In this document: positions 1-64,000 of the stretch, one piece after another | Layout of the letters: each line of letters opens with the position of its first letter | How positions within the stretch are numbered: the stretch's first letter is position 1 | NCBI RefSeq assembly: GCF_006345805.1 | Contig: NC_043006.1 | Span: 81,964,001 to 82,028,000 of the forward strand | DNA length: 64,000 nucleotides | Direction of reading: 5' to 3' | Origin: Octopus sinensis | Taxonomy: Eukaryota | Position numbers and translations under genes: made by a program | The notes under the pieces: model-generated | Told to the model about the DNA's origin: nothing | Databases searched by the model: none | The model's input: only the letters and a program-made list of their open reading frames with translations

Positions 1-407
1 CATTCATGAAATACTACAGTTAATATAGCAATTATATATAATACACACACACACACACACACACACCACACCACACACACACACACACATAAACATACAA
101 ACAAACCCACACTGATCCAGTGTGACAGTATAATGAAAGTATTGGCTAAAAAAAAGTTATGTTTTTGATTCAATTTGATTTCATTCTCTATCTTCCGAGG
201 GAATTGTTTTAAGCTTAATTTTTTAAAAATCTAACGTTTGTAGTTAATATAAAGGGACAACAGGGCACAGTAGGGGTAGGACATGAGAGAGAAATGAAAC
301 TGATAATGATAGGGGCAGAAGGGAGCCGTGCATATGGTGAGCAAATTCAAAGAGATGAGAGCAATTTGCCGGCTATGCTGTTGCTGCAGCTGCTGCTGCC
401 GTTGGTA

Positions 408-490
408 ATGATGGTGATGATGATGATGGTGATGATGATGATGGTGATGATGATGATGGTGATGGTGATGATGGTGGTGGTGGTGGTTTC
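408..490. repeat. (GAT/GGT)n microsatellite (similar tracts at 30520-30612 ATT, 50445-50600 AGAT/AGAC, 59840-59910 GAT)
   Basis: Read directly from the sequence. Confidence 0.95.
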
Positions 491-777
491 ATATGTCAAT
501 AGAGATGGGGGACCATCATAATCATCATCGTCGTCATTTAATGTCTATCTTCCATGCTATCTTGGTTTGGACAGTTCAACAGGATCCGGCAAGTCAGAGG
601 ATTGCACTGGTCATGGACAACCAGTGGCTAGCAGGACTTACTGAACGACATTACCTTGAATTTCTTTTTGGTTTATTTTTTTGGTAGTGTGGCCCACCTG
701 ATGATGAGCCATGATTCCCTATACTAAAAAGCTGCTCACACCTGGACAATACCACACCAGGCTCAGATGTCTGCTAT

Positions 778-1152
778 TTACTCTTTTACTTGTTTCAGTC
801 ATTTGACTGTAGCCATGCTGGAGCACCGCCTTTAGTCGAGCAAATCGACTCCACAACTTATTCTTTGTAAGCCTAGTACTTATTCTATCAGTCTCTTTTG
901 CTGAACCACTAATGTTATGGGGACATAAACACACCAGCATCGGTTGTCAAGCGATGTTGGGAGAACAAACACAGACACACAAACACACACACATGATGGG
1001 CTTCTTTCAGTTTCCGTTTACCAAATCCATCCACAAGGCTTTAGTCAGCCCGAAGCTATAGTAGAAGACACTTGCCCAAGGTGCTACGCAGTGGGACTGA
1101 ACCCGGAACTATGTAGTTCGTAAGCAAGCTACTTACCACACAGCGACTCCTA
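778..1152 (-). mobile_element. tRNA-derived SINE family A (~380 bp, central TA/CA tract)
   Basis: Reverse complement of ggagtggctgtgtggtaagtagcttgc...gactgaaacaagtaaaaga. An adjacent copy lies at 1218-1595. Confidence 0.85.
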
Positions 1153-2006
1153 CACTATTGTATGGTTTCTGTGGTTGCATGGTTTCCTAATACCAACAAC
1201 TTTTCTGAGAGTACTTTGTCTTTTACTTGTTTCAGTCATTTGATTATGGCCATGTTGGAGCACCATCTTATTCTTTGTAAGCCTAGTATTTATTCTATTA
1301 GTCTCTTTAACCAAGCCAATAAGTTATAGGAATATAAACACATCAGTTATCAAGCGATGATGGGGTGGAGTGGAATGGGGGACAAACAGACACACAAATA
1401 CATACATACATACATACTTATATATATATATATGATGAGTTTATTTCAGTTTCCGTCTACCAAATCCACTCACAAAGCTTTGATAAGCCCAAGGATATAG
1501 TAGAATACACTTGCCCAAGGTGCCACGCAATGGGACTGAACCTAGAACCATGTGATTGGGAAGCAAGCTTCTTACCACACAGCCACTCCTGTGCCTACTG
1601 GGATGTAATTGAATGTCACAGAGAATTTAATCTGTTACCCAACCTGTTTTGTCAGATCAGCACCATACACAGTATTCAAAAGTTTAATAAAAATCAATAA
1701 AAATTTAATAAAAATTAAATGAATATAACTGAAGCATATTTAAATATATTTACTTTTTATTAATACAGAGCATCTCCAAATATATAAATATATGATATCA
1801 ATATCATCATCTTCATTTTAATGTCAAGTTTTCCATAATTATTAGGTTCAGATACTGATTTTCTATGACTGGATACTCTTCCAGTTACCAACCATCACTA
1901 TTTTCCAAGCTAGGTAATATGTCCCCATAGCTAAACTTGCTTTTCAAGGAAGGTTAAAAATGAACAACAATACTTGTGTAACAGTGGCCATCATATGATG
2001 TCAATA

Positions 2007-2038
<32 letters not shown>

Positions 2039-3884
2039 TGATGGGATTCTTTCATCATTCAAATCCATTCACAAGGCTTTGGTCAGCATGGAGCTACAGT
2101 AGAAGACACTTGCTTAAAGTTCTACATGATGGAAGTGAGCCCAAAATAGCATGGTTAAGAAGCAAGCTCCTGAGCCACACAGCTATGCCTGTGCACATAA
2201 CAAACATGTGCACACACACACACACACACACACACAATTATATATAAAATCATTGGCTAGTTGCAGCAGCTTACTGATTTTGTAAGGCAGTTGCTGAGAT
2301 GACGGAGTAAAAAAAAATGTATGCTTACAACAAGAGGGAAAGAAACTGAACTTCTCATGATTGCTTATTGTAACAGAAAAATAAATATCATAAATCCATG
2401 TCAACTTGAGCTCTCAACCACTGATGAAACCATATGAGCATCACATATATATATATATATACATGCCGTATATATGCCAGCCCGCACAGTCTGTGTAACT
2501 GTATGCCAAATCTCATATCGCTGCAATGATCTGCCTGTGTTATCTCTTAATGTTCACCACTTATCTTTTCTTTCTGTCCACTCTCCTTTGTCCTAGTACA
2601 GTTCTTTGAAAAAATGGTCTTTGTAACACCATTAGGGTTTGCTAAATGGCTGTAGCTAACACCTGAGCTTTTTGTTCTTCATGAAGGAAACCAAAGACCT
2701 ACATACACAGCAAGATATTTTAATCCTCCACTGAGGACAACTTGCATTATAACTGAAAGATTTTATTAGTATTGGTACAAAGCTTCCATCAGTTTTATGC
2801 TAGCAGGAAATTGATATTTTAATAACATACAGCTAATTTTGTATGACATTGAAGAAAAAGTATTCAACATCAAAACAAATCAAAATGCACCAAGTCAGAC
2901 ATATCAGTTGGTGGATTGTTAATTAAATTCAAGATAATGATATGGTTACAACATCAGATGATTACTGAAATTAATATAGTCAGAGATATTCATTTGACAT
3001 ATATATAAATAAATAGATAGAATTTCGATTCATATAGTGAAAGAATTATGAAGAAACCACAGATGTCATAAAGTAAAAATATTACTGTTTTTTGAGCATT
3101 TAAATACTTGTAAACTATTCCATTAAATTGTCAGGGAAAAATTATTTCTAACTTATTTTCACCTGATTAGTTTCCAAACTAAAAAATTTTAGAAAATTCT
3201 TTCTATTGAATTTTTTCTTTTTCTTTTTAACCCAAATGTCAAAATTTGTAATAAAAAATTACAAAATCAAGGAAATTATACTGTACATCAGCCAGCCTCT
3301 ACAAGATTGTTTGACCTGTTGGAAATAGTAACCAAATTCCACTCGAAATACACCTTACTATGTTAAAGAAGGAAGAACAGTCTTGGATACATTGTCTGGA
3401 ATAAGACATGATGACCATCACTAGAATGTTTTGAACCTAGATGTGTTTGATCAGTGCTGACTTAGGACAAGTAAACTACAGCAACAACAACAAACATAAT
3501 TTGTTTAATCATCAGTACAACCAGCCAACCATCTACAACACCATGGATAGCCATATCATACCAGACAACTAGTTGTGAAGTTCACAGTTTGCATCACAAT
3601 TTTATTAAAACCAGTTGAGATTACCTGCATTACTTAACCACATCTAGATTGAAAGTAAGTTCAGCAGTGAGGTAAATGTAAATTAGAGTTTTTAGCTTAC
3701 TCGCAGGCATGACTATGTGGTAAAAAGTCTGTTTTCTAACCTCATAGTTTCAGGCTTAGTCACACAGTGTGGCACTTTGGGCAAGTGTCTTCTACTATAG
3801 TCCTAGGCATGTTGTGTCTTTGAGCAAGACACTTTAGTTCATGTTGCTCCAGTTCACCCAGCTGGCAAAAATGATGGAATCGAT

Positions 3885-4720
3885 CAAAGTTCAGAGAACT
3901 ACTACCTCTGCTCCTGGGCAAAGTTCAGGGAGCTCCTACCTCTGCTGGTGACAAAGGGTTTCTCATTCAGAGTAAAAGGTAGACTGTATGATGCATGTGT
4001 GCGAACAGCCATGCTACATCACATTGAAACATAGGCCATGACTGCTGAGGACATGCATAAGCTTGTAAGGAATAAAGTTAGTTTGATCCGCTGGATATGT
4101 AATGTCAGTGTGTATACATGACAGAGTGTAAGCGCCCTGAGAGAAAAGTTAGACATAAGAAGCATCAGATGTGGTGTGCAAGAGAGATGACTGTGCTAGT
4201 ATGGTTATGTGTTGCATATGGATGAGGACAGCTGTGTGAAAATGTGTCACACCCTAGCAGTAGAAGGAACCTATGAAAGAGGTAGACTCAGGTAGACCCA
4301 GAATGAAATGTTGAAGCACTATCTTCAAACGTTGGGCCTCACCGAGGCAATGTCAAGTGACTGAGACCTTTGGAGATATGCTGTGCTTGAGAAAACCCAG
4401 CAAGACAATTGATACCATAACCATGGCCAATGCCAGTGCAGCATAACCAGCCCAATTAAGAGCACCCTTTAATCATTGGGCAATAAACTGCACTTGCAAA
4501 GACCTGTTGAGGCAAGTGAAGAAGTCATCACGGCCGATGACAGTACTGCCTGTTTAGCACCTGTGCTGGTGGCACATAAAAAGTACCATTCAAATGTGGC
4601 CGATGCCAGTACCACCTGACTGGCACATAAAAAGCACCCACTACACTCTCGGAGTGGTTCGCATTAGGAAGGGCATCCAGCTGTAGAAACATTGCCAGAT
4701 CAGATTGGGAACCTGGTACA
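3885..4720 (+). mobile_element. Degenerate RTE LINE 3' fragment
   Basis: Clear nucleotide similarity to 24720-25630, with stops and a local duplication at 3885-3935. Confidence 0.85.
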
Positions 4721-5334
4721 AGGTCAGATACTTTTTGACATTATATAAGTATAATGTTACTCTTTTTTAGTCTCTGCATATATATATATATATATCTCAA
4801 AGAAAAAGTCAAAGGTCTGTCCCAAGCCATAGGCAATTTCTCAGATTCTGTAGTGTGTATATATTTCTCCCTTGAATGAGACATTGTCCATCTCAAGATT
4901 ACTAGTTTTTTTTTTTTTACTTTTTTTGGACAGGAGCAACATGAAATATGAAGTCTGACAATTATGAATGCAACACTAACAACTAGGCCATATGCTTCTT
5001 CATAGACATAAATGCTGGGGCATACATACATACATACACACATACACACACACACACATTTAGAAAAGCTGAATTTATTGACAATGATTTCCAAGTGACA
5101 CTCTCTGTCATGGCCAATTACTGGCATTGTCAATAAAATTACTTAAAGTTTTTTTGTTTTTTTTTATAGTAGACTTCATATTTATAGTGAATCTTTTCAT
5201 CAGTTGATGTTCACAGTTTTTACACTTATAAAAAGTACTTCAATTATACATATACGCATGCACGCACACAAGCATACACGCACACGCATGTGTGTATGCA
5301 TGTGTATTTATATGTATGTGTGTGTGAGTGTATG

Positions 5335-5339
<5 letters not shown>

Positions 5340-5369
<30 letters not shown>

Positions 5370-5493
5370 AAATATATGTGTGTGTGTGTATAAATATATA
5401 TGTGTGTGTATGTATAAATATATATATATATGATAAAATATATATATATATATATATATATAAATATATATATATTATAAATATATTATATAT

Positions 5494-5527
<34 letters not shown>

Positions 5528-5634
5528 AATATATATATATATAATATATATAAATATATCTATATATATATATAATACATATATATATATATATATATAT
5601 AAATATATATATATATTATATAAAATATATATAT

Positions 5635-5669
<35 letters not shown>

Positions 5670-5730
5670 AATATATAATATATATATAAATATATTATAT
5701 ATATATATATATAAATATATATATATTAAT

Positions 5731-5762
<32 letters not shown>

Positions 5763-5925
5763 ATATTATATATATATATATATAAATATATATTATATAT
5801 ATATAATATATATATATTATATATAAATATATAGATATATATATATAATATAATATATATATATATTATATATATATATAATATATATTATATATATAAT
5901 ATATATATAAATATATATGTATATT
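5340..5925. repeat. Long interrupted (TA)n array
   Basis: About 550 bp that are almost entirely A/T. Confidence 0.95.
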
Positions 5926-6678
5926 ACTTCCCTACCACATGGTTCCAGGTTCCATCCCACTGCATGACATCTTGGGCAATGTCTTCTACTATAGCCTCAG
6001 GCCAGCCAAAGTCTTGTGAGTGAATTTGGTAGACAGAAACTGAAAGAAGCCCATCATATATATATATACACATATGTGTGTGTGTGTCCCTTCATCACCA
6101 CTTGACAATGACCTGTGTTGGCGTGTTTAAGTTCCTGTAAATCAGCAGTTCAGTAAAAGAGACCAAAAGAATAAGTACTAGGGTTAAAATAAAGAAACAA
6201 GTGCTGGGATTGATTTATTTTACTAAAGCCCCTCAAGGCGGTGCTCCATCATGGCCGCAGTCAAATGACTGAAACAAGTAAAAGAATAAAAGTATATATA
6301 TATCAGGACTGTCTGTGAGGTAAGTAGCTTACTTACCAACCACATGGCTCTGGGTTCAGTCCCACTGCATGGCACCTTTGGCAAATGTCTTCTACCGACC
6401 AAAGCCTAGTGAATGGATTTGGTAGACAGAAACTAAAAGCCTATTGTGTATATATATATATATGTATGTATATGTTTGTGGCTGTGTTTGTCTCCCCACC
6501 ATTGCTTGACAACCGATGTTGGAATCTTTATGTCCCTGAAACTTAGAAGTTCAGCAAAAGAGACCGATAGAATAAGTACTAGGCATACAAAAAAATAAGT
6601 CCTGGAGTCGATTTGCTCAGCTAAAGGCAGTGCCCCAGCATGGCTGCAGTCAAATAACTGAAACAAATAAAAGAAAAG
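5925..6678 (+). mobile_element. Two tandem SINE family A copies (5925-6295, 6312-6678)
   Basis: Head, ccttgggcaa..tcttctactatagcc core and tail are recognisable in both copies. Confidence 0.8.
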
Positions 6679-8043
6679 ACATACATATATTTACACACAC
6701 CTACACATATAAATACACACACCCACACACACCCACATATGCAAATATTACAAACATAAGACTCTGCTAATAGAGAAATTATGTTAAAAATAAACTATTT
6801 AATGCATGAGGAGATTGTAGACAGTATATTTTACCTACTTCAGATTGTTGATCAAGATTACATCAATTAAAGACATAAATACATACTAATAAACAACTTG
6901 TATCCACCATTTGTCAGCCAGAGCAGCAAATTAAACTTACAAAGTCCCTACTTTCATTCATTGCTGCTTACACATACATAAGTCACACGCAGACACATAC
7001 AAGCACAAGTTTACAGGGAACCTCTGGGTGGTCATGTGGCCTGCTTGAAATGGTAGCCAAATCCTCCTCATCCCTTAAATCACATCTTACATATAAAAAA
7101 ACGGTACACTTGATAATGTGGATTGAGGTCCCCTACATGTATAAAAGGGATGGTTTGTTAGATCTGGGGCTAGATAACATTACCAACCAATCAACCAGCC
7201 AAGCATTGCTGCTACACACTATCGGCATTGTTATACACAACGTGTGTGGTGTGTGTGTGTGTGTTTGTGTATGTGTGTGTATGTGTGTGTGTGTGTGTAT
7301 TTGTGTGTATGTGTGTATGTGTATATGTGTGTGTGTGTGTGTTTGTGTGTGTGTGCATATACATATATAATATAAGGTACATGACCAAGTGGTTAAAGTG
7401 TGAATGTGCATGGCTTAGTGGTAGGGTATTCCACTCATGATTATAAGTTTATGAGTTCAATTCTTGATGCCACGTTGAGTCCTCAAGCAAGACATTTTAT
7501 TTCTTGTTGCTCCAGTGCATTCAGCTGGCAAAAATGAGTTCTGTCTCATTTCAAAGGGCTAGCCTTGTCACATTCTGTGTCTCACTGAATTTCTCCGAAA
7601 ACTACATTCAGCATACATGTCTGTGGAGTCCTTAGCCGCTTGCACATTAATTTCATGAACAGGCTGTTCTGATGATCAGATCACCTGGAACCCTTGTCAT
7701 CATAACCAACAGAGTGCCAGTAGAGTGTTACACACCTGATCAAAAGATCATGGTTTTGATTGCCAGATTGGAGCAAAACACTTAATTTTTACATTGCTCC
7801 AGTCCACTCTGCTGTAGATGAGTAACCCTGTGACAGATTGGTATCCTATTCAGAGAAAATGTTGGCCAACCTACCTAGTGAGTGGAGTGGTATCATTTAA
7901 ATGGTAAAGGGTAAGCACCCGCTTCAGTCATAAATGACCATAGAATTGCACCTAGAACGTTCCCGTCTGAGGCACAAGTCTGGGCAAGGTTGTTTATGGA
8001 AGACTGGCAGTCATCATGCATACAAGTCTCCCTTCTCCACACT

Positions 8044-8200
8044 CACCAGTAAAATTTCCACTTTATTTCTTATTTTCCTAAAATTTTCGTTGTGTTTTGC
8101 AACCTTTTCAATAGAGAGTCAAGACTATTGAAAAGGTTGCAAGACGCAGCGAAAATTTTAGGAAAATAAAAATAAGTAATAAGTGGAAATTTTACAGGTG
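8044..8200. repeat. Imperfect foldback, ~70-bp arms with a 10-nt loop
   Basis: caccagtaaaatttccac...cttttcaatag / ctattgaaaagg...gtggaaattttacaggtg. Confidence 0.85.
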
Positions 8201-8279
8201 AATGTGTTAAATTATAAGGCACAAAAAAAATTACTCTCCCCAGACACAACAGTATATATATATATCAGAGTAAGCACAT

Positions 8280-8408
8280 AAATGTGAAACAAGGTAGAAA
8301 AAAGAGTACTCAAATACCAGGGGTAGAGTAATATGCTTTATTTAAAACCAGCAGAAATATTTCAAAATCTGTTACTCAGAGTTTCACGTTCCCATTCGTC
8401 GGACAGTA
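8280..8408 (-). mobile_element. Penelope-like element terminal (pLTR-type) remnant
   Basis: Hammerhead-like motif followed by AATAAA and a tactct...gtatttgagtac tail that resembles 21480-21530. Confidence 0.55.
8369..8406 (-). ncRNA. Minimal type I hammerhead-like motif with a CC core variant
   Basis: Minus strand reads CTGT-CCGACGA-ATG(GGAA)CGT-GAAA-CTC(T)GAG-TA-ACAG. Stem I is 4 bp, stem II has a GNRA loop, and stem III is self-complementary. Confidence 0.65.
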
Positions 8409-8929
8409 CATATATATAGATACTTGAATACATATATATATATATCATTGGTTTGGTTTTGACTGGACAAAGGAGATATGCACATTGCCCTGAAAGGTCA
8501 CCTTTGACTTGAAAGGTACACACCAATTAAACTCAACCTGCCCATGAACATTATTGTTATGATTACAGTCTATTAAATATATATGCATACAGCACCTATT
8601 ATTGAATGCCATAGCAGTTTTTTCATCAGGGAAAACCTTTTGCACCATCATAATAAATAATTGGCTTCTCACCAGTAACTCACCACACCTCTGCCTCATT
8701 AACAAGGCTTTAATCACATTAATAAATGAATAAATGAATGATTTAGTACTAATATCATCCATTACACTCATACACCTACAAAAGCGACCATACATACATC
8801 AGTTAGTAGATACTTGTGAACTTATATGTATATTAGTATATTTATGAAAAACATATAATTATGTTATTAGCATATATATATATATATGTTGAGTCAAGTA
8901 GAATCAATATTGTAGCTGGGGTGGGTGCC

Positions 8930-9625
8930 CCCTGGCTGGCTCTCATGCAGATGGCACGTATAAAGTACTATCTGAGCGTGGTCGATGCCAGGTCCACTTG
9001 ACTGCACTTGTGCTGGTGGTACATAGGCGGTGAGCTGGCGGAAACGTTAGCACGCCGGGCGAAATGCGTAGCCGTATTTCATCTGCCGCTACGTTCTGAG
9101 TTCAAATTCCGCTGAGGTCGACTTTGTCTTTCATCCTTTCGGGGTCGATTAAGTAAGTACCAGTTATGCACTGGGGTCGATATAATCGACTTAATCCGTT
9201 TGTCTGTCCTTGTTTGTCCCCTCTATGTTTAGCCCCTTGTGGGTAGTAAAGAAATAGGTACATAAAAAGCACCATCTGAATGTGTTCATTGCCAGGCTTG
9301 CCTTACTGGCTCCGGTGCTGGTGGCATGTAAAAAGCACCAACCGACTGTGACAGATGCCAGTACCCATTGACTGGCTCTTGTGCCAGTGACATGTAAAAA
9401 GCACCATCCGAATGTGATCGTCACCAGGCTCGCCTTACTGGCTCCTGTGCTGGTGGCACATAAAAAGCACCCACTACACTCTCAGTGTGGTTGGCATTTG
9501 GAAGGGCATCCAGCTGTAGAAACTCTGTCAGACCAGATTGGAGCTTGGTGCAGCTGCTGGCTCTCCAGATCTCAGTCAAACTGTCCAAACAAAGCCAGCA
9601 TGGAAAACGGATGATGATGATGATG
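8930..9625 (+). mobile_element. RTE 3' UTR remnant interrupted by a SINE
   Basis: Repeat modules, gaagggcatccagctgtagaaac and (GAT)n tail. Confidence 0.8.
9026..9256 (+). mobile_element. SINE family B (~230 bp) with 8-bp TSD
   Basis: ggcggtgagctggc...gtaaagaaata, flanked by ggtacata at 9018-9025 and 9257-9264. Confidence 0.88.
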
Positions 9626-10300
9626 ATGATATGTATATACATACTAATAACATAATTATATATATATATATATATATATCTTTCAAAATATAAATGGCAA
9701 GTGATTAATAAATAAGCACAGTTGTAGCTGTGCTGTGAGTTAAAAGGTGCATTTTGCATGTGGTTTTGAGTTCAATTTCATAGCACAACACTTTGGAGAG
9801 ATGTTTTCAACAATATAACTCTGGGCCAGGTCTGCATCACTACCAATTTCATAAATGTAAATATATCCTGCATAGCTTAAAATTTGATAGACAAACATTT
9901 ACAACTATAAAACTTGTATACATGAATGAATCCATCAGACTACACACATACACACACAGAGCATGCAACCTGAATTTAATTTGTTAATGCAGGTGTAGCT
10001 TCATATGCACTGTTGGTGTGATTGTGTGACTCAGAATCTTGCCTCTCAACCACGTGGCCTTAGATTTAGTCGCACTGCACGGTACCTTGGGCAAGTGTCT
10101 TCTACTATAGCCCAGGGCCAATCAAAACCTTGTGAGTGGATTTGGTAAGCAGAAACTGAAAAAAACAATTATATATATTTGTGTGTGTGTGTGTTTGTGT
10201 ATGTGTGTGTGTGTGTGTGTGTTGGTGTTGTTTGTTCCCCACCACCGCTTGATGTAACTTAGTGTCTTGACAATAGGAACCAATAGAATAAGTGCCAGGC

Positions 10301-10533
10301 TTAACCCTCTAGCATTTAAACCAGCCATATCCACCCCAAATATTCTATCTGTTCTATATTCAAACTGGTAAAATCCAGCCTCTCACACATAGCCTACAAT
10401 GTCACTCAAAACACAAACAATCGCATCATCGAAATCTTGAGGCTACAAGATAACACATGATTAATTCAAAACAATGTAAATAAATATATAAATATAATAT
10501 TTGACAAGAGTAAACTGAAAGCTAAAAGGTTAA
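10301..10533. mobile_element. piggyBac-type MITE (other copies at 13265-13480, 27739-27874, 57063-57289, partial 36775-36910)
   Basis: TTAA-CCCT...A(A/G)GG-TTAA ends and a shared ~230-bp internal sequence. Confidence 0.75.
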
Positions 10534-10744
10534 AGAATAAAAAAGAAAATACTGCAGTTGATTTGTTCAACAAAACCTTTTAAGAGAAAGTTCAAAACAT
10601 GGCTACCATCCCGTGACTGAAACAAACTAAAGATAAAAGGGAGCACCACCTGAAACACAGTTGATCCCTAAACTTGTGGACCGTCTTCAATAATTTTAAT
10701 AAATTACATACATGTTATGCAATAATGTTACTACTATAGTGTAG

Positions 10745-11092
10745 TGAAGGTGCATGGTTCAGTGGTTAGAGTGTTTGGCTCAAAATCATGAGGTAGTGAG
10801 TTTGATTCCCAGACTGGGTTGAGTGCTGTGTTCTTGAGCAAGACACTTTATTTCACATTGCTCAAGTTCACTCAGTTGTAGAAATGAGTTGCGATGTCAC
10901 TGGTGCCAAGCTGTATCACCCTTTGCCTTTCCTTGGATAACATCGGTGGCATGGAGAGGGGATGCTGATATGCATGGGCAACTGTTGGCCTTCCATAAAC
11001 AACCTTGCCTGGACTTGTGCCTTGGAGGAGAACTTTCTAGGTGCAATCCCATGGTCATTCATGACCAAAGGGGGTCCTTACCTTTACCCTTA
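10745..11092 (+). mobile_element. tRNA-headed SINE family C with CORE-like central block (other copies at 7400-7720 +, 17155-17480 -, 39510-39760 -, 41055-41260 -, 46870-47200 -)
   Basis: A/B-box-like head, then ttgagcaagacactttatttcacattgctc..ttcactcag. Two alternative tails occur among the copies. Confidence 0.75.
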
Positions 11093-11499
11093 TAGTACAG
11101 CTTAGCATAAATCTAAATTCTTAGCTGGTGTCACATGTACTATTGTTGTAGCAACAACATCATTATTTTACATCTGCTTTTCTACGATGGCATGGGTTAG
11201 ACTGGTCATCATGAACCTAGCCAGTTTCTGCTCTCCTAGAAAGACCAGACTTACTGTCTCACTCATTCATTTCATTTTTTTTTTTAGTTTGGCATAGTTT
11301 CTACAACTAGGTGTCTTTACTGTCACTAATTTCTCAAGAGGGTGTACTAGAAGCACTTTATTATTATCATGTACTTCCCCTTCACTCCTAACTAACCTAT
11401 TAAAAAAATTGATTAATAACTACCCCCATATAATTATTTTATCCTCTGTCTTATCACTACATCCATCTCCATTACAGAACACTCATTATGGGACAACAA

Positions 11500-11698
11500 G
11501 GGAGCCTCAATATGATCCCTTGATCATTTAGAAATAACAACCTAATTCCCTCATATCATAACTTAGAAGAGGACATTGGATGATATGGTTTTGGATTCCC
11601 TGCATGTAAGAAAAAGACAGGATGGTCATGAATGGAATGGTTTTGATCACAAATCTGCTCAATCAAGGCTGACCTGGGGCTGAACAACAATAACAATA
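11500..11698 (+). mobile_element. Repeat family D (~200 bp, no tRNA head, (CAA)n tail; other copies near 3290, 7020, 23225, 28020, 28660, 32265, 32510, 33350, 49380)
   Basis: Shared gagcctc..catggtcact.gacctgctagaaatagcagccaaat head and gatcagggctgacctggggctaaacaacaac tail. Confidence 0.7.
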
Positions 11699-13499
11699 CT
11701 TCACTTAGATAACAAGTGGGTTGATCAATTTCTTGTAAGACTGCTCATTGCTATTTGCCACTTTCTCTCTCTCTTTCTCTCCCCTTCTCTTTATCTCTCT
11801 ACTTATCTATCTCTTCATTACATTTGACATTAGAAGAGTTGACTCCATGCCAAGCTGCTCAAGAGACTTCCCTATCTCTGCAGCACCTGCTGTTTTCACT
11901 GTTTGTACAGTGTGTACAGTTCCTATATATTTACTTTCTGCAGCATCTTATACTAAAACCTATAAGATTATAACTTTTCAGATTAATAACCTCAACTTCA
12001 GACAAGAAAATTGTCATCGTCACTTTAACATCTACATTTTCTGTGGAATCATGGTTGAAGCAGAATTTGTTGAGGCAGACTTTGTACAGCTTGATGCTCT
12101 TCTTATCTCCAACATTCACACGCTTCCAAGCAAGATAATATCTCCCCATCACTAAACATCACAAAAGGCTAGAAATGAGGGGCTCAGCTGCTGTGATGGT
12201 GATACTTGTTTATAACTAACTCTTGATGTCAAGAAAAGAAGACATATGCATATGCACACAGAACACATGTAATGGGTCGTTATGTGGATGATGTTGGTGA
12301 TGTTGACTCTGTGAAATAAAGACAGTGGCCAAAGTTATGAACAAATATTTCATTTAACCATTACATGTGATCAATACTTAACCACAATGGGTAGATGATA
12401 ATATCAACAATGAGAGCAGATCTGTATAAACAAGAGTGTTGTATTTCATTGCCTGACACTGTATGGCCTTAAGTTCTATGCTGCCTGATCCTGTCAATCT
12501 AGTACTAAGGAGATTGATCGAGTAATGTCACCAAAGGTGGAAAGCTGGGAGAGTAAGGAAAGCAAGTGACTTGGTCATTGTGCAGGACAGCCCTGCTGTT
12601 GTAATCTCTACTGGTCTGCTTTCTGCTCATCCTCTGACCTGCTTCTGGTTGTCTCTTTTCACCAACTCCTTTTTTTCTTTACAGAATTCTAGTACTTATA
12701 ACTATGAAGACTAGCTAGAAAGAGAGATGTATTGTTGAGAACAATGGGTAGTTTCATGTAGATCATTCTTATCTAAATTCAACTTTACACAGCATAAAAG
12801 AGGTTAAGAGTCAAATGGAAAAGCTATAAACTGACTCGGCAAAACCATGTGTTGAACAAAACTCTTATCAACTTCCATTTTTCTGTGAGAAAAATGCTGT
12901 TGAAATGTTAGGCGAAATTTGCAGATTCAGGATCAAATCTACTCTATGCCCAAATGAAGTCATTTCACATACACACACACAGATACGTATATGATAAGCT
13001 TCTTCCAGTCATCCTCAACTGAATCTACCCACAAGGCTTAGTAGATTATAGTAGAAGACACTTGCCCAAGGTACTACAAAGTGGGACTAAGCCCAAAACT
13101 ATGTGCTTAGAAGCATTTCCTGTTTTAAAGTGATCTAAATTAAAAATCTTCCATCAAACTTTCATAATAATTTATGTTTCAAACCCCAGATTTGAAGTGA
13201 CAAAGTGACAAATTCTGTATTATTTTCAAAATTAATTGAATCAATGACGGAGCATTTCAACAGAAATGCATTCAGATTACTCTGTCAAATTTAATATTTA
13301 TTTATATTTTTTTGAATGAATCCTGCATTATCTTTTAGCTTTCAGATTTCAACAATGTAATTGCATATTTTTAAAATGACATTATAGGGTATATGTAAGA
13401 GGTCAGACCTTGACACCTTCAACACAAAACATGTGGAATATTTGGGCCAGATATGGCCGGTTTAAATGCTAAAGGGTTAAGCAACACCAATATTATTAA

Positions 13500-13800
13500 G
13501 GTCAACACCATCAAACATCACCTCAGATGGGAGGTCATGTCCCTGCATGAAATGTATTAGACTGCAATATCAAATCCTCTTACAGCAATCATAGTAGTGG
13601 CAGACATCCCATGTGAAGCTACAAAGACCATTTAAAACAGATGAAGAAAAGCTCCAACAATGACCCTAAATCCTGGGAGAAAAATGCAGAAGACAGAACA
13701 GTCTGGGATCACACCATCAAGACTGGCATAGAACATTTTGCTAAACATTGAAGAAATAAAGAATATAAATGGTTACAATGAGAAACTGACCAAATCCAAC
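13500..13800 (+). mobile_element. Degenerate RTE-BovB-type LINE ORF2 3' fragment
   Basis: With frameshifts it reads HHLRW.GHV...YKDHLK...DPKSWEKNAEDRTVWDHTIKTGIEHF. Confidence 0.7.
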
Positions 13801-15299
13801 CAAGGCCTCTACTGATCATTAAATGTGACATCTGTGGACTTTTGTTCCATGCAAAATTTGGTTTTGTCAGGCACTGATATAAATGAGGAAGTCCAAATGA
13901 AAAACAGAAATACTCAGAAATGAGGAGGAGCCGATGGTGTGTATATATATATCCTGAAATTTGGTATTGTTGTTTAATTCCAATTCAATCCTGCTCGAGT
14001 AGATCTATGAACAATAGTACAGATCATAGGACTGCTATGATCCTATTTTCTTTTTGTCAAGCTAAGTGCAACCAGGTCCAAAATATTAAGTGTGTCCATT
14101 ATTTTCCTAAGATCATTGAGTGATATTTGAGCCTCTGACGAAGAATTTCTAGCAGGACTTCCTGTTTTTGAATGATATATTTAATCTATGAGTCTGATTT
14201 GACACTACCACCTGATCCTAGGGTGCTTCTGGCAGAGAACACAACACATTATGCTGCAAAAACTTCAGGTTAACTCTTCAGTCTAAGAGCAATTCCCCTA
14301 CCCACCCTTAAACTCCATCTATCTGTGAGTCCTGCTCATACTATACCATAAAAACAGGGGTGAGCATACATAAAACAAGTGTCCTTTTCTGCTTTGGATC
14401 ATCCTCATTATCATTCAATGTCTGTTGTCCATGTTGGCATAGGTTGAATGGTTTGACCAGGGTTGGTAAGCTGAGGTGCTGCACCTGTCTCCAGTCTGAT
14501 TTGGCATGGTTTCTACTTTCTCTGTGATATATGAAAGATATTTAATCCAATCCAAAATGCTTATGGATTGCTGATGTTTGAAGTGGTAACCTACTGGCAT
14601 TTGATTTATAATAAGAGAAAGTAATAAACATTCAGTTTTAGGTGAGTTGCTATGAAATTTTATAGTCCTTGAGCTAATTTCACAGGAATATGAATTGCGA
14701 CATTGATTCGTCTCACATCTCTTAGTTTTCAGAGAAATTATAGTGTATCATAACAACTGTGAAAACAGATGAAGGCTGCAACAGAGCTATGCTTCCAAGA
14801 TTTTAACCCAAACATTTCCTTCTGCGCAATGATGTCACAGTGCCAAACAATATATTAAATGGTGAGTAGCAACAGATAGGAAAAAAACATAGCTATTTGT
14901 GTCATCTTCAATGCAGTAGAGGTAACAGCAACAGTCAGAAAAACTACAAGATAAATATTATATTACAATATTGTTGTTTTCTTTCGCAAAGGTTTGACTT
15001 CATATCACACAAGGGTCAATTTCTTTTCCTTTTGTTTCTCCACTATTCTGAAGAATCAATAACGTAATTAGGTACTGGTAGTCATTGGAAAACATATTCT
15101 TGTGGTAATATTTTGAGGAAATCAATATTTTGACACCCCTTAAAATATGTGAGAAAAATTACTTTTCTGTACATAATGTAGAGTGATATTCCATTTAAAG
15201 GTATTGAGTGACCTCTCAATTAAAGGTTGATTCTTTTTGCTAGATAACTATACACATTTATACATATGTACACATGCATGCACACATGGATGTATTTGC

Positions 15300-15331
<32 letters not shown>

Positions 15332-17499
15332 TTTTAGCAACCTTTGCTAATTAGCCTTCATATAATAGGCTGATTGTCGTACTGAAGTAACATCTAAAAT
15401 CAATATCTAACAATTGTAAATTTATCTTTCAATCATATGTCTCTGAATCATCCATTATTTCCTTACTTGTCTTCCTATCTCCTTTGGTATGCAACACTTT
15501 TGTTTCACTCCAACATAAACATTTCCTATGCCCTAAGGGTGTTTTCATATTACCTCTGCATTTTTTAAATACATATTTGACATCTTGTATCAACTGTGTA
15601 ATTTAAAATTAAAACCTTGTGACAAGCCTAATTATGACACTATGTTTGGAAACACTGACCTTACTTGAAATGTCCTTATCCTTAAAGTATTTTTGATAGC
15701 TTCAATTGTCCAAGTAGATAGATTACTGGATAAGTAGCAGTGAGCATAATATGTCATATCCTGCCATGAACACTGTACTCTGAGTATGGCCAAGAAAGTT
15801 ACTTCACTCCTATAAGTCCTATAAATCCACCTCGTTTATGCAATACATTACTCACTTTGTGGAGCAAAGTTGGTAATTTATTATGTGTACATGGTCATGG
15901 CTGCTTGGTCTGCTAGAAATAGCCATCAAATCTCCATGAAAGTATACCTGCCCATCTTGAAAACGAAGGTATACTTTGAAGATGTAGTTCTAGATATAGA
16001 ATGCTTGAGACAAGAGTTGTTGTTGTTGTTAAGCAACAAGATGGGTGTGGGTGATTAGGTGATGGTCTAGGGCTTAGGGGCGGGAGACTCCAGACCTTAG
16101 AAAAAAAAACTTTGGTTGTCTTGTTGTAGTCGAGGGCTCTTCATTGACGCCCGACACCACTGAGAGGTGCCCTCAAAGTCGCTGGAAATGGAGATCTCCA
16201 GGTCCAAATTCTTGAATGGCTGAGACGAGTGTGAGATAGCCATGGTTGGAAACCATTTGCTTATAGCTCATTGGTTTGTTCAGTTCGGATTGATTTGAGG
16301 GCTAAGCAAGAACAACAACAGCAACAATAGTGTGGTATTGACATATATACTGAAAACCTAAATCAATTCATTGGGGAAGAGATTTATCTTTCATCTGCCA
16401 CTCACTACAGAACCCAGAATTGAACAGTAGCCCTAGGGATTCTTCGTTTATGAAAGATTAGCACCTTTGTGAAAAAAAAAAAAATTCAATAGTGTAAAAT
16501 GTACTTTATCATACTGTAATTTTATTGTATTTAATTATTATTATCATATACTTATTTATTTGTTTATTATGTCCTCAACAAGGAATAAAAATAATTTCAA
16601 ATGCACAAGAATTTCTTATTATTATTAGTCTTACACTCTAAGGGCAGTAAGACAGCACAATAATTAATATGCCGGACAAAATAAATACTGCCAAGGTCAA
16701 CTTTATCTTTCTTCCTTTTGGGGTCAATAAAGTAAGTTTCAGTTGAACACAGAGTGAACTTGGAGCAACACAAAATAAAGTGCCTTGCTCAAGGACACAC
16801 CATGCCACTAGAAATCAAATTCATAACTAGTAATTGTGAGTCAAATATGATAACAAATAAGCTAAGTGCCTTCACCAATTTCAGCATACAGCTGACGCTA
16901 CAAGTGGTGCAACTTCAGCAGAACTACAGGCAATAGGCAACATAATCAGTGATGCATAGAAGAATATGTAAATCTAATTCCCAACATAAGAAAAACAAAA
17001 TGTTTTGCATCATTGAACATCCAGCATGCAGGAACCTGTTACAACCATTTGGGTATATGTAAAGCAGGGGAAAACTGCAGAAAACTTCCTATGTCTAGGT
17101 GTTCATAGACTACAGAAAATAGATATTGATGAAAAGGTCTAAAATTAGGTAGGCAAAGGTAAAGACCCCCTTCGGTCATGAATGACCATGGGATTGCACC
17201 TAGAAAGTTCTCCTCCAAGGCATAAGTCCAGGCAAGGTTGTTTATTGAAGACCAGTAGTTGCCCATGCATACCAACCTACCCTCTCCATGCCACTGGTGT
17301 TATCGAAGGGAAAGACAAAGGCCAATACAACTTGATACCAGTGACATCACAACTCATTTCTACAGCTGAGTGAACTGGAGCAACATGGAATAAAGTATCT
17401 TGCTCAAGAACACAACACACAGCCTGGTCCAGGAATTGATCTAACTACCTCAGGATTGTGAGCCCCAAACTCTAACCACTGATCTTTGCAACTTTTGAC

Positions 17500-18060
17500 C
17501 ATCTTGAGAATCGTGTACACTTAGATACTTAGATAAGTTTTGGCCAGAAGTGGCCTAGGCCATACCTAACTTAATATATCACCACCTGGAAAAAACTTTT
17601 AATGATGTTTTAAAGCACATTCGAGTAAAGAGTTATTGTTTGCAGACATATATATCCTAGTGTAGGTGGGTCATCTAGAATTTGTTGGAGATATTTGTCC
17701 AGGACCAGTTTGAATGTTATGAGATCTTTTTTTCTCTTATGTGTCTTAATGTGATGTTAAAGAGAGCAGGGCCAGTTGAGGTAAAATAGTCTTGTCTTAC
17801 AGTTATGATGTGATGCAGGCATGATATTTGTAGAGGATAGATGACGCAGGGACCAAGCCTCGGCTAAATTCTGAAGTTGATGCCAACATCATTTGGGCAA
17901 GGATGTTGGAGTATTTTCCACCCCATACAAATAATATGGTGCTCACAGTGACGTTGGAGAGAATGGAGTTTGAGCTTCTCAAGACAATCCCAATAAATTA
18001 AGATCTGACATGTCGTCTATTTTCCTTGTGATCAGTTTCTGAGATGCTTCACATTCTATA
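17500..18060 (-). mobile_element. Degenerate CR1-group LINE 3' end
   Basis: With frameshifts it reads ITRKIDDMSDLN(Y)WD.LEKLKLHSLQR...RQDYFTSTGPALF, followed by a short ctaagtat repeat tail. Confidence 0.7.
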
Positions 18061-18257
18061 AATGAAGAGCAAATATATTCATATGCATGTGGATGTGAGT
18101 GTGCGTATTTTGATGTTTGTGTGTGCATGTATATGTATGTATAAAGTACAATAATATTGTTTTTGAAATATGCAACATATATTAAATGTGTTTTAATTTT
18201 ATACTTGATGTTTGGCACAGCCTATACATTAATAAATACACACACTGATTTCTAGAC

Positions 18258-18293
<36 letters not shown>

Positions 18294-18394
18294 GTGCAAA
18301 TGTATGTAAATATATATATATATATATACATATATTATATATTATATATTACATATTATATTATATATATATATGTGTGTGTGTGTACCAGCTG

Positions 18395-18480
18395 GATCAC
18401 AGCTGTCCAACAGGAACATGAAACTCTGAGTAGCAGCTTTTGTTAATGTTTTTGCAGCTTTAATAACAAAGTTTATATAT
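18395..18480 (+). mobile_element. Degenerate copy of the 8280-8408 Penelope-like terminus
   Basis: gctgtccaacaggaacatgaaactctgagtagcagc matches ctgtccgacgaatgggaacgtgaaactctgagtaacag. Confidence 0.6.
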
Positions 18481-18552
18481 GTATATATAGGTATATACAA
18501 GTATATATATATATATGAGTATATATTTGCTTTTTTACATGTATACATACAT

Positions 18553-18596
<44 letters not shown>

Positions 18597-19309
18597 ATGC
18601 ATAAATTAATACATGCATATACACACACACATACATACATATATATTTGCGACAGCTCTTTTTTACTCACATATTCACATGTAAGCCTTTTCATATGCAA
18701 GCAGGTAAATGCCAAGTACTCGTTACATATGTTTAACACATATGTAATGTTATACGAGAGGCAACACATATTTAACATGTTTACATATGAATGACAACTT
18801 ACAAGCTTGTACAGGCTCAGTCTTCTATATAACACGTGCAGATCTGTATTAATTTAGATAATGAATGCAGATAATCAGGACTTTAGATAAAACGCACATA
18901 CACATGTTAATGTGCATCTTAAACATAAACATGAAAACCTATACATATATGTATGTGTGAGTGTGTATATGTGTTTGTATATATCATATATATTTCTCTG
19001 CAGATCTGTAGTAATTTAGTTCATGTACACAAATAATAATTACTCTAGGTTGCACTCACATACACCCGTGCACAAATATATGCGCATGCACACAAACATA
19101 TAGATCTAATTATATACTCGTTCACAAATGTGTGTGTATGTGCACTCATGTATATACATATGTATATGTATTTATACACCTGTGCATGGCAGTGTACCTG
19201 TGTGTGTGTATATCATCATATTCATCATCATCATTTAATAACCATTTTTATACACACATACACACACACATATATGTATAATATATAATATATAGACACC
19301 CACATATAT

Positions 19310-19502
19310 CTTCTATCTCTTAGTGGCTCCAGTCATTAGATGGTGGTCATACTGGAGCATTGCCGTGAAGACTTTTAGCTGAATGAATCCACTCTGGTAC
19401 TTATTCTATCAGTTGCTTTTGCCTAACCACCAAGCTATGGGGATATAAACAAACCAGCATCTGTTATCAAGCAGTGGTAGAGGACAAAGACAATGATGCA
19501 CA

Positions 19503-19551
<49 letters not shown>

Positions 19552-19735
19552 ACACACACACATCAAGAAGCCAGCCATACATATATGTGTATGTATGAGC
19601 TTTCAGTTTCTGTCTACCAAATCCACTCAGAAGGTTTTAATTGGCCCAGGGCTATACTAGAAGATGGTTGCCCATTGTGTCATACAGTAAGACTGAACCC
19701 AGAATTATATAGCTGGGAAGCAAACTTCTTAACAC
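19310..19735 (-). mobile_element. Degenerate SINE family A (duplicated at 20705-21120)
   Basis: Same motifs as 778-1152. Confidence 0.7.
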
Positions 19736-19818
19736 ACACACACATGTATATATACACACACGCACACACACATATATATATACACACACACATATGTATA
19801 TATACATATATATATGTA

Positions 19819-19875
<57 letters not shown>

Positions 19876-19960
19876 GCATATATATATGTATGTACATATG
19901 TATATATGAAGATGGTTTGTAAACAAAACATCTACATACGTATGTGTATGTATATATATA

Positions 19961-19992
<32 letters not shown>

Positions 19993-19994
19993 GG

Positions 19995-20290
19995 TAAATG
20001 AAAGACAGAAGATGGAATATACAAGAATTCATTATTAATCATGGCAATTGTTTCCACACATCTAGCACCGATCCCTCACAGGTGGGACATTTAACAACTG
20101 GTTCAGGAGCATCCGGCAGAGCAGATGTGTCTCATTGGGTAATAAATGGAAACAACTCATTAAAATAATTGTTCTGCGATGTATCTTCTCATTTCATAGA
20201 AAGAAAGGCAGCAGAACGAAGGAAATATCTTCTTTTATATAGATCAAAAATATAATCACAGATGGCAAAAAGAGAAATGAACACACAATG
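19995..20290 (-). mobile_element. Probable Penelope-like remnant with decayed hammerhead (second copy at 21640-21930)
   Basis: Minus strand reads cac-CTGTGAG...GAAACAATTGCC followed by an AT-rich tail. Confidence 0.4.
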
Positions 20291-20329
20291 TGTGTGTGTA
20301 TGTGTCCACGTTTGTGTGTGTGTATGTCA

Positions 20330-20665
20330 TCATCATCATCATTTAACGTCCGCTTTCCATGATAGCATGGGTTGAGTGTAGTGGGTGCTTTTTACGTGCC
20401 ACCGGCACAGGTGCCAGACAGAACTGGCAGACGGCCACGGACGGATGGTGCTTTTACGTGCCACTGGCACAGGGGCCAGGCGAGGCTGGCAACGGCCACG
20501 AACGGATGGTGCATTTACGTGCCACCGGCACGGGGGCCAGGCGAGGCTGGCAACGGCCATGAACGGATGGTGTTTTTTACGTGCCACCGGCACGGAGGCC
20601 AGTCGGGGCAGCGCTGGCAACGGCCACGATCGGATGGTTCGCTTACTTGTCACCGGCACTGGTAT
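20330..20665 (-). mobile_element. RTE 3' end with about five 60-bp modules (duplicated at 22012-22347, continuing to about 22620)
   Basis: catcatcatcatttaacgtccgctttccatg tail followed by tandem ggtgcttttacgtgccaccggcac units. Confidence 0.85.
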
Positions 20666-20897
20666 ATGTATAATATATAATATATAGACACCCACATATA
20701 TCTTCTATCTCTTAGTGGCTCCAGTCATTAGATGGTGGTCATACTGGAGCATTGCCGTGAAGACTTTTAGCTGAATGAATCCACTCTGGTACTTATTCTA
20801 TCAGTTGCTTTTGCCTAACCACCAAGCTATGGGGATATAAACAAACCAGCATCTGTTATCAAGCAGTGGTAGAGGACAAAGACAATGATGCACACTA

Positions 20898-20935
<38 letters not shown>

Positions 20936-21206
20936 GTATACACACACACATCAAGAAGCCAGCCATACATATATGTGTATGTATGAGCTTTCAGTTTCTG
21001 TCTACCAAATCCACTCAGAAGGTTTTAATTGGCCCAGGGCTATACTAGAAGATGGTTGCCCATTGTGTCATACAGTAAGACTGAACCCAGAATTATATAG
21101 CTGGGAAGCAAACTTCTTAACACACACACACATGTATATATACACACACGCACACACACATATATATATATACACACACATATGTATATATACATATATA
21201 TATGTA

Positions 21207-21253
<47 letters not shown>

Positions 21254-21348
21254 GCATATATATATGTATGTACATATGTATATATGAAGATGGTTGTAAA
21301 CAAAACATCTACATACGTATGTGTATGTATATATATATATATATATAT

Positions 21349-21558
21349 AATTTATTATATAGAGGAGCTTCTACAGGACTAGTACTGTTTCATTCAGAGA
21401 AATCTTCAGGAAGCCCTGAAGAGCTTCCTGAAGATTTCTCTTGAATGAAACAGTACTAGTCCTGTAGAAGCTCCTTCTATATAATAAATTAATTTTACTC
21501 TGCTATGTATTGAGTACCTTACTTACTGTGGTTAACCCCGGATCAACCCGGGACCTAC
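21349..21558 (+). mobile_element. Penelope-like terminus with inverted duplication, inserted in a (TA)n tract
   Basis: 66-68-bp inverted arms (21349-21414/21423-21490) with an 8-nt loop. The right arm has CTGAAGA...GAAACAGTACTAGTC followed by AATAAA and tail sequence. Confidence 0.6.
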
Positions 21559-21632
<74 letters not shown>

Positions 21633-21934
21633 TATATATGGTAAATGAAAGACAGAAGATGGAATATACAAGAATTCATTATTAATCATGGCAATTGTTT
21701 CCACACATCTAGCACCGATCCCTCACAGGTGGGACACTTAACAACTGGTTCAGGAGCATCCGGCAGTGCAGATGTGTCTCATTGGGTGATAAATGGAAAC
21801 AACTCATTAAAATAATTGTTCTGCGATGTATCTTCTCATTTCATAGAAAGAAAGGCAGCAGAACGAAGGAAATATCTTCTTTTATATAGATCAAAAATAT
21901 AATCACAGATGGCAAAAAGAGAAATGAACACACA

Positions 21935-21988
<54 letters not shown>

Positions 21989-23404
21989 CCACGTTTGTGT
22001 GTGTGTATGTCATCATCATCATCATTTAACGTCCGCTTTCCATGATAGCATGGGTTGAGTGTAGTGGGTGCTTTTTACGTGCCACCGGCACAGGTGCCAG
22101 ACAGAACTGGCAGACGGCCACGGACGGATGGTGCTTTTACGTGCCACTGGCACAGGGGCCAGGCGAGGCTGGCAACGGCCACGAACGGATGGTGCATTTA
22201 CGTGCCACCGGCACGGGGGCCAGGCGAGGCTGGCAACGGCCATGAACGGATGGTGTTTTTTACGTGCCACCGGCACGGAGGCCAGTCGGGGCAGCGCTGG
22301 CAACGGCCACGATCGGATGGTTCGCTTACTTGTCACCGGCACTGGTATCACAGCTGTAATTTCCATTGATGTTGATCAGCTTCGATTTTGGTTCTGCTTT
22401 CTGATATCTGATTTGATTTGGTTTGAATTTGATTTTGATTTTGACTTTTGATTTTCACTTGCCTCAACTGGTCTTCACAAGTGGAGTTTTGTGTCCCAAG
22501 AAGAAAAGGTATGTACAAGTTGACTGGCTACTTTGCTTCTGCTTTCTGATATCTGATTTGATTTGGCGTGATTTTGATTTTGATTTTCACTTGCCTCAAC
22601 GGGTCTTCACATATATGTATATATATATATTCTTTTCTACTCTAGGCCAGTCAATTAGACTGACCCCAGTACGCAACTGGTACTTAATTTATCGACCCCG
22701 AAAGGATGAAGGGCCAAGTTGACCTCAGTGGAATATGAACTCATTATGCATATATATTTAGTACACAAATTGCACTACAAGACATGGCAATAACATATGT
22801 ACAGGTGATCGATGTCTTTCTCTGCTAGCTTTCTCTATCGACAATCAATCAATTATCTCACTCTATATTCCCTGCAACACAATCTAGATTATCCCATTCA
22901 TTTTTTTTCTGGTTTTTTTTTTGTCTCTGGACACCTGTGATATTATAGAAATTACTTAGCCTTCACTACGCATCTCCTTTGTCCTCTTCCTTACCACCAC
23001 CCCATCAACACTTTCTCTCTCTCTTTCTTCAATCTCTGAAATTAAGAAACACAACAGCTGTTGCAGAGTATTGTATTGCTATTATTGTAGATGTTGTCGC
23101 TCATTGTCATTAGGCTTGTTGTTGACATTGCTGTTATTATTACAAGTGCTATGTGTTATTGATGTTCTAGTTATTGTTGTTATTGATATCTACTTCAGCA
23201 TTTTTGCACTTGCTGTTGCAGTTATTGTTCAACCCAAGGTCAGTCCTGGTTGAGCAGATCTAACCTATGATCAAAGGCATTCCAGTCATGACATCCCCAT
23301 TCATTTGTTTGATCATCAAGGACTACATCATCCAGTAATTCCTGTGGGCAGGCAGAATCGTTAGAATGCCAAGCAAAATGCTTAGTAAGACATATAGGAT
23401 ATAT

Positions 23405-23720
23405 TCTTCTACTTGTTTCAGTCATGACTGCAGCCATGCTGGAGCAGGACCATAAAGGGGTCTTTTAGTCAAAGAAATTGACCCCAGGACTTATTCTTTG
23501 TAGCCTAGTACATATTTAAATGGCCTTTTTTGCTGAACTACTAAGTTACAGGTACAAAAACACACCAGCATCAGTAGTCAAGTGATGCTGGGGAGACGAA
23601 CACAGACACAAAGACACACTCGCATAAATATATAAATATATATATATGATGGGCTTCTTTCAGTTTCCATCTGCCAAATCCACTCAGCCGAAGGGTATAG
23701 TGGAAGACACTTGGATATGA
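23405..23720 (-). mobile_element. SINE family A
   Basis: cttgtttcagtcatgactgcagccatgctggagc...gggcttctttcagtttcc. Confidence 0.75.
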
Positions 23721-23940
23721 GGTAGAATAAGAACAGTAATAAACAAGTGAAGAATGAATATATAATGCCATTGTCTATTTGACAAAGGAAAAAAGTGACC
23801 ATCCCAAAATACAACAACATATATATATGTATGTAGAAAACAAAGTTATTTTATTCTATACGGGTAGAAATATATAAAAGAAAAGTTGAAAAAGCACTAA
23901 GATTCATTTGGATTTTTTATTTAAAAATTTTAAAAACTTA

Positions 23941-24272
23941 ACTGGTTTCACAGATTCTTCCGATTGTCAAAAGTTGAGACAGAAAGATGCAGAGTTATGC
24001 TGCAACTACCTTGCTTCTGACTGCAATTCAAAAATTGTCTTGTTTTTATCGATAGAGCATGGCTCAAATTAGCATCTGTCTTGGACACATTTTGATTGGT
24101 TGAGGATGATCATGTGATCAGGTTTTAGAAATTTTTGTACATTCTCTACTACATCTATTCTTTAATGTCACGCAACAATATATTTGGCATTGTTAGTTAA
24201 AGCTGTCACATGACATAGCCCCATGTCTTTCTCTCTCAACTTTCAAAAGACAGAGAAATCTGTGAAACTGGC
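23941..24272. mobile_element. Old MITE with ~55-bp imperfect TIRs, flanked by TTA/TAA (Harbinger-like, tentative)
   Basis: actggtttcacagattc...aaagttgagacagaaaga is the inverse of tctttctctctcaactttc...gaaatctgtgaaactggc. Confidence 0.55.
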
Positions 24273-24357
24273 TAAATCTATAAAAATTAAAAGATAAAAA
24301 ATCTAAATGAATCCCTGTGCATTTTCAACTTCTTTTCTCTCTCTCTCTCTCTCTCTC

Positions 24358-24388
<31 letters not shown>

Positions 24389-24391
<3 letters not shown>

Positions 24392-25728
24392 CAGCAAGGC
24401 GTACTCAGCACACACACCCTCGGGTAGGTGGCCCTGCTCAATCTGTAGGAAAGGTACAGGTAGAAACTCCATAAGATGCACCCAATGTAAGCTATGGACG
24501 CATAAGAGGTGCAGCAACATTAAAGGGAAATTAACAGATAAGATAGCTTTCATGTGCGGCAGATGCACAGGGGCAATAGACACAACAGACACTCAGAAAA
24601 CAGATTCCATCACACTCCAGGGAGAGAAACTAGAAGTAGTTGATAGTTTCCGCTACCTGGGTGACCAAGTTAGTAGCGGAGGTGGATGCACAGAGAGTAT
24701 CACCACTAGAATACGAATAGCCTGGGCAAAGTTCAGAAAGCTCCTACCCTTACTGGCGGCAAAGGGTCTCTCCCTCAGAGCGAAAGGTAGATTGTATGAT
24801 GCATGTGTGCGAACTGCCATGCTTCACGGTAATGAAACATGGGCTGTGACTGCAGAGGACATGCGTAGACTTGAAAGAAATGAAGTTAGCATGATCCGCT
24901 GGATGTGTAGTGTCAGTGTGCACGCACGACAGAGTGTAAGCATCCTGAGAGAAATGCTGGATATAAGAAGCATCAGATGTGGTGTGCAAGAGCGACACTT
25001 GCGATGGTATGGTCATGTGCTGCGGATGGATGAAGAGAGATGTGTGAAGAAGTGCCACTCCCAAACAGTTGAAGGTATCAGGGGGAGAGGTAGACCCAGG
25101 AAGACATGGGATGAGGTAGTCAAGCATGACCTCAGAGCATTGGGCCTCACTGAGGCAATGGCGAAGGACCGAGATCTCTGGAGATATGCTGTGACTGCAA
25201 AGACCCGGGCTGCTTCCTGCATCAGTTCCATCTAGCCCCTGCCCATTCAAAGTACCCCGGATCCCAGATAGTCCTGCTGTGCCTGAGGAGATCTGTTGAG
25301 TCAAGTACATGAACATGAACGTCGAAATAAATATCAATGGAAATAGGAGTTATGATGCCTGTGCCGGTGGCACATAAAAAGTACTATCTGAACGTGGCCG
25401 ATGCCAGCGCTGCCCCGACTGGCCTCTGTGCCGGTAAGACCATCCGAACGTTGCCAGCGCCGCCTTGGCTGGCTCCCGTGCCGCTGGCACGTTAAAAGCT
25501 CGAACTGATCGTGACCGATGCTGGACCCCCCGGCCCCTGTGCAGGTGGCACGTAAAAAGCACCCACTCCACTCGTGGAGTGGTTGGCGTTAGGAAGGGCA
25601 TCCAGCCGTAGAAACTCTGCCAGATCAGACTGGAGCCTGGAGCGGCCCCTGGCTTCCCAGACCCCGGTCGAACCGTCCAACCCGTGCTAGCGCGGAAAAC
25701 GGACGTTAAACGATGATGATGATGATTA
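24389..25728 (+). mobile_element. 5'-truncated RTE-clade LINE with 3' UTR repeat modules and (GAT)n tail
   Basis: Uninterrupted ORF2 C-terminus (FRYLG, RIRIAWAKF, LRWYGHV, RGRGRPRKTW), 3' UTR with gtgccggtggcac modules, ends cggacgttaaacgatgatgat. Confidence 0.92.
24390..25235 (+). CDS. RTE ORF2 C-terminal fragment containing a PHD-like Cys4-His-Cys3 finger and the end of the RT domain
   Basis: The frame stays open upstream of the listed Met: WPCSICRKGTGRNSIRCTQCKLWTHKRCSNIKGKLTDKIAFMCGRC...LEVVDSFRYLGDQ. Confidence 0.8.
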
Positions 25729-26069
25729 TGATGATATGTATAATCTTATATGTGTATATACATTTTGATTTATTATGAAGAATTTGAACATTCAAACTTT
25801 ACATTTATTATTAATTAGTTTATAAATAATATAAAATACTATGAAATAAACTAACTGGAAATAAACAAAAGGTCTGAATGCTCAAATTCTTCATTCTCCT
25901 TATTATCAATATTGTACTATGCACTCTAAGTAGCCAAGAAATAAACTGTAATATCACATGCGAATTAAAGGAAATTTACCATAAAAGGCATCATCTGAAG
26001 GAATCACCCTTGGCATTTTACATAGAGAAATTCAGTATCTGCCTGGATATTATATCCTTCCTCTTACTC

Positions 26070-26390
26070 ATCATCATCGTTTAGTGTCCGCTTTCCATGC
26101 TAGCATGGATTGGACGGTTCAACTAGTGTCTGGGAAGCCAGAAGGCTGCACCAGGCCCAGTCTGATCTGGCAATGTTTCTACGGCTGGATGCCCTTCCTA
26201 ACGCCAACCACTCCGTGAGTGTAGTGGGTGCTTCTACATGCCACCGGCATAGGTGCCAGACGAGGCTGGCAAACAGCCACGATCGGATGGTGCTTTTTAC
26301 GTGCCACCGGCACTGGTATCACACCTACAATTTCCATTGATGTTGATCGATTTCGATTTTGATTTTCACTTGCCTCAACAGGTCTTACTG
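26070..26390 (-). mobile_element. RTE 3' end
   Basis: Reverse complement of 25340-25720. Confidence 0.85.
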
Positions 26391-26430
<40 letters not shown>

Positions 26431-26701
26431 CAATGAGGATATTCAAACCTCTTATAGGGATATTTATCCAAGATACACTGGTTTAATATATTAAATTTTG
26501 AAAAGATAATTCTTCAATGAATATATTTAATAGAATATCATAAAATATCAAACATTTTTATCTAGTTAGAAAACAGAGAGATCTAATGGATACAAATTAA
26601 TTTATTAATTAATCAACATATTCACCTACGATTGTTTCATTTCACAAACAAAATTAAAATTGCAAAACACATATAATTTTATATTTTAAATACATTGTAT
26701 G

Positions 26702-26752
<51 letters not shown>

Positions 26753-27046
26753 TAATACATAAATATTTTATATACATATAATTATAATATATAAATATTT
26801 TATATATATAATTATAAAATATATACATATTTTATTATTTCTTCCAGAACTATCTAGGGAAATGCTATTATCACTGGTATATAAATTCACAACTCCTTAA
26901 TCTGTAGCTAGCTTGATAAGTGCTAATGCATGAATCTATGGCCTTTGAATTATTCCATTGCTTCTGCTAAATATTAATGAAAATATCTAGAGAAACAATG
27001 ATTCAAATAAACAAATAAAACCTTGGGTTTTAATGTACAATGTATG

Positions 27047-27077
<31 letters not shown>

Positions 27078-28217
27078 TGTGTGTGCATATATACATCTAA
27101 AAAGAGGTGAAGGCAGATTCAAAATTTTGAGATAATAAACAATGAAGTATGGTTATATATATATTTTATAGAGCAAACTTATTCAGATTGCTTAGACTCA
27201 AAGAATTAGAGGTTAGAAGACGTTACAAGTCCGATAGCTGTTTCTGAAAATATATGTATATACTCATGTTTTGAGTTCTTTTCATCTTGTTTGCATCACC
27301 ATGTGTAGGAGTGGAGGTGTGGGGGTCGGTGACTGATGGACTTCTACACATTTACCATTTATCAAATTCATTCCCAAGGCATTGGTTGGCCCAAGGGTAT
27401 AGTAAGAAACTGTTGTTGTATTAATGAGAAGACAAAGTATACTAATGGGATGAGACACATGGGATGGAGAATCGCTGAAAAGGTCATGGGATGTGTGACA
27501 AAAAGATTTTAGACAAAGGACACTAAAATAAAAACAATAATAATGCTGGAGTGAAGAATGAATATATAGTGATGTGTTTATTTGGCAAAAAGAAAATGAA
27601 CAATGGCCATCCTGAAATATAATAATATATTTCAACACATGATTTCACATCAGGAATTTTGCCATACAAACATACAAACATAAAAAATATACTTTGCATG
27701 CATGGAATTCTTTCTTCACCATGATGTGTTGGGCAAGTTTAACCCTTAGCATTCAGATTTCTCTGAATGACATTGTAGGGTAGGTGTGAGAGACCATATC
27801 TGGCCAGTTTCAAAATAGAACACAGATAGAATATTTGGGCTCAAAATGGCCAGATAAAAATTCTAAAGAGTTAAAAACGTTGGAAACCAACTTACTTTTA
27901 TAAAACATGGCAATTCATCCCCCATCTCCAACATCAGTCAATATTACTCCCTTCAGGCACTACGAAAGGAAATCTGTCCTACCACACAGCTTAAGTTCCA
28001 GCCCTGACCAAGATGACCAATAATGAAAGATAAATTGATCACATCTTTATTTCATACAAAGTTTTCAGAACTACAAGAGAACTACATAATCCAGGGTATC
28101 CTTTCCTTTTGTAGATTTTTAAGACAGAAAAATATGATTCAAGAGAGGTTTAGCTGCCATATCTAGCAAGGCAACTAACCACATAGAACAGCAACATTAA
28201 TGATCTCGAAAGAACAT

Positions 28218-28720
28218 GTGCCAATGAAGGAGCCCTCTACATGGTTACCTGACATGCTATAAATAGCAATCAAATGAATTACTGAAGGACCCTATACAGA
28301 CATGGTCACTCAACCTATTTGAAATAACAGCTAAACAAGCCAAAGAGGAAGCTTATATGGGATTATTTGACTTGCTAAAAAATAACAACCACATGTTAAT
28401 GAGAGAATCTATAAATGGTCAGTAAAATTGGCCAGTTTACTGGAGGTTTCTCCATAAATGCTTGGCCTGCTAGAAACAGCAGCCAAATGATTCAATCAGA
28501 CAGCACTCTCCATAGTCTCTCAAACTACTAAGAACAGCAACCAAATGAGCCAATGAAGGAGCCTAAATGTGGTCACTCAGTTTGCAAGAAATAGCTGGCA
28601 AATGAGTGAATACAGGAGCTCTCTGTATAGGCGCCCAATCTGCTATGACTAACATGCAGATGATGCAATGACAGAGCTTAAATATGGTTACTTGATCTTC
28701 TAGAAAACAGCAGTCATTTC
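28218..28720 (+). repeat. Degenerate tandem array of about nine ~57-bp family D heads
   Basis: Recurring aatga..gag.c...atggt.ac...c.tgcta.aaa.agca.ccaaatg at about 55-60 bp spacing. The last unit continues into the family D body and tail. Confidence 0.75.
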
Positions 28721-29133
28721 TTATTCAAACCACATCTTAACATCATGAACGAAGAAAAGACTAAATGATATAGTCTCTTTTATACAACGTATGACAGGAT
28801 GGTCATAATTTGAATGTCTGCATTTTGATCATTGGTCTACTAGATCGGAGCCAATTTGAAAGTTAAGCAACAACAGCAACGACAAATATTCCTGGAAATA
28901 AAAAAAATCACTAACTGAAATATACAAAAAGAAAATATTGGAAACAAAAAAAAAATACAATAATTGTGTTTGTTGCTGATGTTGCAGGTTTTTTTGCAGC
29001 TGCCTGTTGTGGCTGCAGTTGTTCTAATTCTTTATTGTATCAGATTCCAGCATCTAGCTCTCTATAAGCTGCATCTGACACAATTATGAAGTTTAGAACT
29101 ACGATATATAAGAAATATAACACCATCTTCACC

Positions 29134-29165
<32 letters not shown>

Positions 29166-29489
29166 CAACAACAGCAGCAGCAGCAGCACAACTAAATTTT
29201 TTTTCTATTGATTTAGTCTGGAGGAATGGGCTATACCTACAGTCTTCGCATGATCTCTGAGATCACAGAAACTACTACAGAAAGAATTGTTAGTACCCTA
29301 GATGAAATGCTTACTGGCATTTCACGTCTTTACATTCTGAGTTCAAATTTTGTTGAGTTCAACTTTTAATTTTATTCTTTTGAGGTCAATGAAATAAGTT
29401 CCAGTTGAACACTAGTGTCAAAATATTTTAAAATCTCCCCCCTCCCCGCACCAGATTTCAGGCCTTGTGCTCATAGTAAAAATAATAAT

Positions 29490-30065
29490 AATTATCATTA
29501 TTATTATTATTATTATTGAGTGAGCAAGTAGTGCATGCCATCAAAGTGACACTGAGGTAAAATATACAAAGTCCAGTATACCCATCATGACTACCCATCT
29601 GATAAGAGTACACCAGGTACATGCATCACAACCATATATGCGCAACATGGTGATCTCATATCAAGATAAATAGCGCATGACCTTACAGATGGGACCCCAT
29701 TAGAATTTTCTTCAACTCAAATAGTCCATCCCACCCATAAGGTCCCTGAATAAGGGTTGTTTAAGGATGTTGAACAAAACACCCACGTTTCCAGAGGTGA
29801 ACTATTCAGAGCCAAAAGAATCCCTCTCAACACATGGCTATGATGCTCCTCCACTACTTCTGCTCATGGTCAGAGATGCACATATCGTCAACCACCAAGG
29901 GACATGCTCAACTGGTTAAGGTCAAACAACTGACAAGCAAATCTGAGCAGAATATTTGTTGTAGCTCATCTTTTATGCCAAGACAAAACAATGTACATGA
30001 TAACACTTACAATCAGTTAAGACCAGAAGCAATGAAATCCACTGCCTGGTACTGCATCAGGGCAT
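29490..30065 (-). mobile_element. Unclassified interspersed repeat, probable LINE 3' end with (AAT)n tail
   Basis: Its terminal ~70 bp (gagtgag...catgccatcaaagtga...) recur at 57525-57593, also next to (ATT)n. Confidence 0.5.
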
Positions 30066-30524
30066 TTATTATTATTGTGGCGAGCTGGCAGAACTGTTAG
30101 CATACCAGAAAAATGATTAGCAGTATTTCGCCTGTCACTATGTTCTGAGTTCAAATTCTGCTGAGATCTACTTTGCCTTTCATCCTTTCAAGGGTTGATT
30201 AAATAAGCACCAGTTACGCTCTGGGGTCAATGTAAGTGACTTAATCTCCTCCCCCAAGCTACTTTTGTGGCAAAAATTTGAAATCATCACCATCATTATT
30301 ATTCTAATTATTATTATTATTATTATTATTATCATTATTATATGTCTGTCTTTACATTCTGAGTTCAAATGCCACCAATGCTGACTCTGCCTTTCAGCTT
30401 TTCAGGGTTGTTGCAATAAGTACCAGTTGGATATTGGGATCAATGTAATTGATTAGCCCCTCTCCTCAAATGTCAGGCCTTGTGCTTATAGTAGAAAAGA
30501 TTATTATTATGGAGCATGATGATG

Positions 30525-30615
<91 letters not shown>

Positions 30616-32794
30616 GGTAGCTAGCTGGCAGAATTGTTTACTGGAATTTCTTCCAGCTTTTGAAGTCCTGAGTTCAAATTCCATTGAAGTTAACTTTGCT
30701 TTTCATCTTGTCAGGATTGATACCAGCTGGGTGTTAGGGTCAGTGGAACACTACTTTTTGCTCTTTTGAGATTGATAAAATGAAGTACCAGTTACTTACT
30801 TGGGTTACTATAATAAAATGTTCCAAGATTTGAGATTTCTGGTTTTGTGCCTACCTTAGAAACTGTTATCAGAAACTAGATTGAAGTATCTGCCCTTCCG
30901 TTTCTTGCTGCAGGGATACATTCTGCTAGTCAGAACCAGCTGACAGCATCATCAGAATAACCAGCTTTGTAGAGCAGAGTTTTTTCTTTTATTATATACC
31001 CAGGCCTATTCCCCAATTTATTAGGAGGGGGTAGCCACAAGACACACACCAGGCATTCCATTCATTTCCCAATTCAAAAAGGTGAGCCCCTTCTATGCTC
31101 AGGTCAAGGCACAGAATGCAACCCCCAATATCAGCAGCAGGGCCCAACAGCATATGCTGGTTTACCCCCACCACATCATGCTGGTTCCGTACCCCTTTGA
31201 GCAACATCAAATTCCCTCATCCATCTACAAACACTCTCCAAGCTTTTCTATCATCTATAAACTCTATTGCTTCTCTCACTCCAACACCTCCAACCACAAA
31301 AGCTTTCCTCACTCCATCAGCAAGCAGTGAACTTAGGAGATAAAAAGAAAACGCTAGAGGTATTTAGTCACAGTACTTTATATTCTGAATTCAGTTTCCA
31401 ACTAAAGCTAAAATTGCTCATTCACGCTAAAATATGTACCAGTCATGTGGCTTGCTCCAAAGTTTGTAGCCTGAAGAAAGTGCAACAATACTAATAACAA
31501 ATGTATTAAATGAACAAGGAAGCCTGCATATGATCGTTCTAAAAATATCAACCAAATTTCCCACAAAACATACCTTATTGTTTCAAAAGGAAAATGACAT
31601 AATGGATAATGTAAACTGGACTATACAAAGCCTGGAACGCAAATAGGATGGTTTAAAAGGAATAACTTTGATCACAGCCACAAGAAACACAGCATATAGA
31701 AATGAAATATTTATCTAACAATAATGAAAGCATACAATGAAAATTATGATGCCTATATGCCTATGTGTGTAATATGTGTATGTATGTGTGAGGACGCATG
31801 CTTATGTATAAGTATATATATTCATGTGGAAGTATAAACAAATATTTTATATGGAAGTATATATTCACGTGAGTACATATTCATCTAAAGTTGAAAGCAT
31901 GCTACTAGGTATACATATGTATGTAAACACGGCAAAACAAATTAAAAGGAAAGAAAATGAAAAAAAAAAGACAATGGAAAATCATATTCCAAATGTGAAT
32001 AAAAGACATTATTCTATAAAACTATTCTTTGATATGCTTGCAAAGTATTATTAAGATTGGAAAATAACCAGTAGCCAAAAATACCAATGGAATTGCTTTT
32101 CACAAAGACATAGATATTTACTTTAAATCCTCTTGTTCATAGCTTCCATTATGGTCCAGGTAATTCTAGAGAATTTATGCAGTATGGAATTAACAATTAC
32201 TAGTTCTGTTTACAAACAAACTTCCAACACAAACCCAGCACACACACACACAGAGGTACAGACAATACAGCCTCATTAGAGTCCTTTGACCTGCTAGAAA
32301 TAATTGCAAAATTCCTTCAAATCACACACTTTAAGTCTTAGAAATGAAGGACATGCTGGCTAATACAGATTCCACTGTGCCAAGAAAAAAAGAAGGGGTG
32401 GTCATGGTCACACTATGATCATGCAAAACTATGATTTTGAAAATAGTTCTATCTGATCAGAGCTGACCAAAGACTAAATGACAATGACAGCAACAACAAC
32501 AAGAACTTCAACCCTCAGTGTATCTGGGACTACATTAACCAATGTGTCTTTGCTTTTCCTAAGACTATAGGATTTGAAATAAGGATAATTTGGCCGCTAT
32601 TTCTAGCTGGTCACATGACTATTTAAGGACAAACAAAAGGGAAGGACATATTAATAAATGTAGTCATTGATACATTGTACTGGAATACCCTACCCACACC
32701 TAACTAAATGATCAGGGCTAGAACTAGAATGTCTTTGCTCCTTTGAACCTAGATCTGCTTCATTAGGCTAACCTAGGGTTAAATAAGCACAACA

Positions 32795-33330
32795 TCTACA
32801 TATTGGAGTACAGAATTCAAGCCTCTTCTCCTTATCTCCTCAAAGACATACATCATCTCGAAAGAGTTCAGAAGCTGGCTACCCACATGGTTCTTGGTCT
32901 CAAGCATTTGTCTTATGAAGAAAGGCTGAAGACGCTCGACCTTTATTCTCTAGAAAAATGATGATGCCGTGGTGATCTCATTCTCGCTCACAACATCATA
33001 AGCAGAAAGTGTAACCTCTCGAAAGAGCTGTTCTTCGCTCCTGCTCCAGAGCGTCAGCTGCGGAGTCACTCCGAAAAGCTCTATCTGCAACGATTTCATC
33101 TCAATCGAAGGAGAGGGGCTTTCCCCGTCCGGGTTGCGGATCCATGGAATAAGCTGCTGGACGAGATAGTGAAGATGCCGACAACCGCTCGGTTCAAAGT
33201 CTCTCTTGACCAGAAATGGCCTGAACTCTTTGCATAAACACCCTCCCTGTACATAACTCCATGTCCCCCTACATGGCCTTGCTTTTTGCTTTTTGAACCA
33301 AAAAATTAACTTAACTTAAATTAAATTAAA
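32795..33330 (+). mobile_element. CR1 LINE 3' end
   Basis: LEY..QASSPYLLKDIHHLERVQKLAT...SYEERLKTLDLYSLEK**.RGDLI...VADPWNKL...LDQKWPELFA* followed by a (TTAAC/TTAAA)n tail. Confidence 0.9.
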
Positions 33331-34527
33331 TAGAATAAATACACAGTGACAGCTGTTGTTGTTTAACCTCAGGTTAACCATGATCAAAAGTATTCTAGCG
33401 ATGACCATTCTGTCATTTTATTTTTCCAATGTGTCCTTCCTTTTCTAAAATGATATAAAAGTTATTTGATTGCTCTTTCTAGCAGTTTAAGTAAATATGT
33501 AGACTTCCTCATTGGCTCATACAAAAATTATTATCATAGATTAAAACCTTATGGTTACAAGCTGGCACAATCATTAGCTTGTCAGACAAAATGTTTCACA
33601 GCGTTTCTTTTGACCCTTTCCATAATGAGTTCAAATTCCACCAGGGTCAACTTCACCTTTCATCCTTTTTAGAGATGAATAAAATAAGTACCAGTTAAGC
33701 ACTGGGGTCAATGTAATCAATGTACCTCCTTCTCTAAAATTGCTAGCCTTGTTCCATAATTTGAAACAAATATTATAGATTAACGTGTAGATTAATATTA
33801 CAGATTAACATACAGATTAAGGTGGCAAGCTGGCAGAATAGTTGGCACCCCAAACAAAATACTTAGCAGCATTTCGTCTGCTGCTATGTTCTGAGTTCAA
33901 ATTCTTCCATGGTCAACTTTGCCTTTCATCTGCTTAAGGTCAACAAAGTACTAGTTGCAAACTGGGGTTGATGTAATCAATGAGCCCCCACCTCTTAAGT
34001 TTCAGGCCTTGTATCTATAGTAGAAAAGCTTCTTATAGATTAACATCTTAAGGTAGAAGGCTGGCAGAGTCATTAGTGTGTCAGACAAAATGCTTCACAG
34101 TATTTCTTCCAACATTTTATGTTCTGAGTTCAAATTCTACCAAGGATGATCTTTGTCTTTCACACTTTTTTTTGTTTTAGATATGCTCATTTTCTCACCT
34201 ACCACTGTCCAATATGGAACATTTATGTATTGATTCTCTATTCAATGCCTCAGTATGTACAGTAATGCCTCACTGAGAAGTTCTAAGACAGAATATGCTC
34301 AGAGTTTTCTCCCATACTTGCCAAAATTACTAAATTTATATTAGTCATGGAGCTAGTGTTGTCATTTTATTACCATTTAATTATTCTTGATTAACATTTT
34401 GCAGTTCATTGCATTAAACATGTTAATATTAACTTAACTGTTATTTTTTATGCAAAGAATGCCTCAAAGTAATTTATATTCTAACATATACTAATTTTCA
34501 ATTCCAACTACTCTTTTGCCCTTTTTT

Positions 34528-34915
34528 TTATTGTTTCAGTCATTTGACTGTGGCCACGCTGGAGCACCGCATTTAGTCGAGCAAATCGAACCCAGGACTT
34601 ATTCTTTGTAAGCCTAGTACTTATTCTATCGGTCTCTTTTGCTGAACGCTAAGTTACAGAGATGTAAACGCACCAGCATCGGTTGTCAAGCGATATTGGG
34701 GGGGGGGACAAACACAGACACACAAACATATACACACACATGCATATATATATACGATGGGCTTCTTTCAGTTTCTGTCTACCAAATCCACTCACAAGGC
34801 TTTGGTTGGCCCAAGGCTATAGTAGAAGACACTTGCCCAAGGTGCCACGCAGTGGGACTGAACCCAGAACCATGTGGTTCATAAGCAAGCTACTTACCAC
34901 ACAGCCACTCCTGTG
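34528..34915 (-). mobile_element. SINE family A, near full length
   Basis: All family motifs are present. Confidence 0.88.
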
Positions 34916-35339
34916 TCTGTACAAGTTTGTAAATTTACTCTGATTCTCTCATCAATACCTCAGTAAGATGAAGTCAACATGCATTGCTGAGTCTCCAACC
35001 CTTACCAATAAACATAAAATAATGATGATGATGACGACGACAATGATGATTTAATGCTGTCTTTTCCTCACCACGTAATCATTTCCAATTAGATTTTCGA
35101 TGCTCATTACATTAAGTATGTTATAACACTAACTTAACTGTTGCTGCTGATATTGATCAGTGACTGATATAAGAAGAGTCAATTATACATGGTTGGTGTA
35201 GTATATATTGCTAAGTTAGTTTGACTTAGTAGAATATACTGTCTAGCCTAAAAAAACAAAGAACAACACTGAGTTGTAGTTAGCTGAAGGACATCTATGT
35301 ATTTCATGTTATGTATATATATGATAAAATCATCCTTCA

Positions 35340-36180
35340 CAATTTTCATGGAAGAAAAGATAAAAAAAAGTAACAGAGAACATATAAGAGAGTAAAATGT
35401 GAGAGAAGAGTTAAGATTACTAGATTAAGTAGGAAAGTGAAAGTGGTGAAGAGTAAAAGTGATAGAATAAAATAGAAGAAAAGAGACAGTAAATGCGAAA
35501 GAGCTAAAACTGATAGAGTAAGAAGAATAGAATAGGAGGTGATAGAACTAAGGAGACAGAATCAAAAGAGAGAATAGAACAGATAGATAAAAGAGATAAG
35601 GTAAATTAGAAAAAGTAGAAAGAGTAAGGAAAAAGAGTTAAAGTTGGTAGCATAAAAGTGATGGGGTAGAAAAGATAGGAAAAACAAAATGAGAATAAAT
35701 CAGATGGAGAGAAGAAAAAGAAGGCTATGAAGAATTGGTAGAGTAAAAGAGATAGAACAGATGGTATAGAATAAAAGTGAATAAAGTGAAAAACAATTTA
35801 AGTAAAAAAGAAAGTGCAAAGAAAATGGAGTAAAAAAAGTTAAAAGAGAAACAGAAAAAGAATAAAAGAAGTGGGAAAAGTGAAAGGGTAGAAGAGAAAA
35901 GTAAAACTGATAGAGTAAGAGAGAGGTGATAAAAGAGAAAGGGTATAAAGTGAAGGGGTAAAAAGCATTGGGTAAAAGTGACAGAGTAAAAGAGAAGGGG
36001 AAAATAAAGAGGGTGAAAGTAAGAGGGTAAAAAGTAGCAAGGTAAATTTAAGAGACATTGGGTAAGAGATGAGGTAAGAGTGACAGAGTAAAGAAAAAAA
36101 AATGAAAGGGTAATAAAAAAAAGTTAAAATGAAATGTAAAGAGTGAAAGAAGAAAGAGATACAAAGATAAAAGAAGTAAT
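35340..36180 (+). repeat. Purine-rich low-complexity tract (decayed gatagagtaaaa-like minisatellite)
   Basis: Strongly A/G-biased on the plus strand for ~840 bp, with recurring gatagagtaa and aaaagtga. Confidence 0.85.
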
Positions 36181-36188
36181 TTACTTAC
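36181..36188 (-). promoter_or_regulatory. 5' splice donor of the ACER3 exon
   Basis: Minus strand reads GTAAGTAA directly after the exon, a consensus donor. Confidence 0.85.
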
Positions 36189-36299
36189 TTAGCAGACTAA
36201 TGTTACACATCAGCAACCTCATCTCGAGTTTCTGCCTCAATGCCAATACAGCCAGAAACACGGGTGGGATTATCATGACAACATTACTAATGGTATTCC
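36189..36299 (-). CDS. ACER3: Internal coding exon (exon 2 equivalent) of alkaline ceramidase 3
   Basis: Minus strand reads (T)GG-NTISNVVMIIPPVFLAVLALRQKLEMRLLMCNISLL-A with no stops. It aligns without gaps to human ACER3 WNTVSNLIMIIPPMFGAVQSVRDGLEKRYIASYLALT (about 17/36 identical, human sequence recalled from memory). Length is 111 nt with phase 1/1, as I recall for human exon 2. Acceptor is tgtgttttctgtcttccag and donor is gtaagtaa. Confidence 0.9.
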
Positions 36300-36345
36300 C
36301 TGGAAGACAGAAAACACAAGCAGAAATTAATGGATGATAAATAAT
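36300..36345 (-). promoter_or_regulatory. 3' splice site, polypyrimidine tract and candidate branch point of the ACER3 exon
   Basis: Minus strand reads ccattaatttctgcttgtgttttctgtcttccAG. Confidence 0.8.
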
Positions 36346-36916
36346 GCATAATAACACATTACTGACTAATGAAGATGCTTCAAACTATGGTTCATTTATA
36401 ATGTGTGTGTATATGGCAACAGAATGGAAGACATGGTAAATATGTGACACAGAGGGTGATAGACATACAGACAGACAGAGAAAGGGAGTAACATAACTGT
36501 GAACGAACGAGGAACAAGTCAGTGTAACCTAAAGTATTTCCTGGGTAACTCATTAGCAGGTAAACACATGTGTTTGTGTATATGTGGGGGTATGAGAGAG
36601 AGAGAGAGAGAGAAAGTGACAAAGACAAAGAGTACAATGTAAATTTATAGTAAATATGCAGCAAAAAACAAAACAAAACAAAAACAAATTCCTTCAGGAG
36701 CAGATGGAACTAAACATACTCTAAGGTGTTTTTTTGGGTAACACTTTAATAGGTGATAAACCCTTTGATATTTGAACAGGCCACATCTGGCCCAAATATT
36801 CTACTTGATTTATGTTTAAACTGGCCAGATCTGATATCTTACACCTACCCAACAATGTCATTCTGAAGAAGAAACAATCACATCATTGAAACCTCAAAGC
36901 TACAAGATAATGCATA

Positions 36917-37295
36917 GGCGCAGGAGTGGCTGTGTGGTAAGTAGCTTGCTTACCAACCACATGGTTCCAGGTTCAGACCCACTATGTCTTCTACTATAGC
37001 CTTGGGCCGACCAAAGCCTTGTGAGTGGATTTGGTAGATGGAAACTGAAAGAAACCCATCGTATATATATATATAATATGTGTGTGTGTGTATATGTTTG
37101 TGTGTCTGTGTTTGCCCCCCCAACATTGCTTGACAACTGATGCTGGTGGTGTTTACGTCCCTGTAACTTAGTGGTTTGACAAAAGAGACCAAATGAAATA
37201 AGTACTAGGCTTACAAAGAGTAAGTCCTTGGGTTGATTTGCTCGACTAAAGGCAGTGCCCCAGCATGGCCACAGTCAAATGACTGATACAAGTAA
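36917..37295 (+). mobile_element. SINE family A, near full length
   Basis: Starts ggcgcaggagtggctgtgtggtaagtagc and ends gactgatacaagtaaagg. Confidence 0.88.
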
Positions 37296-37630
37296 AGGAA
37301 AAAAGAGTAAATTAATTTTTTAAAATGTGAATAAAAAAGCCTTACACTTGACAGAATAATCTTAATATTAAAGGGTTGAAGAATGCATATAGCTCTCTCT
37401 CTCTCTCTCCCCTCTCTCTCTGACAAACAGACAGACCATCTTACAAACAATATAATTAGAACCAATCATCCATAAAATCATATCCAATCATGGAGAAATA
37501 TTATGTTGCTTGGGAACAACTGAAGGATGGTAGCAGGAAGGTTGTTTTGCCCTCAGAAAAAAATCTCCATCAACAAATTCTACCTGATCCATGTAAGCAT
37601 AAGAAAAGTGTACATTAGAATGATAGTAGT

Positions 37631-37661
<31 letters not shown>

Positions 37662-37953
37662 ACGATGAGGAGGAGGATATACTTGAAGAAGATGATTGAA
37701 TGTTTGATTGACATCCAGAATTTATTGCAAAGTTATGAGACCTGTCACATTTGAAGACCTTCAAGATTTAACAGAATCACAAATGATTAATTCAGACAAT
37801 GAAGAAGAGACATTTCTAGAACAGCTATAAATAACAAAGATCTTATCTAACAAAAAAAAAAACGGGCATTTGCATATATATAACTCTTTATATCTTGTTT
37901 CAACTTTAAAGCTGTGGTCATGCTGGGGCACAACCATTCTCTCTCTCTCTCTC

Positions 37954-37992
<39 letters not shown>

Positions 37993-38404
37993 GAGGGCAC
38001 TATTACACATAGATGTCACACGCTAAGTATAAGAGTGCCCTCTATATAATATAAATAAATAAATTTAAAGGGAAAAAAATTGAGGGCTTTTTTCTCTTAT
38101 GAGGTTTTTCACGCTAACTACTTGATAAATTCTTATGAAGATTTTATCCTATTTTTAAATTATATATATACATATATAATTAATCAATATAGGGTGGCAA
38201 AAAATTTCGTAGAATTTATTTGCCACCAGCGGCCTAGTGGGAAAAAATTAAATAGTCATAGACCATTTATAAGTTCAACATCACAATCAAGGAATGGCCA
38301 TAATAGGCCATTCACCCACTAGAAATAACAGCCAAAGCTTCAACCGCAAAATAACATTAATTCCGCAAACCAGGAGAAAATTAAAAAAACATTTACCCTG
38401 TAAT

Positions 38405-38507
38405 TTCTTATACGATGCACCGTTTCATCTATTGTTTAATGGTAAACTAACCTGATTAAATTAAATCAAGCCAATCTTCCATAGGCCGATAGATTCGTCA
38501 GTAAGAA
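38405..38507 (-). ncRNA. Mirror copy of the type I hammerhead, sense to ACER3 pre-mRNA
   Basis: Reverse complement of 38698-38798. The two 1-nt insertions relative to the other arm both fall in the stem II insert, so core and stems are intact. Predicted cleavage is between 38411 and 38410. Confidence 0.8.
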
Positions 38508-38697
38508 CAGCCAGATCCGAGCAGATATTATCACGAGGCACCTCTATCCCTGCCTCGGCAATATCTAACCTAAAATTTTCAAATCATCGCACTCGCGCCA
38601 AATTTGGTGCGAGTGCGATGATTTGAAAATTTTAGGTTAGATATTGCCGAGGCAGGGATAGAGGTGCCTCGTGATAATATCTGCTCGGATCTGGCTG

Positions 38698-38798
38698 TTC
38701 TTACTGACGAATCTATCGGCCTATGGAAGATTGGCTTGATTTAATTTATCAGGTTAGTTTACCATTAAACATAGATGAAACGGTGCATCGTATAAGAA
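38698..38798 (+). ncRNA. Type I hammerhead ribozyme with intact core and extended stem II
   Basis: Stem I TTCTTA(38698-703)/TAAGAA(38793-798); core CTGACGA (38704-710); stem II ATCTAT(38711-716)/ATAGAT(38771-776) with a 54-nt insert; GAAA (38777-780); stem III ACGG-TGCA-TCGT; triplet GTA with predicted cleavage after 38792. Confidence 0.8.
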
Positions 38799-38999
38799 AT
38801 TACAGGGTAAATGTTTTTTTAATTTTCTCCTGGTTTGCGGAATTAATGTTATTTTGCGGTTGAAGCTTTGGCTGTTATTTCTAGTGGGTGAATGGCCTAT
38901 TATGGCCATTCCTTGATTGTGATGTTGATATATACATATATATATATATTTATGCGTGTTTGTGTGTGTGTGTGTGTGTATGTGTGTGTGTGTGTGGAA

Positions 39000-39470
39000 A
39001 AAAAAGTCAAGGTAGAAAATGCTAAAATAATTTTATAAAAAACATTTCAGTATCGGTTTCAGTCATTAAGACTTTTCCAACTGTCAGTATGGAAAACAAT
39101 TCAATTTGGGGAAAATTTAAAGAAAAGTTATTTGCATAACATTCAAATACAAGGGGCATTTTCTTTGTTTCTGCCTGTCTCTGTCTCTCTTGTTTACTCT
39201 TGTGAGTTTGAGGTTATTGTAAATTCTTGGCAGGGACAAGGAGGAAGAAGAGGAGGAGGAGAATGCGGGAGTGCCATTATAGTAGTAGAATGTTAAATGG
39301 TCAAGTGACCTAAAAGTGACTGGTTATGGATTATAGCAGTGATTGGGACTGGTTTTTAATATATTCTTGGGAATCTCTTGAGTGTATCATTTTAAATATT
39401 TGCATGTGTGTTTGTGTTATTCTAAGGCTGAGTTGGAAATGTCGTTTGTTGTAGATGCATTCAAAATTAG
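39000..39470 (-). mobile_element. Probable Penelope-like 3' fragment with decayed hammerhead
   Basis: Minus strand 39083-39048 reads cag-TTGGAAA-AGTC(TTAAT)GACT-GAAA-CCGA-TA-ctg. Upstream sequence is a stop-riddled coding-like stretch. Confidence 0.45.
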
Positions 39471-39792
39471 GATATATATCTATATATATCTATATATATA
39501 TATATAAATAAATGTGCCCTTATAAAGCCTAGCCAGATTCAAGGGCCCGGTTTCTCAGTTTCAATGGCATATGTGTTCCCCAGCTGGACAGGATGCCAGT
39601 CCATTGCAGCGTTACTCATTTTTGCCAGCTGAGTGGACTGGATCAACATGAAATGAAGTGTTTTGCTCAAGAACACAATGCTTCGCCCAGTCCAGGAATC
39701 AAAATCACAATCTTACGATCATGATGCTGACACCCTAACCACTAAGCCACGCACCTCCACTATATGTATATATATATATATATATATATAAA

Positions 39793-40021
39793 GGCGGCGA
39801 GCTGGCAGAAACGTTAGCATGCCGGGCAAAATGCGTTGCTGTATTTCGTCTGCCGTTACGTTCCAAGTTCAAATTCCGCCGAGGTCGACTTTGCCTTTCA
39901 TCCTTCCGGGGTCGATAAATTAAGTACCAGTTACGCACTGGGGTCGATGTAATCGACTTAATCCGTTTGTCTGTCCTTGTTTGTCTCCTCTGTGTTTAGC
40001 CCCTTGTGGGTAGTAAAGAAA
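39793..40021 (+). mobile_element. SINE family B
   Basis: High identity to 9026-9256. Confidence 0.88.
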
Positions 40022-40044
40022 TATATATGTATATATATATATAT

Positions 40045-40077
<33 letters not shown>

Positions 40078-40078
<1 letters not shown>

Positions 40079-40222
40079 GCTTCCGCTACCTAGGTGACCA
40101 AGTCTGTAGTGGGAGTGGATGCTCAGAGAGCATTGCCACTAGAATAAGAATAGCCTGGGCAAAGTTCAGATAGCTCCTACCTCTACTGGTGACAAAGGGC
40201 CTCTCGCTCAGAGTGAAAAGTA
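40078..40222 (+). mobile_element. RTE ORF2 fragment (FRYLG region)
   Basis: ttccgctacctaggtgaccaag...gcctgggcaaagttcag matches 24648-24790. Confidence 0.8.
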
Positions 40223-41319
40223 GAATTGGTTCACATGTTCAGCATATAACACACACACATACACACGCATATATAAAACACATATACATTTATACAACAT
40301 ATACAAGATATATAAGATGCAGTTATAAGAGATGAAATTCCTCAAAGAGAATCATATGAGATAATCTGTAGCCAAAAACAATTACTTCCTAATAGTTATT
40401 TGTATTACATACATGTGTATGAGTGCATGTATATCTGTGTATGCAAATAATATATAATATAACATGTTATGTATTTGTAGGTTACATATAATATATATCA
40501 TATTTATTATATATTATATCATATTATGTCACTGAGACATAAGTTTGTCCTGAATTAAGGCTGTTTGTACATATGTTTGTATGATGTATTCATTCTTTCA
40601 TAAAAAACTTTTTCACCCATCACTGATTCTGAAATCAATATAATTCTACAAGTCAAGGCAAGCATTATTCTTTGACAATTGTATATGAAAGCAGAAACAT
40701 TCAAACATTCCATTTGCTACAGGCATCGGAGCAACATTGAGAAACAAAATAACCTTACTTGCTTACATGCCAAGTTCTCACATGTTCTCGGACATTTATA
40801 CAGTGCAAACAGTTTTGTTATATGTAGAAAGATACATAAACACAATATTAAGGGATTCAGAAAGGACCTTCATATGTTTTTTTGGTTAGCTCAACTGAAT
40901 AACAACTGAATCTAACATTATGATATTGAAATATTTTGATATGTTCAACTTGCAAAATTCAGAATTCTCTAACATGCAGAAAATCAGATATGTTATGCAC
41001 AACATACATCGACTCTCCAATAATGTTTTGTGTAAAAAAAAAATAAATGCACCTTTTTAAAGCCTAACCAGGTTCAGAGCCCGGTTTCCCGGTTTCTATG
41101 GCGTATGTGTTCCCGAGCTGGACGGGACGCTAGTCCATTGCAGCGTTACTAATTTTTGCCAGCTGAGTGGACTGGAGCAACGTGAAATGAAGTGTTTTGC
41201 TCAAGAACACATGTCGCCCGGTCCAGGAATTGAAACCACAATCTTACGATCATGGTGCTGACACCCTAACCGGTTTCCCGGTTTCTATGGCATATGTGTT
41301 CCCCAGCTGGATGGACTAT

Positions 41320-41750
41320 ACCACACCATGCTCAGATGTCTGGTATTTACTCTTTTATTTGTTTAAGTCATGTGACTGTGGCCATGCTGGAGCACCATCT
41401 TTAGTCAAGCAAATCAACCCCAGGATTTATTCTTTGTAAGCCTAGTACTTATTCTATCGGTCTCTTTCGCCAAACCACTAAGTTACAGGGATGTAAACAC
41501 ACCAGCATCGGTTGTGAAGCGATGTTGGGGGGACAAACACAGACACACAAACATACACACACACACATATATATATATATATACATATATACAACGGGCT
41601 TCTTTCAGTTTCTGTCTACCAAATCCACTCACAAGGCTTTGGTCAGCATGAGGCTATAGTAGAAGACGCTTGCCCATGGTGCCACACAGTGGGACTGAAC
41701 CTGGAACCATGTGGTTTGTAAGCAAGCTATTTACCACAGAGCCACACCTA
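41320..41750 (-). mobile_element. SINE family A
   Basis: All family motifs are present. Confidence 0.85.
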
Positions 41751-43174
41751 CATCTACAATATCATAAAATTTTTAATAAATAAGAACATTATAAAAGTTT
41801 CTTTTTTGACCATACCAAATTTTTCACAATTCTTATGAATTATGAGCTAAACAAAACTCTATAATTCATCCAATATGTATGTACATCTTTGAAACTGCAT
41901 GCGTCTGACTCAATAGTCACTTGATTATAGTTGAATTTTCAAAGGTACTGTTTGGAGCACAATAGTTAATACAAGACTACATCAAGATTTTCTATAGGAT
42001 TAACCAATACATAGAACATTCTGGTACCTGCTCATAAGTAAAGACATTAACTTGTCTGAATTATATATGATCCCTTAAACAGATTAAAAAGAAGCAAGCC
42101 ATAACATTGAATGGAAATTGATTTGTTACCTCAAACCACACAAACATTTAAACAAATGCTGTTCACCCTGTTTTTCTGTGGTATATAAGATCTAGCTTTC
42201 CTCAAAAGAACCAATCTCTAGCTGCACACATAAGGGGTTGTCTTCACTGAAAACCATTTGTAAGATAGCAAAAAACATAAACTTCCTAAGAGAGTATTTT
42301 TACTCATGGTATCCTCACCTCCCCACAAAAGTAGATTTGGATCATTATATGTGAAGTCAATGATTTAATATATGAACTGTTGCAGTTGTGAAGAATATTT
42401 GACATATGCTATCTGTCTTATCTAAATTGAAATATATAGAACTTTCATAATGAATTAGATACCCTTTTTGATATAATATACAGATCTTTGGTATTTTCAA
42501 TTTCTGTTTCTTACCTAATTTTTAACATCAGTTCATCTTCTCATTACTTAATGCAATATATCATTTTCTTATCTTAAAAACACACCTTTACAAGCATACA
42601 ATTAATTCTTTTATATTGCAAGCCAAAACTTTGAACACTTGAAGTCTGTATAATAAATTTAATTATTGACACCCTTGTTTCAGATGGATTTTCTTTTCTT
42701 TAAAATAATAAATAGTTCTTGACTTCAAATTTTAAAGTAAAGCAGATTTGCATTAATTTAATATGATGCTTTTGAACTTACATCATAAGTTCGAGTTAAA
42801 CTCATTAAATATACTTTCAGACCTAACTTTCCTTGTGTCACAATGCTTGATATACTAAATGTAATAAGTAACAATGCAATAGAAGGTCAAATATATATAC
42901 AATATACCTGTTTCATAACATTATGTTCAACATTCAATTTCATTTCATAATATTATATATCTTCTTGAAAATATAAATACACTGAGGTGTAATTCATTTG
43001 ACTGAAATACTTGTTAGGATTTGGACATATTATTCAATCGTAAGCTTTGAATATAAACCTTAAATTTAACTGCCCATGATCTACACCTAGTCATTCTGAA
43101 ACAGCGTATTGGCTTTGAACCAACTTGTTTTATAACTGAAATCAAACAAATTATATTATTAAGAAATGAAAAAT

Positions 43175-43390
43175 GGCGGTGAGCTGGAAGAATCGTTAGC
43201 AGAACGGGCAGAATGCTTAGTGGTATTTCATCTGCCACTACATTCTGAGTTCAAATTCCGCCGAGGTCAACTTTGCTTTTCATTCTTTCGGGGTCGATTG
43301 AATAAGTCGATATAATCAACTTAATACGTTTGTCTGTCCTTGTTTGTCCTCTCCGTGTTTAGCCCCTTGTGGGTAGTAAAGAAATAAGCA
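43175..43390 (+). mobile_element. SINE family B
   Basis: High identity to 9026-9256. Confidence 0.85.
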
Positions 43391-43616
43391 TTTCATCATC
43401 TTTACATTGAGTTCAAGGTCAACTTTGCCTTTCATTCTTTCGGAGTCGATAAAATAAGTATTAGTCAAGTACTGGGGTTGATGTAATCAACTTAAATGCA
43501 CCCCTAAAATTTCAGCTTTGTGCCTATAATGGAGAGGATTATTAATAAATGAAATGTCCTTGCATAGCTAGTTTCAGGCTAAATAAACAAGGGTCAATTA
43601 TAGTATGACTGTTGGT

Positions 43617-43647
<31 letters not shown>

Positions 43648-43831
43648 GATGCAGAAATGGCTGTGTGGTTAACAGGTTTGCATCACAGCCATGTGGTTTT
43701 GGGTTCAGTCTCACTGCATCACCTTGGGAACACAGTGCTACTCTTCTACTACAGTCCCAGGCTGACCAAAGAATTGTGAGTGGATTTGGTACACAGAAAC
43801 TGAAAGAACCCTATCATATATGTTGTGTGCA

Positions 43832-43864
<33 letters not shown>

Positions 43865-44114
43865 ATGTGTGTATTTGTGTTATTGAATTCACATTTTCTG
43901 TTATCTTTGTGTGTTTTCACTGACTGTAAACAAAAGGCTATCATTTACTGCCATCTCTCCATGTAACCAACATCACAGGCTGTTTGTTGTCTGATAGATA
44001 AGGAAATTATAATCTCACTTGCAGACAAATGAAGTTTGGCATGAGGAAGCACATCCAACCAAAGAAACTGCCCCAATGTACTATCATCTGATACATACAT
44101 ACATACATACATCC

Positions 44115-44500
44115 ATCATCATCATTTAACATCCATTTTCCATGCTAGCATGGGTTGGACAGTTTGACTGAAAACTGGTATGCTTGGGAGCTGCACCAGA
44201 TTCCAGTTTGATTTGGCATGGTTTCTACAGCTGGATGCCCTTCCTAATGCCAACCACTCCGAGAGTGTAGCGGGTGCTTTTTATGTGCCACCAGCACAGG
44301 TGCCAGTTACAAAACACCAGCATCAACCATAACTACAATCTCACTTGGCTTGAGAGGTCTTCTCAACCATGGTATATTGCTGTAGGTCTCGGTCACTTGT
44401 CACTGTCTCCATGAGGCCTAAGGTTTGAAGGGTGCTTTTTACATGCCACCTGCACAGGTGCCAGATATGCGACACAAAATTGGCCATGACTAAGATTTCA
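44115..44500 (-). mobile_element. RTE 3' end
   Basis: catcatcatttaacatccattttccatgctagcatgggttggac tail and modules. Confidence 0.75.
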
Positions 44501-45069
44501 TTTTTAAGTATAAAAAAACAAACATTAAAACAATGATGATGATTATATATCTAACATTCATACCTAATTCTGATGACTGACACTTCATCAACAGTTTCCA
44601 GCAAAATCCGGAAGAGTATGTTCCTATTACTTTCACATAGTATTTTCAAACAATTTGTCACATAATTTATATATATATCTTTGCATATATGTTTACACAC
44701 CTGTTATATTAATCTATTTTATTATATTTCAAGGTATATATTCAGTATTTTATCGTGTATGTTCAGTGTCATTATAATTTAGTTATGAGCTGTCTAATTT
44801 CATGCCATTCTGATCCTCACCTTCTTTCCCACTGAGCTCCTGCTATTTTATGTTATTCTTTACTACCATTCCCGTACAGGATGCTATATAAGCAATATTT
44901 TTACAAGTGGGATTTTGATAGTTCACCAGATTAAACTTAGGTAAACTATACTGTCTTTACAACTTCATTCATATTGCACACATACATCTAGACACACAAA
45001 CACACAGCCACCAATGCACACACAACATATATACATACATACATACACACACTCACTCATTATTGAAAG

Positions 45070-45430
45070 AGGTGCAGGTATGGTTGTGTGGTTAAGAAAT
45101 CAAATCTCGTTTGCAAACCCATGGAAAACGAACCGCCACCAACTATTCTGCCTAAATGTCTGTGCATGTATGTATATATACGTGTGCGTGTGTGCATGCA
45201 TGAGTGTGTGTGCCTGTGCATGTTTGTTGATGACCACCACTACTTGACAACCCATGTTGGTTTGTTTACATTTTCGGAACATAGCAGTTTGGCAAAAGAG
45301 ACCAATAGAATAAGCAGAATAAAACTTGAAAATAAAAAAAGTACTGGGGTCGATGTGTTCAACTAAATCCTTCAAAGAGGTGCTCCAGCATGGCTGTGGT
45401 CCAATGACTAAAACAAGTAAAAGATAAAAG
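45070..45430 (+). mobile_element. Degenerate SINE family A
   Basis: Head and 3' half are recognisable. Confidence 0.65.
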
Positions 45431-46159
45431 ATATGGACTTCATTGGTCTCAATGCACAAAGTCCCTTTCAGCAGACTTCTTCCTCCACCAACACACACAC
45501 ACACAAAATCAAAGAAATAAAAGGTGTACCATATTATGTTCTGGAATTGAGTGCAAAAATCATAGAGTACTGGGCCTAATTACATTAATGTATTTCATTT
45601 CAATCCCCAACAATCTGAGTTCAAATCCAGCAAAAATCGATTTTTAACTGCCCTGTCCTTTCAGGGTTAATAAAACAAATGTGTGAGCTCAGATCGATTC
45701 AAATGCTGGTATTGTGTTCTGTCAGAAATGAAATCAATATTATATTTAGATTGGTGATCACTTAATTTCTTAAGTGCTAATTGTTAGAAAAGTATTGATG
45801 TTGATGCTGCTTTTCATAGCCATGCAAACTGACATAACTGGAAAATGTGTTTGTTTGTTTGTCTGATTGTTCTTGATGTTAGCTTTGCTCTTCTTCCTCT
45901 TCTGTTTCATATATTTTTTTTCTTGTTTGTAAATTTGGATGACCGCATTATTAACATAGAAAATTATTTTTACATTTCAATGCTCTTTTTGTCGTTAGAC
46001 AGTCAACCATGAACCAAAGCTAAAATAGAAGTCATTCAAGAACCCCCCCCCCCACACACACACACAAAGAGGTAATAAAAAAGAGAGGATGAAAATACCA
46101 AGGAGAGGAGTTAGGTTCATACCAGTATTGTTTTTAAATTTTTATTTTGTTAGATAATC

Positions 46160-46380
46160 AGTGGACCGCGCAGTTGTCGAGTGATACCCGCGCGAGCAGA
46201 AACAGCCACTTGGAAGGCCTCCACGATGGTGGAGTTATGATTTCAGGAGGGTGATTGGGATCACATGGATGAGAAAGGTGCGATCCAGAGAGAAGTGGAG
46301 AGCATGCTGTAACCAGCAGTGTCAAATGGACGCCTGACGGACTGGTCGGTTAGGGCGTTCAAGGTGATTTTGTTAGATAA
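46160..46380 (+). mobile_element. Non-LTR retrotransposon ORF2 C-terminal fragment (RTE-like)
   Basis: Reads VVE*YPREQKQPLGRPPRWWSYDFRRVIGITWMRKVRSREKWR, a decayed W.PR..KR..GRP..RW motif. Confidence 0.65.
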
Positions 46381-48084
46381 GTCAACAATGAGGACAGACA
46401 GTGCTGCTGACAATGCTAGGGACTTCTAAGGCTGGTAGAAGGATAGAATGAAGGTAGGCATAGACAAGAGGACTGGCCTGAATGCTTGCAACAGGGTAGA
46501 CCCCACTAAAGTTACACAGGGACCGGAAGTCATACCAGGGTCAAACCAAGCAACAGGTTAAGTCCAACACTTGAAAGACAGATATAGTTCCTTCAATGGG
46601 GTTCCATACAAATTTTCGTCAACCAAATTTCACTCACAAACTTCTGGATTCTTTTTTATCTTTTACTTGCTTTAGTCACTGAACTGCAGCTAAGGTGGGG
46701 TACCATTTTGAAGGGTTTTAGCTAAGCAGATCAACCCTAGTACTTACTTTTAAAGTCTGGCATTTATTCTATCAGTCTCTTTTGCTAAACTGCCAAGTTA
46801 TGGTGACATAAATAAACCAACACCAGTAGCCAAGTGTGTGTGTGTCAATGAGGTGGATACATACACACACACATAAGCTATGACTCCATCTATTACAGCG
46901 ACAAGGGTTCCAGTTGATCCAATCAATGGAACAACCTGCTCGTAAAATTAATGTGCAAGTGGCAGAGTACTCCACAGACATGTGAAACCTTGACATAGTT
47001 CTAGGGAGATTCAGTGTGACACAGAATGTGACAAGGCTGGCCCTTTAAAATGAAATACAGGCACTACTCACTTTTGCCAGCTGAGTGAACTGGAGCAATA
47101 TGAAATAAAGTGTCTTGCTCAAGGACACAACGCATTGCCAGGAATTGAACTCACGACCTTACGATCACAAGGTAAATACCCTAACCAGTAAGCCACATGT
47201 CTTCACTCACACACAAAATACACACACACACATATATATATATACACATACACAACAGGCTTCCACACAGTTTCTGTCTACCAAATTCACTTACAAAACA
47301 TTGGTGTCCCAAAACTATAGGAGAAGACACTTGCCCAAGTAGCAACACTACAGTGGGATTGAACCTGAAATCAGGTGGTTGCACAATAGTACCATTTAAT
47401 TTTTTCATTCATTTTTTTTTTTTCGATGAATCAAAGTCCTTAACCACACACAATTTCACCTACAACCAAAGCAGTTAAAAAAAGGAAAGAAATTATATAA
47501 TGAGGATAACTCACAAATGAATGAACAAAATTAAAACTTTATTGATTCGGTGGAAGTGTGGGAATGATTATTTTTAACTACCAACTTCATTGTTTGTGTT
47601 TTGCTTTATTTCTTTTAATAAATATTATTGCATTGATGGTCTTTTAAATGTTTTCAGTTATTGGACTGTAGCCAAGCTGAGGCGGTGCCTTCAAAGGTGT
47701 CAGTCAATGGATATTGACCTCAGTATTTATTTCAGACAGGTAGTGATTTTATAGATCTCTAATTATTGAACTGTTAAGTTATGGTTTTAACGTCAGGCCA
47801 ATTTACAACAGTAAATATAAACACAGACATAAATATAGTTGGATGCACACATTTATATATTATATTTAATAATAATTAGATATTCTTAATGGCTACATAT
47901 ATACATGCATGATATAAAATCAATAGTTTGAAGTAACAATTAAACTTTTGAAATGTGCTTGTCTCTGAGTGTGATGTGGTGTGTGTGTTTGTATGAATGT
48001 TTATGTGTGTGTATGTATGTATATATATATATGCAAATATGTCCTTTGATTAATTTTAATTGTGTGTGTGTGTGTGTGTGTGTG

Positions 48085-48925
48085 TGTACGTATGTATGTA
48101 TGTATGTATGTATCATCATCATTTAACATCTATTGTCCATGTTGACATGGGTTGGACGGTTTGACCAGGCCTGGCAACCTGGAAGGCTGCACCAGACTCC
48201 AGTCTAATTTGGCATGGTTTTCTATGGCTGGATACCCTTCATAATACCAACCACTCTGAGAGTGTAATGGGTGCTTTTACGCACCATCGGCACAGGTGCC
48301 ATTTGCGTGACACCAGTATTTGCCATGACTGCGATTTTGCTCAGCTTGATGAGTCTTCATCTCAAGCATGACATAATGCCAAAAGTCTCGGTAGTTGCTT
48401 CCACGAGGCCCAACATTCGAAAGAAACTCAGCCATTTTGCCTCCTTGAGACCCCACGCTTGAAAGGAACTCAGCCACTTTGCATGTATGTGTGTGTGTGT
48501 GTGGTGTGTGTGTGTGTACGTATGTATGTATGTATGTATCATCATCATTTAACATCTATTGTCCATGTTGACATGGGTTGGACGGTTTGACCAGGCCTGG
48601 CAACCTGGAAGGCTGCACCAGACTCCAGTCTAATTTGGCATGGTTTTCTATGGCTGGATACCCTTCATAATACCAACCACTCTGAGAGTGTAATGGGTGC
48701 TTTTACGCACCATCGGCACAGGTGCCATTTGCGTGACACCAGTATTTGCCATGACTGCGATTTTGCTCAGCTTGATGAGTCTTCATCTCAAGCATGACAT
48801 AATGCCAAAAGTCTCGGTAGTTGCTTCCACGAGGCCCAACATTCGAAAGAAACTCAGCCACTTTGCCTCCTTGAAACCCCACGCTTGAAAGGAACTCAGC
48901 CACTTTGCATGTATGTGTGTGTGTG
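48085..48925 (-). repeat. Tandem duplication (unit about 426 bp) of an RTE 3' end plus microsatellite
   Basis: Units start near 48086 and 48516. I saw two substitutions between them (ccatttt/ccacttt, gagacc/gaaacc). Confidence 0.9.
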
Positions 48926-48986
48926 TGTGAGTGTGTGTGTCTGTGTGTGCAAGTGTGTGTGTTCATACAGACACAGATAAATACCT

Positions 48987-49022
<36 letters not shown>

Positions 49023-49568
49023 GATTATTGCTCAGTTTCCATCTATCTGTCTATAGTTTCCTCATCTGTGAGTGGTGTGTGTATGTGCATGTATGTGTGA
49101 GTGAAATAATGCATATATGTACACATGCTAGTGTGTTATTATGTATATATGCATGCATGTGTGAGTGTGTGTATGTAGTTATATTTACACACACACACAC
49201 ACACATACTCATATATTTTCTTTATTGCAGCTTGCTTGACTACATTAACTGTTACTTCACCTTTTGAGGTTAAGGTTCTTTTATACTAAACTTACATTAT
49301 AAATGCTTTAATAGATAATAACTTTTCTAAAATGACAATGCATAAACTGAGCCAACAAGAGAGACTTTATATGACAATACCATATCTTAACCTACTAGAA
49401 ATAACAGCCAAATGCCCTTTGAAATCACACACTGCAGTCTCAAATATAGTATACTCTAGATATTATGGCTGAAAATAAGATGAGACAGCCATGGCTGGAA
49501 TAAATTCGATCATTAGATTTGCTTGATCAGAGTTGACTCAGAACTAAACAACAATGAGAACCATTCAA

Positions 49569-49946
49569 AAACAAGAGCACTCAGAGAGTGCAAAGCTCTG
49601 GCCAAGGCAACACCAACATCGTCTCAATGATTAGCCAGAGATGATTTTTTAGAATGAGAATATCTGAAATAAACTTGACTGTTCTCACAAACGAGAATGC
49701 TAAAAACGAATCTGACTGCTCTCAAAAATTAAGTAACAAAAAAAAAAAAAAACGGAAAAAAATCCTGAATCCTTGCCAGGTACCAGATCATTCCCAAAAT
49801 CTAATCAGTTTGTGCCAGTCATGAGGAAAAACGTCGCTGAAAGTTTCATCCAAATCCATCCATAGGTTCTTGAGATATCTTGTCCACAGACAAACAAACA
49901 AACATGACTGAAAACAATACCGCCACCTTTGCTAAGACAGAGGTAA
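49569..49946 (+). mobile_element. Helentron-associated (HINE/DINE/pearl-like) non-autonomous element
   Basis: Subterminal repeat near the 5' end, (CAAA)n tract, degenerate 3' hairpin (ccgccacctttgctaagacagagg) and A/T-rich ends. Confidence 0.55.
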
Positions 49947-50462
49947 TAAAGCTGACCTGAAAATAGATAATCTAGAATAGCAGATATAAAGAGAACTGGA
50001 AATTGTGGAATGCATAGAGTAATTAACGCATACTGAAATCTGAACAAACTAAGTTCACATCAAAGAGTTGAAATGGCCAGGTGAATAAAGGTATTGAATT
50101 ATCATCTCACAGACGCTAAGTTCAATTCTGGTTGCTAACATTTGGCAGCATATTTCAGCAAGACACCATAAATTAATGTGCTTCAGGTAATAAAGCTGTT
50201 GTAAATGTATAAGAGATTGCTTGGGGTGATACTTGCAATGCTTTGCCTATAATATCACGGGAGAGATTTATCTTTCATTAGATAATGCCATAAAGCATTT
50301 GCAGTTCTGAACAAAGATTCTTGAGCGTATTACTGAGGGATTCAGATGATGTTTTTATTTACTACTCTTTCTAATATCTGTAGAAGATATACATTTATAT
50401 AAGTTTACGGATAGATAGGTCTATGTGTGAGTGTAGTTAGAAAGGTAGATAGATAGATAGAT

Positions 50463-50493
<31 letters not shown>

Positions 50494-50655
50494 TAGATAG
50501 ATAGACAAACAGACAGACAGACAGATAGATAGATAGACAAACAGACAGACAGACAGACAGATAGATAGATAGATAGATAGATAGGTAGGTAGGTAGATAT
50601 AGATATATATGTATATGCATAAATATATATATATATATATATATATTATATACAG

Positions 50656-50700
<45 letters not shown>

Positions 50701-51301
50701 AATATATATTAATAGAAATATATAGACTACACATTCATACATATATACATACCTTTACTGCATTTATATAGACATACACAGAGCAAGAATGTCTACCACT
50801 AAGAAATAATGTTCTCTCACAGAAAATTTAAACAAACCTAATACTTAACATGAGTGTATGTATATGCAAATAGCATTTACATGTTGTGTGTGTGTGCATG
50901 TGTGTGTGTGTGTGCACGCATGTGTGCTTGTGATGTATGTGTGTGTTTGTGTACTAGTAAGTATATGTGAGTGCGAGCATAGCTGAATGACTAAGGAATT
51001 TGCTTCACAATCACAAGTGGCCCAGTTCAATGCTTCTGTACCATAGCACCTTTGTGCAGCTATCTTCCACCACAGACTCAGGTGCAGATGAAAATGGGTT
51101 GAGAGAAATTATGTGAAAGACTGTCAAATGGATTGTACCAGTAATTCAAATCACTAACCTTTAACACACTGCGTCACAGTAATTCTGTTTTAGAATACAT
51201 TAAATAAGTTTGATTGTGACTTCAAAACAATTAATTTTACATCATGCATATACATAGTCTTAGGAATATATAATTACTATTAAATATAATATTATTTCTT
51301 T

Positions 51302-51525
51302 ATTGACCACAAGGGGCTAAACATAAAGGGGACAAACAAGGACAGACAAAGGGATTAAGTCGATTTCATAGACTCTAGTACATAACTGTTACTTAATTTA
51401 TCGACCCCGAAAGGAAGAAAGGCAAAGTCGACCTCGGCGGAATTTGAAGTCAGAACGTAGCAACAGATGAAATACTGCTGAGCATTTCACCCGGCGTGCT
51501 AACATTTCAGGCAGCTCACTACCTT
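51302..51525 (-). mobile_element. SINE family B
   Basis: Reverse complement of 9026-9256. Confidence 0.85.
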
Positions 51526-51844
51526 ACTATTAAATATAATATATATGTGCATTTCTGTCTGCGTTTACGTCTGTGTTTATATTTACTGTTATAAATGGAT
51601 CTGGTGTTAAAAACATAACTTAATAGTTCAAATAATGAGAGAGTTATAAAATCAGAGCCTAAGTGTAATAAAAATTGAAGTCAATAGTCATTGACTAAAA
51701 CTTTGAAGGTACTGTGTCAGCTTGCTTACAGTCCATACCTGTAATACAAAAGGCCAAACTTTGAATGCACTATGTCACACTGAGTCTATTTCTGATTACA
51801 TTACAAAAGTTTGAGTGTGACTTCAAAATATTTGATTTAACATT

Positions 51845-52685
51845 ATCATCATCATCGTTTAATGTCCGTTTCTCATGTTGGCATAGGTTGGACGGTTTAA
51901 CCGGGGTCTGGGAAGCCAGGAGGCTGCACCAGGCTTTAGTCTGATCTGGCAGTGTTTCTACAGTTGAATGCTCTTCCTAATGCCAACCATTCCATGAGTG
52001 TAGTGGGTGCTTTTTACATGCCACCGGCACAGGTGCCAGGGGAGGCTGGAAACGGCCACAATCGGTTGGTACTTTTAACGTGCCACCAGCACAGAAGCCA
52101 GTCAAGGGGGGCGCTGGCATTGGCCACGTTCAGATGGTGCTTTTTACATGCCACTGGCACAGGTATCACAACTACAATTTCCATTTGATTTTTATTTTGA
52201 TGTTGATGTACTTGACTCAATAGGTCTCCTCAAGAACAGCAGGTCACCCTACGATCCAAGGTAAGCACAGCAGGCCATCCTGCGATCCAAGGTACTTTGG
52301 AAGGGCTGGGGCAGCTATGTGAAGCTGGTGCAGGTAACAGCCATGAACTCATGTTATTTGTTGGGTCTTCACAGTCACAGAATATCTCCAGAGGTCTCGG
52401 TCTTTCATCACTGCCTCTGTGAGGCCCAATGTTTAAAGGTCATGCTTGACTACCTCTTCCCATGTCTTCCTGGGTATCCTCTACCCCGGATTCCTTCAGC
52501 TGTTTGGGAGTGGCACTTCTTCAATTCCATCCGTAGTACATGACCATACCAGCGCAGACGTCTCTCTTGCATGCCACATCCAATGCTTCTTATGTCCAGC
52601 ATTTCTCTCAGGGCACTTACACTCTGCCGTGTAAGTACATGACCATACCAGCGCAAACGTCTCTCTTGCATGCTACATCCGATGT
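51845..52685 (-). mobile_element. RTE 3' fragment (tail, UTR, ORF2 end with internal 100-bp duplication)
   Basis: LRWYGHV is encoded twice (about 52535-52590 and 52635-52685); UTR modules are present. Confidence 0.85.
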
Positions 52686-53345
52686 CATGTATATAAATAT
52701 AGTTATTAAGAATATCTAATTATTATTAAATATGATTATGTATATATATATATCTGTCTATGTTTATGTCTATCATAAACTGATCTGATGTTAAAAGCAT
52801 AACAATGATTCAATAATTAGAGATCTATAAAATCATTACATGTGTCAAATAAGTACTGAGGTCAATATCATCGACTAAACCCTTGAATGTATTGCCCCAG
52901 CTTGGCTACAGTCCAATAACTGAAACCATTTAAAAGAGTATCAATACCATAACACTAATTAAAAGAAATAACGTGAAACACAGCAATGAAGTTCATAGTT
53001 AAAAGTAATCTTTTCCACTCTGCCGCTATATCAATATAGTTTTATTTAAATTTGTTTATCTATAATTTGTCCTCATTATATAATTTCTTTCTTCTGCAAC
53101 TGCTTCGGTAAGAGGCAAAATTGTGTAGTGAAAAAATTAATTCCACAATAACTTGGTAACTATGTGGTTAAGAAGTTTGCTTTGTAATTATGTGGTGCCA
53201 TTGTGCAACCACATGGTGTTTGGTTTAGTCCCACTATGTGTCACCATGGGCAATTGTCATCTATAACAGCGCCAGAACAACCAAACCTAGTGAGTAGATT
53301 TGGGAGATGGAAAATGAAAGAAGCTCATTGAATATATACATATGA

Positions 53346-53386
<41 letters not shown>

Positions 53387-53544
53387 TGTGTCTCCTTGCA
53401 CTGACATTGTGCAATAATTGCAAATAAGTTGAAGAATGTCCTACCCTGAAAAAATATTGCCCTGCTTAGAAATGGATGAGGATTGGAGACAGAAAGGACA
53501 TCCAGCAGCAGAAGATCTGCCTCAACAAATTCTGACCCATATAA

Positions 53545-53800
53545 CTTAAGATAATTTAGATATGTCTTGGCCAAAGTCTTGACCATGTCATGCCTAACTA
53601 AATAGGGCCTATTAAGTCATTTTAAAGACAGGTTTTGTGGTATCATGGGCCATTCAAGTTGGGACATGCTGTTGACTGAGATGTATCCAAGTATCTGATA
53701 ACACTTGAAGAAATTTGTTCAGATTTCATTTGAAGGTGATGGGACCTTATTCTCCTTTGATTTGTCTTGGGTTGATGTTAAATAGCACAAGCCTCAATTT
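53545..53800 (-). mobile_element. Old CR1-group 3' remnant
   Basis: Resembles 17520-17800 in order and motifs. Confidence 0.45.
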
Positions 53801-53914
53801 TGTAGGGAGTGTATGACACATGGCCCCCAGCTATGAGGAATTGTGAATCTGATGTTAAGGTTATATTAATTATTTGAGCAATGCAGGTGGTAAGCAAAGA
53901 AAAATGGACAGTAG

Positions 53915-54285
53915 AATCATCATCATCATTTAATGTCTGTTGTCCATGGGTTGGATGGTTTGACCAGAGCTGGCAAGCTGCATCAGACTCCAGCATAGTT
54001 TCTAGAGCTGGATGCCCTTCCTAACACCAACCACTTTACAGAGTGGGTTGGGTGATTTTACATGGTACTACACAGGTCCTTTTATATGGCACTGTATGGA
54101 CGGTTTACGTGGCATTACCAAGAGTGCTTTACACCACCAACAGGATCGGTCTTAACACTTCTGTTGTGGGGTATGGATCTTCTTGAGTACGGCCAGGCGC
54201 CAGGTATCCTGGTCTTTTGTCATCTTGCCTGAAAGGTTCAGCTTCCAGAGGTCATTTTTCAGTACTTCATCTCATGTTTTCTCAC
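53915..54285 (-). mobile_element. Degenerate RTE 3' end
   Basis: catcatcatttaatgtctgttgtccatgggttggatgg tail and gatgcccttcctaacaccaacc. Confidence 0.65.
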
Positions 54286-55736
54286 ACACACACACATACA
54301 CAACAGGGTATCTTGCAATTAGACTTAGTGCTCCACAAACATACATATATATAAAATTGTTAAAACTATGGCAACACAAGAACACACTTTAATTAATTTC
54401 TTATGCACAATGTGAGGTTAGATACACAACTATCCAGAGTGAGCAAAATGTCCCAAAAAACACATTATTATATGTAGCTAGATTTTAAAAAAAACTATCT
54501 TTCAAGGGGAAACTACTCCAAAATATTCAACATGAAATTAACTTTCTCGGAGCCTACATCTCTGTAACAAGACACATATGTATTCCACAGGGGACATTAT
54601 AATTAGTCTTAGTAGAATATTTTTCACCAAAAGCTCCCAACAAGTGTTCACATAAACTATGTATTATTTGAGACACAATGAGTGAATGGTGGAGGTGGGG
54701 GGAGCATCAACTTCTAATACACGTTTTAAAGAAGAAAAATGTGTGATTTTATAAAATTCTGTATAACTCCTCCCTGATATTCATCTACTTCTTCCCTCCT
54801 CTTTGTATCCTCTCAAGCCACAATCCCCACCCACCGACTAATACAATCACTACCTTATTCACACCCCACCCACTACAATTAACATTTCTCTCTTTCTCTG
54901 TTTTTCTTATATAACAACCACTTTCAGTTTACATGAATCTATAATAAATACCACCTTCTCCTATGCTGCCACCACCACCACCACCAACAACAACAACAAG
55001 TTTTCTAGAAACTATCTTAATTAATTAAATAATTAATTATTCAATTAATTTCAATATTGTAATGACAAGATTTGGTTGTAAGGTAAAAAAAATAAATAAA
55101 TAACAGCAAACAGCCAAACAAACAAACCCCTTCCCTGTTTTTTTTTTAGTTGTTGCTGTTGTTTACCTTACATTTATTTTCTATTTATATAATTCCATGC
55201 TAGCTTTGGAATAGGATTTTTATAAAATTTCAACATCTGAAACAAATCAATTTCACTGATGACTAATGTTCCCTAACGAACCACTAATTCTGACTTTGAT
55301 AAAATTTTAGGCAGAATTTATTGAAATCAGCCCTGTCCTTAACAAGACGCTGGAATTCACTTTTCATTATGATTGATCCAATTATGTGTACTTTGATCCA
55401 ATTGATTGATTGATCCAATTATGTGTACTTATGTGTACCTCATCCAATTATGTGTACTTTAATAACTGAGTTTTAGACAGAAAGAACTGAATCTGTGATC
55501 CAGCTTAATGCTGATACATGGTATTTGGGTGCCTTTAGCAATCACCAGTTTGTTGCAAGCAATCATGCCAGGTCTTCAGTCCTAAGTACAACTTCCTCTC
55601 TGCTAATCTCAGACATCTGCTCCTTCCAACTAAGCCTTTAAAGAAAAAAAAAACCCTGATTGGTTTTTATCTTGAGTTTTAGATTTTTAACATGTGCATA
55701 TGGGTGTATCAGTGATTGTGGATGTGTACACATATA

Positions 55737-56130
55737 GGCGAAGGAGTGGCTGTGTGGTAAGAAGCTTGCTTTCCAACCACATGGTTCTGGGTTCAGTCCC
55801 ACTGTGAGACACCTTGGTCAAGTGTCTTCTACTATAGCCTCGGGCCGACCAAAGCCTTGTGAGTGGATTTGGTAGGCAGAAACTGAAAGAAGCTCATCAC
55901 ACATATATGTAAGTATATGTTTGTGTGTCTGTGTTTGCACCCCCACCACCACCACCACTTGACAACTGATGTTGGTGTGTTGTGTTTACGTCCCTGTAAC
56001 TTAGTGGTTCAGCAAAAGAGACCGATAGAATGAGTACTAGGATTACAAAAGAATAAGTCCTGGCGTCGATTTGTTTGACTAAAGGTGGTGTTCCAGCATG
56101 GCCACAGTCAAATGACTGAATCAAATAAAA
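55737..56130 (+). mobile_element. SINE family A (further partial copies near 2040, 3706, 10050, 12985, 27290, 43650, 46655, 47255, 53155, 56170, 61200)
   Basis: Starts ggcgaaggagtggctgtgtggtaag. Confidence 0.85.
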
Positions 56131-56654
56131 AAAAAATAAATAAATATACCTGTGTGTGTGTGTGTTACCTCGGGTGCATGTGTGTGTCTAAGTGTACACC
56201 TTAGTGTTTGTCTCCCTCGCCTCTTGACAAAAAGTATCAGTTTGCTTATGTCCTCATAATTTAGCAGGTCAGCAACAATAAAATAATTAACAGACATAAC
56301 ATAAATGCCAGGGTTGATTTATTTGACTAATCTCATTTATTGTAGTGCTCCAGCATGGTTGCAGTCCAATGACTGAAACAAGTAAAAGAACACTCACAAA
56401 AAACGCCAAACAGTTCGTAGCACAGATCTACAACTACATCATAGTAACTCATATGGAACTTATTACATCTCAATGATCTCAGCTAGCAAGACAGTGTTAA
56501 GTGTCTTGGCCACAGACACTGCACATCACCCATGGGACAATGCAAATCTTTCATTCTTCAACCAATGGCTCAATAACCATAAAACAAAAAAAAAAAAATC
56601 AGACAGCAGTGAATTAGATACAATTTAAATCAACAACAAAAGGAAATTGGTTGT

Positions 56655-57048
56655 TCTTAGAATTTCAGGCACATAAAAACCACCATTCGAGCGTGATCGT
56701 CACCAGCATCGCCTTACTGGCACTTGTGCCAGTGGCATGTGAAAAAACATTCAAGCGAGGATGTTGCTAGTGCCGCTGGACTGGCTCCTGTGCAGATGGC
56801 ACATAAAAAACACCATTTGAGTGTGACCGTTGCCAGTACTGCCTGACTGGCCCTCGTGGCGGTGGCATGTAAAAGCACCCACTACACTCTTGGAATGGTT
56901 GGTGTCAGGAAGGGCATCCAGCTGTAGAAACTCTGCCAGATCAGATTGGAGGCTGGTGCAGCCATCTGGTTTGCCAGTCCTCAGTCAAATCGTTCAACCC
57001 ATGCGAGCATGGAAAGCAGACATTAACGATGATGATGATGATGATGAT
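56655..57048 (+). mobile_element. RTE 3' UTR with about four modules and (GAT)n tail
   Basis: Same modules and tail as 25340-25728. Confidence 0.8.
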
Positions 57049-57593
57049 GAACTAAGTTTGGTTTAACCCTCTAGTATTCAAATAGGCCATATCTGGCTCA
57101 AATACTCTATGAGTTTTATGTTCAAATTGACCAGACTGGGCCTCTCACACCTATCCTATGAAGTCATTCTGAAAATATAAAACCACATCATCAAAATCTC
57201 AAAGCTGAGAGATAAGGACGATAAACTGAAAACAATGTTAATACATAAGCATTACATTTGATAGAATAATATGAAAAGTAAAGGGTTAAAGAAGATATTA
57301 AACAGCAAAATAATTTTGCACCCCAATGCTAAGTATTAACCAAACAAAATACTTATAAGACAATGAGTTCAATTTTATATATATATTGAATAAGATTCTC
57401 AGATAAGGAATGATAAAAAACAACAGAAGTACTTAAGTAGGTCACAAGAATAAAGTTCAACCAAGTGTTTATCTCGTCATTGATATACCCATACACACTT
57501 CCATACTTTACTATTATTATTAATGAGTGAGAGAGAACAGCACATGCCATCAAAGTGAAGCTGGGGTACACATATACGAAGCCCAATATACCT

Positions 57594-57728
57594 GCATTCT
57601 TAACCACTACGCCATATGCTTGTGGGCATATGACATAGTGGTGAAGAGCACGGGCTACTAACCCCAAGATTCTGAGTTCGATTCCAAGTAGTGACCTGAA
57701 CAACAACAACAACGATGATGATGATGAT

Positions 57729-57775
<47 letters not shown>

Positions 57776-57972
57776 TAACAACAACAATATCGAAAAATAC
57801 CTTAGGAATGAGAAACCAGGTTCGAAATTTCCGCAAGACACCTGAAGAAGGCTGGAGGGTATATCAGCCGAAACGTGTTAACAACAAACAAGATGAGGAC
57901 AAATATCCATCGATATTATAATGTAAATAATGTAAATAATGTACATAATTCCTCATCTCTTAAATATAGAAC
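57594..57972 (+). mobile_element. Composite element: inverted head copy, tRNA-like head, (AAC/AAT)n and hammerhead-like tail
   Basis: A box TGACATAGTGG (57631-41); B box GAGTTCGATTCC (57674-85); inverted head 57594-57619 vs 57626-57651 (20/26); gacac-CTGAAGA-A-GGCTG..CAGCC-GAAA-C-gtgtt at 57837-57879. Confidence 0.6.
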
Positions 57973-58384
57973 AGCATTTCTCTTAGCTCTACAGTTTGAA
58001 TTCAAATGCTGTCTAGGTCAGCTCTTTTTTTCATTCTTTCAGGAATCATAAAATGAGTACTAGTCAAGTATTGATGACAATGTAATCAATACTAATTGCT
58101 ACCTTCCTAAAATTTGAGACCTTGTGCCTTTATTAGAAAAGCCAAATGAACAGAGAAAAACTAGGAAGGGTGATATTGAGAGAAGTGCTAAGTAATCCAA
58201 GTGGGAAGGGACAAGCAAAGGAAGAAGTCTGAGGGAGACATAGGATGAAGTGGTCAGGGTTTATCTCAAGAGACTGAATGTTATGAAAGAGGTGACAAGA
58301 AGCCACAAAGAACTAAAGACTGTACAAGAGAATGTCTGTCCAATCCATGCTAGTATGTAAAAATAAGTAGAAAAGAGTAATTAT

Positions 58385-58944
58385 GATATTGTTATATTTC
58401 GGAATGGTCATTTTGCCAGTTTAGCCAATAAAAACACACGCACTATATATTAGGCGTTATTTTGCTTCAGTGTGGAGGCGCAATGGCCCAGTGGTTAGGG
58501 CAGTGGACTCACGGTTATAGGATCGCGGTTTCGATTCCCAGACCGGGCGTTGTGAGTGTTTATTGAGCGAAAACACCTAAAAAGCTCCACGTGGCTCCGG
58601 CAGGGGATGGTGGTGATCCCTGCTGTACTCTTTCACCACAACTTTCTCTCACTCTTACTTCCTGTTTCTGTTGTACCTGTATTTCAAGGGGCCGGCCTTG
58701 TCACTCTGAATATCCCCGAGAACTACGTTAAGGGTGCATGTGTCTGTGGAGTGCTCAGCCACTTACACGTTAATTTCACGAGCAGGCTGTTCTGTTGATT
58801 CGGATCAACCGGGACCCTCATTGTCGTAACCGACGGAGTGCTTCCATATCCATATTTTGCTTCAGTGTTATTTATTTTTTACATTAATCTTATTTATTTA
58901 TTGGCTAAACTGGCAAAATGACCATTCCGAAATATAACAATATC
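58385..58944. mobile_element. MITE (~165 bp without the nested SINE) with perfect 48-bp TIRs
   Basis: 58385-58432 is the exact reverse complement of 58897-58944. No TSD was identified. Confidence 0.8.
58474..58852 (+). mobile_element. Young tRNA-headed SINE with 16-bp TSD
   Basis: Head ggaggcgcaatggcccagtggttaggg...ggtttcgattccc. TSD tattttgcttcagtgt at 58458-58473 and 58853-58868. Confidence 0.9.
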
Positions 58945-59441
58945 TGTTTCAACACACGACTTTACATAAAAAATCTTGCACAACAAATATTTAAACGTAG
59001 TAATTATGATATATAAGTGTGTATCCACATATCTTTCCTTCTCTCTCCACTGCACATACAAACACACTTTCCACTATATGATTGAAACTGGCCAAGGAGA
59101 ATAAGCTTTACTCACCATCCAAGCATTTAGGACACCATCACTCAGAATTAAGCATCTGAACAATCAGACATGATTATTTGATTTATTTAATTAATTATTA
59201 TTTTTTTTTTTGGCTTCTGTGAAACTTCAGCTATAAATATACAATAAATACAAACTCCCTAATTACTATTCGTTTCTTGATTAATGATAATTATGATGGT
59301 AATGATGAGGATGATAATGATGATGATGATTTTAAAAGGAGGCATAAGCAAAGCTAGCATTCATTTTTGGATATCCTTCCACTATAGCAACATAAATTAT
59401 CTTCTTATAGAATGTTTGCTTGTGTGGAAGTTATGAATCCA

Positions 59442-59520
<79 letters not shown>

Positions 59521-59849
59521 AATATACAAATATAAACACACCCACACAAAATTATACAACTTTGCAACCTTATCTACAGAGTAACATACACCAATTCTCA
59601 GACAATAACAACAACAACAACAAAATTAAATAGATAAATAAATATGTTTATAATAAATTCTCCTGCGAAAATAAATATTATTCAAAACTGAGCAATCACA
59701 GAGTAACGATGGCGCCGACGACGACGGTGAGGATGACAACAGTAACTGATGGTGTTCATAATGATGATGATGGTGATAACGATGAAGCTGATAATGGACA
59801 GTGATGACGTTCATAATGAAAATGATGAAGGTGGTGATGGTGGTGGTGC

Positions 59850-59910
<61 letters not shown>

Positions 59911-60174
59911 GTTGTTTATGAAATGTGAGTATACACAAGCTTAAACTTTCCCTATTCCATCTGCTCTTGGTAATAAATACACAGCCTGCAGTACGTGTAT
60001 ATTTATTCATAGAGATTTGTCAAAGATGGACACATGAGAACGCTGTCGGATTAAATATTTAGTTAGGCTGCAGCATTTTAAGTGGTAATACGAATGGATT
60101 TAGTAACATATAATGCTGATTCCAAATCCTACAATGATATACTACATACATACATATATGATATACCACGTATA

Positions 60175-60355
60175 AGGCGGAGGGCTGGCAGAAACGTTAG
60201 CACGCCGGGTGAAATGCTCAGCAGTATTTCGTCTGTCGCTACGTTCTGAGTTCAAATTCCGCCGAGGTCGACTTTGCCTTTCATACTTTCGGGGTCGATA
60301 AACTAAGTACCAGTTATGCACTGGGGTCAATGTAATCGACTTAATACCTTTGTCT
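60175..60355 (+). mobile_element. SINE family B (degenerate clusters also at 29280-29480, 30078-30860, 33560-34165, 57975-58140)
   Basis: ggcggagggctggcagaaacgttagcacgccggg...gttctgagttcaaattccgccgaggtcgac. Confidence 0.85.
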
Positions 60356-61491
60356 GTCTATCTGTCCATGCAGACATAAGTATGCATAAGCATGTATGTA
60401 CGGACAGATATTCAAGCTGATAGACAGACAGATACTACTGGTGGTGGTTGGAGCAATGATGATGATGACGATTATGATGTTTAAAATGCAAGTTATCAAA
60501 AAGGCTGCAATCTATTTCAGTTTGAAGAGGGTAAACCTTGCTAGGCAAAAACAACAAACACTGAAATGCAAGAGGATTAGGGATAATCTCAACCCGTGAA
60601 TGGCAAAAAATGATATATGAGAAGTCATCCAAAGGTTCTTTAGATAAAATTATGAAATATTTTCATTTAGACCTGAATGCTTTAGAACAAGCAATTTTAT
60701 ATAAAAAAAAGCCACAATTTGTCTTAGTGGGTTAATAATATCAAAAGGGCTAAAACTTTCTGTGCATATGTATATGAGAGATAGAAAGAAAGAGAAACAA
60801 TACCCTAAATATAGGGCAACCTGTTACCTCTTAAATCATCAGATGTTTGAATCTATTTTCATATATTTTATGAAAGCATACTAAAAAGAGTTTTGTGGTT
60901 TTATATATATATATAAAATAAAGTCTGTGTGTGTGGTGCATGTTTTTTATGGATTCAAAAACTGAGTTGCCAATTTTGACATTGGGTATCAAAGGATTCA
61001 GTAATCTTTCAGCTACCAAATATAGTATGTTTTTTGCACAACAATTTTTTTTTTACTACAAAAATAACCTTGGAAATGAGGTTGGGTCGAACAATTTTGA
61101 GGTTTTTAGCAAAGGGAGGCAATTCTGTCAGACACAATACTCGATTTAACAACAAATGTAAACACACATACACACACACACACACACAAATATTAGGTGC
61201 AAGAATGACTGTGTGGTTGACGAGTTTGCTCTTCAACTACATTGCTCCACATTCAGTCTCTCTGCAAGTATTTTCTTGTATAGCTCTAGGCCAACTACAG
61301 ACTTGTGACTGAATTTGGTAGATGGAAACTGCAGTGTTGTTCATCAGAAAATGACTGAAAAGCATGTTTATAAAGAAGAGTTGTTTGCATTATACTCCTC
61401 ATGTACCAATACTGGCCATAAGAAAGGAACAAATAATACGATATGGCTGTAGGTCATTAGACTCAAGCAATGCTGGGGTGCATTACTAGTA

Positions 61492-62400
61492 TCATCATCA
61501 TCATCGTTTAATGTCCGCTTTCCCTGCTGGCATGGGTTGGACGGTTTGACTGAGGACTAGTGAGCCAGAGGCTGCACCAGGCTCAATCTGGTCTGGCAAA
61601 GTTTCTACAGTTGGATGCCCTTCCTAATGCCAACCACTCCAAGAATGTAGAGGGTGTTTTTTACGTACCACCGGCACGAGGGCCAGTCAGGTGGTTCTGG
61701 CAATGACCACACTCACACTCAAAAGGTGTTTTTACATGCTACCTGCACGGGAGCCAGTCCGGCGGCACTGGAAATGACCACACTCAAATGTTGTTTTCCA
61801 CATGCCACCAGCACATGTACTAAGGCGACGCTGGCATCAGTCATGCTTGAATGGTACTTTTCATGTATTGCTGGCATGGGAGCCATTCCATGGCCCTGGC
61901 AATGATCACACTCAGATGTGCTTTTAATCTTCCACTGGCACAAGTGCCAATCAGGCAATACTGTCATCGGCCACATCAGTGATTTTGGTTTGTTTACACT
62001 TGCCTCAACAGGTCTTCACAAGCAAAGTTCATAGTCCAATGAATGAGGGGTACTCATAAGTGACCCGGTTACACCCCACATTCAGATGTGCATTCAACAT
62101 TCCACTGGCACAAGTGCCAATCAGGTAGTACTGTCATCAGCCATGTCTGCAATTTTGATTTTGATTTCACTTGCCTCAATAGGTCTTCAAAAGCAAGGTT
62201 TATAGTCCAATGAATGAGGAGTATTCATAAATGGGCTGGTTACACCCACTGGTGTAGGCCATGGGCTATGGTCTCACTTGGCTTGTCGGGTCTTCTCAAG
62301 CACAGCATATCTCCAAAGATCCCGGTCTCTAGTCATTGCCTTGGTCCAATGTTCAAAGATCGTACTTCAAAACCTCATCCCAGGTTTTCCTGGGTTTACA
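61492..62400 (-). mobile_element. RTE 3' end with several modules and an internal ~170-bp duplication
   Basis: Tail at 61492. cactggcacaagtgccaatcagg...gtccaatgaatgagg occurs twice (about 61933 and 62103). Confidence 0.8.
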
Positions 62401-62406
62401 TCTTCC

Positions 62407-62437
<31 letters not shown>

Positions 62438-62574
62438 TATAAACAAGGGCAAAAGAAAAGTTATTTCTATGCCAATTTTTTTTTGCCCTTGTTCATAAGC
62501 TGTTTATAATTTTAACCTTTAAAGGTATTTTAATATACTGCCACTTTTGATAAAAATTTTATCCTATATTAGTA

Positions 62575-62625
<51 letters not shown>

Positions 62626-62882
62626 CTGGGTAGTTACCTTTTTGTGTGCTTTTTAAAGCTTCTCTCTAAACATTGGCTACCTACATACACACACACAAAT
62701 CAGTGTATGTGTGTAGATATATATATATATATATATTTGCCTGGGTGTGTGTTTATGTAGGCTTGTGTATATAATTATATACATGTGCATGCACATGCAT
62801 ATACCCAACACACAAAACAGCTCTGACATTTTTGTTGTTGATTTTATGTCTTTTTTTAGACAGACAGACAGATAGAGATATT

Positions 62883-63500
62883 CAGGGTGTGGTGAATAAG
62901 CTGTCACCTAAATAATGCCAAAATGAAAATGACACAGACATCTCATTTTAACAGGTGTATATTCACTAAAATTACATAAAATACTAAAAGAAATATTAAA
63001 GAGTACATTTTTTCAATGAAATCAGCATTGGCTTTAACCCAGATCTCCAGATGACTTCCGAATCTCCTGCAATTCTTCTGAACAGTCTCCTTAAGTAAGT
63101 TGGTGAATGCTGCCATAATCCTTGGCTTCAGTTCATCTTTGGTGTTTCAAGGAGTTTTGCTGGTCTCTTGCTCAACTGCACCTCATACATAATATTCACG
63201 GTGGTTGCAGTCTGGGGAGTTAGGTGGCCAGATGTTAGAGGTGATGTGGTTGCAGAAATTGACTGACAACTATGACAGGGTTCTCCTGCTTGTGTGGCAT
63301 GGTGGAGTGTCCTGTTGCCAGTCATAGAGTCTTCCAGCAGCCACCCTTTTGAATCAGGGTAGCACTACTTCCTCCAGGCACTTGATGTAGGACTCTGTGT
63401 TGAGGCTGAGGCAGTCTGGGAAGAGGAATGGAGACATAACATCGCCATCACTAGTGATCACTCCAAACACCATGATGTTGACTGGATGTTTGATTTTTAT
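62883..63500 (-). mobile_element. Tc1/mariner maT (DD37D-type) transposase remnant with 3' TIR
   Basis: KIKHPVNIMVFGVITSDGDVM...WQQDTPPCHT...WPPNSPDCNHREYYV*G. There are 37 residues between the second Asp and the last acidic residue, plus stops. A CAGGGTG TIR-like end lies at 62883. Confidence 0.85.
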
Positions 63501-63771
63501 CATTCCCAGTAAATGTCTTCAGATTGCACTGTTCTCAGATTGACAGCCAAACACTATGAAATGTTCATACAGGAGCTTCCAGTGTGAATGCCAAGTAGCA
63601 CAACATGTCATTTCCAAATTTCTGGCAGAGAAAAGTGTGTCATGGTGCTGTTTATCTGACAGGTAGTGCCCAACTGAACCTACTATACTGTGATGTTGAC
63701 AAAATCAAAAGCAAACAATATGTATGCACAAAATTAAAAAAATAAAATGGTGACAATTTACCCATCACACA

Positions 63772-63817
<46 letters not shown>

Positions 63818-64000
63818 TATATATCAACATTTTACATATCGCTTTTGTTGAACTGACCAAGTATATTAAATATACTCTTAGAATATCATAGTTTAACCAT
63901 AAAATATTTTTTTCTTGGGAAGCAACATTATTTCATCATAATATTGAAACCATCTCAGTTTTAAATCAATGTTATTTAATAAACATTTCATAGTTGTTGC

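What the first reader, a model, noticed from the sequence alone, without database searches (positions are those of the whole stretch)
38405..38798. Pair of core-intact type I hammerhead ribozymes with an unusual 54-nt structured stem II insert inside an ACER3 intron
Seen: every conserved core nucleotide is present (C3-A9 CTGACGA, G12-A15.1 GAAA, C15.2-G16.2, U16.1, A17), with 6-bp Watson-Crick stems I and II and a 4-bp stem III with a 4-nt loop that is also self-complementary. The stem II insert holds its own hairpin (cttgat/atcagg). The indels between the two copies avoid the core and stems. Established: Penelope-like elements carry type I hammerheads, usually minimal, and intronic hammerheads are known in amniotes. 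Inference: this is a young, probably active ribozyme of atypical architecture (A-U at 10.1-11.1, long stem II), with one copy sense to a host pre-mRNA. I do not know whether this family has been described.
Basis: partly seen in the sequence, partly recalled or inferred. Interest (0 to 1): 0.88.

Follow-up and report, generated by a model that had tools for sequence, protein, structure and literature searches.

The report
Hammerhead ribozymes of an invertebrate retrozyme repeat
The two hammerhead ribozyme motifs are real, but they are the two arms of one dead, head-to-head insertion of a ~485-nt tandem-repeat retroelement (a non-LTR "retrozyme") present in thousands of copies in this genome, so the locus is one ordinary copy of an interesting, apparently undescribed repeat family.

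Summary
The motif is present exactly as described: a plus-strand copy at 38698-38798 that would cleave after 38792, and a minus-strand copy at 38507-38405 that would cleave between 38411 and 38410. A descriptor scan found only these two sites in the window and none in 300 shuffles.

The "pair" is not two independent ribozymes. It is the two arms of a 99%-identical palindrome (38176-38928, centre AAATTT at 38600-38605). Each arm is a 5'-truncated copy of a ~485-nt, 38% GC, non-coding repeat.

That repeat occurs about 3,000-5,500 times in the 2.72-Gb genome, as short tandem arrays (period 481-491) and head-to-head pairs embedded in (TA)n. Each monomer carries one hammerhead.

Across subfamilies the catalytic core is kept, while stems I, II and III and the palindromic loop 3 change by compensatory substitutions (11 of 38 pairs; 0 of 500 shuffles reach this). 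The ~55-nt helix II arm is present in every subfamily, and it is the likely reason Rfam Hammerhead_1 misses the motif.

The insertion anatomy matches mobilisation by Penelope-like elements: variable 5' truncation, inverted arms, one "long" and one "short" 3' end, an 11-bp target duplication and AT-rich targets.

Verdict: a new family of metazoan non-LTR retrozyme with an atypical type I hammerhead. Neither arm can release a circle, and in ACER3-like pre-mRNA both are buried in a ~325-bp hairpin. Cleavage was not tested.

The parts
38176..38605 (-). Left arm: a 5'-truncated retrozyme copy covering monomer positions 289-484 and then 1-235 (position 1 is the first nucleotide after the cleavage site). 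It ends at the 'long' 3' terminus ...GATTAATTAT next to (TA)n.
   Evidence: blastn of the monomer against the window gave 99.0-99.6% identity.
38600..38928 (+). Right arm: a 5'-truncated retrozyme copy covering monomer positions 289-484 and then 1-136. It ends at the 'short' 3' terminus ...GATGTTGA next to (TA)n.
   Evidence: The inverted repeat appears as I1, I2 and I5.
38600..38605 (.). Palindromic hexamer AAATTT shared by both arms. It is the head-to-head junction, and both arms start at monomer position 289.
38698..38798 (+). Type I hammerhead, plus-strand copy. Stem I 38698-38703 / 38793-38798; core CUGACGA 38704-38710; stem II 38711-38716 / 38771-38776; helix II arm 38717-38770; GAAA 38777-38780; stem III and loop 38780-38791; A17 38792. 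The predicted cleavage is between 38792 and 38793.
   Evidence: Covariation.
38405..38507 (-). Type I hammerhead, minus-strand copy, sense to the ceramidase gene. Stem I 38507-38502 / 38410-38405; core 38501-38495; stem II 38494-38489 / 38432-38427; helix II arm 38488-38433; GAAA 38426-38423; A17 38411. The predicted cleavage is between 38411 and 38410.
38165..38175 (.). Left copy of the target-site duplication TATATACATAT, inside a (TA)n-like tract.
   Evidence: Read directly.
38929..38939 (.). Right copy of the target-site duplication TATATACATAT.
   Evidence: Read directly.
36190..36300 (-). Host exon (approximate limits) encoding ...GNTISNVVMIIPPVFLAVLALRQKLEMR.... It matches Pfam Ceramidase profile positions 25-59. 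The insertion lies about 2 kb upstream of it in gene orientation, inside the large first intron.
   Evidence: E = 0.0034, below Pfam's cut-off because it is a single exon. Flanking ceramidase exons lie at C10:82195193-82195264 and C10:81935207-81935416, both on the minus strand.

Best explanation
The two motifs are the hammerhead ribozymes of a non-autonomous retroelement of the metazoan 'non-LTR retrozyme' kind.

The family unit is a ~485-nt, AT-rich, non-coding sequence with one type I hammerhead per unit.

Inferred life cycle:
- Tandem arrays are transcribed into multimeric RNA.
- Neighbouring ribozymes pair through their palindromic helix III into a double hammerhead and cut after A17, releasing 485-nt monomers with 5'-OH and 2',3'-cyclic phosphate ends.
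- A host tRNA-type ligase circularises these monomers.
- The multimeric or circular RNA is copied into DNA by the reverse transcriptase/GIY-YIG endonuclease of a Penelope-like element.
- That enzyme nicks both strands of AT-rich DNA, here (TA)n, and starts reverse transcription at two internal template sites: about 128-136 nt and 235 nt downstream of the cleavage site.
- This gives insertions with variable 5' truncation, tandem units, head-to-head arms and one long plus one short outer end.

The window locus is one such product: two arms truncated at the same point (monomer position 289), joined at a palindromic AAATTT and flanked by an 11-bp target duplication.

Shown: motif, family, arrays, covariation, termini, target duplication, host gene context.
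Inferred: self-cleavage, dimer mode, circular RNA, Penelope-like-element mobilisation.

At this locus the ribozymes have no evident role. There is one ribozyme per strand, and in read-through RNA both are locked in a ~325-bp hairpin.
For: Motif and chance:
- Only the two arms match a type I descriptor in the window; 0 of 300 shuffles match.
- CTGANGA-N55-85-GAAACGGTGCATCGTH occurs 2,969 times in the genome, against 0 for the reversed control.

Family:
- A non-ribozyme 30-mer anchor gives 5,491 hits.
- Tandem arrays have period 481-486 and 97-99% identity, and are flanked by (TA)n.
- GC content is 37.6%. No ORF exceeds 66 aa.

Selection on the RNA fold:
- On 95 copies, 94% of cells are paired, against 29-47% when partners are slid. 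Stem I has 4 of 8 pairs with double changes.
- On 16 subfamily representatives, 11 of 38 pairs have changes on both sides (0 of 500 shuffles reach this; slid controls give 0-4). That is 5 of 8 pairs in stem I, 4 of 6 in stem II and 1 of 4 in stem III.
- Loop 3 changes UGCA to UAUA, which keeps it palindromic.
- N7, the one free core position, varies C/A/U.
- The sense strand folds much more stably than the antisense strand: -153 against -113 kcal/mol.
- The ribozyme-competent fold is 2.1 kcal/mol above the minimum free energy fold, and two copies cofold into a double hammerhead.

Insertion anatomy:
- 29 of 32 head-to-head insertions have one end at about position 235 and the other at about 128-136.
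- 5' truncation points vary, and many copies are too short to contain a ribozyme.
- The window insertion has an 11-bp target duplication.

Literature:
- Metazoan retrozymes are low-GC tandem repeats carrying type I hammerheads (PMC7229834); reported consensus lengths span 51-972 bp (10.64898/2026.07.22.740005).
- Penelope-like elements show tandem and inverted 5'-truncated copies, a one-sided 'tail' and a (TA)n bias (10.1101/2021.04.23.441226).
- A purified Penelope-like-element protein nicks and extends both strands at AT-rich DNA and initiates at two internal sites that define the tail (PMC11167929).
- Palindromic helix III and dimeric action are described for these ribozymes (PMC4209133).
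Against: - No biochemical or RNA-seq evidence for cleavage or circles was available.
- Rfam Hammerhead_1 gives no hit even at E<=10.
- The 10.1-11.1 pair at the base of helix II is A-U here, not the usual G-C. In other multi-copy arrays it is A.C, A.A or U.U: 31 of 94 distinct copies are unpaired there. That could mean weak or protein-dependent activity.
- Stems I and II of the window copies are almost all A-U.
- No autonomous Penelope-like partner sharing sequence with the repeat was found; the search was cut short.
- The ~100-nt 'tail' is longer than the 30-40 nt reported for Penelope-like elements.
- A tandem deletion variant lacking the 3' half of the ribozyme exists (L064), so arrays can grow without an intact ribozyme.
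- Conservation of the core is partly by construction, because those patterns required it. and the anchor-chosen loci (9 of 12 intact) are the less biased samples.
Confidence: 0.82

Rival explanations
1. This is a satellite-type tandem repeat that merely carries a processing ribozyme, like newt satellite 2 or cave-cricket pDo500. Copies multiply at the DNA level by unequal crossing-over, extrachromosomal circles or replication slippage in (TA)n, not by reverse transcription.
For: Tandem arrays sit in microsatellites. A variant lacking half the ribozyme is still tandem (L064). No reverse-transcriptase partner was identified.
Against: - There are thousands of dispersed short arrays and sub-monomer fragments on all large contigs.
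- Truncation is polar, always at the 5' side, with two fixed 3' termini.
- The window insertion has an 11-bp target duplication.
- The head-to-head architecture with one long and one short end is the Penelope-like-element signature (PMC11167929).
- Subfamily structure with compensatory changes indicates transmission through a functional RNA.
Confidence: 0.1
2. This is an exapted intronic ribozyme. The minus-strand hammerhead cleaves the ACER3-like pre-mRNA and regulates the host gene, as proposed for the conserved intronic hammerheads of amniotes.
For: The minus-strand copy is sense to the gene and lies about 2 kb upstream of an exon, inside a very large intron.
Against: - It is one of thousands of near-identical young copies.
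- It is flanked by a fresh target duplication.
- In read-through RNA the whole element forms a perfect ~325-bp hairpin at -608 kcal/mol. The antisense arm is transcribed first, so the ribozyme strand is paired as it emerges.
- Cleavage inside an intron need not affect the mRNA.
Confidence: 0.03
3. The motif is a chance look-alike inside a foldback/MITE-type DNA transposon or an assembly-made palindrome, with no ribozyme function.
For: - The locus is a near-perfect palindrome.
- Rfam finds no hammerhead, only generic hairpin (miRNA-precursor) models, all below their gathering scores.
- The stems are short and AT-rich.
Against: - 0 of 300 shuffles match the descriptor.
- There are 2,969 motif copies against 0 for the control.
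- Compensatory changes occur in all three stems.
- Most family members are direct tandem arrays, not foldbacks.
- Inverted junctions fall at different positions in different loci, which rules out terminal inverted repeats.
- About 30 independent loci share the architecture, and the two outer ends differ (235 against 136) with unique flanks. This argues against an assembly artefact.
Confidence: 0.03

Closest known systems
Metazoan non-LTR retrozymes: tandem repeats with type I hammerheads that give small circular RNAs, as in coral, mussel and axolotl (Cervera & de la Pena 2020, PMC7229834; Li et al. 2026 preprint 10.64898/2026.07.22.740005)
   Same: - One type I hammerhead per unit of an AT-rich, non-coding tandem repeat.
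- Thousands of dispersed copies, from fragments to multimers.
- Target duplications longer than 4 bp.
- A weak helix III with a palindromic loop, suited to dimeric action.
- Unit length within the reported 51-972 bp range.
   Different: - Helix II is 5-6 bp followed by a 7x7 internal loop and an ~18-bp imperfect hairpin (about 55 nt in all), instead of about 4 bp plus a small loop 2.
- 10.1-11.1 is A-U or unpaired instead of G-C.
- Helix III is 4 bp.
- Rfam RF00163 does not detect it.
- RNA circles have not been shown.
- I found no cephalopod or octopus family of this kind in the papers searched.
Penelope-like elements and their pLTR hammerheads (Cervera & de la Pena 2014, PMC4209133; Craig et al. 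2021; Frangieh et al. 2024, PMC11167929)
   Same: - Partial tandems and an adjacent inverted 5'-truncated copy.
- A one-sided 3' extension ('tail') bounded by two preferred ends.
- AT-rich / (TA)n targets.
- A ribozyme located upstream of the reverse-transcription start sites.
- Palindromic helix III, and a helix II that is larger than usual.
   Different: - No reverse-transcriptase/GIY-YIG ORF; the unit is only 485 nt.
- The tail is about 100 nt rather than 30-40 nt.
- Helix III is a real 4-bp stem rather than the minimal 0-2 bp.
- Homology to a resident Penelope-like element was not established.
Satellite-DNA hammerheads: newt satellite 2, Schistosoma Sm-alpha, Dolichopoda cave-cricket pDo500
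   Same: Type I hammerhead in a repeat of a few hundred bp. Action as a dimer across tandem units. The ~500-nt unit is similar in size to pDo500.
   Different: I know of no sequence similarity, though I did not test this. This family is dispersed in short arrays with retro-insertion hallmarks rather than in long satellite blocks.
Conserved intronic hammerheads of amniotes (HH9, HH10)
   Same: A type I hammerhead lying in an intron, in sense with the host gene.
   Different: Those are single-copy, ultraconserved and orthologous. This one is a young repeat copy with a target duplication, paired with its own antisense.

Membership tests
Hammerhead ribozyme, type I | Conserved core: C3 U4 G5 A6 N7 G8 A9, G12 A13 A14, A15.1-U16.1, and H17 not G | tested here: met
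   Both arms carry CUGACGA ... GAAA ... U-A17. The core is kept across subfamilies while N7 varies.
Hammerhead ribozyme, type I | Three helices around the core, with helix I open-ended, supported by covariation | tested here: met
   Double changes occur in 5 of 8 stem I pairs, 4 of 6 stem II pairs and 1 of 4 stem III pairs. Overall 92-94% of cells are paired, against 29-47% when partners are slid.
Hammerhead ribozyme, type I | Reaches the Rfam RF00163 gathering score (34 bits) | tested here: not met
   There is no hit at the gathering threshold or at E<=10. The 45-position model has no room for a ~55-nt helix II insert. The same model finds another hammerhead family in this genome.
Hammerhead ribozyme, type I | A G10.1-C11.1 pair closing helix II (usual, but not absolute) | tested here: not met
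   The pair is A-U in the window. Elsewhere it is A.C, A.A or U.U. G-C occurs only in one old subfamily.
Hammerhead ribozyme, type I | Site-specific self-cleavage after position 17, giving 2',3'-cyclic phosphate and 5'-OH ends | not testable with these tools
   This needs in vitro transcription or end-specific RNA sequencing.
Metazoan non-LTR retrozyme | [quoted passage not shown] | tested here: met
   Period is 481-486 with up to 11 units seen. GC is 37.6%. The longest ORF is 66 aa.
Metazoan non-LTR retrozyme | Dispersed multi-copy distribution with insertion hallmarks (target duplication, truncated copies) | tested here: met
   2,969 to 5,491 pattern hits across contigs. 5'-truncated fragments are common. 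The window has an 11-bp target duplication.
Metazoan non-LTR retrozyme | Expressed as unit-length linear and circular RNA | not testable with these tools
Penelope-like-element-mobilised (non-autonomous Penelope-like-element derivative) | Partial tandems, plus an inverted 5'-truncated copy, plus a one-sided tail between two preferred 3' ends, at AT-rich targets | tested here: met
   29 of 32 head-to-head insertions have one end at about 235 and the other at about 128-136. All sit in (TA)n. Compared with PMC11167929 and 10.1101/2021.04.23.441226.
Penelope-like-element-mobilised (non-autonomous Penelope-like-element derivative) | Sequence homology of the unit to the pLTR / 5' region of a resident autonomous Penelope-like element | not tested
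   A search for a short-helix II relative with the same helix III found nothing.
Foldback / MITE DNA transposon | Terminal inverted repeats of fixed extent at the element ends, with a fixed-length target duplication | tested here: not met
   Inverted junctions lie at variable internal positions, the outer ends differ (235 against about 131), and most copies are direct tandems.
Amniote-type conserved intronic hammerhead | A single-copy, orthologously conserved intronic position | tested here: not met
   This is one of thousands of 97-99%-identical copies. Orthology across species could not be examined.

The most novel reading that the evidence does not exclude
The family may define a distinct structural variant of the type I hammerhead. 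In it, a constant ~55-nt helix II arm (5-6 bp, a 7x7 internal loop, then an 18-bp G.U-rich hairpin) replaces loop 2, and the 10.1-11.1 pair is dispensable. The ribozyme would then work only as a tandem dimer and/or with the help of the Penelope-like-element protein. Separately, its thousands of 'one long end, one short end' head-to-head insertions would be a natural genome-wide record of two-site, two-strand priming by a Penelope-like-element reverse transcriptase on a circular or multimeric RNA template.
Probability: 0.3. Interest if true: 0.62.

Novelty: new member of a known kind. Interest (0 to 1): 0.48.

Why it matters
- It shows that a standard covariance-model scan (Rfam Hammerhead_1) misses an entire, abundant ribozyme family of about 3,000 intact motifs because of a helix II insertion. 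Hammerhead and retrozyme censuses in invertebrate genomes are therefore likely to be undercounts.
- The family offers clean natural covariation data for a hammerhead with a non-canonical helix II base and a palindromic loop 3.
- The family also gives a large set of insertions whose ends fit the recently proposed two-site, both-strand initiation of Penelope-like elements.
- For genome annotation, such head-to-head copies create long perfect hairpins inside introns. These are potential substrates for RNA editing or small-RNA pathways in an animal group I believe is known for heavy RNA editing. Whether this genome is a cephalopod rests on my memory of assembly statistics and was not verified.

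Tried and rejected
- Rfam at the gathering threshold and at E<=10 found no hammerhead. The only hits were sub-threshold plant and animal miRNA-hairpin models on the palindrome, which I take to be generic long-hairpin matches.
- The bacterial promoter/terminator scan is not meaningful for this eukaryotic locus.
- I looked for a short-helix II ancestor or Penelope-like-element version carrying the same helix III and found 0 hits.
- One pattern aimed at non-tandem continuations past position 235 was badly designed: the code B includes G, so it returned mostly tandem junctions. It did reveal the 'T' subfamily.
I cut no further loci and used only the match lines that the pattern search itself prints. 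As a result, the autonomous Penelope-like partner, target duplications at other loci, and full monomers of the T and old subfamilies were not examined.
- I tested whether the helix II insert is more conserved than the rest of the unit. It is not significantly so: 4 of 56 variable columns against 51 of 378, p = 0.28. I make no such claim.
- Literature searches for a described cephalopod or octopus hammerhead or retrozyme of this type found none in the held library. A giant-squid genome paper reports 235 Rfam hammerhead-1 hits without further analysis.
- Organism identity was not established. The assembly size matches a published 2.72-Gb octopus assembly, but the link rests on my memory.

Full report
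OBSERVATION

Plus strand:
- TTCTTA (38698-38703)
- CTGACGA (38704-38710)
- ATCTAT (38711-38716)
- a 54-nt insert (38717-38770)
- ATAGAT (38771-38776)
- GAAA (38777-38780)
- CGG-TGCA-TCG-T
- A17 at 38792
- TAAGAA (38793-38798)

The mirror copy runs on the minus strand from 38507 to 38405, with A17 at 38411 and a 56-nt insert.

The only correction at this level is that the fourth pair of stem III is G.U rather than Watson-Crick.

A type I descriptor that I wrote requires stem I >=5 bp, CUGANGA, stem II >=4 bp with any insert up to 90 nt, GAAA, stem III >=3 bp, and H17 not G. It finds only these two sites in the 64-kb window. It found none in 300 dinucleotide-preserving shuffles, and a mean of 0.02 per shuffle at relaxed settings.

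Rfam does not report a hammerhead here, either at the gathering threshold or at E<=10 on the 1.2-kb region. The only matches there are sub-threshold miRNA-hairpin models, which respond to the palindrome.

THE "PAIR" IS ONE INSERTION

The two motifs are the arms of a near-perfect inverted repeat. blastn of the family monomer against the window resolves it, numbering the monomer from the first nucleotide after the cleavage site:
- Left arm, 38605 down to 38176: monomer positions 289-484, then 1-235.
- Right arm, 38600 to 38928: monomer positions 289-484, then 1-136.
- The arms share the palindromic hexamer AAATTT (38600-38605).
- They differ by one substitution and two 1-nt indels.
- The insertion is flanked by the direct repeat TATATACATAT (38165-38175 and 38929-38939) inside a (TA)n-like tract. 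This is an 11-bp target-site duplication.

THE FAMILY

The window is C10:81964001-82028000 of a 2.72-Gb assembly.

Copy number and organisation:
- The right arm has at least 1,368 first-look matches, and the 52 scored ones are 95-100% identical.
- Many lie head-to-tail. Tandem Repeats Finder gives period 484-485 at 97-99% identity, for example 6.5 units in L038, and the arrays abut (TA)n.
- The pattern CTGANGA-N{55,85}-GAAACGGTGCATCGTH occurs 2,969 times, against 0 for the reversed control.
- A 30-mer from outside the ribozyme occurs 5,491 times at <=2 mismatches.
- The unit is 37.6% GC and has no ORF above 66 aa.
- Each unit has exactly one hammerhead.

Is the core conserved in a sample not selected for it?
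- In loci chosen through the non-ribozyme anchor, most insertions are short 5'-truncated fragments without the ribozyme region.
- Of the 12 copies in those loci that do span the ribozyme region, 9 carry the exact motif. The remaining three differ mainly by single-base changes or indels.
- Single-base homopolymer indels are frequent throughout the copies and look like long-read assembly noise.

COVARIATION

Several subfamilies, 87-99% identical to the window's, were recovered.

On 95 distinct copies:
- 94.1% of pair cells are standard pairs, against 29-47% when the 3' partners are slid by 1-3 columns.
- Stem I has 4 of 8 pairs with changes on both sides.
- The fifth pair of stem II switches A-U to G-C in 27 copies.

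Pattern listings anchored outside the 3' core and on the 5' half revealed two further groups.
- A 'T' subfamily (447 junction hits). Its stem III is ACGG-UAUA-CCGU, stem II is AUCCG/CGGAU, and the 1.1-2.1 pair is G-C.
- Older, more divergent subfamilies. Their stem III is ACAA-UGCA-UUGU or ACGA-UGCA-UUGU, and stem I is UACUUUA/UAAAGUA. In one case the cleavage triplet is GUC and the 10.1-11.1 pair is G-C.

On 16 subfamily representatives:
- 11 of 38 pairs show changes on both sides. None of 500 shuffles reach this, and slid controls give 0-4.
- By stem, that is 5 of 8 in stem I, 4 of 6 in stem II and 1 of 4 in stem III.
- The loop 3 change UGCA to UAUA preserves self-complementarity. This is what a double-hammerhead (dimeric) helix III predicts.
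- N7, the one unconstrained core position, varies among C, A and U.

Caveats:
- The counts are of sequences, not events; I estimate roughly ten independent compensatory events.
- The 5' core was required by the patterns.

FOLD

- The isolated arm folds with stems I and II and the long inner hairpin in the minimum free energy structure (z = -2.8 and -3.5).
- The complete ribozyme-competent fold is 2.1 kcal/mol above the minimum. Two copies cofold into a double hammerhead with a 12-bp intermolecular helix III.
- Stem I continues beyond a small internal loop into a 4-bp distal helix.
- Helix II consists of 5-6 bp, a 7x7 internal loop, and then an ~18-bp G.U-rich hairpin.
- The full monomer is far more stable in the ribozyme sense (-153 kcal/mol, z = -6.1) than in the antisense (-113 kcal/mol). 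This fits selection on the sense RNA.
- No member of the family with a short helix II exists (0 hits).

An unexplained point is that the 10.1-11.1 pair is not maintained. It is A-U in the window and in most copies, A.C, A.A or U.U in whole arrays, and unpaired in 31 of 94 distinct copies.

HOW THE COPIES WERE MADE

Every insertion examined ends, on its 3' side, either at monomer position ~235 (...GATTAATTAT) or at ~128-136 (...GATGTTGA).

Head-to-head insertions:
- They are always 'tails out'.
- Their 5' truncation points vary.
- In 29 of 32 cases, including the window, they have one long end and one short end.

This is the anatomy described for Penelope-like elements: 5' truncation, partial tandems, an adjacent inverted 5'-truncated copy, a one-sided 'tail', and a bias for (TA)n (10.1101/2021.04.23.441226).

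It also fits the in vitro behaviour of a purified Penelope-like-element protein. That protein nicks and extends both DNA strands at AT-rich sites and starts reverse transcription at two internal template sites that delimit the tail (PMC11167929).

Metazoan tandem repeats with type I hammerheads have been named non-LTR retrozymes and shown to give small circular RNAs (PMC7229834). A 2026 preprint argues that they derive from the pLTRs of Penelope-like elements (10.64898/2026.07.22.740005).

I therefore read this family as a non-autonomous retrozyme mobilised by a Penelope-like element. Three points remain open:
- The tail here is about 100 nt, not 30-40 nt.
- No autonomous partner was identified.
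- The symmetric junction at a palindromic hexamer (289/289 here; 89/89 and 71/71 at two other loci) suggests that the two cDNAs joined through self-complementary microhomology. That is inference.

THE LOCUS

Ceramidase-family exons lie on the minus strand of C10 on both sides of the window. One exon, matching Pfam Ceramidase positions 25-59, lies in the window at about 36190-36300. The insertion therefore sits in a large intron of an ACER3-like gene, about 2 kb upstream of that exon, and the minus-strand ribozyme is sense to the gene.

Two things make a role at this locus unlikely:
- Each strand carries a single ribozyme, so no unit-length RNA can be released.
- A read-through transcript folds into a ~325-bp perfect hairpin (-608 kcal/mol) that pairs each ribozyme with its antisense.

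The locus is best seen as a dead-on-arrival copy. Its most plausible effect on the host is as a long intronic double-stranded RNA.

COMPARISON AND NOVELTY

The system works like, and meets the testable criteria of, a metazoan non-LTR retrozyme with a type I hammerhead.

It differs from described examples in four ways:
- the constant ~55-nt helix II arm
- the non-canonical helix II base pair
- a 4-bp helix III
- invisibility to Rfam RF00163

The same model does find a second, unrelated, canonical hammerhead family in this genome.

I found no description of such a family in the papers searched.

I file it as a new member of a known kind with variant ribozyme architecture. Self-cleavage, dimer dependence, circular RNA and the partner Penelope-like element remain to be shown.

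Noticed in passing
L036/L037 (G000:C16:25146363-25146408 and 25146794-25146839), L031, L034, L035: A second, unrelated hammerhead family that Rfam RF00163 does detect (34-48 bits). It has stem I GUGUAC/GUACAC, a canonical G10.1-C11.1 helix II (GACCC/GGGUC) and a palindromic ACAUGU helix III. It occurs as a 432-nt tandem on C16 and inside a 1.2-kb inverted repeat in L034.
   Followed up: partly
L064 (G000:C1:4995000-4998600), locus coordinates 1502-2325: A two-unit tandem of a deletion variant lacking monomer positions 440-484, which is the 3' half of the ribozyme including the cleavage site. Arrays can therefore exist without an intact hammerhead.
   Followed up: no
L039 800-1272: A 184-nt tandem repeat (2.5 copies, 86% matches) of a tRNA-SINE-like unit, directly beside a retrozyme array and a (TA)n tract.
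   Followed up: no
window 38600-38605; L069 and L073: Some head-to-head junctions are exactly symmetric: both arms start at the same monomer position (289/289 in the window, 89/89 in L069, 71/71 in L073). In the window the junction is the palindrome AAATTT. Most other loci are asymmetric.
   Followed up: partly
G000:C1:32654043-32659238 and 446 other junction matches: The 'T' subfamily (junction GAATTTTTTGG), with arrays of up to 11 units. Its helix III is a perfect 12-nt palindrome, ACGGUAUACCGU. It was missed by the first ribozyme pattern and was seen only through match lines.
   Followed up: partly
many copies, e.g. L023, L056, L076: Frequent single-base deletions in homopolymer runs (GAAAC to GAAC, TTT to TT). 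They look like long-read assembly errors rather than real variation, and they inflate the apparent share of broken ribozymes.
   Followed up: no
window 37968-38067: A separate 45-nt-arm inverted repeat (84% complementary, 10-nt spacer) next to a (TA)n/(TC)n microsatellite, about 100 bp upstream of the insertion.
   Followed up: no
window 38929-38997: A compound (TA)n-(TG)n microsatellite directly after the right arm. The insertion target was the (TA)n part.
   Followed up: no
whole assembly G000: The assembly is 2,719,151,902 bp in 13,516 contigs, and contig C10 is 105,892,736 bp. This fits my recollection of a published 2.72-Gb chromosome-level octopus assembly (size cited in PMC12564688). 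The identity was not verified with tools.
   Followed up: partly
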